Shown in pieces: positions 1-64,000 of a DNA stretch of 64,000 nucleotides. Each line of letters begins with the position of its first letter. The stretch's first letter is position 1. Source of the stretch: Folioceros fuciformis (lineage: Eukaryota); NCBI GenBank assembly GCA_049999805.1, contig JBNGIO010006279.1:92533-156532 (forward strand), read 5' to 3'. Under the pieces are notes generated by a model, which made no database searches, was not told the origin of the DNA, and saw only the letters and a list, made by a program, of their open reading frames with translations. The position numbers and the translations under genes were made by a program.

Positions 1-98
1 TCCGGGATTGGTAGAGCGCCGGAGCGGTGGGAGGGAAGGAAGGGCAGGCAAGGCAAGGCAAGGCGAGGGCAGTCCAGGGCTGGGCCGGGCAGGTGAGG

Positions 99-3000
99 AT
101 GGCGCACAGACCGCCCATCGGGCACACTAGGCTAGACCAGATGGTGCCGTTAGGGACGCTGCTCAGCCGGGAGGTGAAGAATGAAAAGGTGGAGCGGCCA
201 ATTTTGCGCTGGGGCCAGGCCGGGCAGCCGAAGAAAGGGGAAGATTTTGCTTTCATCAAGGAGGACTGTCAGAGAATCCCTGGGGACGGGTCTTCTACGT
301 TTGGCGTTTTTGCGGTACGGGGTTTCGGGACTCTGGGGATCGCTCTCCTCTCTGGTTGCATGTGCTGGGCTGGAAGTGCAGCCGGAGCTGTTGACCGGGT
401 TGCGGTGCGCCTGAGTTGGGTTTTGCTGCCAGCAGCTGGGTTATTGGGGCTCTTGTTGACGCCCTGGACCAGGCAGCTTGCGTTCCTGCGTGCTGTGCTC
501 AAATTGGGGTGTTAGGAAGGAAGTTTCGGTGGTTGGAGGACTTGTTGTTGTGGGTTGAATGGACGTGCAGTTCAGTGCGGGATTTGTTGGTTCAGGCTGT
601 ACGGAGGGCCTCGTTCCGTCGAAGATTTGTAGGGGATGTGTGACGGTCAAGGTGGTGTGGATGCAGATATTCGATGGGCATAATGGGGCCGCTGCTGCGA
701 TTTATGCGAAAGAGAATTTGCTAAACGATGTGATAAGCGCCATTCAGCCCGGGTTGAGCAGGGAGGAATGGCTAGCAGCTCTGCCTCGCGCGCTGGTTGC
801 TGGGTTTGTGAAGACGGACAAGGAGTTCCAGAGCAGAGGTGCTTTTCCAAGTTTGATGTCTGGCTTTTCTGTGTCGCTTTGTTGCACAGCAATCCCATGT
901 CTTGTCTCACGGCCATGTTGTCATTTTCAGAGCAATCATCAGGAACGACTGTCACCTTTGTTGTTGTGGACGGGTGGACTGTTACTGTTGCCTCCGTTGG
1001 GGATTCCCGGTGCATACTTGTCTCGCCAGAAGGAGTGGTCACTTGCCTTACAGTGGACCATAGACTAGAAGTGAACGCCGAAGAGTTGAGCCTCGCTTCC
1101 TTGCCATGTACAAGCATGTGGATCATGTGTGTTGCTTAATGTACAGCTTGGGTTGTAAGTGAAGTACGTTACAAGTGGCTGATTGAACAGCACGCCGCTG
1201 ATGCATGCGCTCTTTGCAGGCGAGAGCGTGTGACAGCGAGTGGTGGTGAAGTCGGGAGGCTAAGTACAGTTGGAGGCGCAGAGGTAGGCAGTAGCATGGA
1301 ATATCTCGCTGGAAATTGTACTGGCTCCATCATGCACTAATAGCTGAAATTCTTTTACAGATTGGTCCTTTGAGGTGCTGGCCTGGGGGTCTTTGCCTCT
1401 CCAGATCGATTGGTGATATGGATGTTGGGGAGTTCATTGTACCTATCCCTCATGTTAAGCAAATTAAGGTGATTGACTTGGTTTCCTAACTGGGAGCTAT
1501 TTTTCTGCTGCCGGATTTGACTAACGTATCATGCCTCGTGTATGTTGTCATTGGATTTTTAGCTTTCAAAAGCGGGTGGAAGGCTGATCATTGCATCAGA
1601 CGGCGTCTGGGATGCTTTGCCATCTGAGAAGGGTGCAAAGTGTTGTAAAGGTCTGACTCCGGATGTAGCAGCAAAGCATGTGGTGAAGGTGCATATCTCA
1701 TTTTCAATCTATTCCAACGCGTGCAGACTTTCTCCTTTGCTGTCAGGCATTCACAAAGATTTGCACTCTGAATTTGCAGGAAGCACTGAGGACTCGTGGG
1801 TTGCGGGATGATACAACGTGTGTCGTTGTTGACATAGAACCTCCATCCAGGTCAGCGGTATCAAAACCGAAGGAAAAGAAAGGTTTCTTCAAGTTGCTCT
1901 TTGGTGGAAGGACACGAAACTCGAGCACAAGAGCGTCTGAAAGATCAGCTGAAGTTGGTACTGTGGAGGAACTTTTTGAAGAGGGCTCTGCCATGCTTGC
2001 AGAAAGGTGCGTGTTTTTCAGGAGTATGTGGTCGGAAAACCTGAGCATTTCTGCTTTGCATGAGTGTGAACATGTTTCTTTTAAGATGGAGCATGTCCGT
2101 GCTGTGTATCAGTTCATATTCATGTCTCAGACTACTTTGCTTGACCACGAGGGATAACTTAGGAAATACTCTATGCTGGCATAGCAACGGAAGGCAGTTT
2201 GTCACAACTGTGCAACTTGCTAAGTTGTTGTCCTGATGAGCAGAAAAGTTTGGCTAGCATTTGAGGTAGCGTCTGAAGCTGCATTTCCTTCTTAGTTGGT
2301 ACAGGACTGCACTTATTCAGGTTGACATTCCAAGAATGTGTTTTCAGTGAGCAGCGTACTCAGATGAGGAAGAGCGACGTGTTGCCATTTTTTTGGGGGA
2401 ATGGTTTACGTTTCACTGGCAGATATGTGTCTCTTTCGAATCCGGTGTTTGAAGATTGCCTAGATCACGAATTGAGATCTCTAATACCCAAACTGGGCTG
2501 CAGCAACAAAGCCTTGGCTTCGGTTTGAGACACTCCTGTAACCTTCAGGAAAGGTCATTGTGCATGCCCATGCCTTCTCTCAGGTGCTTAGGAAGGGTTT
2601 TCAGGGTTGGGTTGCCAATGTGGCAACCTCAGGTCTGAAAGCAATTGCTGGTACTCTCGATTTGTGTGCTTAGTCCCATTTCTAGAACAGTGCTGTGGTC
2701 AGTTTGAATGTCTCTCTGTGCACAGGGGGTCCTATAGCAAGGGTTTTGTCATGTAATACTGTCTGGGCATCAGGTGTGGTTTCTCAGCAGCAGTTTGATG
2801 TAAGCAGGAAAAATTGGAGTTGTGGTTTTCGATTGTGAAACTTGTCACTTACGGAATGTGTACCGAGTGATATCTGTTGGATGCGCTGTATTTAATTTGT
2901 TCGTGGTTGTTGTGATTGTGTGCCTGTGCAACTGTGCATTTACCAAGTGTCATCCTCTATTCCACAGTCATACCTTATGTACTTCGCTTCTTGTCTGTTT

Positions 3001-3233
3001 GCAGGTTAGGTGCAGATGCTTCAGTGCATGGGGTCTCTGGATTGTTCGTGTGTGCTATTTGTCAAATAGATCTGTCTCCTGACGAAGGGGTCTCAGTTCA
3101 TGCTGGTTCATTCTTTTCAACGAGCGTGAAGCCATGGGAGGGACCGTTTTTATGTTCAAGCTGTAAAGAGAAAAAAGATGCCATGGAAGGAAAACGGCCA
3201 ACACTGGGAAATCGGATGGATAGGATGTGGTAA
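99..3233 (+). CDS. Protein phosphatase 2C (PP2C) with C-terminal Cys-pair extension; 8 exons
   Basis: GT-AG exons 99-314, 667-838, 931-1084, 1220-1283, 1361-1468, 1563-1688, 1780-2006, 3005-3233 join in frame. PP2C motifs FDGHNG, SGTT, ASVGDSR, LSRSIGD, IASDGVWD, DDTT. The last exon has CAICQ...CSSC. Confidence 0.93.
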
Positions 3234-5148
3234 GTCAACTCTTCTTCCAGGTTGTAGGTGTTCCAAGGTCAAAGCATGGTCAGCATTAGCTGAAGGATGT
3301 CAGCGTTCGCAAAGACAAAATTTGTTTTCCTCCTCATGTATTGTCAGCAGGAAGCTTGCTGCGCTCTCATTTTGTACATGGCATAGATTCTTTGCAAGCA
3401 AGTATCATCTACCCTCTCTCACTACTTGTAGCTTGGGGACTAGATTTTGATTCAGAATAGTGCATGTCGTCGCGTCTCTACTTGAGGAGGCTTCCTTTGC
3501 AATTGTTTGATCTGTAAGGAAGAGAAAATTATTTTGTGCCAATTGATTTGGTGGGATTTGTTTTCATCCAAATAGTTGTTGGCATGTTCTGCCCATCGGA
3601 TAGGACGGATAGTTTCCTTCTGCTCTCAGCAAATGGGTTAGATGGTCGTTAGATCTTGTTTCCTACTGTGATTTCTGTTTGAATCCTTTGTCATAAGTCA
3701 GGCTAGTTGGTTAGGAGAAGCACATTGAGGACCTTGTGACACACGGCTCGCAGGCGTTTGCTGTCAAGTACGAGTGAGTCCTGAGCAATGCTTTCTGGTT
3801 ATTTCCTGAGTTTTTGAGTGCATCGCATCTGTTGAATGACCAACAGGGGCCTTGCCTACTTGGCATCCATGAAGCGAAAATCGGATCCACTCTGATGTGG
3901 GTGTCTTTTCTGATGTTGTACACCTATCCTGGCCGGACTCCTAGGCTGATGCTTATGGACCCAGCATTCTTGGGGGATCGAAGGGAGTTCCAGGGTTTGT
4001 CAAAGACTTGATTGCAAAAAGTTTGTCGTTCAAAGACTTCAACTTTTTTGCGTTGTGCAGTATTGTGAACTTGTACTCAATACCATGTACCTTACGCCGA
4101 AGCTCGTCTAGGTAGGTAGCCTGTGTCTGAGCCTGCTCTCTGTTTAGTATACCTGCATTCAGTTATGTGGGTTGTCACTCTTGATAGAAGCCCCTGGTTC
4201 ATGGTGGTTTCGAACACTCGTGAACCTGGAAAGTGTACCTAGCCCTTCGGGCCCGTGAGCTTATTTATGAAAAGCGTCAATACCCTCTTCTGAGTCCTGT
4301 TGTTCCAGGTCTTGATCCCATATCCATACCATACCCAGAAGTCTAGCACCAGCAGATAGCCGTGCACCTGCCCTGAAGCATTTCCTGTGCGAAGTGACTA
4401 GAATAGTGTAGACTGACCTGTCTTGGTTGGCCTGGTGCTTCCGTGTAGACCGCTCAGGTTGTACGTGGGAACGGTGACTTCGATATTCTTGGCTGGCCCT
4501 GACGATGCTTGTAATTTAAGATGTTTCTAGGTTTCCTTATTTGTCTACAGGCATACCTGCTCCCACTCGTGAACAGCCGTTCTTGGGTTGTTGATTAACA
4601 AAAGACGTATGAAGAATGAAAGGACTCGGATCACAGCAAAACTTACTGGAGGCTGCTTGTGTGGTATTTTGATAAGTAATGAATGCTGTCGGCTGGCTGG
4701 GTTGTGTGGAGTAATCTTTGATTGCGTAGAGTGGTAAATGTATGGTTTCAGTGGCTTGTGCCGTTCTGAGGATCTTGGACCACTTGGATTCGTAAATATA
4801 CGGATGCGTTCCACTGTACATATGTTGATCTCGATACAGTATCATATTTTAGTATTATGAGTGTAAAGTCGAATACATTGAAAAAGTTGGCGTGGGTAGA
4901 GAAAGATTGTGAGTGCCAGTCGTGGAGTTGATTCAAGCTGAGGGTTTTGCGCGGAAAGAGCAAGTTGGAGACTCGCGGTTTCTTGGTGCATCTTGGTGCA
5001 TGTGACTTGAATTTCATAACCAGCAGCCGAGGGATTGCTGGTCATAAAATAGCTTTTGCTACGATAGCTGCACTGAAAAGTTGGGCAATTGCTCATAGGT
5101 GATGCGTTGAAAGGCCAGAACATCCTGAAACTGTGGTGGATGTCAATT

Positions 5149-5340
5149 CTCGGCAATAGTAGAACATTAATTTAATTTCGGCATTGGTAGCCATCAAATC
5201 AATGCACCGGTAGACATCAATTCAATCCTCCGCACTGGTAGACATCAGTTTTCGGCACTGGTAGCCATCAATTCAATTCTGGGCACTGGTAGACATCATC
5301 TCTCAGCACCGGTAGACATCAATTCTCGGCGTTGGTAGGC
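5149..5340. repeat. Degenerate minisatellite, about 8 copies of a 23-29 bp unit (core GCACTGGTAGACATCAAT)
   Basis: Repeated GGCAYTGGTAG(A/C)CATCA followed by variable ATTCAATTCT spacers. Confidence 0.8.
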
Positions 5341-5971
5341 GCCCTTGATCATCTTACTTTGTTTGCACCATGCTAAAACTGTGGCGCCAAGTACAGTTGT
5401 CTTCAAGAAGTCTTGAATGACAGCCGCAATATGAGGTACACATGCCAAAATATACATAAGGAAAGATGGTGATGCCGCTGGAACTTTCAAACCAGGAAGT
5501 GGTGTTTTCCATCGGAAAGACTTCCGCGTGTTAACAGCCAGACTTCCGCACGTCAACAGCTAGAAATGTGAAACTGGCAATTGAAATGTGCCATGTGGCC
5601 ATGCTAGTCAAAGTATTTTATTCCTGAGTAGGAACGGCAATTGAACCTCCTCCCGCAGCAGGATTGGCACAGTCGTCAGCAGGACAAGCCAACACCAAGA
5701 GGCAGGAATCCAGAGTTGAGACGCTGTCAACAATCCAGCAACGCGTTGAGCTAAGCCAAATCCCACACGGCTCTTCCACCCACGCGGTCCCTTAGACCTT
5801 CGAGCACACGGCCCAGTCCGAGGCAGGATCACGACAGGCCAGGGACACACACCACTGACTGCTCCAGGACCGTCCATGCGGCTCTCGCTGCCGCATCCCA
5901 GCTACACGAATCAAGAATCATGCACATACTAAACCCTAATTCATGGACACGCCTCGCGTCGTCCCCCCCTT

Positions 5972-6262
5972 TCATTGTACTCTGCTTGGAAGCGGCTCTC
6001 CGGCCGGAATCTGCCACTTCTCCCTGATCCTACGAACCGCGGCCTCCTTGCTGGGCCTGGCGTTCCCGCATGAGCCTTTGAAACGCTTCCCCCGGCGCGT
6101 CTTCTTGTCCCCTTTCCCGCACCAGATGGTAGTTCCGTCGCCATTTCCTGCAATCCCGGTGGTCCACGCCCCGCTCACGCTCACGCTCCACGCCACGGCC
6201 AACCGAGCCAACGCCCCAGACTCCGCCCCACGCGCTGCCGCTGCCGCTGCCGCCAGAGCCAT
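5972..6262 (-). CDS. Organellar small-subunit ribosomal protein bTHX/S31 (probably the mitochondrial type), intronless, 96 aa
   Basis: Ala-rich transit-like N-terminus, then CGKGDKKTRRGKRFKGSCGNARP, the Thx/PSRP4 signature. The tail RRIREKWQIP resembles the mitochondrial paralogue. Confidence 0.88.
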   Translation of the reverse strand: MALAAAAAAARGAESGALARLAVAWSVSVSGAWTTGIAGNGDGTTIWCGKGDKKTRRGKRFKGSCGNARPSKEAAVRRIREKWQIPAGEPLPSRVQ

Positions 6263-8417
6263 GGCCGTCGCCCTCCTTCCCCTCCCGCCACTGCACAAAT
6301 TTTGGACGCCGGCCCCAACGGAACGCGTTTCCTACGCGTTCCCGATTCCTACGCCAGGATGCTCCGTTGTTTCCCTTGGCAACGCACGTCGAACAAGGCA
6401 GAGGCAGAAGACAGAGAGCACAGAAAGTAAAAAGCAAAAGAAGTGCACAGTATGTACCTTTCACTCAGCACAAACATCATGAGGATATAGAGGGATATTC
6501 TCCATCAAAATCCGCGTACTGAAATATGTAATATCATCATACATTCCATCCAAAAAAAGGAGATGAGTCGACTCTCTCCACTGTCGTCCCATCTGTGGCG
6601 GTGCCATCCGGGCCAGGCTGGATCACTGAGTGTGTGTGGACTCAAGTACACGTGCGCGAATAGGGAGTGAGGGAAGCGATAGGAAGGGCAAGGAAGGGAA
6701 GGGAATCGAAGCGAAGGAGATTGACGACGTCATGTGAAGGAAAGAAAAGAAAAGGAAAGGAAAGGAAAAGAAAAGAAAAGAGTAGAGTGAGACAAAACCG
6801 TTTGACTAGGAGTGAGAGCCCCGCGTGGCCGCGTTCGTGTCCTTGTGTGTCCCCTCTGGACAGCGTGTGACGTGTACACGCTTTCAGCGTTTCACTCGGT
6901 TGGGGTAAGACCTGCGCTCGCTGGCGCGTGTTGCCCACACTCCTTGGCCACATCGGACGAGCGGCCTCTCATCCGCACCTGGTCCCATGGGGGCCCACCC
7001 CGTTCCGACCCACGGCGACCGGCCACGGGCTCATGTGGTCCACCCAATCTCGCCACTTGCCACTGGCCCAGTTGTGCGTGGCCCGCTTGCCTGCTCCCAC
7101 CATCCTCTCTCCTCCCCACATGCTCTCTCCTCTCCCGCTGCTCCTGAATCCTGTACCATGTATGTAAAAGTATGGATGGAGGAGTGGGGTCGGGAATACG
7201 GAACGGAGGGGGGAGACGGCAGGGGGCGGGGGATGTGTGACGGTGTGAGAGGAGGGAGAGGGGGTAGGTGGCTGGGTTTGGGGTGAAGAAGGGTTAGGAA
7301 TAGCGTTGTTTGCGGGGCACGGCACGCCGGCCAGGTCTGCATACGAAGCATCTAGATATTATTGAGCCGGAGACAGACAGAAAGGTGGGCCGCCGCTGGG
7401 ACCCGCACACACTCAGGGACGACGCCAGGCCCCGCAGGAAGGGAGGGCTGCATGAGTAGTGGGAGAGAGACGGGGAACAAGGCGACATCATGTATGGTAT
7501 TCCAACCTTCCTTCCTTCCTTCCTTCTCCCCTCCCACCACCTCCACCCTCCTCCTTCCTCCTCGCCCACCCACCTTATGCTCCCTTCTCACACTCCAGCT
7601 TTTGGTCTCTGTCCACTTCACGACTGGACTGGGTTGGGACTGGAAGGTCGCGCGCAACATCGCACGCAGCTGCCGCATAGGTGCGGTGTCTAGTGCCACC
7701 CCGCGTCCCGGAGCCCAGCCTGTGCCCTGCCCTGCCCTTGGAACCCCCAGCACGTGCTCCTGCACCTGCACCTGCTGTCTCGGCCTTGCAAGGCCTTGCC
7801 CGCCTCGCTCGCATCTTCCTCACCCCGCACCCACACCCTCTCTTCGTCGGCCTGTTGACGCACATCCCGCCGCCCTGCCTGGGGTTTGAAGAACTGGGAA
7901 GCTGCCGGGAAGGACGCCTCCCGAATCCGGAGCCTCCCTGCACCGCCGGCCACCCTCTCAGCCTCTGCCTCGTGCACCCTCTTGCTTGGAGCTTCCGCGG
8001 TGAGGTGTAGCGCAGGTGTGTGAAGTGACGTGAACTGAGGTGAAGGAAGCAGGGAGGAAGAGAGGTACGAGGAAGCAAGCAACGGAGAAAGGAGAACGAA
8101 GATCACGTTTGCCTTGTCCCCAGCCGCCGCGGTCGTACGCTGTCGGGGACGCGACCGCTCGAGAGAAGGAGGAAAGGAGGCAAGGTAGGAAGGAGCAAGC
8201 GAGCAACGTAGCAAGCAAGCGAGTAAAAGAATCTGCGGGACGCGGCGAGATTCATAAGTTTTGGAGTGTCCCGCTCCCGGATCTGTTGAAAGATTTCCGC
8301 TGGGGAGCTTCCCGGCGACACTCCCATGCCCAGGGGCCTCGCACAGGAGCTGCTTCCGGTCACTGCCTCCCTTCCTAGCACCGTGGTGCATTATCGGACC
8401 TGGCAATGAAACTTGCA

Positions 8418-11384
8418 ATGTCAAGAGAGAAACGGCCACTGGAGCAGGAGACCGCCAAAGAGGGTTTGCCTGAGGAGAAGCGAACCCGTCCTGCCCTTGC
8501 CAGGTGCGTCACACTCACCTCGTCCCTCGCTTCCGCGCGGCCACCTGCCTTTGCCCCTTTCTCGGACCTGCAGTTGTCTAACGTGCTTCCCTTCTCTGTG
8601 TCTCGCTGTCTCTCGCTCTGTTTCTTTGTGTAACCCTCGCCGTCGGAGCAGCGTGATTGTGGAAGCCGTGAAATTAGATAGCCTTCAGAAGTTGTGCTCG
8701 ACGTTGGAGCCCCTGCTGCGACGAGTGGTACCGTCTCAATTAATGGAGCCCTTCTCTTTTTCGCTACTTAAACGAAGGTCGCGGGGTTTCGGCTGGGTCG
8801 TCGATTGCTTCTGCCTTATCGTGGCTATGCCCGTGGTGTGTAGGTTGGAGAGGAAGTCGAACGGGCTTTGGCGAAGTTGGCCCCTGCGCGGATTGGGGGA
8901 AGGTGAGTGCTTTTTTTGTGCTCCTCGGGTCGTTACTGCTACTCGCCAGAGCGGAGTAGACCTGACCTCAGATGAGCTGAGCTGAGCTGAGGGTTTGTTC
9001 CTGCGCCTGCAGGACGTCGCCGAAGCGCATACAGGGCCCGGATGCTAAGGCCTATCGGCTCCAGTTCAGGAACCGTCTCGCGCTGCCCCTCTTCACAGGG
9101 AGCAAGGTTGAAGGCGAGCAGGGCTCGGCCATTCATGTGGTCCTGCAGGATGCCTCCACCGGGCAGGTGGTGACCAGTGGTCCCGAGTCGTCTGCCAAAT
9201 TGGAGGTTATAGTGTTGGAAGGGGATTTCTCGGTGGACGATGAAGATGATTGGACCCAGGAGGACTTTGAGACCCATGAGGTTCGTGAGCGTGAGGGCAA
9301 GAGGCCTCTCCTCACAGGAGACCTCAACGTCACTCTTAAGGAGGGAGTCGGGACCCTCGGGGAGCTCACCTTCACGGACAATTCGAGTTGGATACGCAGT
9401 CGGAAGTTCAGGCTTGGAGTTAAGATTTCTTCTGGGCACTGCGAGGGTGTCCGCATTCGTGAGGCGAAGACTGAGGCGTTTACTGTGAAAGACCATCGTG
9501 GGGAACGTAAGTCCCTCGCGTTTGTACTTCTAGTTCGTGTCCTGTTCGGAAGTTTCCGAACGTGGCCCAAGAATGTAATGCTGTCCAATATCTGGTGTTC
9601 GTTTCTTTCTTTTTTTTATTTGTTCCACTATGGGGTGCATGCTAAGCGCCTGTGGTTGTTCTATGTTCCACAGTGTACAAGAAGCATTATCCGCCCGCCT
9701 TGAATGACGAGGTGTGGCGTTTGGATAAGATCGGCAAGGATGGAGCATTTCATAAAAGGCTCAATAGTGCTCAGATTCACACCGTGGAAGACTTCTTGCG
9801 TCTCGTTGTCATGGATCCACAGAAGTTGCGGAATGTAAGATGGATTCGCTTCTCCTCCGCCAATTTTCCGCAGTGTCCATGAGCCCATCTGTGTCTGAAC
9901 TGCGCCGTTGGAGTTGTGTGCAGACTCTCGGAAATGGAATGTCCAACAAGATGTGGGATGGCACTGTTGAACACGCCAAGACCTGTGTGCTGAGCGGCAA
10001 GTTGCACGTCTATTATGCTGATGAGAAGCAAAATATTGGAGTCATATTCAACAACATCTTTCAGCTTATGGGCTTGATTGCGGATGGCCAATATATGTCC
10101 GTGGATTCCCTGTCTGACAGTGAAAAGGTTCGCTTCGTGAAGGTTTTGTGCGTCGGGTGCTATCGTTTGTCAAGGCTTGTACACGAGCCGTGCGCAGTTT
10201 TCTCAGTGCGAACGTGGTGTGTGATTCAGGTCTACGTGGACAAGCTAGTCAAGGTGGCTTATGAGAACTGGGAGAATGTGGTCGAGTATGATGGCGAGGC
10301 GCTGATTGGTGTGAAGCCCAACAAGTTGAAGGGCATCAACACCCATACTGAGGAACCTCTGAATGCATCTCGTAATTCTCAACCTTCTCAACCAATGAAC
10401 CAGGGCGTTAACCAACAAGCAGCAGTTTCTCAAGCAGTTCCTGTACAGAGGGTCAATACTGTTCCTTCTGCTGCCTCAAGCGGGACTGGTATTACTCTTC
10501 ATCCGCCCAGAAATAAGTTGCTCTGGGGTGTGACTACATTTTGAAGTTGTGCCCCATGTAGGGTACCGCTCTGTCCGCATCTTCCAGGCAGTCTTGTTTC
10601 AATTGATTGCTGGCCAGTGTTATAATAGGTGTATTTATTGCTGGAGTAATGCTTTGGAGCGTATCTGACAAATACTGCCATCGTCCTTTGGGTGTTTGTA
10701 GGAATGACATCTGGTCAGATGTATGTGTCTGATCAGCAGAAGCTCATGGCCCAGAAGTATCAGGGCCAGGGTCAGCAGCTTAGGGATGATCAACATCAGA
10801 TGATGTTAGGAGCCGGCTTGAATATGAACCTAGCTTCTGCAGGTCAGCCTGCAGTGGACATGCATGGCAATGTGACCCTCACCGGACTTGCCTTAGGACA
10901 CGGGCCTCCACAGACTGCGATGCCTTCTATGGCTTACCCAGCTATGAGCTCAAGTAGTATGCAACCTGGGAGTTTGAACATAGGTGGTGGGGACTGGAAT
11001 CGGTACAAGGATATATTGAGACAGGAGAGCTTTCGAGGCAATCAGGTGGATGAGATGATTTTTGAGGAAGATATTCGTGCCAAGAGTTTGGAAATGTTGG
11101 ATAATGAAGATATGCACATGCAGATTCAGCAATTGTTGCGAATGTTTAATGGGGGCCAAGGGGATCAAACAAATCTGAGCTTTCCTTTACAAGGAGACGA
11201 GAATTATTCTCTTAGTGGCTTCCCTCCCAATACTCCTGATTCTTTGATGATAGATAAACCAAGGCCCAATGGGAAGGCAACTGTTGGCTGGCTCAAGTTA
11301 AAAGCGGCTTTGCGCTGGGGCATCTTCATTAGGAAGAGGGCAGCCACTAGAAGGGCTCGACTTGAAGAAGTGGATGATGACTAG
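8418..11384 (+). CDS. CBP60: Calmodulin-binding protein 60 (CBP60b-type transcription factor); 8 exons
   Basis: Exons 8418-8503, 8652-8727, 8844-8902, 9013-9506, 9674-9834, 9924-10127, 10230-10488, 10702-11384. Motifs [46 protein letters not shown] and the C-terminal CaM-binding [17 protein letters not shown]. An in-frame ATG at 8406 is an alternative start. Confidence 0.95.
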
Positions 11385-14147
11385 TCCTGATGCCCGTAGG
11401 CTGGCATGTTTGCAGCGATGGGGTTGATGTCCAGCTGTAGGCCCGGTGTCGTTACGCTGTGCACCTGCGATCAGGTCTAGAGCTGACACAACTCACATTG
11501 TGATCCCCACCTCTGAAAGCAAATCTCCGGCTTGACCCACAGGTGCCTTGGGTGTGCACTATGGATATTGCTGCTGCTACAGTGATTGCTGTCAACAGAT
11601 CTGAGATGCACAGTTCTAGAGCTGACCGCTTGGTTTATACCTGCTCTGATTGAAACGTCGTCTCTTTTTTGAATTTTGCTCTGGTACTTGTCTCTCTCCT
11701 TTGCTAGAAGGTTGGTACACTGTTCTGTATATGTACAGGAACCTTGAAGTCAGTGGGCATGGATACTGTGGACGCGAGGGGATGTCTGTAGGCGTGGTCA
11801 CTTTGGTGGCAAGGTCGTTTTGAAGAGTCAGTTTTATGGGATCACGTTTCGGTGTTGTGGGGTTGTCTCTCTGGTTCTCATTTATGCACCTGCCTTCAGG
11901 CTTGTGGATCATCTTAGTGTGACAAGGATTCCTATCAGAAGAGCATCTCTTTGGCAACTACTGTCCGTGTCATCTGATCTGGGTACCTTGCACTGAGTCT
12001 AGGTAGTTCAGGTTTGGTGCAGTGGGAGATTTACTGAAGTCGTAGACTAGCAGTTGGTAGTTTGCTCAATCTAGGTAGACATTGTTGTGGAGGGATCCCT
12101 GTAAAATGTTGTGATATCACACTTCCTGACACTTGACTCAATTTAATGAAGTGTATCCTCCCTTGAATATCATGGTTGGATGTTTGTCGCAGACACATGA
12201 GTGCAGTTGTTGCCTGCTTTTCTATACTAGCCTGTTACGTGCTTTCGTGCAGATTCATCATTACTCACTATGTCTCTGCTGACAGTGACGAGGTCCAAGT
12301 CAAAGACGTGCTGGAGGCGTTAACTCAATTCCTCGGTCAATGTAGGAGTTCTAACGTCCGGTACATGCTCTGATGCTGTTGATTCCGTGTGGTTTTGTCC
12401 ACACCACTCTTCAGTCGGTTCCTCCCCGGTAAAGTGCTGGACTCTCCAGTCCTATTTTGGTCAGTTTGGTTTTGCATCATAGATATCCATGAATGAGCGA
12501 AGCAATGTTGGTGTGAAGTGTACTAACTGGGGGATGCTGCTGCGCATGAGTTGGTGAGTGTGTGCTCTGACACGAGGATTGGGAATGTGTTTGTAGGTGG
12601 TGCGTAAACTCTTCATGCCTTTTCAGCTGGGTGGAAATGTGCTAGTGGATGTTGACAATGCTGCTTGCATCTGACACGATGATATGGAGATTTTATAACC
12701 TTGAAGCTGTCGCTTGTGAAGGGTTCTCCATTAGTGTAGGCAAGGAAATTTCTTCAGAGTCCACAGTAGTTGCCTCAGAGTATCCAGTGTCCACGATTGT
12801 GTGAAACAGATTCCAGCGGCAATACGTTCCCCGTTGCCATGGCTGAGTAAAGGTCTATCAAGGCCATGACGTAGTTCGGTCACGTGACAGTCAGGTTTTC
12901 CGGGTCTAATAGAATTGACTACTGCTATTGCAAGTTACTGGGTCCTAGATAGTTAGCACCAGTCGACAGGTTGTTCCTCACTTCCCTTACGTGTACAATT
13001 TTGTAGAGTACTTAATTCCGATGTACTTTGTACTTCCGAGTTGATAGTATATATTTGTCGCTCATTGTCTACGGTCCCTTCACTGGCCCGGTGTCTGTGG
13101 GTTATCTGCCGTAGACAGATGCGTCCGGAAGTTAAGCCACCTTCGCAATCGCTAAGAGAATGGCCTGTGTGAAGGCACTGATTCTGGTCTCTTGGGCAGC
13201 CCAATTGTGGCTGTAGACACAGAGATTGGATTATTAGGAAAAAAAATTTAAGAAAACCAGTAGGCGAAGATGGGGAAGAGGTGCTTTTCCGTCATCACTC
13301 ACTTGCCCAGGTAGCATCGCGAAATTATGTACATGAAAATGGTGGGTTAAATTAGCATCTTCTTGCTACCGTCGAACAAACTGAAGAATCGAAAAATCAT
13401 GTCAACTGTGGCAAATTGTGTAACCTGGAATGGTTACGTCTCTACATTTCGCTCTCTCATGACGCGTTTCAGCCCAGACCAGCCAGGGTCGTTAACCGTC
13501 GAGCAAGACGACCACCTCGAGCATCACACCCCTACTACACCCCGGCTGGCAACACCGCTCAGGTTATGAGGACTCTTTGCAACTACTTACTAGCAGCAGC
13601 CTCCCGATGCGTCAGAGCCGCAGTGTACATCTCCCGGACAAGCGGTGTGCAAGAACCGGTGTGCTTCGCTTTACGACGTATGCTGGCGCACCTGTAAGAC
13701 GATTGCCCAAACCAGGCATTCAGCAAGATTATTCATGTCGCTTTGCACGATTCGTAATGCCGTCAATCTGATGGTTACAAGCGCCGGGTGCATGAAGACA
13801 TCCAAACAGAAGCAGTGTTAGTCGCAAGTGAACGTGGCTGGGCATGCCCACGGTTTGCTTCATCCCACACCAGCAGCATGTCTGTCTGGTCACTGCTCCA
13901 GCCATTTCAGCAACAGGATGCACAGAACCTTGAGAGACAGAAAGGAGAATCTGAACCCAGGGCATCTAAGAGTCATGGAAGAGCACGGGGACACCTTCGT
14001 GCGTGTCAGAGTGCCTTGCAGGTTTTCACGCGTCTCCTGATGGAGGTACTGATAACCGCCAGTTAACCCCAATAAACATTGGCTACGTGGTCTTCTTATC
14101 CATTTTGAAGGGAATCCGTGCTGTGGAAATTCCTCTCCCGCAGCAAT

Positions 14148-15341
14148 TCAATCCTTGGTTTTATTCGGCGTATTGTTCCTTGTGGCCTTCCTTTTCTTCT
14201 TCCTCTTCCCATTGGTCGGTCCCAGTGCCAAGGCTGTACGCTTCACCCTGCAGGAGTGTGCACAGGAAATTATTAATATGGGAACAATTAAGCTGCTGTT
14301 CGCCTTTGAGACAATAGTCTGAAAAAGTCACCTGACTTGCTCGTTGTCTGGGGACTGACTTCCTGTAAACGCCGCCGGCATGTTAGGGCATTCGGGAAGG
14401 GAACGTAGCATCAATGAAAGACAGATAATTCAGCATGAAAGACAACCTTCGCTTGTGTCCATAGCTTCATCCTCATCCTCCTCTACGGCAGGCACTTCCT
14501 CCTCCTCGTCGCAAACACCTTCGATTCTCCGAGTGCTCACCATCCTAACTCCTGCTGAAGATGATGAAGCCCACCGGTCTCCACCGTCGTCCATGTCCCA
14601 CCGATCACCTACTGGAGGAACCCAGAAGTCGGGCTCACTGTCTACAAGATCAGGCAATTTGGGCCCTTCCACCTCCATGGAAGCCTCATCCTCCTTGCAA
14701 GGCCGTTTCTTTGCAGCCTCATCCTCCTCACAACGCCCACGCTCGGACGACTCTGAAGCCATGCCAGCACAACATTCTTCAGCAAACCCGACACCTCTGT
14801 CCAAACCCAGAAAGCAGATAAACCTCATGCTTCCACCACAAGCCGTTTGGCATGATAATTCCACCATCACAACATACCAAGAGCCCGCGTAAACTTCTTC
14901 CCTGTCATATGCTTCCAGACAGCTTCCTCGGTCTTGTTCAAAACCGCTCCTGTCATGGCGCACACGATCTTATCCCTGTCACAAAATCCAGCCACCTCAG
15001 CTCAAAATCCCAATCTGACGTTACTAGAACCAACCACATGCAACTTTTTCCCATACCCCAGGGAAGATGGGACTCCCACAAACGTTGAAACGGAACACCA
15101 CATCACCAGACCTCAGCAGACGCTACCTTTGAGTGGGGCTTTGCCGAAAGAACCTCTTCAAGGGCCTACTCTCCGTCAGAGCCTTGTCAAAAAGTGCGGC
15201 CTTGCACTTTTTCGTTGAGGCATAGTCCTTGGCATGGGCCTCCGGCATCTCGTGCCCGGTCTCGATGCATTTGACTCGCCCATTATCTAACTTTACGTAG
15301 TGCACTTCCCCTGCGATGCGAAAACCCGCAGGAGCTTCCAT
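14148..15341 (-). CDS. SURF2: Surfeit locus protein 2 (SURF2) family; 5 exons
   Basis: Exons 15341-15127, 14975-14878, about 14752-14447, 14362-14332, 14247-14148. Motifs NGRVKCIETGHEM, KIVCAMTGAVLNKTEEAVWKHMTGKKF, DFWVPPVGDRWDMDDGGDRW and a basic C-terminus KRKKKRK. Confidence 0.85.
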
Positions 15342-16116
15342 GCGCCTTATCCTAGCTGCCACTGCCCTTCAGATCTGAAAGTTCAGACAAAGCAATTCAC
15401 ACGACAACTCCATCAGCTGCTCAAAGCCCGCACAACAGAGGACATCACTCACACAAGTCATCCTAAGCACAACCCAGAACATAACCAACTTAGGTCATCC
15501 GCAGGCACAACCACAAACACATGTGACATCCAATCACAAACAGATTAAACTAAACCCTAAAACCCCTGTGGCGGGATTCTCATGCACGACGGCCATGTCC
15601 AACATCGATGACCGGCTTGCCGGCTCGGACAAGAACGCAGCGACCGAAATCCCACTGGCGACAGGGGGAGCCGGCACCGCAATCCTCCTGGGAGCCTTGG
15701 CTTCCGGACTCAACGTACACCTCCACCGTTCTGGTTCAACGATGTCTGATAACGGGAATGCAGATGACAGCAGACACATATAGTACTGATTGCATGTAAC
15801 TGCCACTGCAGAAACCCACATGGACAGCGGTGCAAATTATCTGGATAGCGTTAGGCGCGTCGTTGCTCCTACTCCTGGGAGTCACCCTCAGCTCCGCCTT
15901 CCCCTTGCTCTCCCTGCACGTCGTGATGCTTAGCGCCCTAGCCGTCAGCTTGTTCCTTCTTCTCCGCTGGTAAATTTTTCTGCTTTGATCCCTTCACAGT
16001 ATTGTGTTGCAAAACGATGCTCTACCCGCTCACGACTCTCGGATTCTGATTCCTTCTTCTCGCAGGTTTGTTGCAGAAACAGGACTGGTGTCTGTACACG
16101 ATCAGATGATCGAACT

Positions 16117-16194
16117 CCAGCTCGTGCGACCCGCTCCAGAGCCCCGGACCCAGCTCGTGCGGCCCGCTCCAGAGCCCCGGACCCAGCTCGTGCA
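16117..16194. repeat. 33-bp tandem repeat, about 2.4 copies
   Basis: CCAGCTCGTGCGRCCCGCTCCAGAGCCCCGGAC twice, plus a partial third copy. Confidence 0.85.
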
Positions 16195-16813
16195 TCCAGT
16201 TCCGAGACCTCGGAGTCATGTAGACTAATAATACATAACTAGGTTCGAAATTCCAGATCCGAGTAGCTGGGAAGGGAAGGCTCGAACATATTGTATGTAC
16301 GACGTTAGTTCGTTATGTTATATCCTTATTTTATCCAAGAAACGCGTATAGTAAAATCTGATTAAAAGTTGCTGGTCTCGCCCCGTCCCCGACTCGAGTC
16401 GACGGCATCTGAGAGATGCGACGAGGAGCCTGAGGTAAATAAAAGAACGCACAGGCTAAGCCTGTGGGAGCGGGGCACATGCCCCCCGCCCTGCTCTGCT
16501 GCCGTGGGCGTCTGAGACACATCGCTCTCAGGATCGTGAGCTTCGGAGGGCTGCCCGCGCAGGTTTTCTGGTGCTGCGACATCGAAAACAGCAGGTCAGG
16601 AAGGAGGAACAAGGATCGGGCCTGGGGGATTCTCACTCCAATTTCCTGTGCAGGAGTGCGTTGGAGCGTCTCGGTCACTGAATTGGACGCTGCCTCTCTT
16701 CTGGAGGTCATGCTTGAGATTTATGGGCGTGCAGGTGGAATCGAGAAATTGGCCCTGCGGGATGAGCTGCTTGAATGTGGAGTGCGGTGTGATTGCGTGA
16801 GCCGGTCGTGGAG

Positions 16814-19800
16814 ATGAGGTGCCACTCGCTGCAAGCCTTGTGGGGCTCTGCGCCTCCACAGCATGAGATCACTGCCATTCTGGGTTTGCAGGTTCCGTTG
16901 TCAGTGTGGACTGGAGCTGCGGACGGCGCTATAGCTGTCTGGAAGTTGTCTCACCCGGACTCGTTTGTGCTGGAAAAGGTGAGTTGAATTGGGGTTGTGA
17001 GGGAGGATCGTTTGGGTTGGATTGTGGTGGCACTGACCTGGTGATTGCTGTAGGAAATATGGCCTTTGGCGTTGTTGTGTGGCCACACTGCAGCCATAAG
17101 TCACTTGGAAGTCTGCGGGCCGAGTGACCGCGTCGAGTTTGTAGATCAGCATGGTGTAGGGTTGTACTCTTCTCACGGGTCAGTGAGTGGTAGGCAGGAA
17201 CTGTGGGATGCTCATGACGCCGTTGTGAGTATTTGTGTGGAAGGTTTCATGTGTGTATGGGATGGCCGTACTGGACACTGTCGTAGACGGAGGAGGTTGC
17301 CACCATGGGTTGGACATCCTGCGACAGTGGCATCCTTCCCTAACGCTCGCCGGTATTTATGCATCTGTTCTAATGGGCCCAGTTCAGGGTCAGGAGTACA
17401 GGTGGTATCTGATGTTCTTGATCTTGAGCGGAAGCCTCTCAGCACTCGATCGGCAATGCCTTTGGGAAGAACAGGAACCAAGATCTCCTCTAAGGGCATT
17501 ATTGTGGTGGTGGATTCTCTTACACTTACTGTTGTCCAGGTTGTTTATAATGGATCACTTGGAATTGGGGTGATGGCGTCCATGACCATAGTGTACGAGA
17601 ATGGTTCAGATACAATTTTAGTGTCAGACGTATTTGGAAAGCTTCGGGCTTGGCCCGGAGTTGTGATAGACAGTGGAAGGGAAGGAGTTTGGGAGAGTGC
17701 GCACGAGGACAGGTCTGAGCACATTCCCATTTCAACGGAATTTTCAACAGATTCACGATGGGGTGAGCGAGCAGAAACAGTTTCCCTCTCTTCGGATGGG
17801 CTGTATCTCCTGGTTGTGTTCCGATCAAGATGGTTGTTGAAAACTGTGGAAGATGGCACAGTGCTAGCAGAGAGGGCATGTCTAGGAAACAACAGGCAGA
17901 GCAACGATCTGCTTGGTGAGCAGTTCGCATGTATGTGGAAGGGAGGTTTGTTTCTGCCCGCAACTGGTTCAGACTCAGATGAAGGGAACACATGCATTAG
18001 GATTTTGGTCTGGGAAAGTGATGGGGGAGCAGTCGTGTACCTTGCAGAGGACTCTGAATTAACGTTTAGTGTGGTTGCGGAACTGCAACCGCTTTCAGCA
18101 CAATTTCAGGGACAGCGGGACGTTCAATTTTGCTCCGTGGATGACCTGGTGATTCGATCTGAATCACTGCAGGCAGGAGCTGCTGAAACTGTTGTGGAGA
18201 CTCGGTTGTGTGCTTGGCACCTGAAAGGTTTGGTTTCGAAGGGCTCTGGGAACAGCTTGAAAGAGACACAGATTTGTTTCCGAGCTGGTTTGTGGGGTGA
18301 TTGGCTTGAAGCAAGTTCCTCTGATGATGTGTGTGGAGCACCTCGGGTTGCCTGGACAAGAAGACGTCCTAGTGTCGAGGCAGATCATGGGTGTACGTTG
18401 GCTTCTGATGGTGAGACTGAAAATCTCTCTTCATGCTTAAGCGAGATGGTGAGGGAGAAGTTGCTAAATGGGTATCGGGTTTTGGATAAAAGATCGTTTG
18501 TCACTGCCACGATGCTTCTGTCAGGCAGCTCTTTTGTCCCTTCCATGCTCGTGTATGGTTATGGAAGTGGAGAGATAAGAATGGTTGAACTGGAAGCTAT
18601 TGAGTTTGCAGGTCTGGCGGATGACCCCAGTCCGGACCACATTTTCAGACAGCGTGCCCGTTACTTTGCAGGTCATATAGCACCTGTTCTTTGCCTGGCT
18701 GAGCATAGAATGGAAAACGTGGGACGGGTTCTCTTATCTGGAAGCATAGATTCATGCGTGTGTGTATGGGATTTAAGAGAAGATGGAGCACTGGTAGCGG
18801 TTTTGCATCACCATACCTCTGCTGTCCGGCAGCTGGTGCTTCCTCCGCCTGGAACAATGGCTCCTTGGTCTAGCTGTTTCATCTCAGTGGGAGATGATGC
18901 TTGTGTGGCTGTAGTGTCACTGGAGACCTTGGAAGTCGTGAGGATGTTTCCAGGGCATCCTGTTGTGCCAAAAACTGTTGCGTGGGACTTCCAGCGTGGA
19001 TACATTGCTGTCTTGTGCCCTCGGTCTGACTTTGGACCAAGTAGTGACTCCCTTTATATCTGGGATGTACACTCTGGTGCTCGTGAGAGGATTTTAAAAG
19101 GTGCTGCAGCGCACTCCATGTTTAGTCATTTCTCTGCTAGGATTCGTCAAAGCTCAGCCAGTGCCAACAATCCCCCTGGTGGAAATGCAACTTCTGCTTC
19201 ATCGCTACTCCCGTCAGTAGATGAACAAACACCAAGTTACAGGGTGCCCACAGCACTTGATGCCACTTACATGGGCTTCAGCGATCCTAACACTCCAAGT
19301 GCTTTAGATGCTGAAGGAGGCGATTTTGATTCTCAGGTTGGAGGCCTGAGGAGCAGCTTAGAAAAACTCAGTGTCAAAGTCGCCCATGTCCTCAAGCCCG
19401 GTGGTAAACCGGAGGTGTCAGTAAGTGGCACAACCTTACGGGGTGGTGCACCGGGGTTGCTTGTCCCGAAGCAGCAGCCGATCAAAGGGGCATGTCCAAT
19501 GCCAGGTGTAGCTGCGCTCCAATTTGAGTTGTCCACATTGATGGCACCAACTCTGGAAGGACTTTCTGTCTTGGGCAAATTGTCATCGTCTTCAAATCAG
19601 GTCGGGTTGCAAGGGGTGCACATTCTGAACAATGTCAGCAACAGAGACCGGCAGAACCAGAACGGCAGTGGCTCGCAAAAAGGACAAAGCTATCCAGCGC
19701 TAAATAGAAATAACACTTTCTTCCTGAGAGTAGATCCTGGGCCTAAGAGCGATGTACCCAATTGGCTGGTGTCAGTTGAAGGTCGGTTGCTGAGAATGAG

Positions 19801-22315
19801 CTTGTCATATCTCCATCTATGGGGAATAGACAAAGCCGTAGACCAGCAGCTGGTGCTTGATCTGCACGTGTACCAACCTGAACACATTGGGCTTGGTGTG
19901 GGGTTTGGTGGAGATCGAGGGGCCATGACGTTGTTCTTTCCAAGTCTAGATGCCACATTTGAGGTATGTACATATTTTCATTGCTAACAATGTCATGAGC
20001 CTTGGCAACTTGGATTCATTTACATGTCTTCCATTCTATCAACCAACCATCAGGATCACCAAAAGCTCCTGTTTTGCAGCCATGGAGAACATGTTCAGAG
20101 TTTTGTGCTATGAGGTCACTTACCCTGGTGTCCCTTGCCCAAAGACTGATTTTGCTTTCAAAACCAGCTTCCTATGCATGCAGGTGATCACTGCTGAAAG
20201 CATGATTTGTGCATGAAAGCAAAGCGAGAAGTTGGTTGTGTTCTTCTAGCGAGGTAGTGTGTCTGATTTGTGCTGTGCTGTCTGCTCGCAGTGAACTAGC
20301 TGGTTTCTATTCAAGAGGATTGGCTGAGAAGCTTCCAGGGGTCATCAGCCCCTGCCTTGAGGTTTGCACTCTTGCTGTAAACCGTGCACCCACAGAATTT
20401 TTACTGCAACAATAGTAGCTAAATAAGATGAACGTTTTACAGATCTACACGTATTACTGGCAAGACCAAAGTGAGCATGTGCGAATGGCAGCTCGAACTC
20501 TATTTCACTGTGCAGCGCTGCGAGCTGTCCCACCAGTTCTTTGGATGCAAAAAAATACAGAAGAGAATTCAGAGCCTACTGCTGACAGAGAAGTCGTGGA
20601 ACAAGATAGTGTTTTGCATTGGCTGGAGTCGTATGAAGACCAATACTGGACTGTCATGGTTGGTGCTACCCGACAAGATGCCCAAGCTGCCAGGATTATC
20701 GTTGCATCTTCCTTGGCTGTCTGGTATCCCACCATCGTGCGACGAGATGTGGCCAGGGTTGTGGCTCCTCTGCTGCTGAAGATGGTAAGGGATGCTAATG
20801 ATAGGCATGTGGCATCGGTGGCAGAAGTTCTCGCGGAGGGAATGGCGTCCACATGGCAGGACATCATTGGCAATCAAATCCGGCACCTCATGGTGGATGT
20901 ATTTGACCAAATTGAGCGTCTGAGCAATACAGGGGGGACGGTTCAGGATCGGGTTACATATCCACCGCCAGTTGCCCCTGCTGTAGCAATGGCAATTCGT
21001 GAAAGCCTAGCAGGCAATCTTCTCCCAAGCTTAGCCATGGCAGATGTGCCAGGATTTCTTCACATTGTACAAAATCAGCTCGATGCAACAGCTTCTGACT
21101 CCCCAGTGCACCGCGTAGCACTGACTGTGCTTATCAGATGTGTCCGGGGGGCTCCAAAAGCTGTACTCCCCCATCTTCCTCAGGTATGCAGACTTATTGG
21201 CCGACCTGGTAAGTTAGGGCACGTCATCAAGAATGTTGCCTTATGTGTTGCTCACATTCTCTTGCCTTGAGTACTGCAACACGTCTGGTAGTAATCAGGT
21301 CATGTTGGTATTTTCTTCGAACCAGGTAACGTCGCTGCTTCTACAAACAATGGAAACCGGAAACTTTTCATTACGCAAGCAGTGTATGCAGACTGCCATG
21401 GCAACCATTCGAGAGATGGTTAGGGTCTTCCCTATGGTAGCTCTTTATCCAGGTTCTCCGACATCAAATGCAAAATTAGCTGTGGGTGATCCCATTGGTG
21501 ATATTCATCTGTTGGCCATCCATGTATATGACCTCCAGAAGTAAGCTGAAAGTTTTCATACTTCACCATTTCGTTTGAAGGTCCACATGAAAGTGCAGTG
21601 CATGTATATCTAACCTGTTTCGCATTGCAGCATAGCCCTTCTCAAAGTTTTGGATGCAAGCGGACCGCCAGGCCATTCAGCACTTCTGTCCTTTGATGAT
21701 TCATCTTCCACCATCAGTGACATCTCGGCGCTCACCTTCTCATCCGATGGCGAGGTAATCCGTTGAGATTTGATCTCGTCCAGATTGAACTGACTGTCAG
21801 AATGGTCCCTTGGAATGGCGCAGCTGCAGACTGATTTGCCACGCTTTTCTTCAGGGTTTGGTAGCCTTCTCACTGAACGGGCTTATTATTCGATGGTGGT
21901 CTTTGGGAGCAGTCTGGTGGGAGAGATTAAGTAGAACACTCGTTCCTGTGCAATGCACGAAACTCCTGCTGGTGCCACCTTGGGCAGGCTTCTCTCCAAG
22001 GTCATCTTCCTCCAGTATCATGCACATGGCAACCATTTCTCATCCTCCCAACAGTGAAAATCATCCTGGGGTGAGTTCCTAACTTATTGGTCGCAGTCGC
22101 AGTTGCTTGAGCTTTCCCCTAATCTTGATTTTCTCATTGAAGTCTTTGCCTTTATAATGACAATGCAGGTCTCCCATCACAGGAGGCTTAGTCAAGACTC
22201 ACACGTCAAACTTGCTTACCATTCTTTCGATCTGTCATATCGCTTGGAATGGCGAGCAGACAAAGTTGTCGTCCTCCTGCATCACGGTCAGGAGCTTGGC
22301 TCTTTCCAACTGTAA
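16814..22315 (+). CDS. WD40-repeat protein, WDR7/Rabconnectin-3beta-like; 9 exons
   Basis: Exons 16814-16978, 17054-19963, 20080-20183, 20292-20361, 20443-21183, 21326-21540, 21631-21754, 21855-22070, 22169-22315. The N-terminus MRCHSLQALWGSAPPQHEITA, LLCGHTAAI, GHCRRRRRLPPWVG, WD repeats and WQDQSEHVRMAAR are typical of plant WDR7 homologues. Confidence 0.9.
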
Positions 22316-22926
22316 ATTTTATCTGAGGAAACTTAAAAACACAATTCTTTGGCAACGTATAGCTGGTACGTTTCCTTCGCAGCTTATTCTGTCGTGGAAG
22401 GATCACGCGTCCAAGTGCGGGCACCCATGGTAGTGGACCACTGCGGCCCAGATATCCGGAGAGATGACGTAATGGTCAATGAAAGCCGCCATCGCGTCAA
22501 CGAACTGCGCCATTGCCCATCCCAGTGAAGGTCCTGCAAGTGTTGAAGGCGGTGGAAGCCCGGATATCGTTGCGTAGCAAGGCAACAAAATCGCTATCAG
22601 TTCAGTCCGGATATGTGTGATTTTCTGCAGGTGGGGGTGGAGTCGTGTTGGCGTACCGCACCCTGCCGGAAAAGCTATACATGCCAGGCTGCCAGCTTAT
22701 GGATAGTTCATCTTCGTTTGTGGGGGTGCTGTGAAGTGCCGTTGCCATCATCGCCCCTTTGTTTGAGTGCTGAACTCTTTGATGCATCGTACAAACCCGC
22801 TTCATCATCATCAGGGCAGGCTCTCGAAAGAATACCTGATAAGAGTGACTGACACAGGCTGAGGAAACAGAAGGTCACAGACCTAACAACTTAGCAAAAT
22901 GTGTATGCCTCATCAGGACTGGGTAA

Positions 22927-22968
22927 GGACGGTGAGACGGACGGTGGGACGGACGGTGGGACGGACGG
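22927..22968. repeat. 12-bp tandem repeat (GGACGGTGGGAC) x about 3.5
   Basis: Seen directly in the sequence. Confidence 0.8.
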
Positions 22969-25900
22969 CATTTAGGACTTGCCTGATCAAGAGTTGCTCA
23001 TCACTTGTTGGGGACTCCTGGTACCGAAAAGTGCGAGCGCAACTTCGGGCAAAGCCGCAGCCAGGGTGTCACCCACGAGTGCCCCAACATGTCGCCTACA
23101 CGGTGACTTGCATTGATACATACAGAGTTGGACACATACATGGAAGACACTCCATCTCTCTTGATCAGTTAGAGCTCCTGCAACATCACACGATTGCAGG
23201 ACAACGGATTCTACCTCGGGGTGTGCATTGTTGTACCATTTGGGTATGATTCAGGGAGTGGAAGGAGGTGATGAGGTTGGGCTGTTATGATCCCCTTTTC
23301 CTGTGGGCCACCTCACCTCCCAGGGCTAGTATTATCTTACCATTTAGATGATCGTGGAGGTGAGACACTTGTGCTACCCGGACCAGTCACGGGCGCAACA
23401 TGCTCTTCCTCATTGCTTTCCGTCTTGGGAGTCCTCTCTCCCTCCAGCCTTCCAGGCCCGGGTGGGCTGGTACCTTTGATACTCCGCGCAAGATCTGTGC
23501 TGTCCACTGCAACAGGGGTCATACCAAGCCTTGTACGGGCGCCCGAGTTTTCGTGATGAAAGTCACTTATCCCGACTGTCAGAGCCATAGCATGATTGAA
23601 GGGGGGCCACAAGCAGGTCATCGTCTATCTGAGGGAGCAGGCTGCCCATCACCTATAGGTCACCGATCTCCCACAGATGTTCAGATTTGCAGCCTCTTAT
23701 TAATGAAACACTGTATCTCGCCTCTTCCAGTGCTGAGAGCCTGAAGGCCGTCAGAGAGCGTTCAGAAACGCATCCCAATCCCTCTCTTGTGGTTTTCTTT
23801 CGCATTTCTGCTGCCGAGTGCGCCAACAGTTCCGTCCGGTCGGGAGACTGGTGGCAGGCTCCGTCAGGGAGCAGGTCCTTCTCCCCGTCCCGACCTCTTG
23901 TTGCCTTGCAAACTGGCAGACAGCGCACAATTCGCCTTGGAAACCGAGCTTCTTCAGCTAGGCGTTCAGTAGTGCAGTGCCCTAAACCCTGCGAAGGGGC
24001 CTGCAGCGGGGGCCACCTTCCAGCTCGCATGTCGTACCATTTCTTTTATGCGCTGGAAGGAAGTGTCGAAACAACTCGCCCAGGCCCTCGTACCTGGCCG
24101 GTGTCAGGATGGGCCACCGAGACTGGTACGGGCGGCTTCCAAGTTCCAACACCGGGCCCAGGCCCTGGGTCCCTGTCTCCTGCCCCCTGCCAGTGCCTCC
24201 TGCAACCCTGTGTGACTGCCAAGGCCGGACCAACTGCCAGACGGCGGGCCGACCCGGCCCGGCCCAGCCCGAGCCCCAATCCCGACTCCCGAGTCGGACC
24301 TGTTGCCGTCCACTGGCGTCCACCGTCCAGCTTCTGCGGCAGTGACCAGTCCGGTGCATCGTGTACAGCCATCACCCTCGTCCGTAAGGCCATAAGACTG
24401 TACATACATGGCAAGCCTGTGAGTGTCGGAGCCTCGGGAAAAGGCCCACGGACGCCGCGTGCGAGGACCGGAATATGCCAAGCGCTCAACGAGACCCTCC
24501 GAGAGCGGAATATGTGCGTAGCCTGAAACAAATTTTGCTGTGCACCATTCAACGACCGCGGCAGCCGTTGCCATTGTCCCTCCCTCTTCTTCTTTACAGA
24601 AGACCGCCCCCCGTAACGGCGTGATCCAGCCAGCTCTGTATAGCAAACAACAGGTCGCCAATCTAGAGGTCTCCCTAGGTCAAATCGAAAGCGGATGGTC
24701 GCAATAAATCCAGCAAAGGACCGTGGCTGTTTCCTTCGCAAGGTTCTTGAGTTGCTCCATAACATGTCAGACACCTTGCTTATGATGATCCTCCTCGGAA
24801 CACACACCAAAACGGAACCGATGTGTGTAGACTTGACAAATGAATGAGCAGTGAATGCGCCGAAGGAGAGCGTAATTGCCGAGAGGACTGGTGTGAAACT
24901 GGCGCCCGCTTCCCTTCCTGCCAGCAGAAAAGAAGCGCAAATGGTGTCAGGACTACTAAAGACTTTGACCAGGCACTTAGCCTCGGGCCTCCATTACCGA
25001 GCATTGAAGCTCTGGAGGATCCGTTCTTGTGTAAAGAGTTTGGAACCTGCAGTCGGTAACAATACTAGACGATCACCCCCATCCCCCCAGAGAGTCCCAG
25101 ACAGTGTGGAGAGGGGATTACTCCATCCCCATCCCTGGATCATCTTGAACAGCTGCATCCTACGTGTGCGTGTCGGTATTGTGGCCCAGATAGATTAAAA
25201 TCATCTTCTTGTGTCCTGCGCTTTCTGTCACACGCAACGTCCTTTTGCACGGATCCTGTCTGCTTTCAATCGAATCGTGCTAATCGGGGTCATCAAGCAC
25301 CTCTGCTGCTGCTGCAGCAGCAAGCATTGCACTGTGCACACGCCACAACCATACGCTTCCCAAACACCGCACAATCACGCAAGGAGAGAGGGGAGATCAC
25401 GCAGGGAGAGAGGGGAGATGCTTAGCTTACCACTGCGAGTACAGCGTGAGAGCCAGCGGTAGAGCGGGATCAGAGATATGCAAAGCGCGCGCTCTGTCAG
25501 TAATGCATTCCAAGAGGCAGAATTGCAGAAGAGTCCAGCTGCTGCTGCTGCTGCTGCTGCCTTGTGCCTGCCATGGCAACAGATTGCAGGAAACGCATCA
25601 TCAGAGCTCCCTGCATTTCCAGGTCCGACGCCGGTGATACGGATGATCCTTCCGTCTACGTCCTTCCCTCCCTCGGGAGCTGGAGAGCGGAAATTTAAAG
25701 TCTGCAATGGCCCCTGCTCCTGCCTCTGCCCCTGTGTGCAGCGCAGGGAGGTGGCGTCCGACTCCGTGCCAACTCCTGACGTTGTCTGCTCGCGTCGCGT
25801 CGCCTCTGCCGGTGCCTCAGCCACTGTCATGGCCAGTGCCAGTGCATGAGTGCCGCCAGTTCCCTCCACATACAAGCGCCATTATCGTCCATCGTCGTCG

Positions 25901-27705
25901 GCCAGGCCGCAAGACCGCTGGACCGCTTGGCGCTGGACCCGAGCAGCGCTCTTCAACGTTCAAACAATGGCAGCCTCGGGCCGAGGCTGCAGGCGCGGGA
26001 CCGGGGCTCGAGGTCATGAGTGCAAACGCTCGAGAACATGAGTCAGGTGAGGTCGCCGGGGCGGGCCGGGGCTGGCAGGCTCGGCGCACAGGAGGGTGGT
26101 GGGTACATACGCACCGCATGCGCTCATGGGGCCATGCTCCATATGCTCTCGTGACGCTAACCCATGACGGACGACGGCGTCATCGATGGATGGGTCACGC
26201 AAGAGGGCCGACCCGGGGCCTGGGCCCGGGTCTCCTTCAGAAACATCGTGACTATTCACAATGCATTCCACCTCGGTTTTGTGGCACGCGATGCCAAGGG
26301 AGCTTGTACATCTTCTATTCACCACTAAGGACACAAGGACGCAAGCCTAGCAGTGGACCAGCTCTTGTCTTCACTTGTCATCTCCCACACGCTCAGATAT
26401 GGGATCTCTCTTACTTGCCGTCTCCACGATCTCAATTCAACGTTGGATGAATGAGTGGGATACACCAGACAGCAACAGGAAGCAGCAACAGCAGCAGCAA
26501 CTGGAGCAGCAGCAGCTGCAGCAGCCATTCCTTCCATCACCAACCAACACCCACCTCATTCATAGCCCAGCCAGAACCAGCCTTGCAGACGGCGGCTAGT
26601 GCGAATCACTCACCTAAACCTCCCATGTCACCCTCCATACCAACAGCAATCCTCCAAGAGGATGAGACCAGGGTTGACAGCTTGACGTCGAGGGACTGGA
26701 GAATTATGTGTTACGAGGCGGAAAGTAGGTGGGCTGGAACAGCAGGATGCAAGAGCAAGAGAAAAAGCCAACAGGAGCAGAGAGTGCGGCGCGTGTGAAG
26801 TGGGCCAGTAAAGGCAGGATGCCAGCCGCCCTCCAGTAAGACGCCTCTGACGCCATTGTCTGAGGCCAGGGACATTTTTCCCCCACTTTTCCTTAGTTTA
26901 GTTGTCGGCCACAAAATCCGCTCCATGTCCGGTGTCTCTTCTCCTCATCCCCCTTGCCTTTGCAATCTCGCTTTAGGGAGGAGAACAAGTCCTTCATTCC
27001 AGGGACTCAATGTGAACATGGGATTCTGCAACTTGGACTTGGATGGTCAAGAAAGTCCTCAGGTCGACAACGTGCTGTGATGAGTCTGCATTCCTTCTTA
27101 GCGGCCAAAACCTATTACCGAAAATTCACATAATTTATTGGCTTCTTGGACTGGACTTTGCCTCGGAACGGGCTACCTGCTTCGGAAGGCGTGAGGTTTG
27201 GATAGATTATTGACGTGGTGCCTGCGGGCACTTCGCTACGTGATTGTGGATCTGGGAACTTGTGAGATTTGAGTAAATCGTTAAGCTGATGAAAAGACTT
27301 CCAGATACCTACCTATCTAGGGCGCTGTGCGATTTTCAAATAATTTATGTAGTTATTCACAAACCCTAAACTTAACATCAATGTAATCTATTATACTTTT
27401 TGAGAATGATGTTCTAAGGGGTTAGTACTTTTTTATGCCCTGGGGGCTATGCTTGGGTTGTTCCTCCAATCTTCGGAGTAGATGAGATTTTCTATCTCTT
27501 TTTAAATAATAAAAAATAATCTTCACTCTAATCTCTTCTCTTTCAAACCAACCAAGCCCAGTGTGCTTTTTTTGTGAGAGGATTAGGAGGTTCTTAAAAT
27601 TTGGGGGAAAGAGGATTCAAAGGTTTCTTACATTGCTTTTCAACTTCAAGATCATGAATTCAAGGTCATCTTTGTATTTGTTACTTCTATGTCTCTCATT
27701 CTCCC

Positions 27706-27980
27706 TACCTAATCTTATTGGGTTCCCCACGATCCTAACTTTCATTCATTGCACCTTCCTTCAAGGGTTTAGGGTTCATTTAGGAATTAGGAATTAGGGT
27801 TAGGTACCCCTTCATTGCACCTTCCTTCAAGGGTTTAGGGTTCATTTAGGAATTAGGAACTAGGGTTTAGGGTACCTAACCTTATTGGGTTCCCCATGAT
27901 CCTAACTTTCATTGCACCTTCCTTAAAGGGTTTAGGGTTTAGGGTTCATTGCCCTTTCCTTCAAGGGTTTAGGGTTCATG
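27706..27980. repeat. Compound repeat (A-B-B-A-b-b) containing plant telomere motifs (AGGGTTTAGGGTT)
   Basis: Unit A TACCTAAYCTTATTGGGTTCCCCAYGATCCTAACTTTC occurs twice. Unit B ATTGCACCTTCCTTCAAGGGTTTAGGGTTCAT occurs four times with variants. Confidence 0.85.
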
Positions 27981-30061
27981 ATATTGAATGTTTTTTTGTC
28001 TCCCTAAGATTTTCAAAAGTCATGGAGGAACATATAAGAAGTGAAGTTCCAAGTATCCATGGACTGATACTCAAAATGATGGAAGACACAAGTTAGTTAG
28101 AGTGTTGCCAGACTACTATTCTTCTTCTTCTTACTTCATTTATTGTTTCTATTGTATCTATATTGAAGGAAAATAATTATTACTATACTGTTGGATAGAC
28201 ATAATATAAAAACTATTGTTATGCATTTTTCACAGCCAACGGAAAAATAATCAAGTTTATAAACTAGTGTGAAGTACAATGGTGGCCAGGTACAGCAGCA
28301 GAAAGCTGAAGCCTCGGAAGGGGCTTTTATGGCATAGGATTGTCCCCATCGTGGGCCGGTGGTTGCATATGAGTTTTTTTTTCACATGATGGAATCGACT
28401 GGCACGATGGGTTCTTTCTTACATATAAGGAAGAAGGTGAAGGCTACCATTTTTTTACAAGGCGGATTCGGGCCGACTGACTAAGCTTGCTGCGGCTGAA
28501 CCCTATGCCAGAAAGGACACGGGAACGCAACAGACTCGGGGGCTTCCGGCCCAGCCTGAGTATCTTGGGCCGAGGGCCGCCACATGGAGCCCCCATTGTT
28601 GTGCCGGTAACTCGGGTTCCAACTGCACGAGTGAGTGATGTAACCCCGGGTGGGCAGACGCTCTGGGCTTGCCTCTCTGCCCCGGCCTCGCTCCCCCCGT
28701 TGTTCCTCCACCCTCCCCTTCTCCTCCTCCTCCTCCGTGCCGCCATTATTCCTCCGTGGGCGCCAGCATCGCACGCGATTCCGACTCCGTTAGACAGTAA
28801 TTTCTGCTGCAATTCATCGCCCCGTCCCCCCTGCTGGATCCCGTCGCCCTCCCTCCGCCTCCCCGCAGGTGAGCTTCTCTTCGTCTCCCCACCGGCTGCT
28901 GTTGCCTGCGCAGAATTGCGCGCGTTTTGATTGTGTTCGTGAGCTACCCTTGCAAGTCAAGTCCCTGTACGAGGGGCTAGTGTGGAGTGCTGTGGGGCTG
29001 GACTCTGGGGCTGTTGCTTCAGATTGTCCGCTCAGGGATGGACGGCCTGCACTGGAGGCACAGCCTCAAAATTGACGCTGTTGCGTGGAAGGAGGAGGCC
29101 TGTCCTGCAGCGCCTGCGCTGTTGCGCGTGTCTTTGTGAATTTCTGAGATCTATCGGATCTTCGGCCGGGTCTTTGCAGTGGCACCTTGTTTGCCTGATC
29201 TGTGCTTCTCTTGCTGGTGTTTGGGAGTGTCATTCTGGCGGTTGTGGGGGTGAGAGGTGAGGGAACCCCGTGCGCTGCTTAGTGCTCGCCGTGGAGCGCA
29301 TTTTGTTTGTTGCCGCTGCAGCATTGCCTGCAGGTGTTGACTAGAATGAGCTGGGTAGCCGGTCGCGTTCGCGAGCCAAGTCGACGCAGTTCTGCTTTTG
29401 GTTTTGTGCTGTGCTGTTCTATGCTGCGGGGTTTGTTCCGCTTCTCATGCTATGTGGCGCGATCCTCACAGGAACGCATACACTAGTACTGGAGTCTGCC
29501 CCGGTTTGCAGGAGAGCCAATTGTAATTGAGGTTTGAGAATTTTGGATCCGGGGACCCGCAACGATCTCCGCCTTTACTGAGCACGTGGCTGGAGCGGAA
29601 TACGAGCCTTGTGTGGACCAGTGCCTGCTTCGCGTGCGCAGATGCTGATATCGCACAGCTCTTAGCTTGTAAATGGCCGAACGCGGTCCATTTGCTTTCC
29701 TGGCGTACACAAAGCTAAAGCCCTTCGTCCCTCGGTGCGGAGACCATCTAATTGGGAAAGAAGAGCAGCAGGTTGCTTGCTGGCACCGTACTTGAGGGTG
29801 TGTGGAACTCTCGAAGGCGCAGTTCATCGTTTGCAACATGGACTCTTCAGCGAGGGCATTTCGTTCGCCGTCGGGAAAGAATATTCAGCTCTGCTCAAGT
29901 CAAAGGTGCCAAGGCAGCATGATCGGATAGCTGGAACATTAGGCAGTGACTGCTCTGGATGACTCTACCGGAATCGCGCTCTGCCACTGCTCCTCGTTGT
30001 TCTGGATGAGGTCACTACTTCGACTCCTAGCCCGATCTCAAGGCACGACAGTCTCTCAGTC

Positions 30062-33000
30062 ATGAATGCTGCGGGTACCAAGAACAAGACCGTTCCACTG
30101 GACGGCAGGATAGGCCGAACCAATGGTCCGAGGCTCCAAAATGGAAATCAGCCAAAACGGCACAACAGATCGGCGTCGACAGACGTTACGGAGATGGTGG
30201 TGGTAGCCATCGATGCTACCAAAGAAATCACCAAGCATGCCCTGGAATGGGCCCTATCGAACGTCGTGCAGCCTGGAGACTACATCACTCTGCTTGCTGT
30301 TCTTCCAGCGACTGCTCCAGGTATGACCTCAATTTGGCTCAGCCAGCAGCATGTCCGTTTGCATGCTTCGTGGCTGTTAGCCATTAGTAGTCAGTCCTTA
30401 CGAGAAATGATGGCCCTGTTTTGGAAACGTTCGTACATCCGAGGAACGAAGAATTCTCTGATTGTTGAGTGTGGTCCTAGTGTTCCGTTCAGGTAGTCTA
30501 TCCTGAACATTGATTTTGTGTCAATGCAGGAATTGCTGCCTCGTGCAGAAGGTTGTTTGGGGCCGTGTGTGGGTTAGCTGGTAATTGCCTGGCTCACTCC
30601 CGTCAGGTTTTCAGCTTTTGCTCTGCTGTTCTTTGGGCTGTTCTCTGCCGATTGTCATACGTTTTCGTCGGAGCTCGGTTTCCCGTTACCTACGTACTTG
30701 ATTCAAGCAGACGCTTGGCTTGCAAACGCCTGGTCCAAAAATTCCGGCATGGCAGTCAATGTCTGTATGCTTGTGTGTGGATCCGTGAATTGGGCTTACT
30801 CATCCCTGGAGTTCATGTCTTCCTGCTACCCTATCCAGCTTGAGCTGAACTCCCTAGGAAATTCCAGTTCCTTATGCGTTGATGTGCGGCTTGTTTTTTG
30901 CGCTAAGCACCAACTCCTCGGTGCAGCTTCAGGCTTTTGTGCTGCTTAGCTGTACCTAGGTGTTACTATAGTTTGCAATGGTCTGCAGTCTAACGTTCTG
31001 AATGTGTGTAAACAGGGCGAAAGTTGTGGACCTTTCCGAAGCTAGGGGGGGACTGTGCAACTGGACCAAGAAGACAAGGGGCGCAACTGGAAGATGATAT
31101 CCATGACTCATGCACTTTCATGATGCAGCAGTTGCACAAGCTTTGTGACAGCAAAAAGGTGAGTCTTCTCACAAGCGCGTGCGGGTGACACCGTGGATTA
31201 TCGAGCTGCTGCCCTTGGTTCTGCTCTTACGATTTGCAAAGAGGATTAACCGCGTCTTATATTTTCTGTATGCGGTCAGGTTCACGTGAGAGTAAAAGTT
31301 TTACCAGGAGCAGCTAGGGGGGCCACTGCTGTAGAATCCAAAAAGCTGAATGCGACCTGGGTTGTTTTGGACAGGCAGGGTTTCTTTTCTGCTAACCTGA
31401 TGATATTCGAAGCTCAATGAGATCTGAACAATATTGAATCCAAAATTTTCTCTGTTTATCTCTCTTACCAAGGCGTTCGAGTAGGGCTGTTTTCACACAA
31501 CTCTGCTGTTGCAATGCAGGCATCTGAAGAAAGAGGGTAAGTCCTGTACAGACCAACTACAGTGCAACTTGGTTGTTGTGAAGCGACTGAATCCCAAAAT
31601 TCTTCGGTTGAACCTAAAGCCAACTCCACCTGTTTTTGGAGGAACACCGTTGGATGACGCATCTATAGACTCGTCCTCAGTTCTTTTGGAGGGCCTGAGC
31701 TATGTCGGCGTCCCCAAAGGATTTGAGTATCCACTTGGACGGACAGGCATGCCTTACCCACCTAGGATAGGATTTCCCGCTTCTGAGAGGGACACCCCTA
31801 TCACCAGTCCAGAGCTAGGGACACCGTTCACTGCCACAGAATTAGGAACCTCTTCAAATTCGAGCTCTGAGCCAAGTACTTCTCCTTATCCTGATCCTGC
31901 TTATGTCAATCCAGAGCGTGAAACATCAGGTGGAAGACTAGCAACCCTTCTCTCCGGGGCCACAACTCCTGACACCTCAGAGCGACCTAGAGCCTATCCT
32001 GTATCCGAGTCGGATAATGATGTCTCCTGCAGCCAAGGAACAGACAGGGAAAAACCTGGAAACTCTTTGTCGGAACCAAAAACCCATCAACCCTGGGGTG
32101 ATGGGAAGTCAAGGCCGAAAGCCATGGGCACCAGCAAAGGTGAGTTTTTGCTTTCTAGGCAATTCCTTGTGCTCAGGCAGCCCTTTTTCGTTCTGATTTG
32201 TGGCTGGGACTGATAATTTTTGTACATCCTCCAAACAGATTCCAGAGAGAGCCCTTCGCTGGACGAGAAGGTGCTAACGGATGTCGGCAGAAAGCCTTCC
32301 CCTACCGTAACTAGTAAGAGGATATCGTCAGACGGCCGGTACTCTTCTAGCTTCAGGGAGGGTGTGTCATCCCAGACATTGCGGTCCATCATGACCCCAG
32401 GAGGTGACAGTCCAAACTTCAAGAAGCCCGTGGCAAATGACAGGCAAATGCTATCTGACCTGTTCAATTCCCTGAAGGGAGCAGCAGACGAGAGGGAAAG
32501 GGCAGCAGGGCAAAATGCACACCCAACTACTAGGAAGGACAGTACAAAGCCTAGATCCCAACAACTGGCTTTGGGGGATATTGTGAAGCCGAAACAAGGA
32601 GACCTGGAGCGAACTTCAAGTGTGAGGAAAGCAATGTCACTCTCCAGACATGCGCCACCTGGACCACCACCATTGTGTTCGATTTGCCAACACAAGGCCC
32701 CTGTGTTTGGCAAGCCTCCAAAAAGATACTCATATGCAGAACTGGAGCTGGCTACAGGTGGGTTCTCTCATGCCAACTTTTTGGCCGAAGGTGGCTTCGG
32801 GTCTGTGCACAGGGGTGTTCTCCCCGATGGCCAAGCTGTTGCTGTGAAGCAGCACAAACTCGCCAGCTCTCAGGGTGACATGGAGTTTTGCTCAGAGGTA
32901 GAGGTTTTGAGCTGTGCCCAGCACCGAAATGTGGTGATGCTCATCGGGTACTGTGTGGAGGACCGGAGGAGACTTCTAGTTTATGAATTCGTTTGCAATG

Positions 33001-34382
33001 GGTCACTAGATTCGCACCTTTATGGTAAGTTATGAAATCCGAAAGTGCTGTAACCCGAGAGCATTTTGGAGAGAGGGGGCCAGGAGGTAAGGGACTTGCC
33101 TTCATTTTGCAGGGAAAAATGGAGCCACCTTGGAATGGGCATCACGGCAGAAGATAGCTGTGGGTGCTGCGAGGGGCCTAAGATATCTACATGAGGAGTG
33201 CCGTGTTGGCTGCATTGTCCATCGAGATATGAGACCTAACAATATCCTGTTGACACATGACTTCGAACCCATGGTATGGCGCCTACGTCTTCCGGTTGCT
33301 CATGTTTCTTGAAGGTGCGTAAGTGGTGTCTCACAGGCTTTCGCAACAGGTTGGAGACTTCGGCCTTGCAAGGTGGCAACCCAACGGGGATTGTGGCGTC
33401 GAGACTAGAGTTATAGGAACTTTCGGGTACGCACTTTACCTTGGGCCGGGTAGCGTGGATGATTCTCTTGTCTGGGCTTTTAGCTCCAGATAATCAATGT
33501 TCCCGAAGAAGCCTTGTGCGTGCTCAAAGAGCTGATGAGTTCGTGGGTTTTCAGATATCTAGCACCAGAGTATGCCCAGAGCGGACAGATCACAGAAAAG
33601 GCAGATGTTTACTCTTTCGGGGTTGTTCTTCTGGAGCTTGTCAGTGGTCGCAAAGCCGTTGATATCAACAGACCCAAGGGCCAACAGTGCCTTACAGAAT
33701 GGGTTAGTTCCAGCATTTGCCATTGCAGCCAGACTTGGTAACTTACTAACTGTGGCAAAGGCTGATGACTGTCAGATTGCTGTGAAATGCAGGCCCGACC
33801 CCTGCTAGAAGAGAAGGCGAGCCATGACCTTGTCGATCCTCGCTTGGAGAGCAGGTTTACCGACCACGAGGTGTACTGCATGCTGCACGCCGCGTCGTTG
33901 TGCATCCGACGAGACCCTCACACGCGTCCCCGAATGTCTCAGGTAGTCCTCAAGTCTGCCGGCGTGCTCTGTCACAAGCTCCACATGCCCTTGTATTCGT
34001 TGTCCTCACGGACTCGTTGTGTCCTACCCAGGTACTCCGCATTCTTGAAGGCGACATGATGCTAGACACGAACGGATCCCCCACGCTGGCCAGAGCCTAC
34101 GATCCCTTCGCCAGCAGCGGACGGTTCTACAACGACGCCAAGCATGCCACGGACATGTACTTGGCCTACAGCGGCAAGCTCTCCAACCACTCTAACGACT
34201 CCTCCATAAGTTTGAGTGGCCCCATGAGTCCACCCCATTCCGTGGGTTTCAGCGGCAAGCTCAACACCATGGATCCTCTCACCACCCCCAATGGGAAGCT
34301 CTCATACGAGGCTCTTAAGGCCGCTTACAGAGACAAGGGGAGCATGAGTGCCCGCTTGTCCATCGAGGCAATGCGACAATAA
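30062..34382 (+). CDS. Receptor-like cytoplasmic kinase with N-terminal USP-like (adenine nucleotide alpha hydrolase-like) domain; 10 coding exons
   Basis: Exons 30062-30320, 31016-31158, 31280-31374, 31520-32139, 32239-33024, 33113-33273, 33350-33426, 33555-33702, 33793-33942, 34032-34382. Motifs VVVAIDA...[59 protein letters not shown]. Confidence 0.93.
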
Positions 34383-35187
34383 CAACCTCGCCATCGCGAA
34401 CACTTCTCCCCGCCATCCCCCCGTGTTGTATCATGATTGCCTGCTTTCTTTCGTACTTTACACATCGTGCCGATGAGTTTTGGGTTAACCGTAGTTAGCC
34501 GCTGGGTTAGATACTCTCAAGAACGAAAGGCTTTATCGATCCAGTCTGTTGCAAGCAAGCAAAAGCATTTTGCTCTCCTTCCGTGAGCAAGCATCGGCAT
34601 GCCGGGCAGTTGGTGGAGCTTGTTATTAGCTCGCCTGATCCTCCCGCCGTGTTCCTTGCAGTTCTCCTTGTTGTCAGCGGAACGGGAATTCGTGCTTCCT
34701 GGCCTGCAGCATCCGGACCCAGCGCCGAGGGCTGCCGCACTTACTTGATATCCAATTTCCTCGAAAGTGCCTAATGCTTTGAGTTCCAGGCACAGCGTGG
34801 ATGGAGTGACTGACGCCGTGGAGTGGCATCTCATAGGATTGCTGTCAACCAGTTGGCGTTCGGGACGGACGGGTGGAAGAAGAATGTGGGCATATGCTCG
34901 GCAAAGCGCAATCTCGTCTCGTCGCTCGCTGCTGAGAGACTGTTGATGTCTTCAATGCGGTGCTGCAGTTGTGCGTGCTGTGTGTGAATTGGTGGCCTGC
35001 AAAATACAAATCTGTGCAAAATTCATGTGCTTTCCCATCGCCATCGTCATAGGCAGCCACAGCGGAATCTCCTTCGAGCTCGGGAGCGTACGGATCGTTT
35101 GTGCAGGAGTGGCATCATGGTAGAGCTCAGGATCCAAGGCCTTGGCATGGCAAGAAGGGGAAACAGCCAGCAGTCTCAGGCCCCGGC

Positions 35188-38100
35188 ATGGCACCGGGGC
35201 ATCCGGATGGGGATGGGGATGAGGCTGGGTTTGGGTTGCGCACTCCATGGAGTGCTGCTTCCAGCCATTTCCTGAGCTGCTTCGCGGAAGGCGGTGACAA
35301 GGGGACCAATCGGGAACATGACGATGGGAAGTTTGCGCCAGATGCTGAGATTTGTCTCCCCGGAGGAGTGTCAGTGTAGGTTTTCACTTCCGTCTGGCCT
35401 GACTGGTCAGAAAACAAGAATCACGATGGCCGCCAGTGCAGCTGGTAAAGATGCTTTTTGTCGCTTGTGCAGCATTGCAGGACATCTGTGAATACAACGA
35501 CATCTCCGAGGAGCAACTGGTGTCCGCTCCAGAGAAGATCTACTCCATAGAAATGTTCATGCACAATCTCCCGCGCATCTGCTGCATGTCCTTCTTCCCC
35601 AACCTTGTGTCGCTGTCCTTGATCCAGCAGGGCATTGTCTGCATAGAGGGTCTGTACTGCTGCCAATCCTTGGAGATTCTCCGTCTCAGTGAGAACAAGA
35701 TTCAACGGTACCACACCTCAAGCCCTGCATGCGTGTTGCAGCCAGCCGGCACTTGAGGACTGGACCAGCCTGGAGGGTTCGGGAGAGGCCAACCTAATTA
35801 TCTCATACATGATGCTTTGCATTGCAGAATCGAAGGTCTCCAAAACTGTCTTAAGCTCAAGGAGTTGTACTTGCACGGCAACCGGATCACTCATATCAAG
35901 AACTTGAGCCAGCTTATTGAGCTCCAAGTTCTTTGGCTGGCCAACAATGAGATCAGCTGGGTGGAAGGAATGGAGTCCCTCGTCAACCTGAAGGAGCTCA
36001 GTCTGGCCCGCAACCCTATTGGCCAGCTTGGTGAAATCCTTGAGATGAAGTCGCTGGAGTGCTTGAATGTAGCCGCTACCAACATGGGGTCCTTCAAGGT
36101 TTGACGCTGGAACGGCCATGTCGTGCATTTGTTGGGCTTGAAACGTGGCCTGGGCTGCTCTGTAATTACACCGTCTGCATTACAGGAAATTGGACACTTG
36201 ACGAGGCTGAAAAACTTGAAAGAACTTCGCTTTTCTGATCCCCACTGGGGTGATAGCCCGCTCTCTCTTCTTCACAACTACCAGGTATCCTCGCGAAGCC
36301 TCTATTGCACAGTTCTGTCTTTTCGCAACCGAACCAACCCACTGAATTAATGTATGTGAAGAGCACAATCCGTAAAACCGAACCTGACATGCATCCCCGC
36401 AGATCTACGTATTGTTCCGGCTCAGGCACCTGCAGAAGCTTGACACTTTAGGTCTGACTGAAGAGGCCAAGCAGGCAGCCAAGGCCATCTACACGCGAAA
36501 GCGCGTTTACTATAATATGTGCATCAAATCACTTCAGCATAGCAGAAACAATACTGTGGCAAACCTTGTGAAAGCAGAATCGAAGAGAATTAGGAGCATC
36601 CAGAAGTAAGTTAACCAACCGCTCCTGTACCTGCTTCAGTGCCGCTCGCTCAACTAAGGGAGCAACGTGGCCTGGCCTGGCTGCAAACAGAACTCTTGCC
36701 AAGCTCACAAAGACCTTGAGGGATTTGGAAAAGGAAATGTACGAAGCAATAAAGGCTGAAATTACCCCAAAGGTGACCAAGAAACTAGAGGCGGCGCCAA
36801 AGGCGGAATGGTGGGAGCAAGCGTTTGCAAAAGCCAACACTCTCGACAAACAGATCCAGCATCTCATGGGGAGGCTGGACTACTTGGTTGAGGATATGCA
36901 GATGACCAAAGCGAAAGAACAGGCTGCGGTCGACCTGAATATTCATTGGCTCATGATGGAGCTTGACACTGGTTTGGTCTGATCTCCCACACCTGCAATG
37001 CATGGTCGAACAAGTCATGTCGCAGCGCATGAAGAGCTCATATTTTTCAATGTGATATCACCTTTCAGGTGGTAACATTCGGATGGAAGTTGGGAAGCCA
37101 AAGGATCCCTGGTTTAAGAATTGTGAAGAACTTGTAGTTTCTCGTTTCCTGCCATCAGATTTCGCACCTTATGGAATAATGGGCGTCAGTGTAGTGAAGG
37201 TCACGCGGATACACAACCGTTTCCTCCAAGATCGACTGACCCGAACGCTTGAAAATGTGAGTCGCTTGGCCCTTTTTTTTGTTTTTTGTATACACGGCAA
37301 TTGGTATCTGTCTAGCTGCACATGAGAATTTCAATGCCAGTACTTGCTCAGATGGCTGATTGGGACTCGTTTTCCTCGATCAGATGCGGCCTAGCAAAAG
37401 AGTCACAGAGCATCTGTTGTACGGGGAGAGCCTACAGGCCCCTGATGAAATTCAGTGGATTATTGAAGAAGGCTTTCCGTTTCAACCAGATAACCTTTGT
37501 CCCAGAGCTTCAGAGACTGCTGTGTCGTTGTCCAACTCAATTGGTCTTGCAGACCTTCACCGTTTGAAGGTATTCCAACGTTGATCGTACTCATGAACGT
37601 GTCAGGCCTCTGTATCATGGTAACAGACTTTGGGCAGCGGTGTGTGCTTGTTATTTGCCTTTCCTTGTTTCGTCATGACTATCTTCTTGTTCAGCGCTCT
37701 GGTGCCCTCCTCGTTTGCAGGCACTTCCAAAGCAGTTTCAGCAAACAGCATTCTGGAAATCAAGAGCTACAGGCTGGCTGTTGGTTGTCAAGGCTTGTCT
37801 GGGCACATCCACGCAGGATTTAAGCGGTCAGTATCCATGCTCTAAAAATCTAACAGTTGCCCGCTGCTTTCCAGGAATAATGGGGGACCACTCTAATGCT
37901 GCTATCAGCTTTGATGACTGGCCTGTGTTTTATGTGCTGTAGATTCCGCCACAGTTAAGAAGGCAGCATTTCCAAGTGCAGATTCTGTATACAGGCTCCA
38001 TCCCAGGGATTCCAAGCAGAAGTCTTGGTTCGTATTTGACCCAACAGTCCTAGTCCCGGAGTACCTGGTTGAGTTCATGTATAAATTCGCGACCGATGCC

Positions 38101-41100
38101 CGAGAGCCTCAGAAGTCAGGCCGACCATCAGAGACAGAAATAGATCCTTTCATCTCAGATCGCAGCAGGGGGCCTGAAGAGGACTCTCAGAGTCTGTCTG
38201 AGCAACCGCCGTTCGAAAGTCTTCTTACCATTCCTCAAGCTAATCCTTCACACTATCGGTCATGGGTTGTTGAAACATGCACATCGCAAGGCCGAGATGA
38301 GAAGGGAGTACTACTCAAGGATGAGTACATCATGCGGAGAAACTTGGTGAAGGATATCTCCAAAATAACTCATCTCAACTTGCACGGCGGCAGTATCATG
38401 GGTATCGAGTCTCTGCGGACCCTGACAAGCTTAAGAGTGCTAGTTTTGTCATTCAACAAGATAACCAAGATTCATGGGCTAGAACAGCTACAATGCCTTC
38501 AAAGGTTAGACGTCAGTTTTAACCTCTTGAAGCGCATCGATGGTTTGAGTGGGCAAAGCAACCTGGAAGTGCTCGACCTCACAGGAAACGAAATTTGGAA
38601 TCCGGATGACCTTGCAGTTCTGCAAAGCCAGGTAGCGGTTCTTTCTACAGGTTCCTTCCACACCATGTGTTTTGTGAAACGCCACGTCTCATCGTATAAC
38701 CCGTGCGCCTCGGTGTCCATCATCCAGTCCCTGTTAGAGAACAGCAAAAGCCTATCTGACCCCGATGTGGCTCCAGGTGCCCCGACTCGTGAACCTCAAC
38801 TTGAGGTGCAATCCTTTGGTCGAGGAGTTTGGATATCGCACAATGGTATCGAGAGCTGTACCCTCGCTCAAGACATTGGACTGCATCCCTGTCACACCTG
38901 GTAATACTGATGTTCCATGATGTTCTGTTTCTGTGGCATGATATAGTGAAGTGCTAGGCATGCATGCCCGCTGTCTTAACGGCAAAAGCAAGTCATCCAA
39001 TAGTACTTTGATCTCAGAGACACAGGCTCTCAGCCAAAGCCCTTGAAGTTGTAAGTATAAGAGCTGAGGCAGCAACCTTCCATTGGATTGAGTAGTCTTT
39101 CAGCTGCCAGTCTTCAATGCACCAGTGCTAGCTGTGGTCATATCATCGAGATGTGTGATAGCTTGATGAGCAGGTGAGCGAGGTCACCAGCATGCTTCTT
39201 CTTTTTTTTGTGTAGAAGATCGTGATGAGGGCCTCTCCAAGAGCAACTCAACTCTTGAGGATGTTATGTCAAGCTCCACTTCGCAATGGAGTGCTATGTC
39301 ACCATCGCCTCCCTCCTCCCATTTTGTTGGCGACAATGGCTCGAAGAGTGATGACTTTAAAGGAATCATGGGTGTCAAGTGCACCGCAGAGAATGCTTGC
39401 AGACGTCAATCTCATGTCAGACTCAACCCTTATACTAAACTTCTGAGATTGGACATTCTGAACCCCTTTACAAAACTCTTCAAGGGATTGCAAAATCAAG
39501 CTACAGCCTTGAAGGAAGACTGCATATTTTACGAGGGTGTTGAAGAAGTTCATCTTGAACACCGAAGACTCAGAACCATGCATTGCTTTGACAGGCTGCC
39601 AAACCTGAGGCGCCTATTTCTTTCTGGCAATGAGATATCGGTGATTCTGGGGTTGGAAAATTGTACAATGCTAGAGGAGCTCATCCTTGACGATAATCGC
39701 ATCAAGCAGGTGTTAATAACTTCCTTGTAATTCAACCAGATGAATCACATTCTCGGAATGTAACTGCCGCTCCCCATATTGCTGCAATACCACGTTCCCG
39801 GTGGTCTTACTACGTCGAATGCCATGATCAGCTTCCTTCAACCTAGTGACCCTTGTCTCACTCTGACATACGTTGTTGAGTCAGCCTGAATCTGATCTCC
39901 AGTGAACTCGTACAGGTGAAGGGACTGTCTCAGCTGCAATGCCTATGGAGGCTAGATCTTGGCCGAAATCAGCTGACATCTTGCATTCCTATAAGTAGTT
40001 GTGCATCCCTTACACAGCTGTCGGTAGAAGACAACAATATTACCTCCCTTGAGGTAAAATTTCAGCTTGCAATGATGCTGAAGTGTTGACTACAATTCTA
40101 AGCTTAATATTCTCCGGTCGATTTCAGGGGTTGGCAAGTTTATCCTGTCTGATGGAGCTTTATGCAGCTCATAATCAACTGTCCGATATACGGGAAATTT
40201 TTCACATTCGTGACTTGCCTAAGCTCATGGTTATGGATTTGAGCGGGAACACGCTATGCGGAGCTAATGACTACAGGACTTACACCATTTTCTCTCTGAG
40301 GAAGCTCAAGGTTGGTTACTACATTTTTGTCCTGTAATTGTTGCCCCACTACGAGAAGAGTCACGTTATGGTTGTTTCCCTTGCACGTCTATACAGCACC
40401 GTGCTGCTTGTAGGTCCTTGATGGAAAGAACGTGGACAACAGCGAGTTGGCAGAAGCCCGAAATAAATATCTTGGGCGGTTAACTCGTGATGTTTTGGAG
40501 GAATGCCTTGGCCACAGCCAATTCTCTCACATGAAAGTGTGCAACGTTGAAGTTGTGAACAAATATTCTAACATCAGTGGGAGGTGTTATGCAGGTCACT
40601 GATTCCACTTCACGTTTCTGTGTTGCAGAGAATGGACCTCTCTGGCCAAAGTTTAAGGCACTGTGGCGATGTTTTCAGGATGAAGGAGTTGCAGGGTCTC
40701 ATGGAGCTTAATCTGAACAACAATTTGTTCACGTCTCTGCAAGGTGTAAGGTACGGGTGAATGCTTAGCTAACAACTAATCTTGATAGGAAAGTTGATAC
40801 TTAATTCACTTAATTTTTGCGAGAGTATCGTTGCCTGTAATTTTGATATCATGTAGGTACTTGAGGAAGCTTGCTATTCTGCGACTTGATAATAACAAAT
40901 TTGAAAATGGGCCTATTGTTGAGGAATCCCCTCCAAGTCTTGCTAGTGACGGGAGAAACTCCGTCATGGAGTGTTCTGAACCACTAAGCATGGAGGTCGA
41001 AGTCCTCGAACTTGCTGGAAATAACATAAGCAGCATTACTTCCTTATGCTTGGGTCCGACTTTTCCCAAGTTGAAGCTGCTCTCTCTCCAGTATAATCGG

Positions 41101-42270
41101 ATTGCAAAGGTGAGCGCGTCTGATGGCTCCTGATGAAGTGTCCTCAGTTAGATTAAAACGTAGAAACAAAGCACCAAATGGGGTTCTATGGTGCGGTGTC
41201 AAGTACTTGTCCTTCACTTACGGGGGTAACCTTGTGGTTTTGTTCGTGAAGGTGGATGGCCTAGAAGGAATGGGGAAGCTGGAAAAGCTGCTGATCGGCC
41301 ACAACAACATAAAAGAGCTCGATCCCTCCTCCTTTATTGGACTTGCCAGCCTTAAAAATCTGCACATGGGGGACAATACGCTGCGAACGTTGGCTCATAT
41401 TGGAAACTTGCCGTCCCTGCAAACACTGGACGTGTCGTCCAATTTTCTGACATCCAACCGTTTTGGTTGTCTGTCGAGCATTGATAATCTGGCGTTTCTG
41501 CCAGGGCTAGTTGAACTCACGTTAACTAATAATCCGGTAAGATCTGTCTACCTCTCATCAGCTATTCACCTGCGGTAAATATGGTAGATCTTCTCAACCC
41601 ATCCTCTGCTGTATCTGATGGACATGAGTGCAATCAGATGACTCGTCAACATCTATATCGCACGGCAGTGATCAGCAAACTGACACAACTGAAAGTATTG
41701 GATGCTAAGGAGATTACCCAGGTTGCACCTGAACCCGTGTTCTAATCCTTTTCTTGTGACCCCACGTGATTCCAACTTTTCAGCTTTGACGTTACTCAGG
41801 AAGAGAGGATGGACGCCGAACAGTTCTTGGCAGGGAAGGAGGGACCTGCAAGCACATCCGACATGAGCAGCATGCTGGATCACCAGTCAAGCAACGGCCA
41901 CGTGGGAATCCACAATGGTCAAACAAAAGTGCCGCTCAAAGTAACGTCACTGGATTTCGAGGCCATGTGCACTCAAATTCTGCCACCCTCTCCACAAAAT
42001 CTAGGCTATATCAGTGGAGCAAAGGGACTTCATGTTGGCACCACCGTGACTCAAAATGGTCAGATTGGGCCCCCAAAGCCGTGGGAGCCGGGAGATGTGA
42101 AGCAGACAAGCAGTCATCTGATACAATCTTATTTTAGGAGCAGATTACGGGGGGAGCAAAAGGTTATTGTTCTTCCTCTCGATGTGTTGATGATAAGAAA
42201 TAGCAATGCCAAGGACCGGACCATTTCGATGTATGAGACCTGTGCTAAACAACAACCTCAGCAACAATGA
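35188..42270 (+). CDS. LRRC9: Leucine-rich repeat-containing protein 9 (cilia-associated) with an internal PARP-like domain; about 20 exons; start codon uncertain (first secure exon begins at 35481)
   Basis: SDS22-like LRR blocks, LRR-cap motifs (NYQIYVLFRLRHLQKLDT, DYRTYTIFSLRKLKVLDG), ELDTGGNIRMEVGKPKDPWFKNCEELVVSRF and WFVFDPTVLVPEYLVEF match LRRC9. GT-AG exons join in frame to the TGA at 42268-42270. Confidence 0.87.
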
Positions 42271-43087
42271 CATTCGCACCAGTGAGCACACGGTCGCCTC
42301 CAGGCCCTAGCAAATACTTGGAGTATTCTCTTGGAGCTGGCCTTGTCTCTCAGGCCTGGTTTATGGAGTGCGGATGTGCTACTAGACACCCAGTCTCAGT
42401 GTCAGCTGAATTCAGCTCAACATTCTTTTAAGTTCCCCTCGTTTCAGTTCCCTTGTTTTCTATGGACTGCACACAGGACTTTACGAGTGTGAATTACTCT
42501 GTATTCAAAATGTTGTCCAGGTGTGCGATACATTTTTTCGAGGTAGGCTGAGCATGAGAAACCAACTTTCCTAGCCTTGCGCTGGTTGATATGAGAATAT
42601 GGTTTCCCTCTTGTTGAGCATTAGTTCCAGCTACTTGTCATATTCTAGGGATGGATGTACAAATTTGTTTGCTTTGTTCTTAACAAACTACTGTTTGAGA
42701 TTTTAGCACAACAGGGCTGGCAGCATCTCGTTGCAGGTAATATGCTTCTCGTCACTCGGTACAGTAAACAGTGTTATCTAGCAAGACACTGACACGAATA
42801 TACTTTTTCTCGCAATTGTTTAACAAGAAAGTGCTGAAGTTGATGTCAAAATTGTGGCTTATCACAGATCCTGCTTACGGCTGAAGATCTGAGAACCTAT
42901 CTAAGAGAGGATATTATGTATTGATGTCGCCTAACTCGCTGGCGAGAGGTAATTACATCCACGTTCATACTGCTTGAAGTCCAGGGCCCCGGTTTCTTAA
43001 AAAAGGCGAAGCTTGTTGGAAATGATGTGACAAAAACTCTAGACCCATCGCGCTGCGTAGTATGTAGGTGAAGTCTTGGATCTCCAG

Positions 43088-45259
43088 TCACATGTCCCTT
43101 GTTTGATGATCGTACAGAATAACGCTCTTGTATTCGTCGGTGTCGATCTATTAAGAAGCAAGCGTTTTGTCAAATCCGATCCATCCTCGAGCGTAAGACC
43201 GAAATTAGGAGCGACTGTCACAGCAACGAGTCTAACAGGAGGCACGGTCTGCTCACCTCTACTCGGGTGGTCAAATCCCCGGGAGGTGAATTTGGATTGA
43301 CCTACGGCAAGGCAGAGTTTAGGATCAGACCTCGTTACAACTGCAATCTGTCAATCCTGCAAGTCAGCTGCAGTACCTTAGCATAGCTGGAATTGCGGAA
43401 GAACTCACATTGATGATCTTGCGGTCTATCTTGTTCTTGAATTGGAGCCCAGCGTCACTTTCAGCTATTACCTGAGAATGTTAGCGCGGCATGTCAGCTG
43501 CTTCCAAACAACCACGTACATATGATTGTAAATCTCATCAGTGATGATAGCCCGTAATCCTGAGCCAAACCTGAAAATTCGAAGATGATGATGATAATGC
43601 GACCTTTGTTTTCCTGCGCGACAGATCTTCGCTAAGTGCAACTGGCCTGTGCTGAAGGATCGTTTTCTCATTGACATGAGCCATTTGGTTACCAATTGTA
43701 ATAAGAAAGGTCGTAAGGCTTGGGCAGAAGCCTTTTCTTCCTCAAAAACAATGGCTCCAAGTCTTCGGATTTCAAACGCTCCCCATAGTCTATGTACCCT
43801 GACACCTGAGAGACTCCAGTTACTTGTTGGTTTTCCTGAGCTTGTACGTGAAAGTTTCATCTGCTCATGAGAAGCAGCTCACCTCGTGTCCTCGCGGATG
43901 CACATCCCTTACAAAAATGATTGTCTTATTCCAGTTAAGCAAATCTTCAAAGCGAACTCACGACACCTTGAAGATGAAATGCTTCTAGAAGGTAAAGGAT
44001 ACTGCCAGTTTTCCATCACGACACAACACCTCTCTTTCAGCCAGTGCCTGCCATCGGAACAGAAATGCAGCATTTTCCACGTAAGTTAGGCCNNNNNNNN
44101 NNNNNNNNNNNNNNNNNNNNNNNNNNNNNNNNNNNNNNNNNNNNNNNNNNNNNNNNNNNNNNNNNNNNNNNNNNNNNNNNNNNNNNNNNNNNCTTCCCTT
44201 CACTGAACACTTTCTTCGGCGCTTTTCTCAAGGCCTGCATACCAAACAAGAAATTATATTAGCAGCAAAATCGACGCTGCGTGGCTGATGACAATCTGTA
44301 TAGATGCCGATGTCAAGGTGTATAGATGCAGATGTCGTAGACCTGAATACGGGCAAGCTCTGCTGCATCCTTCAAACTCTTGAATTCCTCTCGAGACAGA
44401 ATTTCCGCATTGCCCCGGTACCTGTTGAAATCAACTGATTACGGAGAAGTTCGAATCAAAGATTTGAAAATCTTCTCAAACACAGTGAAGCGAGAAATCA
44501 GCCAACTATTTCAGCGGATATCAGTAACAACAGGCTCGAAAAAACCGGTCAAAGCGAATGCATGCATTCATCAAGAGAAATTTCTCACCCGTGTTCAACC
44601 AGCTGTCTAGCCAAGTCCGTGTCTTCCAAGTAGTAGAGGTCTAGCGGTGTGATCTGCGCGTCCAAGTAGTCCTCATACCTGACAATGGACCAGCGGCTTT
44701 TTTAAGCAAATACTACCAGGGTCGACAACTCCCCGGAAACACACAGCAATGATGCAAGCAGGAGGGACACAGTCATCGTCCTCAGGCTCTAAATCTTCCG
44801 AACTATCTGAATTAGTACAGCCATATCATATGTCGGATGAGGAGTTGCGAAATACGTTGTATAGCCGGAGATAGATTCGCCTGGAGAAGGTGCAAGAGGC
44901 ACAGCAGCTGCACTTCCGCGCTTTGCAGGGACAGAAGTTTTGGTCTTCATAACAGGTACGTCTTCCTGTCAAGCTATCTGCAGGGACGTCCTCTCTCAAA
45001 CATTTCAGGTGACCAATCCATGCAACCGGATGAGAAAATGTTTCCAAATTGTTCCCATTGCAGTTGCCCCACCCAGTGCACTTTCCTCACAGACAACAGT
45101 TCTGACCTCGGCAACTATTTCTGAAGCTTGCTCGTCCGCCGCGAAAGCACTGGTTCCTCGGGCTGTCGCTGTGGCGTGCTTACGCAGCAGTTGTATTGGC
45201 TCCAATGCATCTGAAGAAACAATGGAGAATTCTCCTGCTTTGCGTTGGCTCATCATCAT
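43088..45259 (-). CDS. CFAP299: Cilia- and flagella-associated protein 299 (DUF4464/C4orf22 homologue); 12 short exons, one cut by an assembly gap
   Basis: Exons 45259-45107 (or ATG at 44950), 44965-44856, 44678-44589, 44421-44343, 44234-gap, 44047-44003, 43924-43883, 43805-43693, 43613-43571, 43471-43409, 43301-43257, 43147-43088. Translation [43 protein letters not shown]...ALAERE..CRDGKLATIIFVRD...[39 protein letters not shown]...[20 protein letters not shown]...YDH is colinear with CFAP299. Confidence 0.92.
43925..44002 (-). other. U12-type (minor spliceosome) GT-AG intron, 78 nt
   Basis: 5' site GTATCCTTT and branch-like TTGCTTAAC ending 9 nt before the 3' end of the intron, with no polypyrimidine tract. 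Removal joins GKLA|TIIF in frame. Confidence 0.85.
44093..44192. other. Assembly gap (100 N)
   Basis: Run of N. It hides the end of CFAP299 exon 5 and its donor site. Confidence 0.99.
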
Positions 45260-45485
45260 AATCTGCGGGCGCTGGCAATGATGCCAATGGCGTCTAGATT
45301 CGCCGTCCTAGTTTCGCCGGGTTCACATGAACGAAGTTTCACGGGATTCATGGGAAGGACGAACCGCCTGCCTCAACGACTTCACGTTTCACTAAGTGTA
45401 AACCGCGGGAACCAATTGTAGACTTTTCATTAATCTACCCACCTAAGTAAGAATGAGCGCTTTAGTGCACACCTACGCAACTGCC

Positions 45486-45564
45486 TTTAGGGCTTTACAC
45501 TGTCAAACCCTAAGTGAAGCCGTCTTTCGCAGGCCCTCCTCACAGTTTGAAACCCCTATTTAAA
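45486..45564 (+). promoter_or_regulatory. Putative Pol II promoter of the snoRNA cluster (telo-box + TATA), divergent from CFAP299
   Basis: AAACCCTAA at 45505-45513, TTTAGGG at 45486-45492 and TATTTAAA at 45557-45564. Telo-box plus TATA is typical of plant snoRNA and ribosome-biogenesis promoters. Confidence 0.55.
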
Positions 45565-45909
45565 GGCGTCGTTCGCGGAGGCATTATGTCGGACCTGCCA
45601 GTCCTGTCTTCGTGAAGGCTGTCTGGCTCTGCGCTGCGTTGTGCTTCGGCCCCCGGAGTCCTTCAGCCTCGTCTTGGCCTGGTCTGTGTAGGTTTGGTGC
45701 ATGTGCAAATTTGTGTTGGCATTGGCTGTGGTAACCTGACGTGTTTCCTTGCCGGGGAAATCGATGCTGAATCACCTTCTCGTCTATACCTAAGAGAGGC
45801 CGTCCTGTCGTTTGCGCCCTGGCCGGTCGTCAGCTGCGCATGTCATGCCATGTGTTCTTTGGTGCCTGAGGGCTGCTGCTGTTGCTCGTCCGTCCTGTGT
45901 GTGAGAGGG

Positions 45910-45986
45910 TGCCAGGGATGTTGAAATAGCGGATTTCTGTGAAGCCTTTCAGGCTCAGGAGCATCCATGTTACACACACTGAGGCA
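45910..45986 (+). ncRNA. snoR22: Box C/D snoRNA, snoR22-like (dual 25S rRNA 2'-O-methylation guide)
   Basis: Terminal stem TGCC/GGCA and variant C box GGGATGT. Guide TAGCGGATTTC precedes D' GTGA (45939-45942) and guide TGTTACACAC precedes D CTGA (45979-45982). Both guides are complementary to the adjacent conserved 25S stretch GAAAUCCGCUAAGGAGUGUGUAACA (recalled). Confidence 0.8.
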
Positions 45987-46100
45987 ATTTGATGAACTTC
46001 AGTCGAAGGTGTTTGCTGTGGTGTACCCGACGTCGTAGGTTGGGGGTTTTAGATCAGGGCTTTGGCCCTAGGAGATACGTCGTCGTCACTGCTCCACCTG

Positions 46101-46171
46101 TTCGGATGATGAATTTTGCGCTGATTTCCATGATGTTAAATCGAAGCACACTCTAATTTTTTGCTGACGGA
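46101..46171 (+). ncRNA. Box C/D snoRNA candidate with an 18S-complementary D-box guide
   Basis: C ATGATGA 46106-46112, D' CTGA 46121-46124, C' ATGATG 46130-46135 and D CTGA 46164-46167. Stems TTCG/CGGA and GCTCCAC/GTGGAGC flank it. Guide CACTCTAATTTTTT at 46149-46162. Confidence 0.75.
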
Positions 46172-46606
46172 GACGTGGAGCCCGGCTAGGAGAGAGTCCA
46201 GGTCTTCTATGACTTCAATTCGGTGCACGGTTCCTGGAAAGGGGGCGCACAGACTTGGATACGTCAATACTTGGAACTGGAGGAGCCGCAGTTACCTGCC
46301 CTAATTAACTTTTCATGTACGACATATATGTATACCATACCATTCTCTCACCTAATGTGCATCCTCCTTCCGAATGCTTTGCTTCGGGCTCCTCCGCACA
46401 TCGTGCTCCCAGTAATCAAGGTCCGATCTCTCTCGGTTCGACTACTCTTAAAATCCTCCTGCTTTGACTTTCCTGAGCTCTCCCCTTCTGTGCGACTCAA
46501 GCTGTGTGAGGGTGACCCGTCTTCATCCAGTCCAGTCCTGTTTCGATTGAAACCGGAATTTGAACTTAAGCCCTGTGCTGGACGATTGTTTTTGTTTACC
46601 ACTCGC

Positions 46607-49600
46607 TCAACAATACTGCTTGGTTTCTTGCAACAAATCCAGTGCAAATATTGAGAACCCTTCAGACCTTGCTCGTTTGCCCGAAAGACAAGCCCGCAGG
46701 TTGAAGAAAGTACTGTCATTACACCAATCGGTAGATCCTTCACAATGACTCTGGGAGTCCCTGGTGTTGTTGTAAGCATATCCCACCCCCAAGGTCACGG
46801 TAGAGTCACTTTGATCCTCCGCTGTATCACGTATGTCTGCCTGTGAAGAGGGTGGATGTGGCGCACATCCTTGTTTCTTCTCCATTTTGGGAAGTGCACG
46901 CCCCAGCATTGTGCTATTATGGGGCGGCTTCTCATCCCCAACTGAAAATGTATGCACTTGTCCGTCCATGTCTGCCCACGAGCTTTGACCCGGCTGCTTC
47001 CATGCACCGGTTCTCACTCTCCGGGCCTGCATCTTGTGTGCCTGCTCCCACATCTCGGCATCGGTGTAAATGTGTGACATCAAAACGTATGCTGACGCGT
47101 CTTTCTCGTCTAGCTTCACTGCTTGGTCGAAAGCATGGCATCCCACCTCCACGTTGCTCCACATCCGACAAGCACCCAGCAGCGTGTGCCAAACTGCAGC
47201 ATTCGGCAGTACAGGCATTCTTCTGATCAAAGTAAGAGCCTCTTCTAGTCGGCCGGCACGGCCCAGGAGATCCACCATGCATGTGTGATGCTCTAATGTG
47301 GGAGTGATTCCATACAGCTGGCTCATGGCCTCGAAGTAGCCTCTTCCCTTGTTCACCAAACCCGCATGACTGCACACTGTTAGAACGCTTAGCAATGTGA
47401 TGCCCACTGGATGAACCCCACCGTCTTTCATCCTCTGAACCAAGTCGAACACCACTTCGCTGTCTCCTTGGCAGGTGTAGCCTGCAATGAGGGAATTCCA
47501 AGCAACAAGGTCTGGGTCTGCCAATGTATCAAACACCTGCTGTGCATCAACCATGCTCCCGGCCTTCCCATACATGTTTATCAAACTGCTGGCTACAAAC
47601 GCATCAGCTTGAAATCCTTGTTCTGCAATCTGGGCATGGAGCTGTCTTCCCACATGCAAGGCTGCAACATTTGCACATGCCTGCAGCAGGTAGACAAATG
47701 TCATGGGATCGGGTACAGCAATGCCTTCTTCTTGCATAGAACTGTAGCGACGAAGGGCTTCATGGCCCAGTCCCTGCTGGGAATAACCTGCTATCAGAGC
47801 AGTCCAGGTGACAACGTCCTTTTGGGTGAGCCCGTTAAACACCCGCTGGGCATCTTCGAGGCTTCCACACTTTGCATACATGTTCACCAAACTGTTGGCG
47901 ACAAACACATCTGCTTGCTGTCCGTGTTCCCTGACTTCAGCATGAAGCTGCTTCCCCCTTTCCAAAGCAGCGGTTCCCACACTTGCACAGGCATGCAGAA
48001 GACACACAAATGTAACAGGAACCGGCACGGCGATGCCGTCTTCCTGCATGATACTGTAGAGTTCGAGGGCTTTCTGGCCCATGCCCTGCTGGGAATAACC
48101 AGCTATCATGGCATTCCATGTCACAACATCCTTGTGGCCAAGTCCGTCGAACATGCTCTGCGCGTCTTCCAAGCTGCCGCACTTTGCATACATGTTCACC
48201 AAACTATTGGCCACAAACACATCACCTTGGTGTCCCCGTTCCTTGATTTGCGCATGAAGTTGCTTCCCTTTCTCCAAGGCCGCAGTGCCAACACTTGCAC
48301 ATGCCTGCAGAAGGCACACGAATGTCACTGAATCAGGAACAGCGATGCCTTCTTCCTGCATAGCAGAGAAGAGACGAAGGGCTTTTTCTCCCATGCCCTG
48401 TTGGGAGTACCCTGCTATCATGGCATTCCAAGTCACTACATCCTTCCGACTGAGCCCGTTAAACACACTCTGTGCATCTTCCAAGCTGCCACACTTTGCA
48501 TACATGTTTACCAAGCTGTTGGCTACAAACACGTCAGCTTGACGTCCCCTTTCCCTGATCTGCATATGAAGCTGCTTCCCCTTCTCCAAAGCTGGCTTGC
48601 CCACACTTGCACATGCCTGCAGGAGGCACACAAACGTCACGGAATCAGGAACAGCGATGCCTTCTTCCTGCATAGCAATGAATAGACGAAGGGCTTCATC
48701 TCCCAACCCCTGCTGGGAGTATCCTGCTATCATGGCATTCCATGTCACCACATCCTTTTCACCAAGCCCGTCGAATACTCTTTGAGCGTCTTCCAAGCTG
48801 CCACATTTTGCATACATGTCCACCAAGCCACTACAAACAAAGGGATCCGGCTCCACCCCACTAGCCAACACATCAGCATGCACTTCCTGCCCAGTTTTCA
48901 AGTCTGCTCCCCTTGCACAAGCCTGAAGGGCTCCCACAAACACATGCCCATCAGGCTTCACATTGGACCTCCGCATCCGGTGGTAAAGTTCTATGGCCCG
49001 CTTGTCTTGCCCATGTTTAACATGGGCAGAGATTATGGCAGACCACGTGAAGGCATCCGGTTTATCCACCACTTGGAACACATCCATTGCATCCTGCAGC
49101 CTGCCATGAGAAGCATACATCCGCAGGATAAGGGTGCCCAAGAAGGCGTCCGACTGATACCCATTTTTCACCATGAAAGCATGGACTCGGCAACCGAGAA
49201 CAATATCCTTCTGGACTGCACATTTCTTCAGCACGGAGTTGAAAACAGACTTAGAAATGCAACAGTCTGTCTGCACCAAGACTCCCAGAGCTTCAACAGC
49301 CTCCACCAGCTGCCCCTGCTGACAGAGCTTGCCTACGGTCTCCACCGTCACGTCCCTATCGTGATCTGCAGGCCAACGACGGTAAGGATCACCTGATAAC
49401 ATACAGTCGAGAGCAGCAACCTGGGCACCCACACCATCTCCTTTGAAGACGCTGCTGGACCAGAGGGCACCCTGGGACTGCATGTGCTGGACATGAGCAC
49501 GGACAGGGATTGTTGCCAAAATGCTGCACCTTCCGACTTGCTTGTGCGTCAATGCTTGATTGCCTGAATTCACGCGAGCGGGAAGCTTTCTCAAATTCTC

Positions 49601-49696
49601 CACGGATCCAGCAATTTGCTGGGTCCAGGAATCCTGCACCATGAACAGATTATTTTGACCTCGGCGTGACAGCAATGCATTGCTCCAGGCTGCCAT
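46607..49696 (-). CDS. PLS-class PPR protein (organellar RNA-editing factor type) with E1/E2, a WW-like PG box and a decayed DYW tail; intronless, 1029 aa
   Basis: Repeated P-L-S triplets (VVTWNAMIAGYSQQG / TFVCLLQACA / NSLVNMYAKCGSLEDA), E motifs HHTCMVDLLGRAG and VWHTLLGAC, then WKQPGQSSWADMDGQVHTFSVGD. Confidence 0.93.
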   Translation of the reverse strand: MAAWSNALLSRRGQNNLFMVQDSWTQQIAGSVENLRKLPARVNSGNQALTHKQVGRCSILATIPVRAHVQHMQSQGALWSSSVFKGDGVGAQVAALDCMLSGDPYRRWPADHDRDVTVETVGKLCQQGQLVEAVEALGVLVQTDCCISKSVFNSVLKKCAVQKDIVLGCRVHAFMVKNGYQSDAFLGTLILRMYASHGRLQDAMDVFQVVDKPDAFTWSAIISAHVKHGQDKRAIELYHRMRRSNVKPDGHVFVGALQACARGADLKTGQEVHADVLASGVEPDPFVCSGLVDMYAKCGSLEDAQRVFDGLGEKDVVTWNAMIAGYSQQGLGDEALRLFIAMQEEGIAVPDSVTFVCLLQACASVGKPALEKGKQLHMQIRERGRQADVFVANSLVNMYAKCGSLEDAQSVFNGLSRKDVVTWNAMIAGYSQQGMGEKALRLFSAMQEEGIAVPDSVTFVCLLQACASVGTAALEKGKQLHAQIKERGHQGDVFVANSLVNMYAKCGSLEDAQSMFDGLGHKDVVTWNAMIAGYSQQGMGQKALELYSIMQEDGIAVPVPVTFVCLLHACASVGTAALERGKQLHAEVREHGQQADVFVANSLVNMYAKCGSLEDAQRVFNGLTQKDVVTWTALIAGYSQQGLGHEALRRYSSMQEEGIAVPDPMTFVYLLQACANVAALHVGRQLHAQIAEQGFQADAFVASSLINMYGKAGSMVDAQQVFDTLADPDLVAWNSLIAGYTCQGDSEVVFDLVQRMKDGGVHPVGITLLSVLTVCSHAGLVNKGRGYFEAMSQLYGITPTLEHHTCMVDLLGRAGRLEEALTLIRRMPVLPNAAVWHTLLGACRMWSNVEVGCHAFDQAVKLDEKDASAYVLMSHIYTDAEMWEQAHKMQARRVRTGAWKQPGQSSWADMDGQVHTFSVGDEKPPHNSTMLGRALPKMEKKQGCAPHPPSSQADIRDTAEDQSDSTVTLGVGYAYNNTRDSQSHCEGSTDWCNDSTFFNLRACLSGKRARSEGFSIFALDLLQETKQYC

Positions 49697-49984
49697 GGCT
49701 CGCAGGAGCCTACAGAAGCAAGACCCACCAATTCGCCATTATGGGATATGATCAAGCGAGAGTCCTTCTCGGGAAGGACTTGATTCCATTCTGGCATTTT
49801 ATCGGTCCTTTCTCGTTCCGAATTACCATGTGATTCATTTACATTGCAATCCCAATCGAAGTACCTCCTGCTGACCGTGCGGGAGTTCGTAGCCGAGGAG
49901 CCTTCTGTCTGAACAGGCTGCCTCGTGCTGGGCGGTGCTGGAAGCAGGCTAGGGCCATCCCCTTCGACATTCTGGACAGTGAAG

Positions 49985-50120
49985 CATGCTTGACGAGCTG
50001 CACAAACGTCAAAGGGTCGGGCTCCGCAATGCCTCCTTCATGCACAGCACTGTAATGTTTCAGGCTACATGACCAGATGGGAATAAAATACTCTGCGATA
50101 TCAACAGTCCAGGTCACTTT
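49985..50120 (-). pseudogene. Short PPR (P/L motif) remnant
   Basis: VTWTVDIAEY...LKHYSAVHEGGIAEPDPLTFVQLVKHAS is a degenerate copy of the neighbouring repeats. Confidence 0.6.
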
Positions 50121-50467
50121 CTTCTCACAACAGAGCTACCTGCTCCACTCTTCACAAACGTTACGTAATATTATGTCATGGGGCCTTGGTTTTTGCATCA
50201 CCAAGAATCAGCAATTTTGGGAGGGAAGCCACAAAAAGAATACTTCTCATCTTCTTGTGAACGCTCGTGAATCAGTGCCAGATGTGAAGGAGAAGGAGGA
50301 GATAAAACACCCTCAGCACTTCACACATAGGTGATATTGTTTCAGTTTAGGAGAAGCTACAGAGATCACACAGAAAGTAGTGTTACAACTTCACGTTTAG
50401 CACATGCATGTGTGCAGAAGGTGATGAAGGTGGCCCTGCATAGACGAAAGAAGTCAAGAGGTAGCCT

Positions 50468-53400
50468 TCAGTTTGAAAAGGCCTGCTGTTTCACTCTTGC
50501 CTGACTCTTGGGATTTTTCTCGTCCCCAACCAGAAAACTATGCACCTGACCATCCATGTCTGTCCACCAGCTCTGACCCGGCTGCTTCCAGGCCCTGGTC
50601 TTTTCCCTCCTCGACTGCATATCGAGTGCCTGCTCCCACATCTGGGCAGAGGTGTAAATGTTTGCCATCAACGTGTACGCTGCAGCATCTTTCTTGTCTA
50701 GTTTCACAGCTTGGTCGAAAGCGTGGCACCCCACCTTCACGTTGCTCCACTTCTGACAAGCACCCAGCAGCGTGTGCCAAATTGCAGCATTAGGCTGGAC
50801 AGGTATCCTGCTGACCAGATCTAGAGCTTCATCTAGTCGGCCTGCACGGCCCAGCATGTCCACCATACATGTGTGGTGCTCCAGTGTAGGATTGATGCCG
50901 TAGTGTTTACTCATAGACTCCAAGCACTCTGTCCCTTTGTCCACTAGGCCCGCATGACTGCATACTGTTAGTACACTGAGAAATGTGACGCCGTCAGGCT
51001 GAATGCCATCCCCTTTCATTTTCTCGACAAGGTCAAACACCACTTCACTGTGTCCTTGACAGGAGTACCCTGCAATCAGTGAATTCCATGCTACGAGGTC
51101 CCTTTTGGGCAATGCATCAAACACTTCCTGAGCATCAACCATGCATCCACATTTTCCGTACATGTTTATCAAACTGTTGGCTACAAACTCGTCAGCCTCA
51201 AGCCCTTGTTCTTGGATCTGTGCATGTAGTTGCCGTCCCAGATTCAAAGCTGCCACATTAGCACAAGCTTGCAGGAGGCAAACAAATGTCATGGGATCAG
51301 GTACTGAAATGCCTTCTTGCTGCATAGCACTGTATTGAGAAAGTGCTTCCTGCCCCATGCCCTGCTGGGAATATCCTGCTATTAGAGCGGTCCAGGTCAC
51401 CACATCCTTTTCGCCCAGTTCATCAAATACTCGCTGAGCAGATTCCAAGCTGCCACACTTTGCATACATGTTGACCAAACTGCTGGCTACAAACACGTCA
51501 GCTTGATGTCCTTGTTCTCTAATTTGCAAATGAAGCTGCTTTCCCTTCTTCAAACCTGTGGGACCCAAACTAGCACAAGCCTGAAGCAGGCACACAAATG
51601 TCGCAGGATTCTGTACCACCATGGCTTCTTGTTGCGTGGCACTGTGAAGCATGCCCTGCTGGGAATGGCGTGCTATCATGGCATTCCACAAAGCCACAGT
51701 GCTGTTGAAAACACTCAGGGCATCCTCAAGGCTGCCACACTTTGCATACATGTTGACCAAACTACTAGCTACAACCATATCCAAATGATGTCCTAGTTCT
51801 CTAATTCGTGCGTGAAGCTCCCTCCCCCAAGCCAAAGCTGGTATCCCCACACTTGCACATGCCTGCAGAAGGCACAAAAATGTCACGGCATCAGGAATAG
51901 CCAAGCCTCCCTCTTGCATGACCCTAAAGAGCTGAAGGGCTTCATGGCCCTTGCCCTGCTGGGCATATCCTGCAATTAAAGCAGTCCAAGTCGCCAACTC
52001 TTTTTGAGCAAGTCCGTCAAACACTCTCTGAGCATCTGCCAAGCTGCCACATTTTGCATACATATTCACCAAACTGCTGGCGATAAACGCATCAACTTGG
52101 GGTCCTTGTTCCCCAATTTGTGCATGAAGCTCCTTCCCCTTCTCCAAAGCTGGCATGCCCACCCTTGCACAGGCCTGAAGGAGGCACACAAACGTAACAA
52201 TATTGGGCACAGCAATGCCGCCCTCTTGCATAGCATTATACAGATTAAGGGCTTCCTGGCCCATGCCCTGCTGGGAATATCCACCGATTAGAGCAGTCCA
52301 GGTCACGACATCCTTTTCATCAAGAGCTTCAAATACCCTCTTAGCATCTTCTACGCTGCCACACTTCGCATACATATTTACCAAACTGTTAGCGACAAAC
52401 ACATCACCTTGATGTCCTTGATCTGTAATCTGAGCTTCAAGCTGTTTCCCCTTTTCTAAAGCTGGAGTTCCCAAACTTGCACATGCTCGCAGGAGGCACA
52501 CAAATGTCACAGAATCTGGTGCAGCATTGCCTTCTTTTTCCATTGAACTGTAGAGACGAAGGGCTTCCTGCCCCAGGCCCTGCTGGGAATACCCTGCTAT
52601 TATGGCATTCCATGTCACCACATTTTTTTCACTGAGTGCATCAAATACTTTCTGAGCTTCGTCTAGGCTGCCACACTTTGCATACATATTAACCAAACCG
52701 TTGGCCACAGACACATCATGTTGGTGTCCTCGTTCTCTTATGTATGCATGAAGCTGTTTCCCCTTCTCTAGAGCTGGAGATCCCACATTTGCACATGCCT
52801 GCAGCAGGCACAGGAATGTCACAGAATCAGGTAGAACAATGCCTTCGTCTTGCATAACCTGGAAAAGACGAAGGGCTTCCAGTGCCCTGCCCTGCTGGGA
52901 ATACCCTGCTATCATGGCATTCCAGGTCACCACGTTCTTCATACCAAGTCCATCGAAGACAACGTGAGCATCCTCTAAGCTGCCACACTTGGCATACATG
53001 TCCACCAAACTGTTCACTAGAAACGCATCCCCTTGATATCCTCGTTCTCTAATTTGTGCATGCAGCTGCTTCCCCTTCTCCAAACCCAGTGACCCTACAC
53101 TAGCACATGCCTGCAGGAGACACACGAATGTGATAGAATTGGGTACAGCCACACCTTCGTCCCCCATAGCACTGTAAAGACGAAGGGCTTCCTGGCCCAT
53201 GCCCTGCTGGGAGTATCCTGCAATCAAAGCGGTCCATGTCACCACATCTTTGTGATGAAGCCCATCAAACAATCTCTGAGCATCTTCCAAGCTGCCACAC
53301 TTCGCGTACATGTTCACCAAGCAGCTACTGACAAAAACATCAGGTTCAAACCCACTGGCCAACACATCAGCATGCACCTGTTGCCCAGTTTTCAAGTCCA

Positions 53401-54160
53401 AACCCCTAGCACAAGCCTGAAGCGCTGCCACAAACACATGTCCATCGGGCTTCACATTCGAGTTGCACATCTGATGATATAGTTCTACGGCTTTCTTGTC
53501 TTGTCCATGTTGAACATGCGCAGAAATTATGGCACACCATGTGAAGGCATCAGGCTTGGCAACCACTCCAAACACGTCCATTGCATCTTGCAACCTACCA
53601 TGAGAAGCATACATCCGCAGGATGAAGGTGCCGAGGAACGTGTCCGACTGCCATCCCTTTTTCACTGTGAGTCCATGGACGCGGCACCCTAGAACAAGAT
53701 CGTTCTCGTGTAAACATTGCTTCAGGACTGTACTAAAGAGAGATTTAGGTGCAAAACCGTTCGTTTCCACCAGAACTCCTAAAGCCTCGACAGCCCCAGT
53801 GAGATGGCCCTGTCGACAAAGCTCTCCCACACCTTGAGCGGATGCGGTCCATCTGTATCCTGCAGGGCTTCGAAAGTCAGAATTATCTGGCCAGCTGCAT
53901 TTCGAAGCATCGCGACCCATCTCCAGAAGTGTAAGCTCCCGAAGAAACGGCCGTGCCAATGGCGGATCCTCGCTGCAGGACGACCCATCTGCAGCAAGAC
54001 ATCCTCTTGCACGGGTTGGATTTCTTCCAGAGGTAGTGCACCTCGCGGCCTGGTTGTTCTGGGGCCGGGTCCTTGAAGCCAGGTGAGCAGGAGCTTGTCC
54101 AAGAAGACATGTTCCACACAGCCATCGCTCGCAGAGGCGAAGCAAGCTAAATCTACGCAT
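50468..54160 (-). CDS. PLS-class PPR protein with E1/E2 and a WW-type PG box, truncated before the DYW catalytic core; intronless, 1230 aa
   Basis: Transit-like N-terminus and many PLS triplets. Ends WKQPGQSWWTDMDGQVHSFLVGDEKNPKSQARVKQQAFSN*. Confidence 0.94.
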   Translation of the reverse strand: MRRFSLLRLCERWLCGTCLLGQAPAHLASRTRPQNNQAARCTTSGRNPTRARGCLAADGSSCSEDPPLARPFLRELTLLEMGRDASKCSWPDNSDFRSPAGYRWTASAQGVGELCRQGHLTGAVEALGVLVETNGFAPKSLFSTVLKQCLHENDLVLGCRVHGLTVKKGWQSDTFLGTFILRMYASHGRLQDAMDVFGVVAKPDAFTWCAIISAHVQHGQDKKAVELYHQMCNSNVKPDGHVFVAALQACARGLDLKTGQQVHADVLASGFEPDVFVSSCLVNMYAKCGSLEDAQRLFDGLHHKDVVTWTALIAGYSQQGMGQEALRLYSAMGDEGVAVPNSITFVCLLQACASVGSLGLEKGKQLHAQIRERGYQGDAFLVNSLVDMYAKCGSLEDAHVVFDGLGMKNVVTWNAMIAGYSQQGRALEALRLFQVMQDEGIVLPDSVTFLCLLQACANVGSPALEKGKQLHAYIRERGHQHDVSVANGLVNMYAKCGSLDEAQKVFDALSEKNVVTWNAIIAGYSQQGLGQEALRLYSSMEKEGNAAPDSVTFVCLLRACASLGTPALEKGKQLEAQITDQGHQGDVFVANSLVNMYAKCGSVEDAKRVFEALDEKDVVTWTALIGGYSQQGMGQEALNLYNAMQEGGIAVPNIVTFVCLLQACARVGMPALEKGKELHAQIGEQGPQVDAFIASSLVNMYAKCGSLADAQRVFDGLAQKELATWTALIAGYAQQGKGHEALQLFRVMQEGGLAIPDAVTFLCLLQACASVGIPALAWGRELHARIRELGHHLDMVVASSLVNMYAKCGSLEDALSVFNSTVALWNAMIARHSQQGMLHSATQQEAMVVQNPATFVCLLQACASLGPTGLKKGKQLHLQIREQGHQADVFVASSLVNMYAKCGSLESAQRVFDELGEKDVVTWTALIAGYSQQGMGQEALSQYSAMQQEGISVPDPMTFVCLLQACANVAALNLGRQLHAQIQEQGLEADEFVANSLINMYGKCGCMVDAQEVFDALPKRDLVAWNSLIAGYSCQGHSEVVFDLVEKMKGDGIQPDGVTFLSVLTVCSHAGLVDKGTECLESMSKHYGINPTLEHHTCMVDMLGRAGRLDEALDLVSRIPVQPNAAIWHTLLGACQKWSNVKVGCHAFDQAVKLDKKDAAAYTLMANIYTSAQMWEQALDMQSRREKTRAWKQPGQSWWTDMDGQVHSFLVGDEKNPKSQARVKQQAFSN

Positions 54161-54254
54161 GCAAATGTGCCCGACCGTAGGTAGCTCGTAGCGTGCACGA
54201 AATGAGCTCAGATGCGATCACACTGAGGGAGCAGCACATCCATGGAAAGCGAGG

Positions 54255-54945
54255 AACACATCCAGAATGGCAACTCAAGCACTGAAATTGTGAAGACTCT
54301 ACAAGCATATTTTTCACCAAAGTAGACACATTCATACCGCCGTTAACAGACATACTCCTGTTCATCCACAATGATAGTCTTGTCATGTGTAGAGCATTTG
54401 CCATAGCCAGCTTCTCGGTTTGAACATGTGAATGATGTTCCTCAGTATTATCACACAAAATCTCCCTGAGCCGATTCCAGCTGTGGCTTTACCTGACTTC
54501 TTGGAAAACCTCTGAGCACCAACCAGAAAACTGTGCACCAGTCCGTGCATGTCTGTTCACCAGCTCCGGCTCCTTCCATGCCTTGATGCTCACCCTTCTT
54601 GCCTTGCCTGAATCTTCTGTGCATGCTCCCACGTTTGGGCACCAGTGTAAATATATGACATCAAAACATATGCGCGGCATGTTTCTTGTCGAGCCTCATA
54701 GCTTGGTCGAAGGCATGGCGTCCCACCTCCACGTGGCTCCACTTTTGACAAGCACCCAACAAGGTGTACCAAACTGCAGCATTAGGGAGTTCAGGAGTGG
54801 TCCTCACCAAGACCGATGCCTCATCCAGTGGGCCTGCAAGACTCAGGAGATCCACCTTGCATGTGTGATGCTCCAGCGTAGGAGTGATGCAGTGGTGTCT
54901 GCTCACGGCCTGGCAGTACTCTCTCCCCTTGTTTACTAGACTCCT
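54255..54945 (-). pseudogene. PPR C-terminal pseudogene (E1/E2, PG box, degenerate DYW)
   Basis: Frameshifted pieces LEHHTCKVDLL, AAVWYTLLGACQKW, YVLMSYIYTGAQTWE, SW*TDMHGLVHSFLVG and QTEKLAMANAL...VKNMLV...CLSCH. Confidence 0.85.
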
Positions 54946-55099
54946 ATCTATGGCGAGCATCTGCGAGCAATAACTAGCAGCAGGTATCCCTGGAAGAATT
55001 GCCCCCGACCTGACTTCAATGAACCAAGGTAGTCAAGAGGCAACACCTCAAACTCCAATACGACCTTGGAGGATGGCTCTGACCGTAACAGGCGTGCCT

Positions 55100-56150
55100 G
55101 CATGACATGAGAGTGGCGTAACGAGTGAAACCGGGAGCAAGGTGTGCCATCAGAATCATTTCCTTGAGGCTGTTGCGGCTTTGGAAGTTTAAGTTTCAGA
55201 CAGGATGTTACATTTGCATATTTTTTTTAGTGCTGTCCTGAAGGTATGTGTATCTTGCTCTGGGTGGCCGTGTAAATCCTTTCACGGTGAGAAGGGGTTG
55301 GTGAACATGTAAGCAAAGTGTGCCACCTTGGAATGTGCTCCAGGCTTTTTTCACGGACTTGGTCAGAAGGATATGGTGACTTGGAATGCCATGATAGCAA
55401 GGTATTCTCAGCAGGGCATGTTCGAGGAAGCTTTTTGTCCATACAGTGTGATGCAAGAAGGAGGCTTAGCTGTATCCAGTTCCGTGACATTTTTGAGATT
55501 CGTCCAAGCGTATGGACGTGTTGGAACCCCAGTATTGGAGACGGGGAAGCAAGCTCTTGAGCAAATTAGAGAACAAGGACGTCAAGATGATGTGTTGGTA
55601 GCCACCAGTTTGGGAAACATGTATGCAAAGTGTGGCGGCCTAGAGGATTGCTCAGAGAGAGTGTGAAGGACTTGGTAAGACAGATTTGGTGACCTGGAAT
55701 GCGATGATAACAGGATATTGCCAGCAGAGAATAATCAGGAAGCCCCTTGTGTCTACAGGGTATCCACGAAGACGCCCTGGCTGAACCCGATTCCGTGACA
55801 CTTTTGTCCTTCTTGCAGGCATATGCAAGTGTAGGCACCCCAGAGCTCTAAGCTTCTTACCTTAGAAAGTAAGGACATCTGGCTGATGTCTGTGAATCCG
55901 GCAGCTTGGTAGACTTTTTTGCCAAATGTGGGAGAATAGACGGTGCTCAGAGGGTTTAAAGACAACCAGGACAACGTAGTAGTACATGTGTCGATGTCGA
56001 ACATGTACACCAGACTGCGCTCAGTTGTGGAAACCGGCAGAGAAACACAGGAGAGGAGAGCGGCCGCGAGGAAGGCAGGAAGGCACCCGGACAAAGCTGG
56101 TGGGCATGTATGGAAGGACAGGTGCATTTCAAGGCTCAACAGTTCAGTTC
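55100..56150 (+). pseudogene. Inverted, heavily deleted PPR pseudogene
   Basis: Fragments SKVCHQNHFLEAVAALEV*, DMVTWNAMIARYSQQG, NMYAKCGGLED, VHVSMSNMYT and PGQSWWACMEGQVH, with stops and frameshifts. Confidence 0.85.
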
Positions 56151-56436
56151 GACAGCCTCATCAGGATTTGCTTCTGAGAATTCATGTGGTCATGGAAAAG
56201 AAGGATCATCTTCGAGTAGTTTGAGCGAGGAGTGGGACAAGACTGCCTCGGAACACCTCGTGTAACGCCGATTTCGCCAGAGTGTTGGGCATGGTTTCAA
56301 AGTGGCGGAAAGTGGCGAAACTGGCTTTGCAAGAAGACATCGGTATGCAGCGATCGGAGCCCGGATCGATCGTGAGGTCGTTGAGGAAGAACGATGCGGA
56401 TGCAACGACCTGCAGCGACTGGATTCGCTGCTTGTC

Positions 56437-57919
56437 ATGATCATCTTCAAGCCCGCTGCGGCATCAGCATGCCGGCATGCACGCATTTTACTGGGCGGCG
56501 TTGTGATCAGAGGTGCGGACAACAGAACCGTGGCGCCTGCTCTGCGATCGATTTGCTGGTATTCTGAGACACCAACGCCGAGCCAGGGGACAGTCTCGTA
56601 CCTGCGGAATTGGAAGAACGGAGCGCACCTCTACCTTGTGGGCACAGCGCATGTTTCAGCTGAAAGTGCTGAGGAAGTACGGCAGGTGTGTGATCCACTG
56701 AGCATGGTCTACAGGCTGCATTCGTCTGCGCGTGAATCTCAGCTCATTGGGAGCGTTTTGGAATCATGTGTTGCAGGTGATCAACCAGGTGAAACCGGAC
56801 GCTATTGCGGTATGGCGTCTTTCAAGCTAGCATGAACCTGAGCCTGGATGACGATACTGGTAGCCCTCGTGCTGCGTATTGCACTGACCGGAGCTCCGAC
56901 TTCCTTGCCTGCTATTGTCTGCGTGGTTGGACCATGTGGCCGCTGTTAGGTTGAGTTGTGCAAGGCAAGAGCAAAGGGCCTGCAGTCTGAAAAAAGAGCA
57001 CCCAAGAGCTTCATCGAGTTGCTTAAGACAGTTTTCGGAACCACAGGTGGTCCAGGGCAGAAACTACTCGGCTTGGTCATACAGAGCTTCTATGAGCATT
57101 TGCGCACCTTGGGATTGGAGCCTGGGAAGGAATTTCAAGTTAGTAGAGCTGCAGAAACAAACTTGAGAACGTGAGGGAGGGCTGACGGTGCCGTTGGGGA
57201 ATGGTCCCTATTGCTGCCAGATTGAGACGCTCACAATATCTGTTGTAACTTGTTTCAGGTAGCCATTCAGGAGGCTGAACGACTTGGGATAAAGCTCCAC
57301 TGCATTGATCAGGACGTAAATGTGAGTATACCTGTCTCATCAGATATAATTCGATGTGCTGACTACCAGATTGTGAGCTTGGCTGCTGTTTTTCAATTGT
57401 CAGAAGCATGTTGTCAGCGAAACAAGGAGCTATTGCTGTTGCAGGAGTTGCAGCATATGTAGTATGTCCCTCCCTTGGTTACTACAGTTTTTGCAGGTTA
57501 CAATGAAGAGGTTATGGGATGCCCTTTCGTTTTGGGATCTCTTCCGTTTGTACACACGGGCACCCAAACCCTGGGCTCATGAAGCTATGGCCGCCAGTCG
57601 GACTGGCAACCCCGGCGAATGGGTAGAACGTATCAAGACAAGGGAAGTGGTGAGGAGCATGTTTCGGGACATGGAAGCTATAGCGCCAAATGTGGTCCGT
57701 TTCCAAGTTTTATGACTCCAATTGCATTGGTTCTCCCTTCAACCTCAGTGCACATGTCAATCAATGTGGTTTGTGCAAATCCAGGTAAGAGTGTTGGTGC
57801 ATGAGAGGGATGAGGTAATGGCAAAACAACTTCGACAGTACGAAGGAACCATCGTTGGCGTTGTGGGTATGGCCCATATGGATGGTATCGAGCGGAGATG
57901 GAGAGAAGCTGATCAATAG
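56437..57919 (+). CDS. TraB-family (TRABD-like) protein with an organellar-type N-terminus; 6 exons
   Basis: Exons 56437-56685, 56777-56809, 56950-57138, 57259-57321, 57497-57694, 57785-57919. Motifs LYLVGTAHVS, PDAIAVELC, PGKEF, DQDVNVT, LVHERDE, VGVVGMAHMDGI. Confidence 0.9.
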
Positions 57920-60900
57920 GTAGGCGGGGGCCGGCTGACAGGGGAAGCACATGAAGTAGCAGGTTTGGCAGCAGGGATGCTGTCGAGCCTGATTAACATC
58001 GATGTTTAGCATCGTGGCAGCAGGGAAGTATTTTTCAACATCGTTGAAGGGAAGGGCTGAAGTTTGGTTCGAACGCTTTAAGGACACTGACCAGCTAGAT
58101 TGGCCTGGATTGTGTGGTGCTTTTTTTTTTGTCAAGTCCCACATTTCACAAGGATTGCCATAGCCAGGTTACCAGCCCCACTAGAAACAGGGGTGTCTGG
58201 AACTTGTTTGTTTATTCTTTCTGTAACAGCCTGTTAGCGCCACCTCCTTTCCCAGTTTCGCACACGGTGCTGCACTCCAGAAAAGCTTCGGCTGTCCGTA
58301 TCGTTAGTATGCAGGCTAGCTTTGGATGTTTACACTGAGCGGACTTTGATACGCGTGACTTTACGGAATAAGCAGGGGCTCGGGGCCTCTGGTTGCCGGT
58401 CGGTGAGCTTGGGGCCTTTGGCCGTGACCCGCAAGCAGGGGCCGGGACCCACGAGCTCGGCCCAGGCTCGGCCATTTCGCCCTGCTAACAATGCTAACAA
58501 TGCTAACAATCCTTGCTAAACATTCGCAGATATGCAAATAATACATCTAGAAGTGTCCGCGTGGTGTCTTCCGAAGAATCATCTAGGCATAATGGTGGCT
58601 GACAGTCTTAACGTGCCATCCACTAATTGGCTATGCGGCCAATTGTAGCTCGAAACAATCTGGAAGAGTTTGGGCATCTATGCTATTGCCTTCATTGCAA
58701 TTGTTGAAGCCCCCCTCTTGGACACCTCTTGGACACTGAAGTCCTTGTCCCTGTTTTTAGTGTCTCATTTGGTATGAGGTCCCCTTTGGTTGGTATGCCA
58801 ACTAAGATAAGTAAAATCCGGGAGTCTAAGGAGCAAATACTACAAGATACCCTTGGAGAAATAATAAACAAATAAGAGAGAAACAATATCCCCTTTGGCA
58901 TGCTATCAAGTGCGGCTGTGATCTTAGGTGTTTAAGATGGAAACCACATGCACCTCTCCCTAATTCCCTCACCACCCCTTGACTCACTCCCTTGTCCGCT
59001 CCTACCCCCCATTGTTCCCTCCATCCTTCCTCCGTCCCTAGTCCCTGATTGTGAATGAGGCCCACGATTGTTTGCCAAGTTTTGTCTCATGCCCACTACA
59101 GCCAAATAGCCAAGGAACACATGCCCAACAACCTTGCCAATCACAGGTAGACTTGACATTAGGCTTTTTGCTCCAAGGTCTTGGGTGGGGCTTCCCTATC
59201 GACCAAGATCATGAAGTGATTAAGGTATGTCTAGTGTGGTGTGGTGTGAATATTAACTAATGAATTATGCATGAGTATGATATTGGCGTAGTGGGAGATT
59301 GTGAGAGGGAGGGCGAGAGAGCGCGGATGGACAATATTGTAATGCCCACTGCCTACTGAAGACACCCTCTGCGTGTGATGTATACAGGTGCGCATAAGTT
59401 TGTAGCATGAAGGGAAACAAATAAACGAATAGCGACATGAGAGTATCATAGAAATAGAATGTGGCATGATGGTAGTTATACAAACTGCAGATGACATGAA
59501 GGGACACCCCTTTTGGCTAGTAAAAGTGATCCATGTGACTCACGGTGGTGAAGAACCCATGCATGTGCTCATTGGTGGAGGATGGAAAATCAAGATGCAT
59601 TCGAGGGGAGATTTGGAAAAGATCAAGAATGTGCAGCTCGTCAGACTTCTTGATAGCCCAAATAAGGGTAACATTAGGAAGAAGCTCTATATCACCCCTT
59701 GGATGTTAGGCTTACATCTTCTACTCATGATGAGAAGTCTAGCTTAAGTTTTTTTAAGGGTCCAGTGCATGTTCAAGCTAGCTTGGATTGAGGAACACCT
59801 CATTTCCTTGGACATGGACATGGTCCAATGGTGCCTTTTCTTCTGAATCCAACTTTTCTAATAAACCTGGACTTGGTTGGTAGGCTTGCAGGTTTATATT
59901 AGGAGAAAAACTCGGATGAGAAAGTAAAATGTTGAAATCCAATATGAAGGAGCAAAAAGGAACTGGTCCAAAAATTTTAAACTTAGGTTCAGTACTAGCT
60001 GGTAGTGAGGTTTGAACTTGCTACTTCCTGTCCCAGGAGTGGGCCTTATCCAGTAAACCACGATGGAATGCAGCAAGAGGTGCTATAAATTATATTTCAA
60101 GTAAGTCTTCGAAAACTCACAACTTCAGTGCCAACTATCAAACCATAAGGGCAACACAATCCACGAAATTGTAAGGAATGTAGCTAGATCCTCGCAATTC
60201 CGTTTTACGTATAGGACGAGGAGGACGGTCATTAGCACCCGAGCATGGAGCAGGTGCCAACCTTGGAAGCAGATACAGATGTTATCCGTGCCAATTCTGC
60301 TCTGCGGTTGCTTCTGTCTTTACGATCCCTTCAGTGTTCCGGTTCGTCATGTAGCTTGATTTGCAGGACTCGGCCTGTATTTCAAGCTGTTCGCCTGGAC
60401 TTCAAACCGTTGCATGCCATTCAGGAAGATTTGAAATACGATTGAAAGACCATGTCTGAATGGAGAAGTGTGGAGCTTGTTTTCTTAACCATTTTGCTTG
60501 ACTTCAGATCTGTCAATTGTTATACATTCCTGAAAAACTTGTTTTCCATGGTCAATGTTGTTGCTCTTCCAACGAGACATCCTTTTTCCCTTCATTGCAG
60601 CGATTAGGAACTCAAGAACCTGCATCGTCTGCAAGCACCAAGGTTCAGAGACATTGTATGAGGTATTGCAAAGTGTCCGCACTGTTCAAGAAATAGTGCG
60701 TGAGACGATATCTTCAGCTCCCAGCTCAGACGATTTTTGTTCGGAGCTGGACGCGGGAGGAATCTGAAATGTATTTAACAAGGTCTGGTGTATGCGTGAA
60801 CCAGAAACACGAGCGCTTGATTGCAGCCTTGCGGATTATGGAGGAAGATTTACAGAATCTGCGAATACAGCTCAAGCAACAAAGGTTCCGGCATGTTTAC

Positions 60901-61635
60901 GCAGAGATAGCAAGAGTACTGTTGTTCCTTTTTGGCACTCTCCTTGTAATGTGGATCATGAAAACTTGATGAGCTCGTCCTTGATCTCCAAATCCTTGGA
61001 ACATTCGTGATTCCGCCTTGCTCTAAGGTTCTAGCCAAGTGCCACGAGCAGACATTGTAGTTACTTTGCGCAGTTCAATTTGACGCCTCTAAATGTGTTC
61101 CTTGACAAGGGAGCAGGAGATCTGGGAAAGCCTTTAGGTTTAATCGTGCTACGATGCCATGAACCAGACGCTCGAAGACTTTTAGTTCCGACGGTGGCAG
61201 CATCAGTGTCTCTGACAGTGCCCTGGGCAGGAGTTGATCAATTGCGAGCATCCGCTCGGATTGGCAAGCCCTGGTCCTCCGTCTTTCTGAGATGGAAAAG
61301 GGAACAGTTGGCCCTGATGCATTGATGCAGGCCCTGTTACAAGGAGCGGGGAAATCCAGCGTAGAGTGCTTTCCAACCAGGGCAGAAACAAGCCGAATTC
61401 AGCCCCAGACAGAAATGTTTACAGCTTCCCCAGATTTTTCAAGTATGCGAACGACGCCTTCCTAGCTTCCCTCCCACAGCTGATTTTTAAACTCTGCCTA
61501 AACTATCCATGATTACTTCACCGATTGGCTTTCTAGGTTCATTGTAATGTATTTAATCTTGAAAATTTGCATAACTTGTGTCAAGAATAACATTTTATTA
61601 TTATTATTTATTTCCACCGCAATCTGAAGTGTGTC

Positions 61636-61708
61636 GGGGGAGTAGCTCAAATGGTAGAGCGCCCGTTTCGCATACGGGAGGTAACGGGATCGATGCCCGT
61701 CTTCTCCA
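61636..61708 (+). tRNA. tRNA-Ala(CGC)
   Basis: Full cloverleaf: acceptor GGGGGAG/CTTCTCC with the G3:U70 Ala identity pair, D stem GCTC/GAGC, anticodon CGC at 61669-61671, T loop ATCGATG (A54, typical of eukaryotic tRNA-Ala) and discriminator A. Confidence 0.93.
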
Positions 61709-61994
61709 CTGTGGAATCCTGAACATTGTTGTTTTCCCCGAATTGCGTTTTAGTACATTTCCTACATCCAGGCTCCACATGTGATATACTGTGTTTCATG
61801 ACAGTTGGTAGCGGTGCACCTGGTGGCCACCCAGAATGCAGTCGAGGGCAATTGGCTCGCAGTGCGGTGCTCCTCGAGTGGAGCTCCTTGACATAGGAGA
61901 GCTCAGCAATGTCCGACCTGCGGCTCTTCGGTGGGAGAGGCCCTGAAACTTCTAGGCGGGCCCCGGCGAAGGGGCGACAGGATTCGGAGCGACC

Positions 61995-64000
61995 ATGGAC
62001 TCCCAGACTAGACGCTGCGGTGCGGCGCATAGCCGGAAACGGGCTGCTGCAATCGGGGCACCTGCAAACTGGGCGAAGCGGGTGGGCTATCGGTTTCTGG
62101 GCTGGCTGCAGGACGAGTGGGACACTTCGGATGCACTCAGGCCTGTGGTCCGATTCTGGAGCAAGCACGTCACATTTTACCGTCTTCATCTCACCTACTT
62201 CATCGTCATCGCCATTGTGGGCACCTTGCTGGTGTGGGTGTCCCCCAAGCGGAATGGCCATGTCCCGCTCATCGACGCGATCTTCGGCGTCACCTCCGCT
62301 CTGTGCGTGACGGGCCTCTTCAGTATGAAGATGGAGCAGTTGTCGGTGTTCGACGAGTCGGTGCTCGTAGTGCTGATGCTGCTGGGGAGCCAGGTGTTCA
62401 CGTCCCTGTTGCCGGTTTTTGTGAGACGCTTTTATCTCCACCGCTATTTGAGGAAGTACATACGTGACAAGGGCAGACTGGACAAGGGTGCCCTGACTGA
62501 CCTGCAGGAGAGTGAGAAGCCTGTGCCGCAGACCCAGAGCCTGGGGCGAGGCACAGCTGTTGGGTTGGAGTCTCCCAGGTGGTCCGAGGATGAGCACATT
62601 CAACAGGAGATAGTGCACCACACTTGGTCTGGGGAGATGTCCAGGAAGGAGGCCCAGAAGTTGGCCATGGTGCGGAACATCTCCAAGGCTCTCAGTGCCC
62701 GGCTGGCGGAGAGGGAAACAGGCGTCAGGAGTTCCAAGAAAACGCAGCAGGGTGGACAGGGTAACGAGGATGACGAGTTTATGGATCTGTCGACAGCCAA
62801 GACTCTGGAGCACGAGGCTTTGACGTACCTGAGCTGGCTGGTTCCTGTTTACTTCTTTGGAGTCCAGGTTGCAGGGTTTTGTACCGTTCTTCTCTACTTC
62901 ATTGGTGCACCTCATGCTCGGCAAGTTCTCAAGGAGCGAAACGTGAATCGCACCTTTTTCGCCATGTTCACGTCTGTGTCTGCGTTTGCAAATGCTGGGC
63001 TTACCCCGATTGACGAGAACATGGTGCCGTTCAGGAAGTCGGTCCTCCTGCTCGTGAATTACGCGGTTCTCATTCTGGTGGGCAACACTCTTTTCGCACC
63101 TGTCATGCGGTTGTTCATCTGGGTGCTGTCCCGTGTGGCCAGGAGCAAGAGCAGGGCTGTGTGCAAGTATCTTCTGGAACATCCTCGGAAGTGTTACACT
63201 CACCTGTTCCCTCGAGATCAGACCCTGTGGCTTGTCCTCACGGTCATGGCGTTCAATGCAATTGAGTTCACTGCGTTCTGCGCTCTGGACTGGAGGTCGT
63301 CTGCCCTGAAAGGCTTGGGGCCAGGCTACAAGGTGGCTGATGCCCTCTATCAGTCCATCAACACTCGCAGCTCAGGCTTCCAAGTGATCAATTTGGCCCA
63401 GCTCTCCTCCGCCATGCTTGTGCTCTATGTGGGCATGATGTGAGTCCATGCCAATCCAATGCCTGGTGCCTCGTTCCCATACTATGCGGATGTCAACAGT
63501 TAGCTCATCTTGCTGGACTGCTTAGTTCTTCGATGCTGCCAAAGATGACAAGAAGTTTGTCGTGTTTCAGGTACATAGCAGCTTACCCTGTCTTCTTGTC
63601 TCGACAGAACACGAAGGCAGCACAGGAAGTTTACGACGAATCCGACCTTGGCGTGTACGCCAGTAACTGGGAGTCAGAGTTAGTGGGCAGCAAGATATCG
63701 GTTCAAGCCAGGAATCTTCTAGCACGCGATTCAGCTTACTTATTCGTGTCCGTGTTCTTGATCTGCATCCTCCATAACAAACAGATCAAGAGCGATCCTC
63801 TCAACTTCTCCATCTTTAATATCATTTTCGAGGTGATCAGGTGAGTTGCAGCCTCCTCTGGGCAACACCAGCTGCAGTCATGTCGTGTAACTTCATCCGC
63901 CTCACACTCTCTTACTGGTGCTTCAAATATGCAGTGCTTACGGAAACGTGGGACTGTCCGTGGGCTATAGCTGCGATCTAGCAAGAAAAGCGAAGCAGAA
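61995..64000 (+). CDS. HKT: HKT/Trk family K+/Na+ transporter, 3' end outside the window
   Basis: Exons 61995-63439, 63571-63840, 63935->64000. Four MPM pore motifs SALCVTGL, SAFANAGL, NTRSSGF, SAYGNVGLS, plus HPRKCYTHLFP and DPLNFSIFNIIFEVIS. Confidence 0.93.

Follow-up and report, generated by a model that had tools for sequence, protein, structure and literature searches.

A likely guide RNA for 2'-O-methylation of 18S rRNA residue A755 in a plant genome, with counterparts in fission yeast and Aspergillus

Introduction

What does the gene for a box C/D snoRNA in this stretch of DNA guide, and does it belong to a family that is already known? The stretch (64,000 nt, hereafter the window) had received an initial annotation made from its sequence, in which the guide of the snoRNA was pointed at an A-rich segment of 18S rRNA. 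Two explanations had been offered for a target at which angiosperm maps are not known to list a 2'-O-methyl: an rRNA modification specific to one lineage, or a chaperone-type guide. Here we examine the gene, its target, its genomic setting and its counterparts in other organisms.

Results

A box C/D snoRNA gene closed by two stems

The gene lies on the + strand and extends from outer stem to outer stem over 46091-46181 (Table 1). Boxes C, D', C' and D and the two flanking stems (4 bp for the terminal and 7 bp for the outer stem, read directly from the sequence) are all where the initial annotation had placed them. The window has 2 matches to the four-box pattern, whereas 100 order-2 Markov resamples gave on average 0.01 per window; the combination of four boxes and two stems is thus more than chance. 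The other four-box match, at 43541-43652, is a loose C/D pattern with no Rfam match at gathering. Fold stability was unremarkable (z -0.66; 45 of 200 shuffles equally stable), and for C/D snoRNAs a non-significant fold alone is usual. In the RNA, a short stem closes off box C (RUGAUGA) and box D (CUGA) at the two ends, boxes D' and C' lie between them, and beside box D stands an antisense element within the 10-21 nt range that is complementary to the genome's own rRNA. Judged by these sequence features, the locus is a genuine box C/D guide RNA gene.

Table 1. Features of the snoRNA locus and its upstream region (window coordinates)
Feature	Position	Strand	Basis and remarks
Candidate RNA polymerase II promoter	45486..45564	+	Motifs: telo-box-like AAACCCTA at 45505 and TATA-like TATTTAAA at 45557
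snoR11/Z151-like box C/D snoRNA, upstream neighbour	45909..45987	+	Rfam RF00349, 37.6 bits, E 2.9e-4, gathering 50
Outer (flanking) stem, 5' arm GCTCCAC	46091..46097	+	Pairs with 46175-46181; preserved in copy 2
Terminal stem, 5' arm TTCG, beside the C/D kink-turn	46101..46104	+	Pairs with 46168-46171; identical in copy 2
Box C ATGATGA	46106..46112	+	Pattern search; identical in copy 2
Box D' CTGA	46121..46124	+	Pattern search; no conserved guide before it; box kept in copy 2
Box C' ATGATGT	46130..46136	+	Pattern search; TGATGT preserved in copy 2
D guide CACTCTAATTTTTT, 14 nt	46149..46162	+	Complement of 18S AAAAAAUUAGAGUG
Spacer, single G	46163	+	Between guide and box D
Box D CTGA	46164..46167	+	Pattern search
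3' arms: terminal stem CGGA (46168-46171), outer stem GTGGAGC (46175-46181)	46168..46181	+	Read from sequence

The guide faces the fourth A of the A6 run in 18S rRNA

The guide had been described as the exact complement of an 18S motif, and this complementarity was found in the genome's own 18S: all 14 of 14 pairs are Watson-Crick in two assembly pieces (L003 and L004). The host 18S piece is incomplete, with a gap of 100 N, and an angiosperm-type 18S piece is present in the assembly as well. When the inter-box region was shuffled, a perfect complement of 14 nt to the rRNA pieces of this genome arose in 1 of 3000 shuffles. The D+5 position, T46159, faces the fourth A of the A6 run (760 when numbered as in L005), which agrees with the earlier placement of the target within that run. 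This residue is A755 in S. cerevisiae, A768 in S. pombe and A760 in Arabidopsis. Thus the guide stands before box D with its D+5 position opposite A755, as expected of an A755 guide.

The 18S motif is present in three assembly pieces, reading A6 in L003 and L004 and GAAGAAA in L005. The last piece (G000:C6555; 18S-ITS1-5.8S) matches L004 at 80-97% identity in its first 1200 nt and at 100% from there on, and is probably a chimera with an angiosperm-type contaminant. In L003 (G000:C5371:14042-17059), an 18S fragment is followed by three plant telomere-type repeats and a 25S fragment, and the piece adjoins retrotransposon-like sequence. We considered whether the A-to-G change of angiosperm 18S blocks pairing and found no support for it: the duplex energies are nearly equal (-16.5 vs -16.4 kcal/mol) because of a G-U wobble. 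The base change leaves the modelled pairing intact and therefore does not by itself explain loss of the guide.

Ahead of box D', no complement of 8 nt or more was found in the genome's rRNA pieces, which hold 25S only in part. A second guide at D' was rejected on this ground and because the sequence there differs between the two genomic copies.

A second copy and a probable dicistronic cluster

The pattern search and a DNA search agree on 2 genomic copies. Copy 2 (L001, G000:C6148) is 81% identical over 90 nt and retains all boxes, the entire guide and both stems; the region before D' has diverged, the 8-9 nt ahead of that box being unlike in the two copies. In both, a snoR11-like RNA lies ~100 nt upstream of the A755-guide snoRNA. 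The neighbour in copy 2 scores 42.8 bits, still below the gathering value of 50. Two guides of the window neighbour, 45927-45937 (11 nt) and 45968-45977 (10 nt), complement the genome's own 25S piece and pair ~15 nt apart on it. Arabidopsis A1263 and U1278, which have this spacing on 25S, are assigned to snoR22 (PMC8053127). The 25S targets of the snoR11-like RNA would be the equivalents of A1263 and U1278.

A telo-box-like block lies ~400 nt upstream of the snoR11-like RNA in both copies; the TATA-like motif is found only in the window copy. Plant polycistronic snoRNA genes have this arrangement, with a telo-box and TATA element ahead of successive snoRNAs. By analogy, 45486..45564 is probably an RNA polymerase II promoter, with the snoR11-like RNA probably the first gene and the A755-guide snoRNA the second gene of a dicistronic cluster. 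Between the two genes, a third snoRNA or hairpin was sought: there was no Rfam match, and z was -0.61 and +0.29 in the two copies.

With two copies in the genome, the one in the window could be a paralogue that is silent or in decay, and the one on C6148 could be the functional gene. The lower score of the window neighbour (37.6 vs 42.8 bits), its degenerate box C and the pentatricopeptide repeat (PPR) piece beside copy 2, which suggests a segmental duplication, are points in favour. Against this, neither copy has lost the boxes, the guide, either stem or the promoter-like block, at an overall identity of ~76-81%, which indicates selection on both. We regard a silent window copy as highly improbable.

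Two long, intronless PPR reading frames lie in tandem on the minus strand (46607-49738 and 50468-54217). Both end in an E motif followed by KQPGQS(S/W)W, with no obvious DYW domain, and are of the organelle RNA-editing-factor type. Their nearest atlas clusters are Streptophyta, a weak hint; together with the non-angiosperm 18S, these neighbours suggest a seed-free land plant. Beside copy 2, L001:2173-2415 is 75% identical to window 46928-47157, which lies towards the 3' end of the adjacent PPR gene, and the duplication of the snoRNA cluster seems to have included this piece. A tRNA-Ala(CGC) gene lies at 61636-61709.

The search for expression data returned no run on record as RNA that contains the stretch; 1 of the 3 listed runs (X1) contains it, and the RNA status of that run is a guess. 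The snoRNA is covered by contigs of this run (one reaches from 45926 to 46235, and cover starts at 45589; strand and ends are unspecified), a cover that may stem from an opposite-strand PPR transcript or from the source sample and that we do not count towards expression. One contig of the same run joins a minus-strand GT-AG gap (46234-46351) downstream of the PPR frame whose end is 46607. This suggests a 3' UTR intron, with a convergent PPR transcript reaching to at least 46206, ~25 nt from the snoRNA outer stem.

Counterparts in fission yeast and Aspergillus

The RNA had been said to fit no known plant snoRNA family, and this held in Rfam: it matched nothing at gathering, and the plant models gave no match. 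The best weak match was Afu_298 (RF01507) at 25.5 bits (E 1.9), against a gathering value of 40 bits, which leaves the plant RNA outside RF01507 as curated. A second match of this model, at 27481-27532 (13.5 bits), is AT-rich and boxless and was taken as chance. The Afu_298 consensus agrees with 19 of the 20 nt of guide, spacer and box D. Afu-298 itself (AM921940) was cloned from Aspergillus fumigatus, detected on a northern blot and classed as an orphan (PMC2377427, Table 1); it corresponds to snoStrip family CD_41, which is given as absent from Saccharomycotina in Canzler et al. 2018 (PMC5824354).

A closer likeness was found in fission yeast. Window positions 46148-46167 equal the last 20 nt of S. 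pombe snR84, from guide to box D, when compared by eye with the supplements of PMC4138321, and the 14-nt guide is also retained there in three further fission yeasts. This box C/D snR84 is distinct from the H/ACA snR84 of S. cerevisiae. It is listed with 18S-Am768 as target (Diao et al. 2014, PMC4138321; AJ617352), an assignment that combines a D+5 prediction with primer-extension mapping. Mass spectrometry (MS) found Am768, equivalent to S. cerevisiae residue 755, to be 99.4% methylated, and the fragment AAAAmAAU-psi-AG places the methyl exactly on the fourth A; the site is entered without homology support from budding yeast (Taoka et al., PMC4605285, Table S3). The initial annotation had held that an Rfam hit to a described family with this target would remove the novelty. 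A described family with the target does exist; the Rfam match itself falls short of gathering.

These data also bear on the chaperone-type guide, by which the RNA would pair with pre-18S and steer its folding in 40S assembly with no methylation in this plant. The long conserved duplex is compatible with either role. Known processing snoRNAs differ from short RNAs in which all boxes are canonical, and the present RNA is of the latter sort. Afu-298 was originally filed as an orphan (PMC2377427), which fits a chaperone; the guide, however, sits in the exact D+5 register for the residue that is methylated in S. pombe (PMC4605285, Table S3). A chaperone-only role is very unlikely because the register falls on a residue proven methylated elsewhere. 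A folding role in addition to methylation may exist.

The guide recurs in metagenomes

A metagenome pattern scan for box C, guide and box D, which is blind to D'-type guides, returned at least 123 stretches and at least 95 distinct guide-plus-D RNAs. Taken with S. pombe snR84 and Afu-298, which have the same guide and site, these speak against a lineage-specific modification, the other explanation offered initially. T6 is present in 93 of the 95 listed RNAs; 58 have a perfect box C and 89 a box C with at most one mismatch, rates that are partly set by how the pattern was built. A terminal stem of at least 4 bp closes 53 of the 95, whereas shuffling the 3' arm 200 times gave a mean of 9.4 and at most 17. 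The guide variant that would compensate the angiosperm change (TTTCTT) was found in 2 of the 95 listed matches, box C being mismatched in both and the stems 1 and 3 bp long, and was treated as chance. Viral contigs scanned for the variant gave 0 matches, a result that carries no weight.

Rfam was run on 40 of the metagenomic loci. Six pass the Afu_298 gathering value, and these look ascomycete-like. Four have plant snoZ43 nearby, with telo-box motifs where these were counted; the four seem to represent a single plant sequence. Flanking exons were examined at 27 loci (111 reading frames): RPP0 lies beside 6, RPB1 around 2 and RPL10 around 2. Many metagenomic guides are intronic to, or beside, housekeeping genes such as these. 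The RPP0 (uL10)-like gene is beside or around the snoRNA in L016, L020, L045, L056, L065 and L074, a conserved linkage. An RPB1 exon at L049 scored ~122 bits against animal chains and at most 60 against fungal chains, and the RPP0 of L020 is nearest to a fungal chain, the organisms behind the PDB codes used for both placements being those we take them to be. For L031 (an RPL10 intron) and L074, kingdom placement was tried and none was reached. As far as their sequences place them, fungi, animals and one further plant are represented among the listed loci, most of which are unplaced.

Two groups of fungal-like loci (L008, L020 and L065 vs L013, L016 and L034) differ before D', one carrying TTTTTAAC and the other CTGCGTTCTTT. 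The latter presumably resembles a 5.8S complement, and the former would presumably pair with the A619 region of yeast 18S. Fungal-like lineages thus seem to have exchanged one D' guide for another. In an alignment of 30 sequences (snR84 not included), conservation is confined to the boxes and the guide, and the mean column identity of 49% lies mostly there. Homologues hardly align outside these elements, so family membership rests on the target.

Presence and absence in other lineages

The absence of an angiosperm 2'-O-methyl at this residue, suggested in the initial annotation, is borne out for Arabidopsis: MethScores of A760 in three wild-type replicates are -0.05, -0.05 and -0.15, the residue is called unmethylated, and it has no guide listed (PMC8053127, Table S4). 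For Dictyostelium, the table in PMC8817022 (Table 1) gives no site between Am612 and Am796; flanking-site offsets would put the equivalent residue at ~750, and the site seems absent there too. The Neurospora table has no 18S target near the A755 site (PMC2780460), and in the accessible part of a nucleomorph study no guide to this site was apparent. The human absence of the A755 methyl rests on a single sentence of one paper. For plants, 18S Am768/A755 has been published as not found. We found no plant member with an A755 guide in the papers searched. Other supplements, subscription papers and a Chlamydomonas survey may contain one; guide and target strings were absent from the readable part of the supplements of PMC5122169 and PMC8053127.

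There are two ways to read this distribution. Plants, fungi and animals could each have evolved a D guide to A755, the RNAs being functional analogues. The guide is fixed by its target, hence identity is expected under convergence, and the scan pattern could detect D-type guides only. Moreover, the bodies do not align, the D' guides vary between groups, the settings vary (polycistron, intron, beside RPP0), and neither the Arabidopsis nor the Dictyostelium map shows the site. On the other hand, the same site and the same 14-nt core recur in fungal-, animal- and plant-like contigs, and several losses would be simpler than several gains at one nucleotide. Divergence of the body and change of host gene are also normal among accepted snoRNA orthologues (PMC4138321). 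We therefore consider convergence unlikely. The alternative, which we prefer with moderate confidence, is that the Am755 guide is an ancient family that predates the split of plants from fungi and animals and was lost independently in several lineages.

Discussion

The window very likely encodes an A755 methylation guide of the snR84/Afu-298 kind, made from a dicistronic precursor. RNA polymerase II would transcribe a two-snoRNA precursor, with the snoR11/snoR22-like RNA first and the A755 guide second. The second RNA would be excised, trimmed to the C/D terminal stem (~70 nt) and bound by Snu13, Nop56, Nop58 and fibrillarin. The D guide would make 14 Watson-Crick pairs with pre-18S rRNA, placing fibrillarin on the fourth A of the A6 run (S. 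cerevisiae A755) for 2'-O-methylation, and the D' side would contribute no conserved guide. We infer transcription, processing and methylation in this plant, as well as common descent with the fungal RNAs.

The pattern looks like that of an old guide that budding yeast, humans and Arabidopsis no longer have. If the family is indeed ancient, it has survived in seed-free plants, many fungi and invertebrates and was lost separately from budding yeast, humans and angiosperms, the three groups that usually supply rRNA modification maps. The present locus would then be the first plant member and would bring snR84 and the Rfam 'orphan' Afu_298 together in a single family; in angiosperms, the A-to-G change next to the target would be a sign of constraint relaxed once the guide was gone. 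Tallies of ancestral rRNA modifications that are based on yeast, human and Arabidopsis would overlook the A755 site. The published statement that 18S Am768/A755 is absent from plants would be corrected. We predict an A755 methyl in the ribosomes of seed-free plants and invertebrates. The sequences are available to broaden the Rfam model, which at present misses non-ascomycete members.

How does the plant RNA compare with known systems? Arabidopsis has C/D guides for the same part of 18S, snoR119 (A780), snoR25 (A796) and snoR53Y (A801), whose adenosines lie 20-41 nt downstream (Wu et al. 2021, PMC8053127, Table 1); their sites differ from the target described here, and the Arabidopsis 18S reads GAAGAAA at the target region where the host has A6. 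Afu-298, at 93 nt, is longer than the plant RNA (~70 nt), and Afu-298-type, ascomycete-like homologues carry the conserved TTTTTAAC before D', which the plant RNA lacks. S. pombe snR84 shares with the plant RNA a 20-nt identity that takes in the guide, the spacer G and box D, as well as the D+5 target (18S Am768, the equivalent of S. cerevisiae A755) and a similar size (81 nt listed). It differs in being intronic, whereas the plant RNA lies in a cluster behind a snoR11-like RNA, and in its longer listed pairing (19/1), whereas the plant guide forms a perfect 14-bp duplex. What is new is thus a wider range of a known guide family and not a new family or mechanism.
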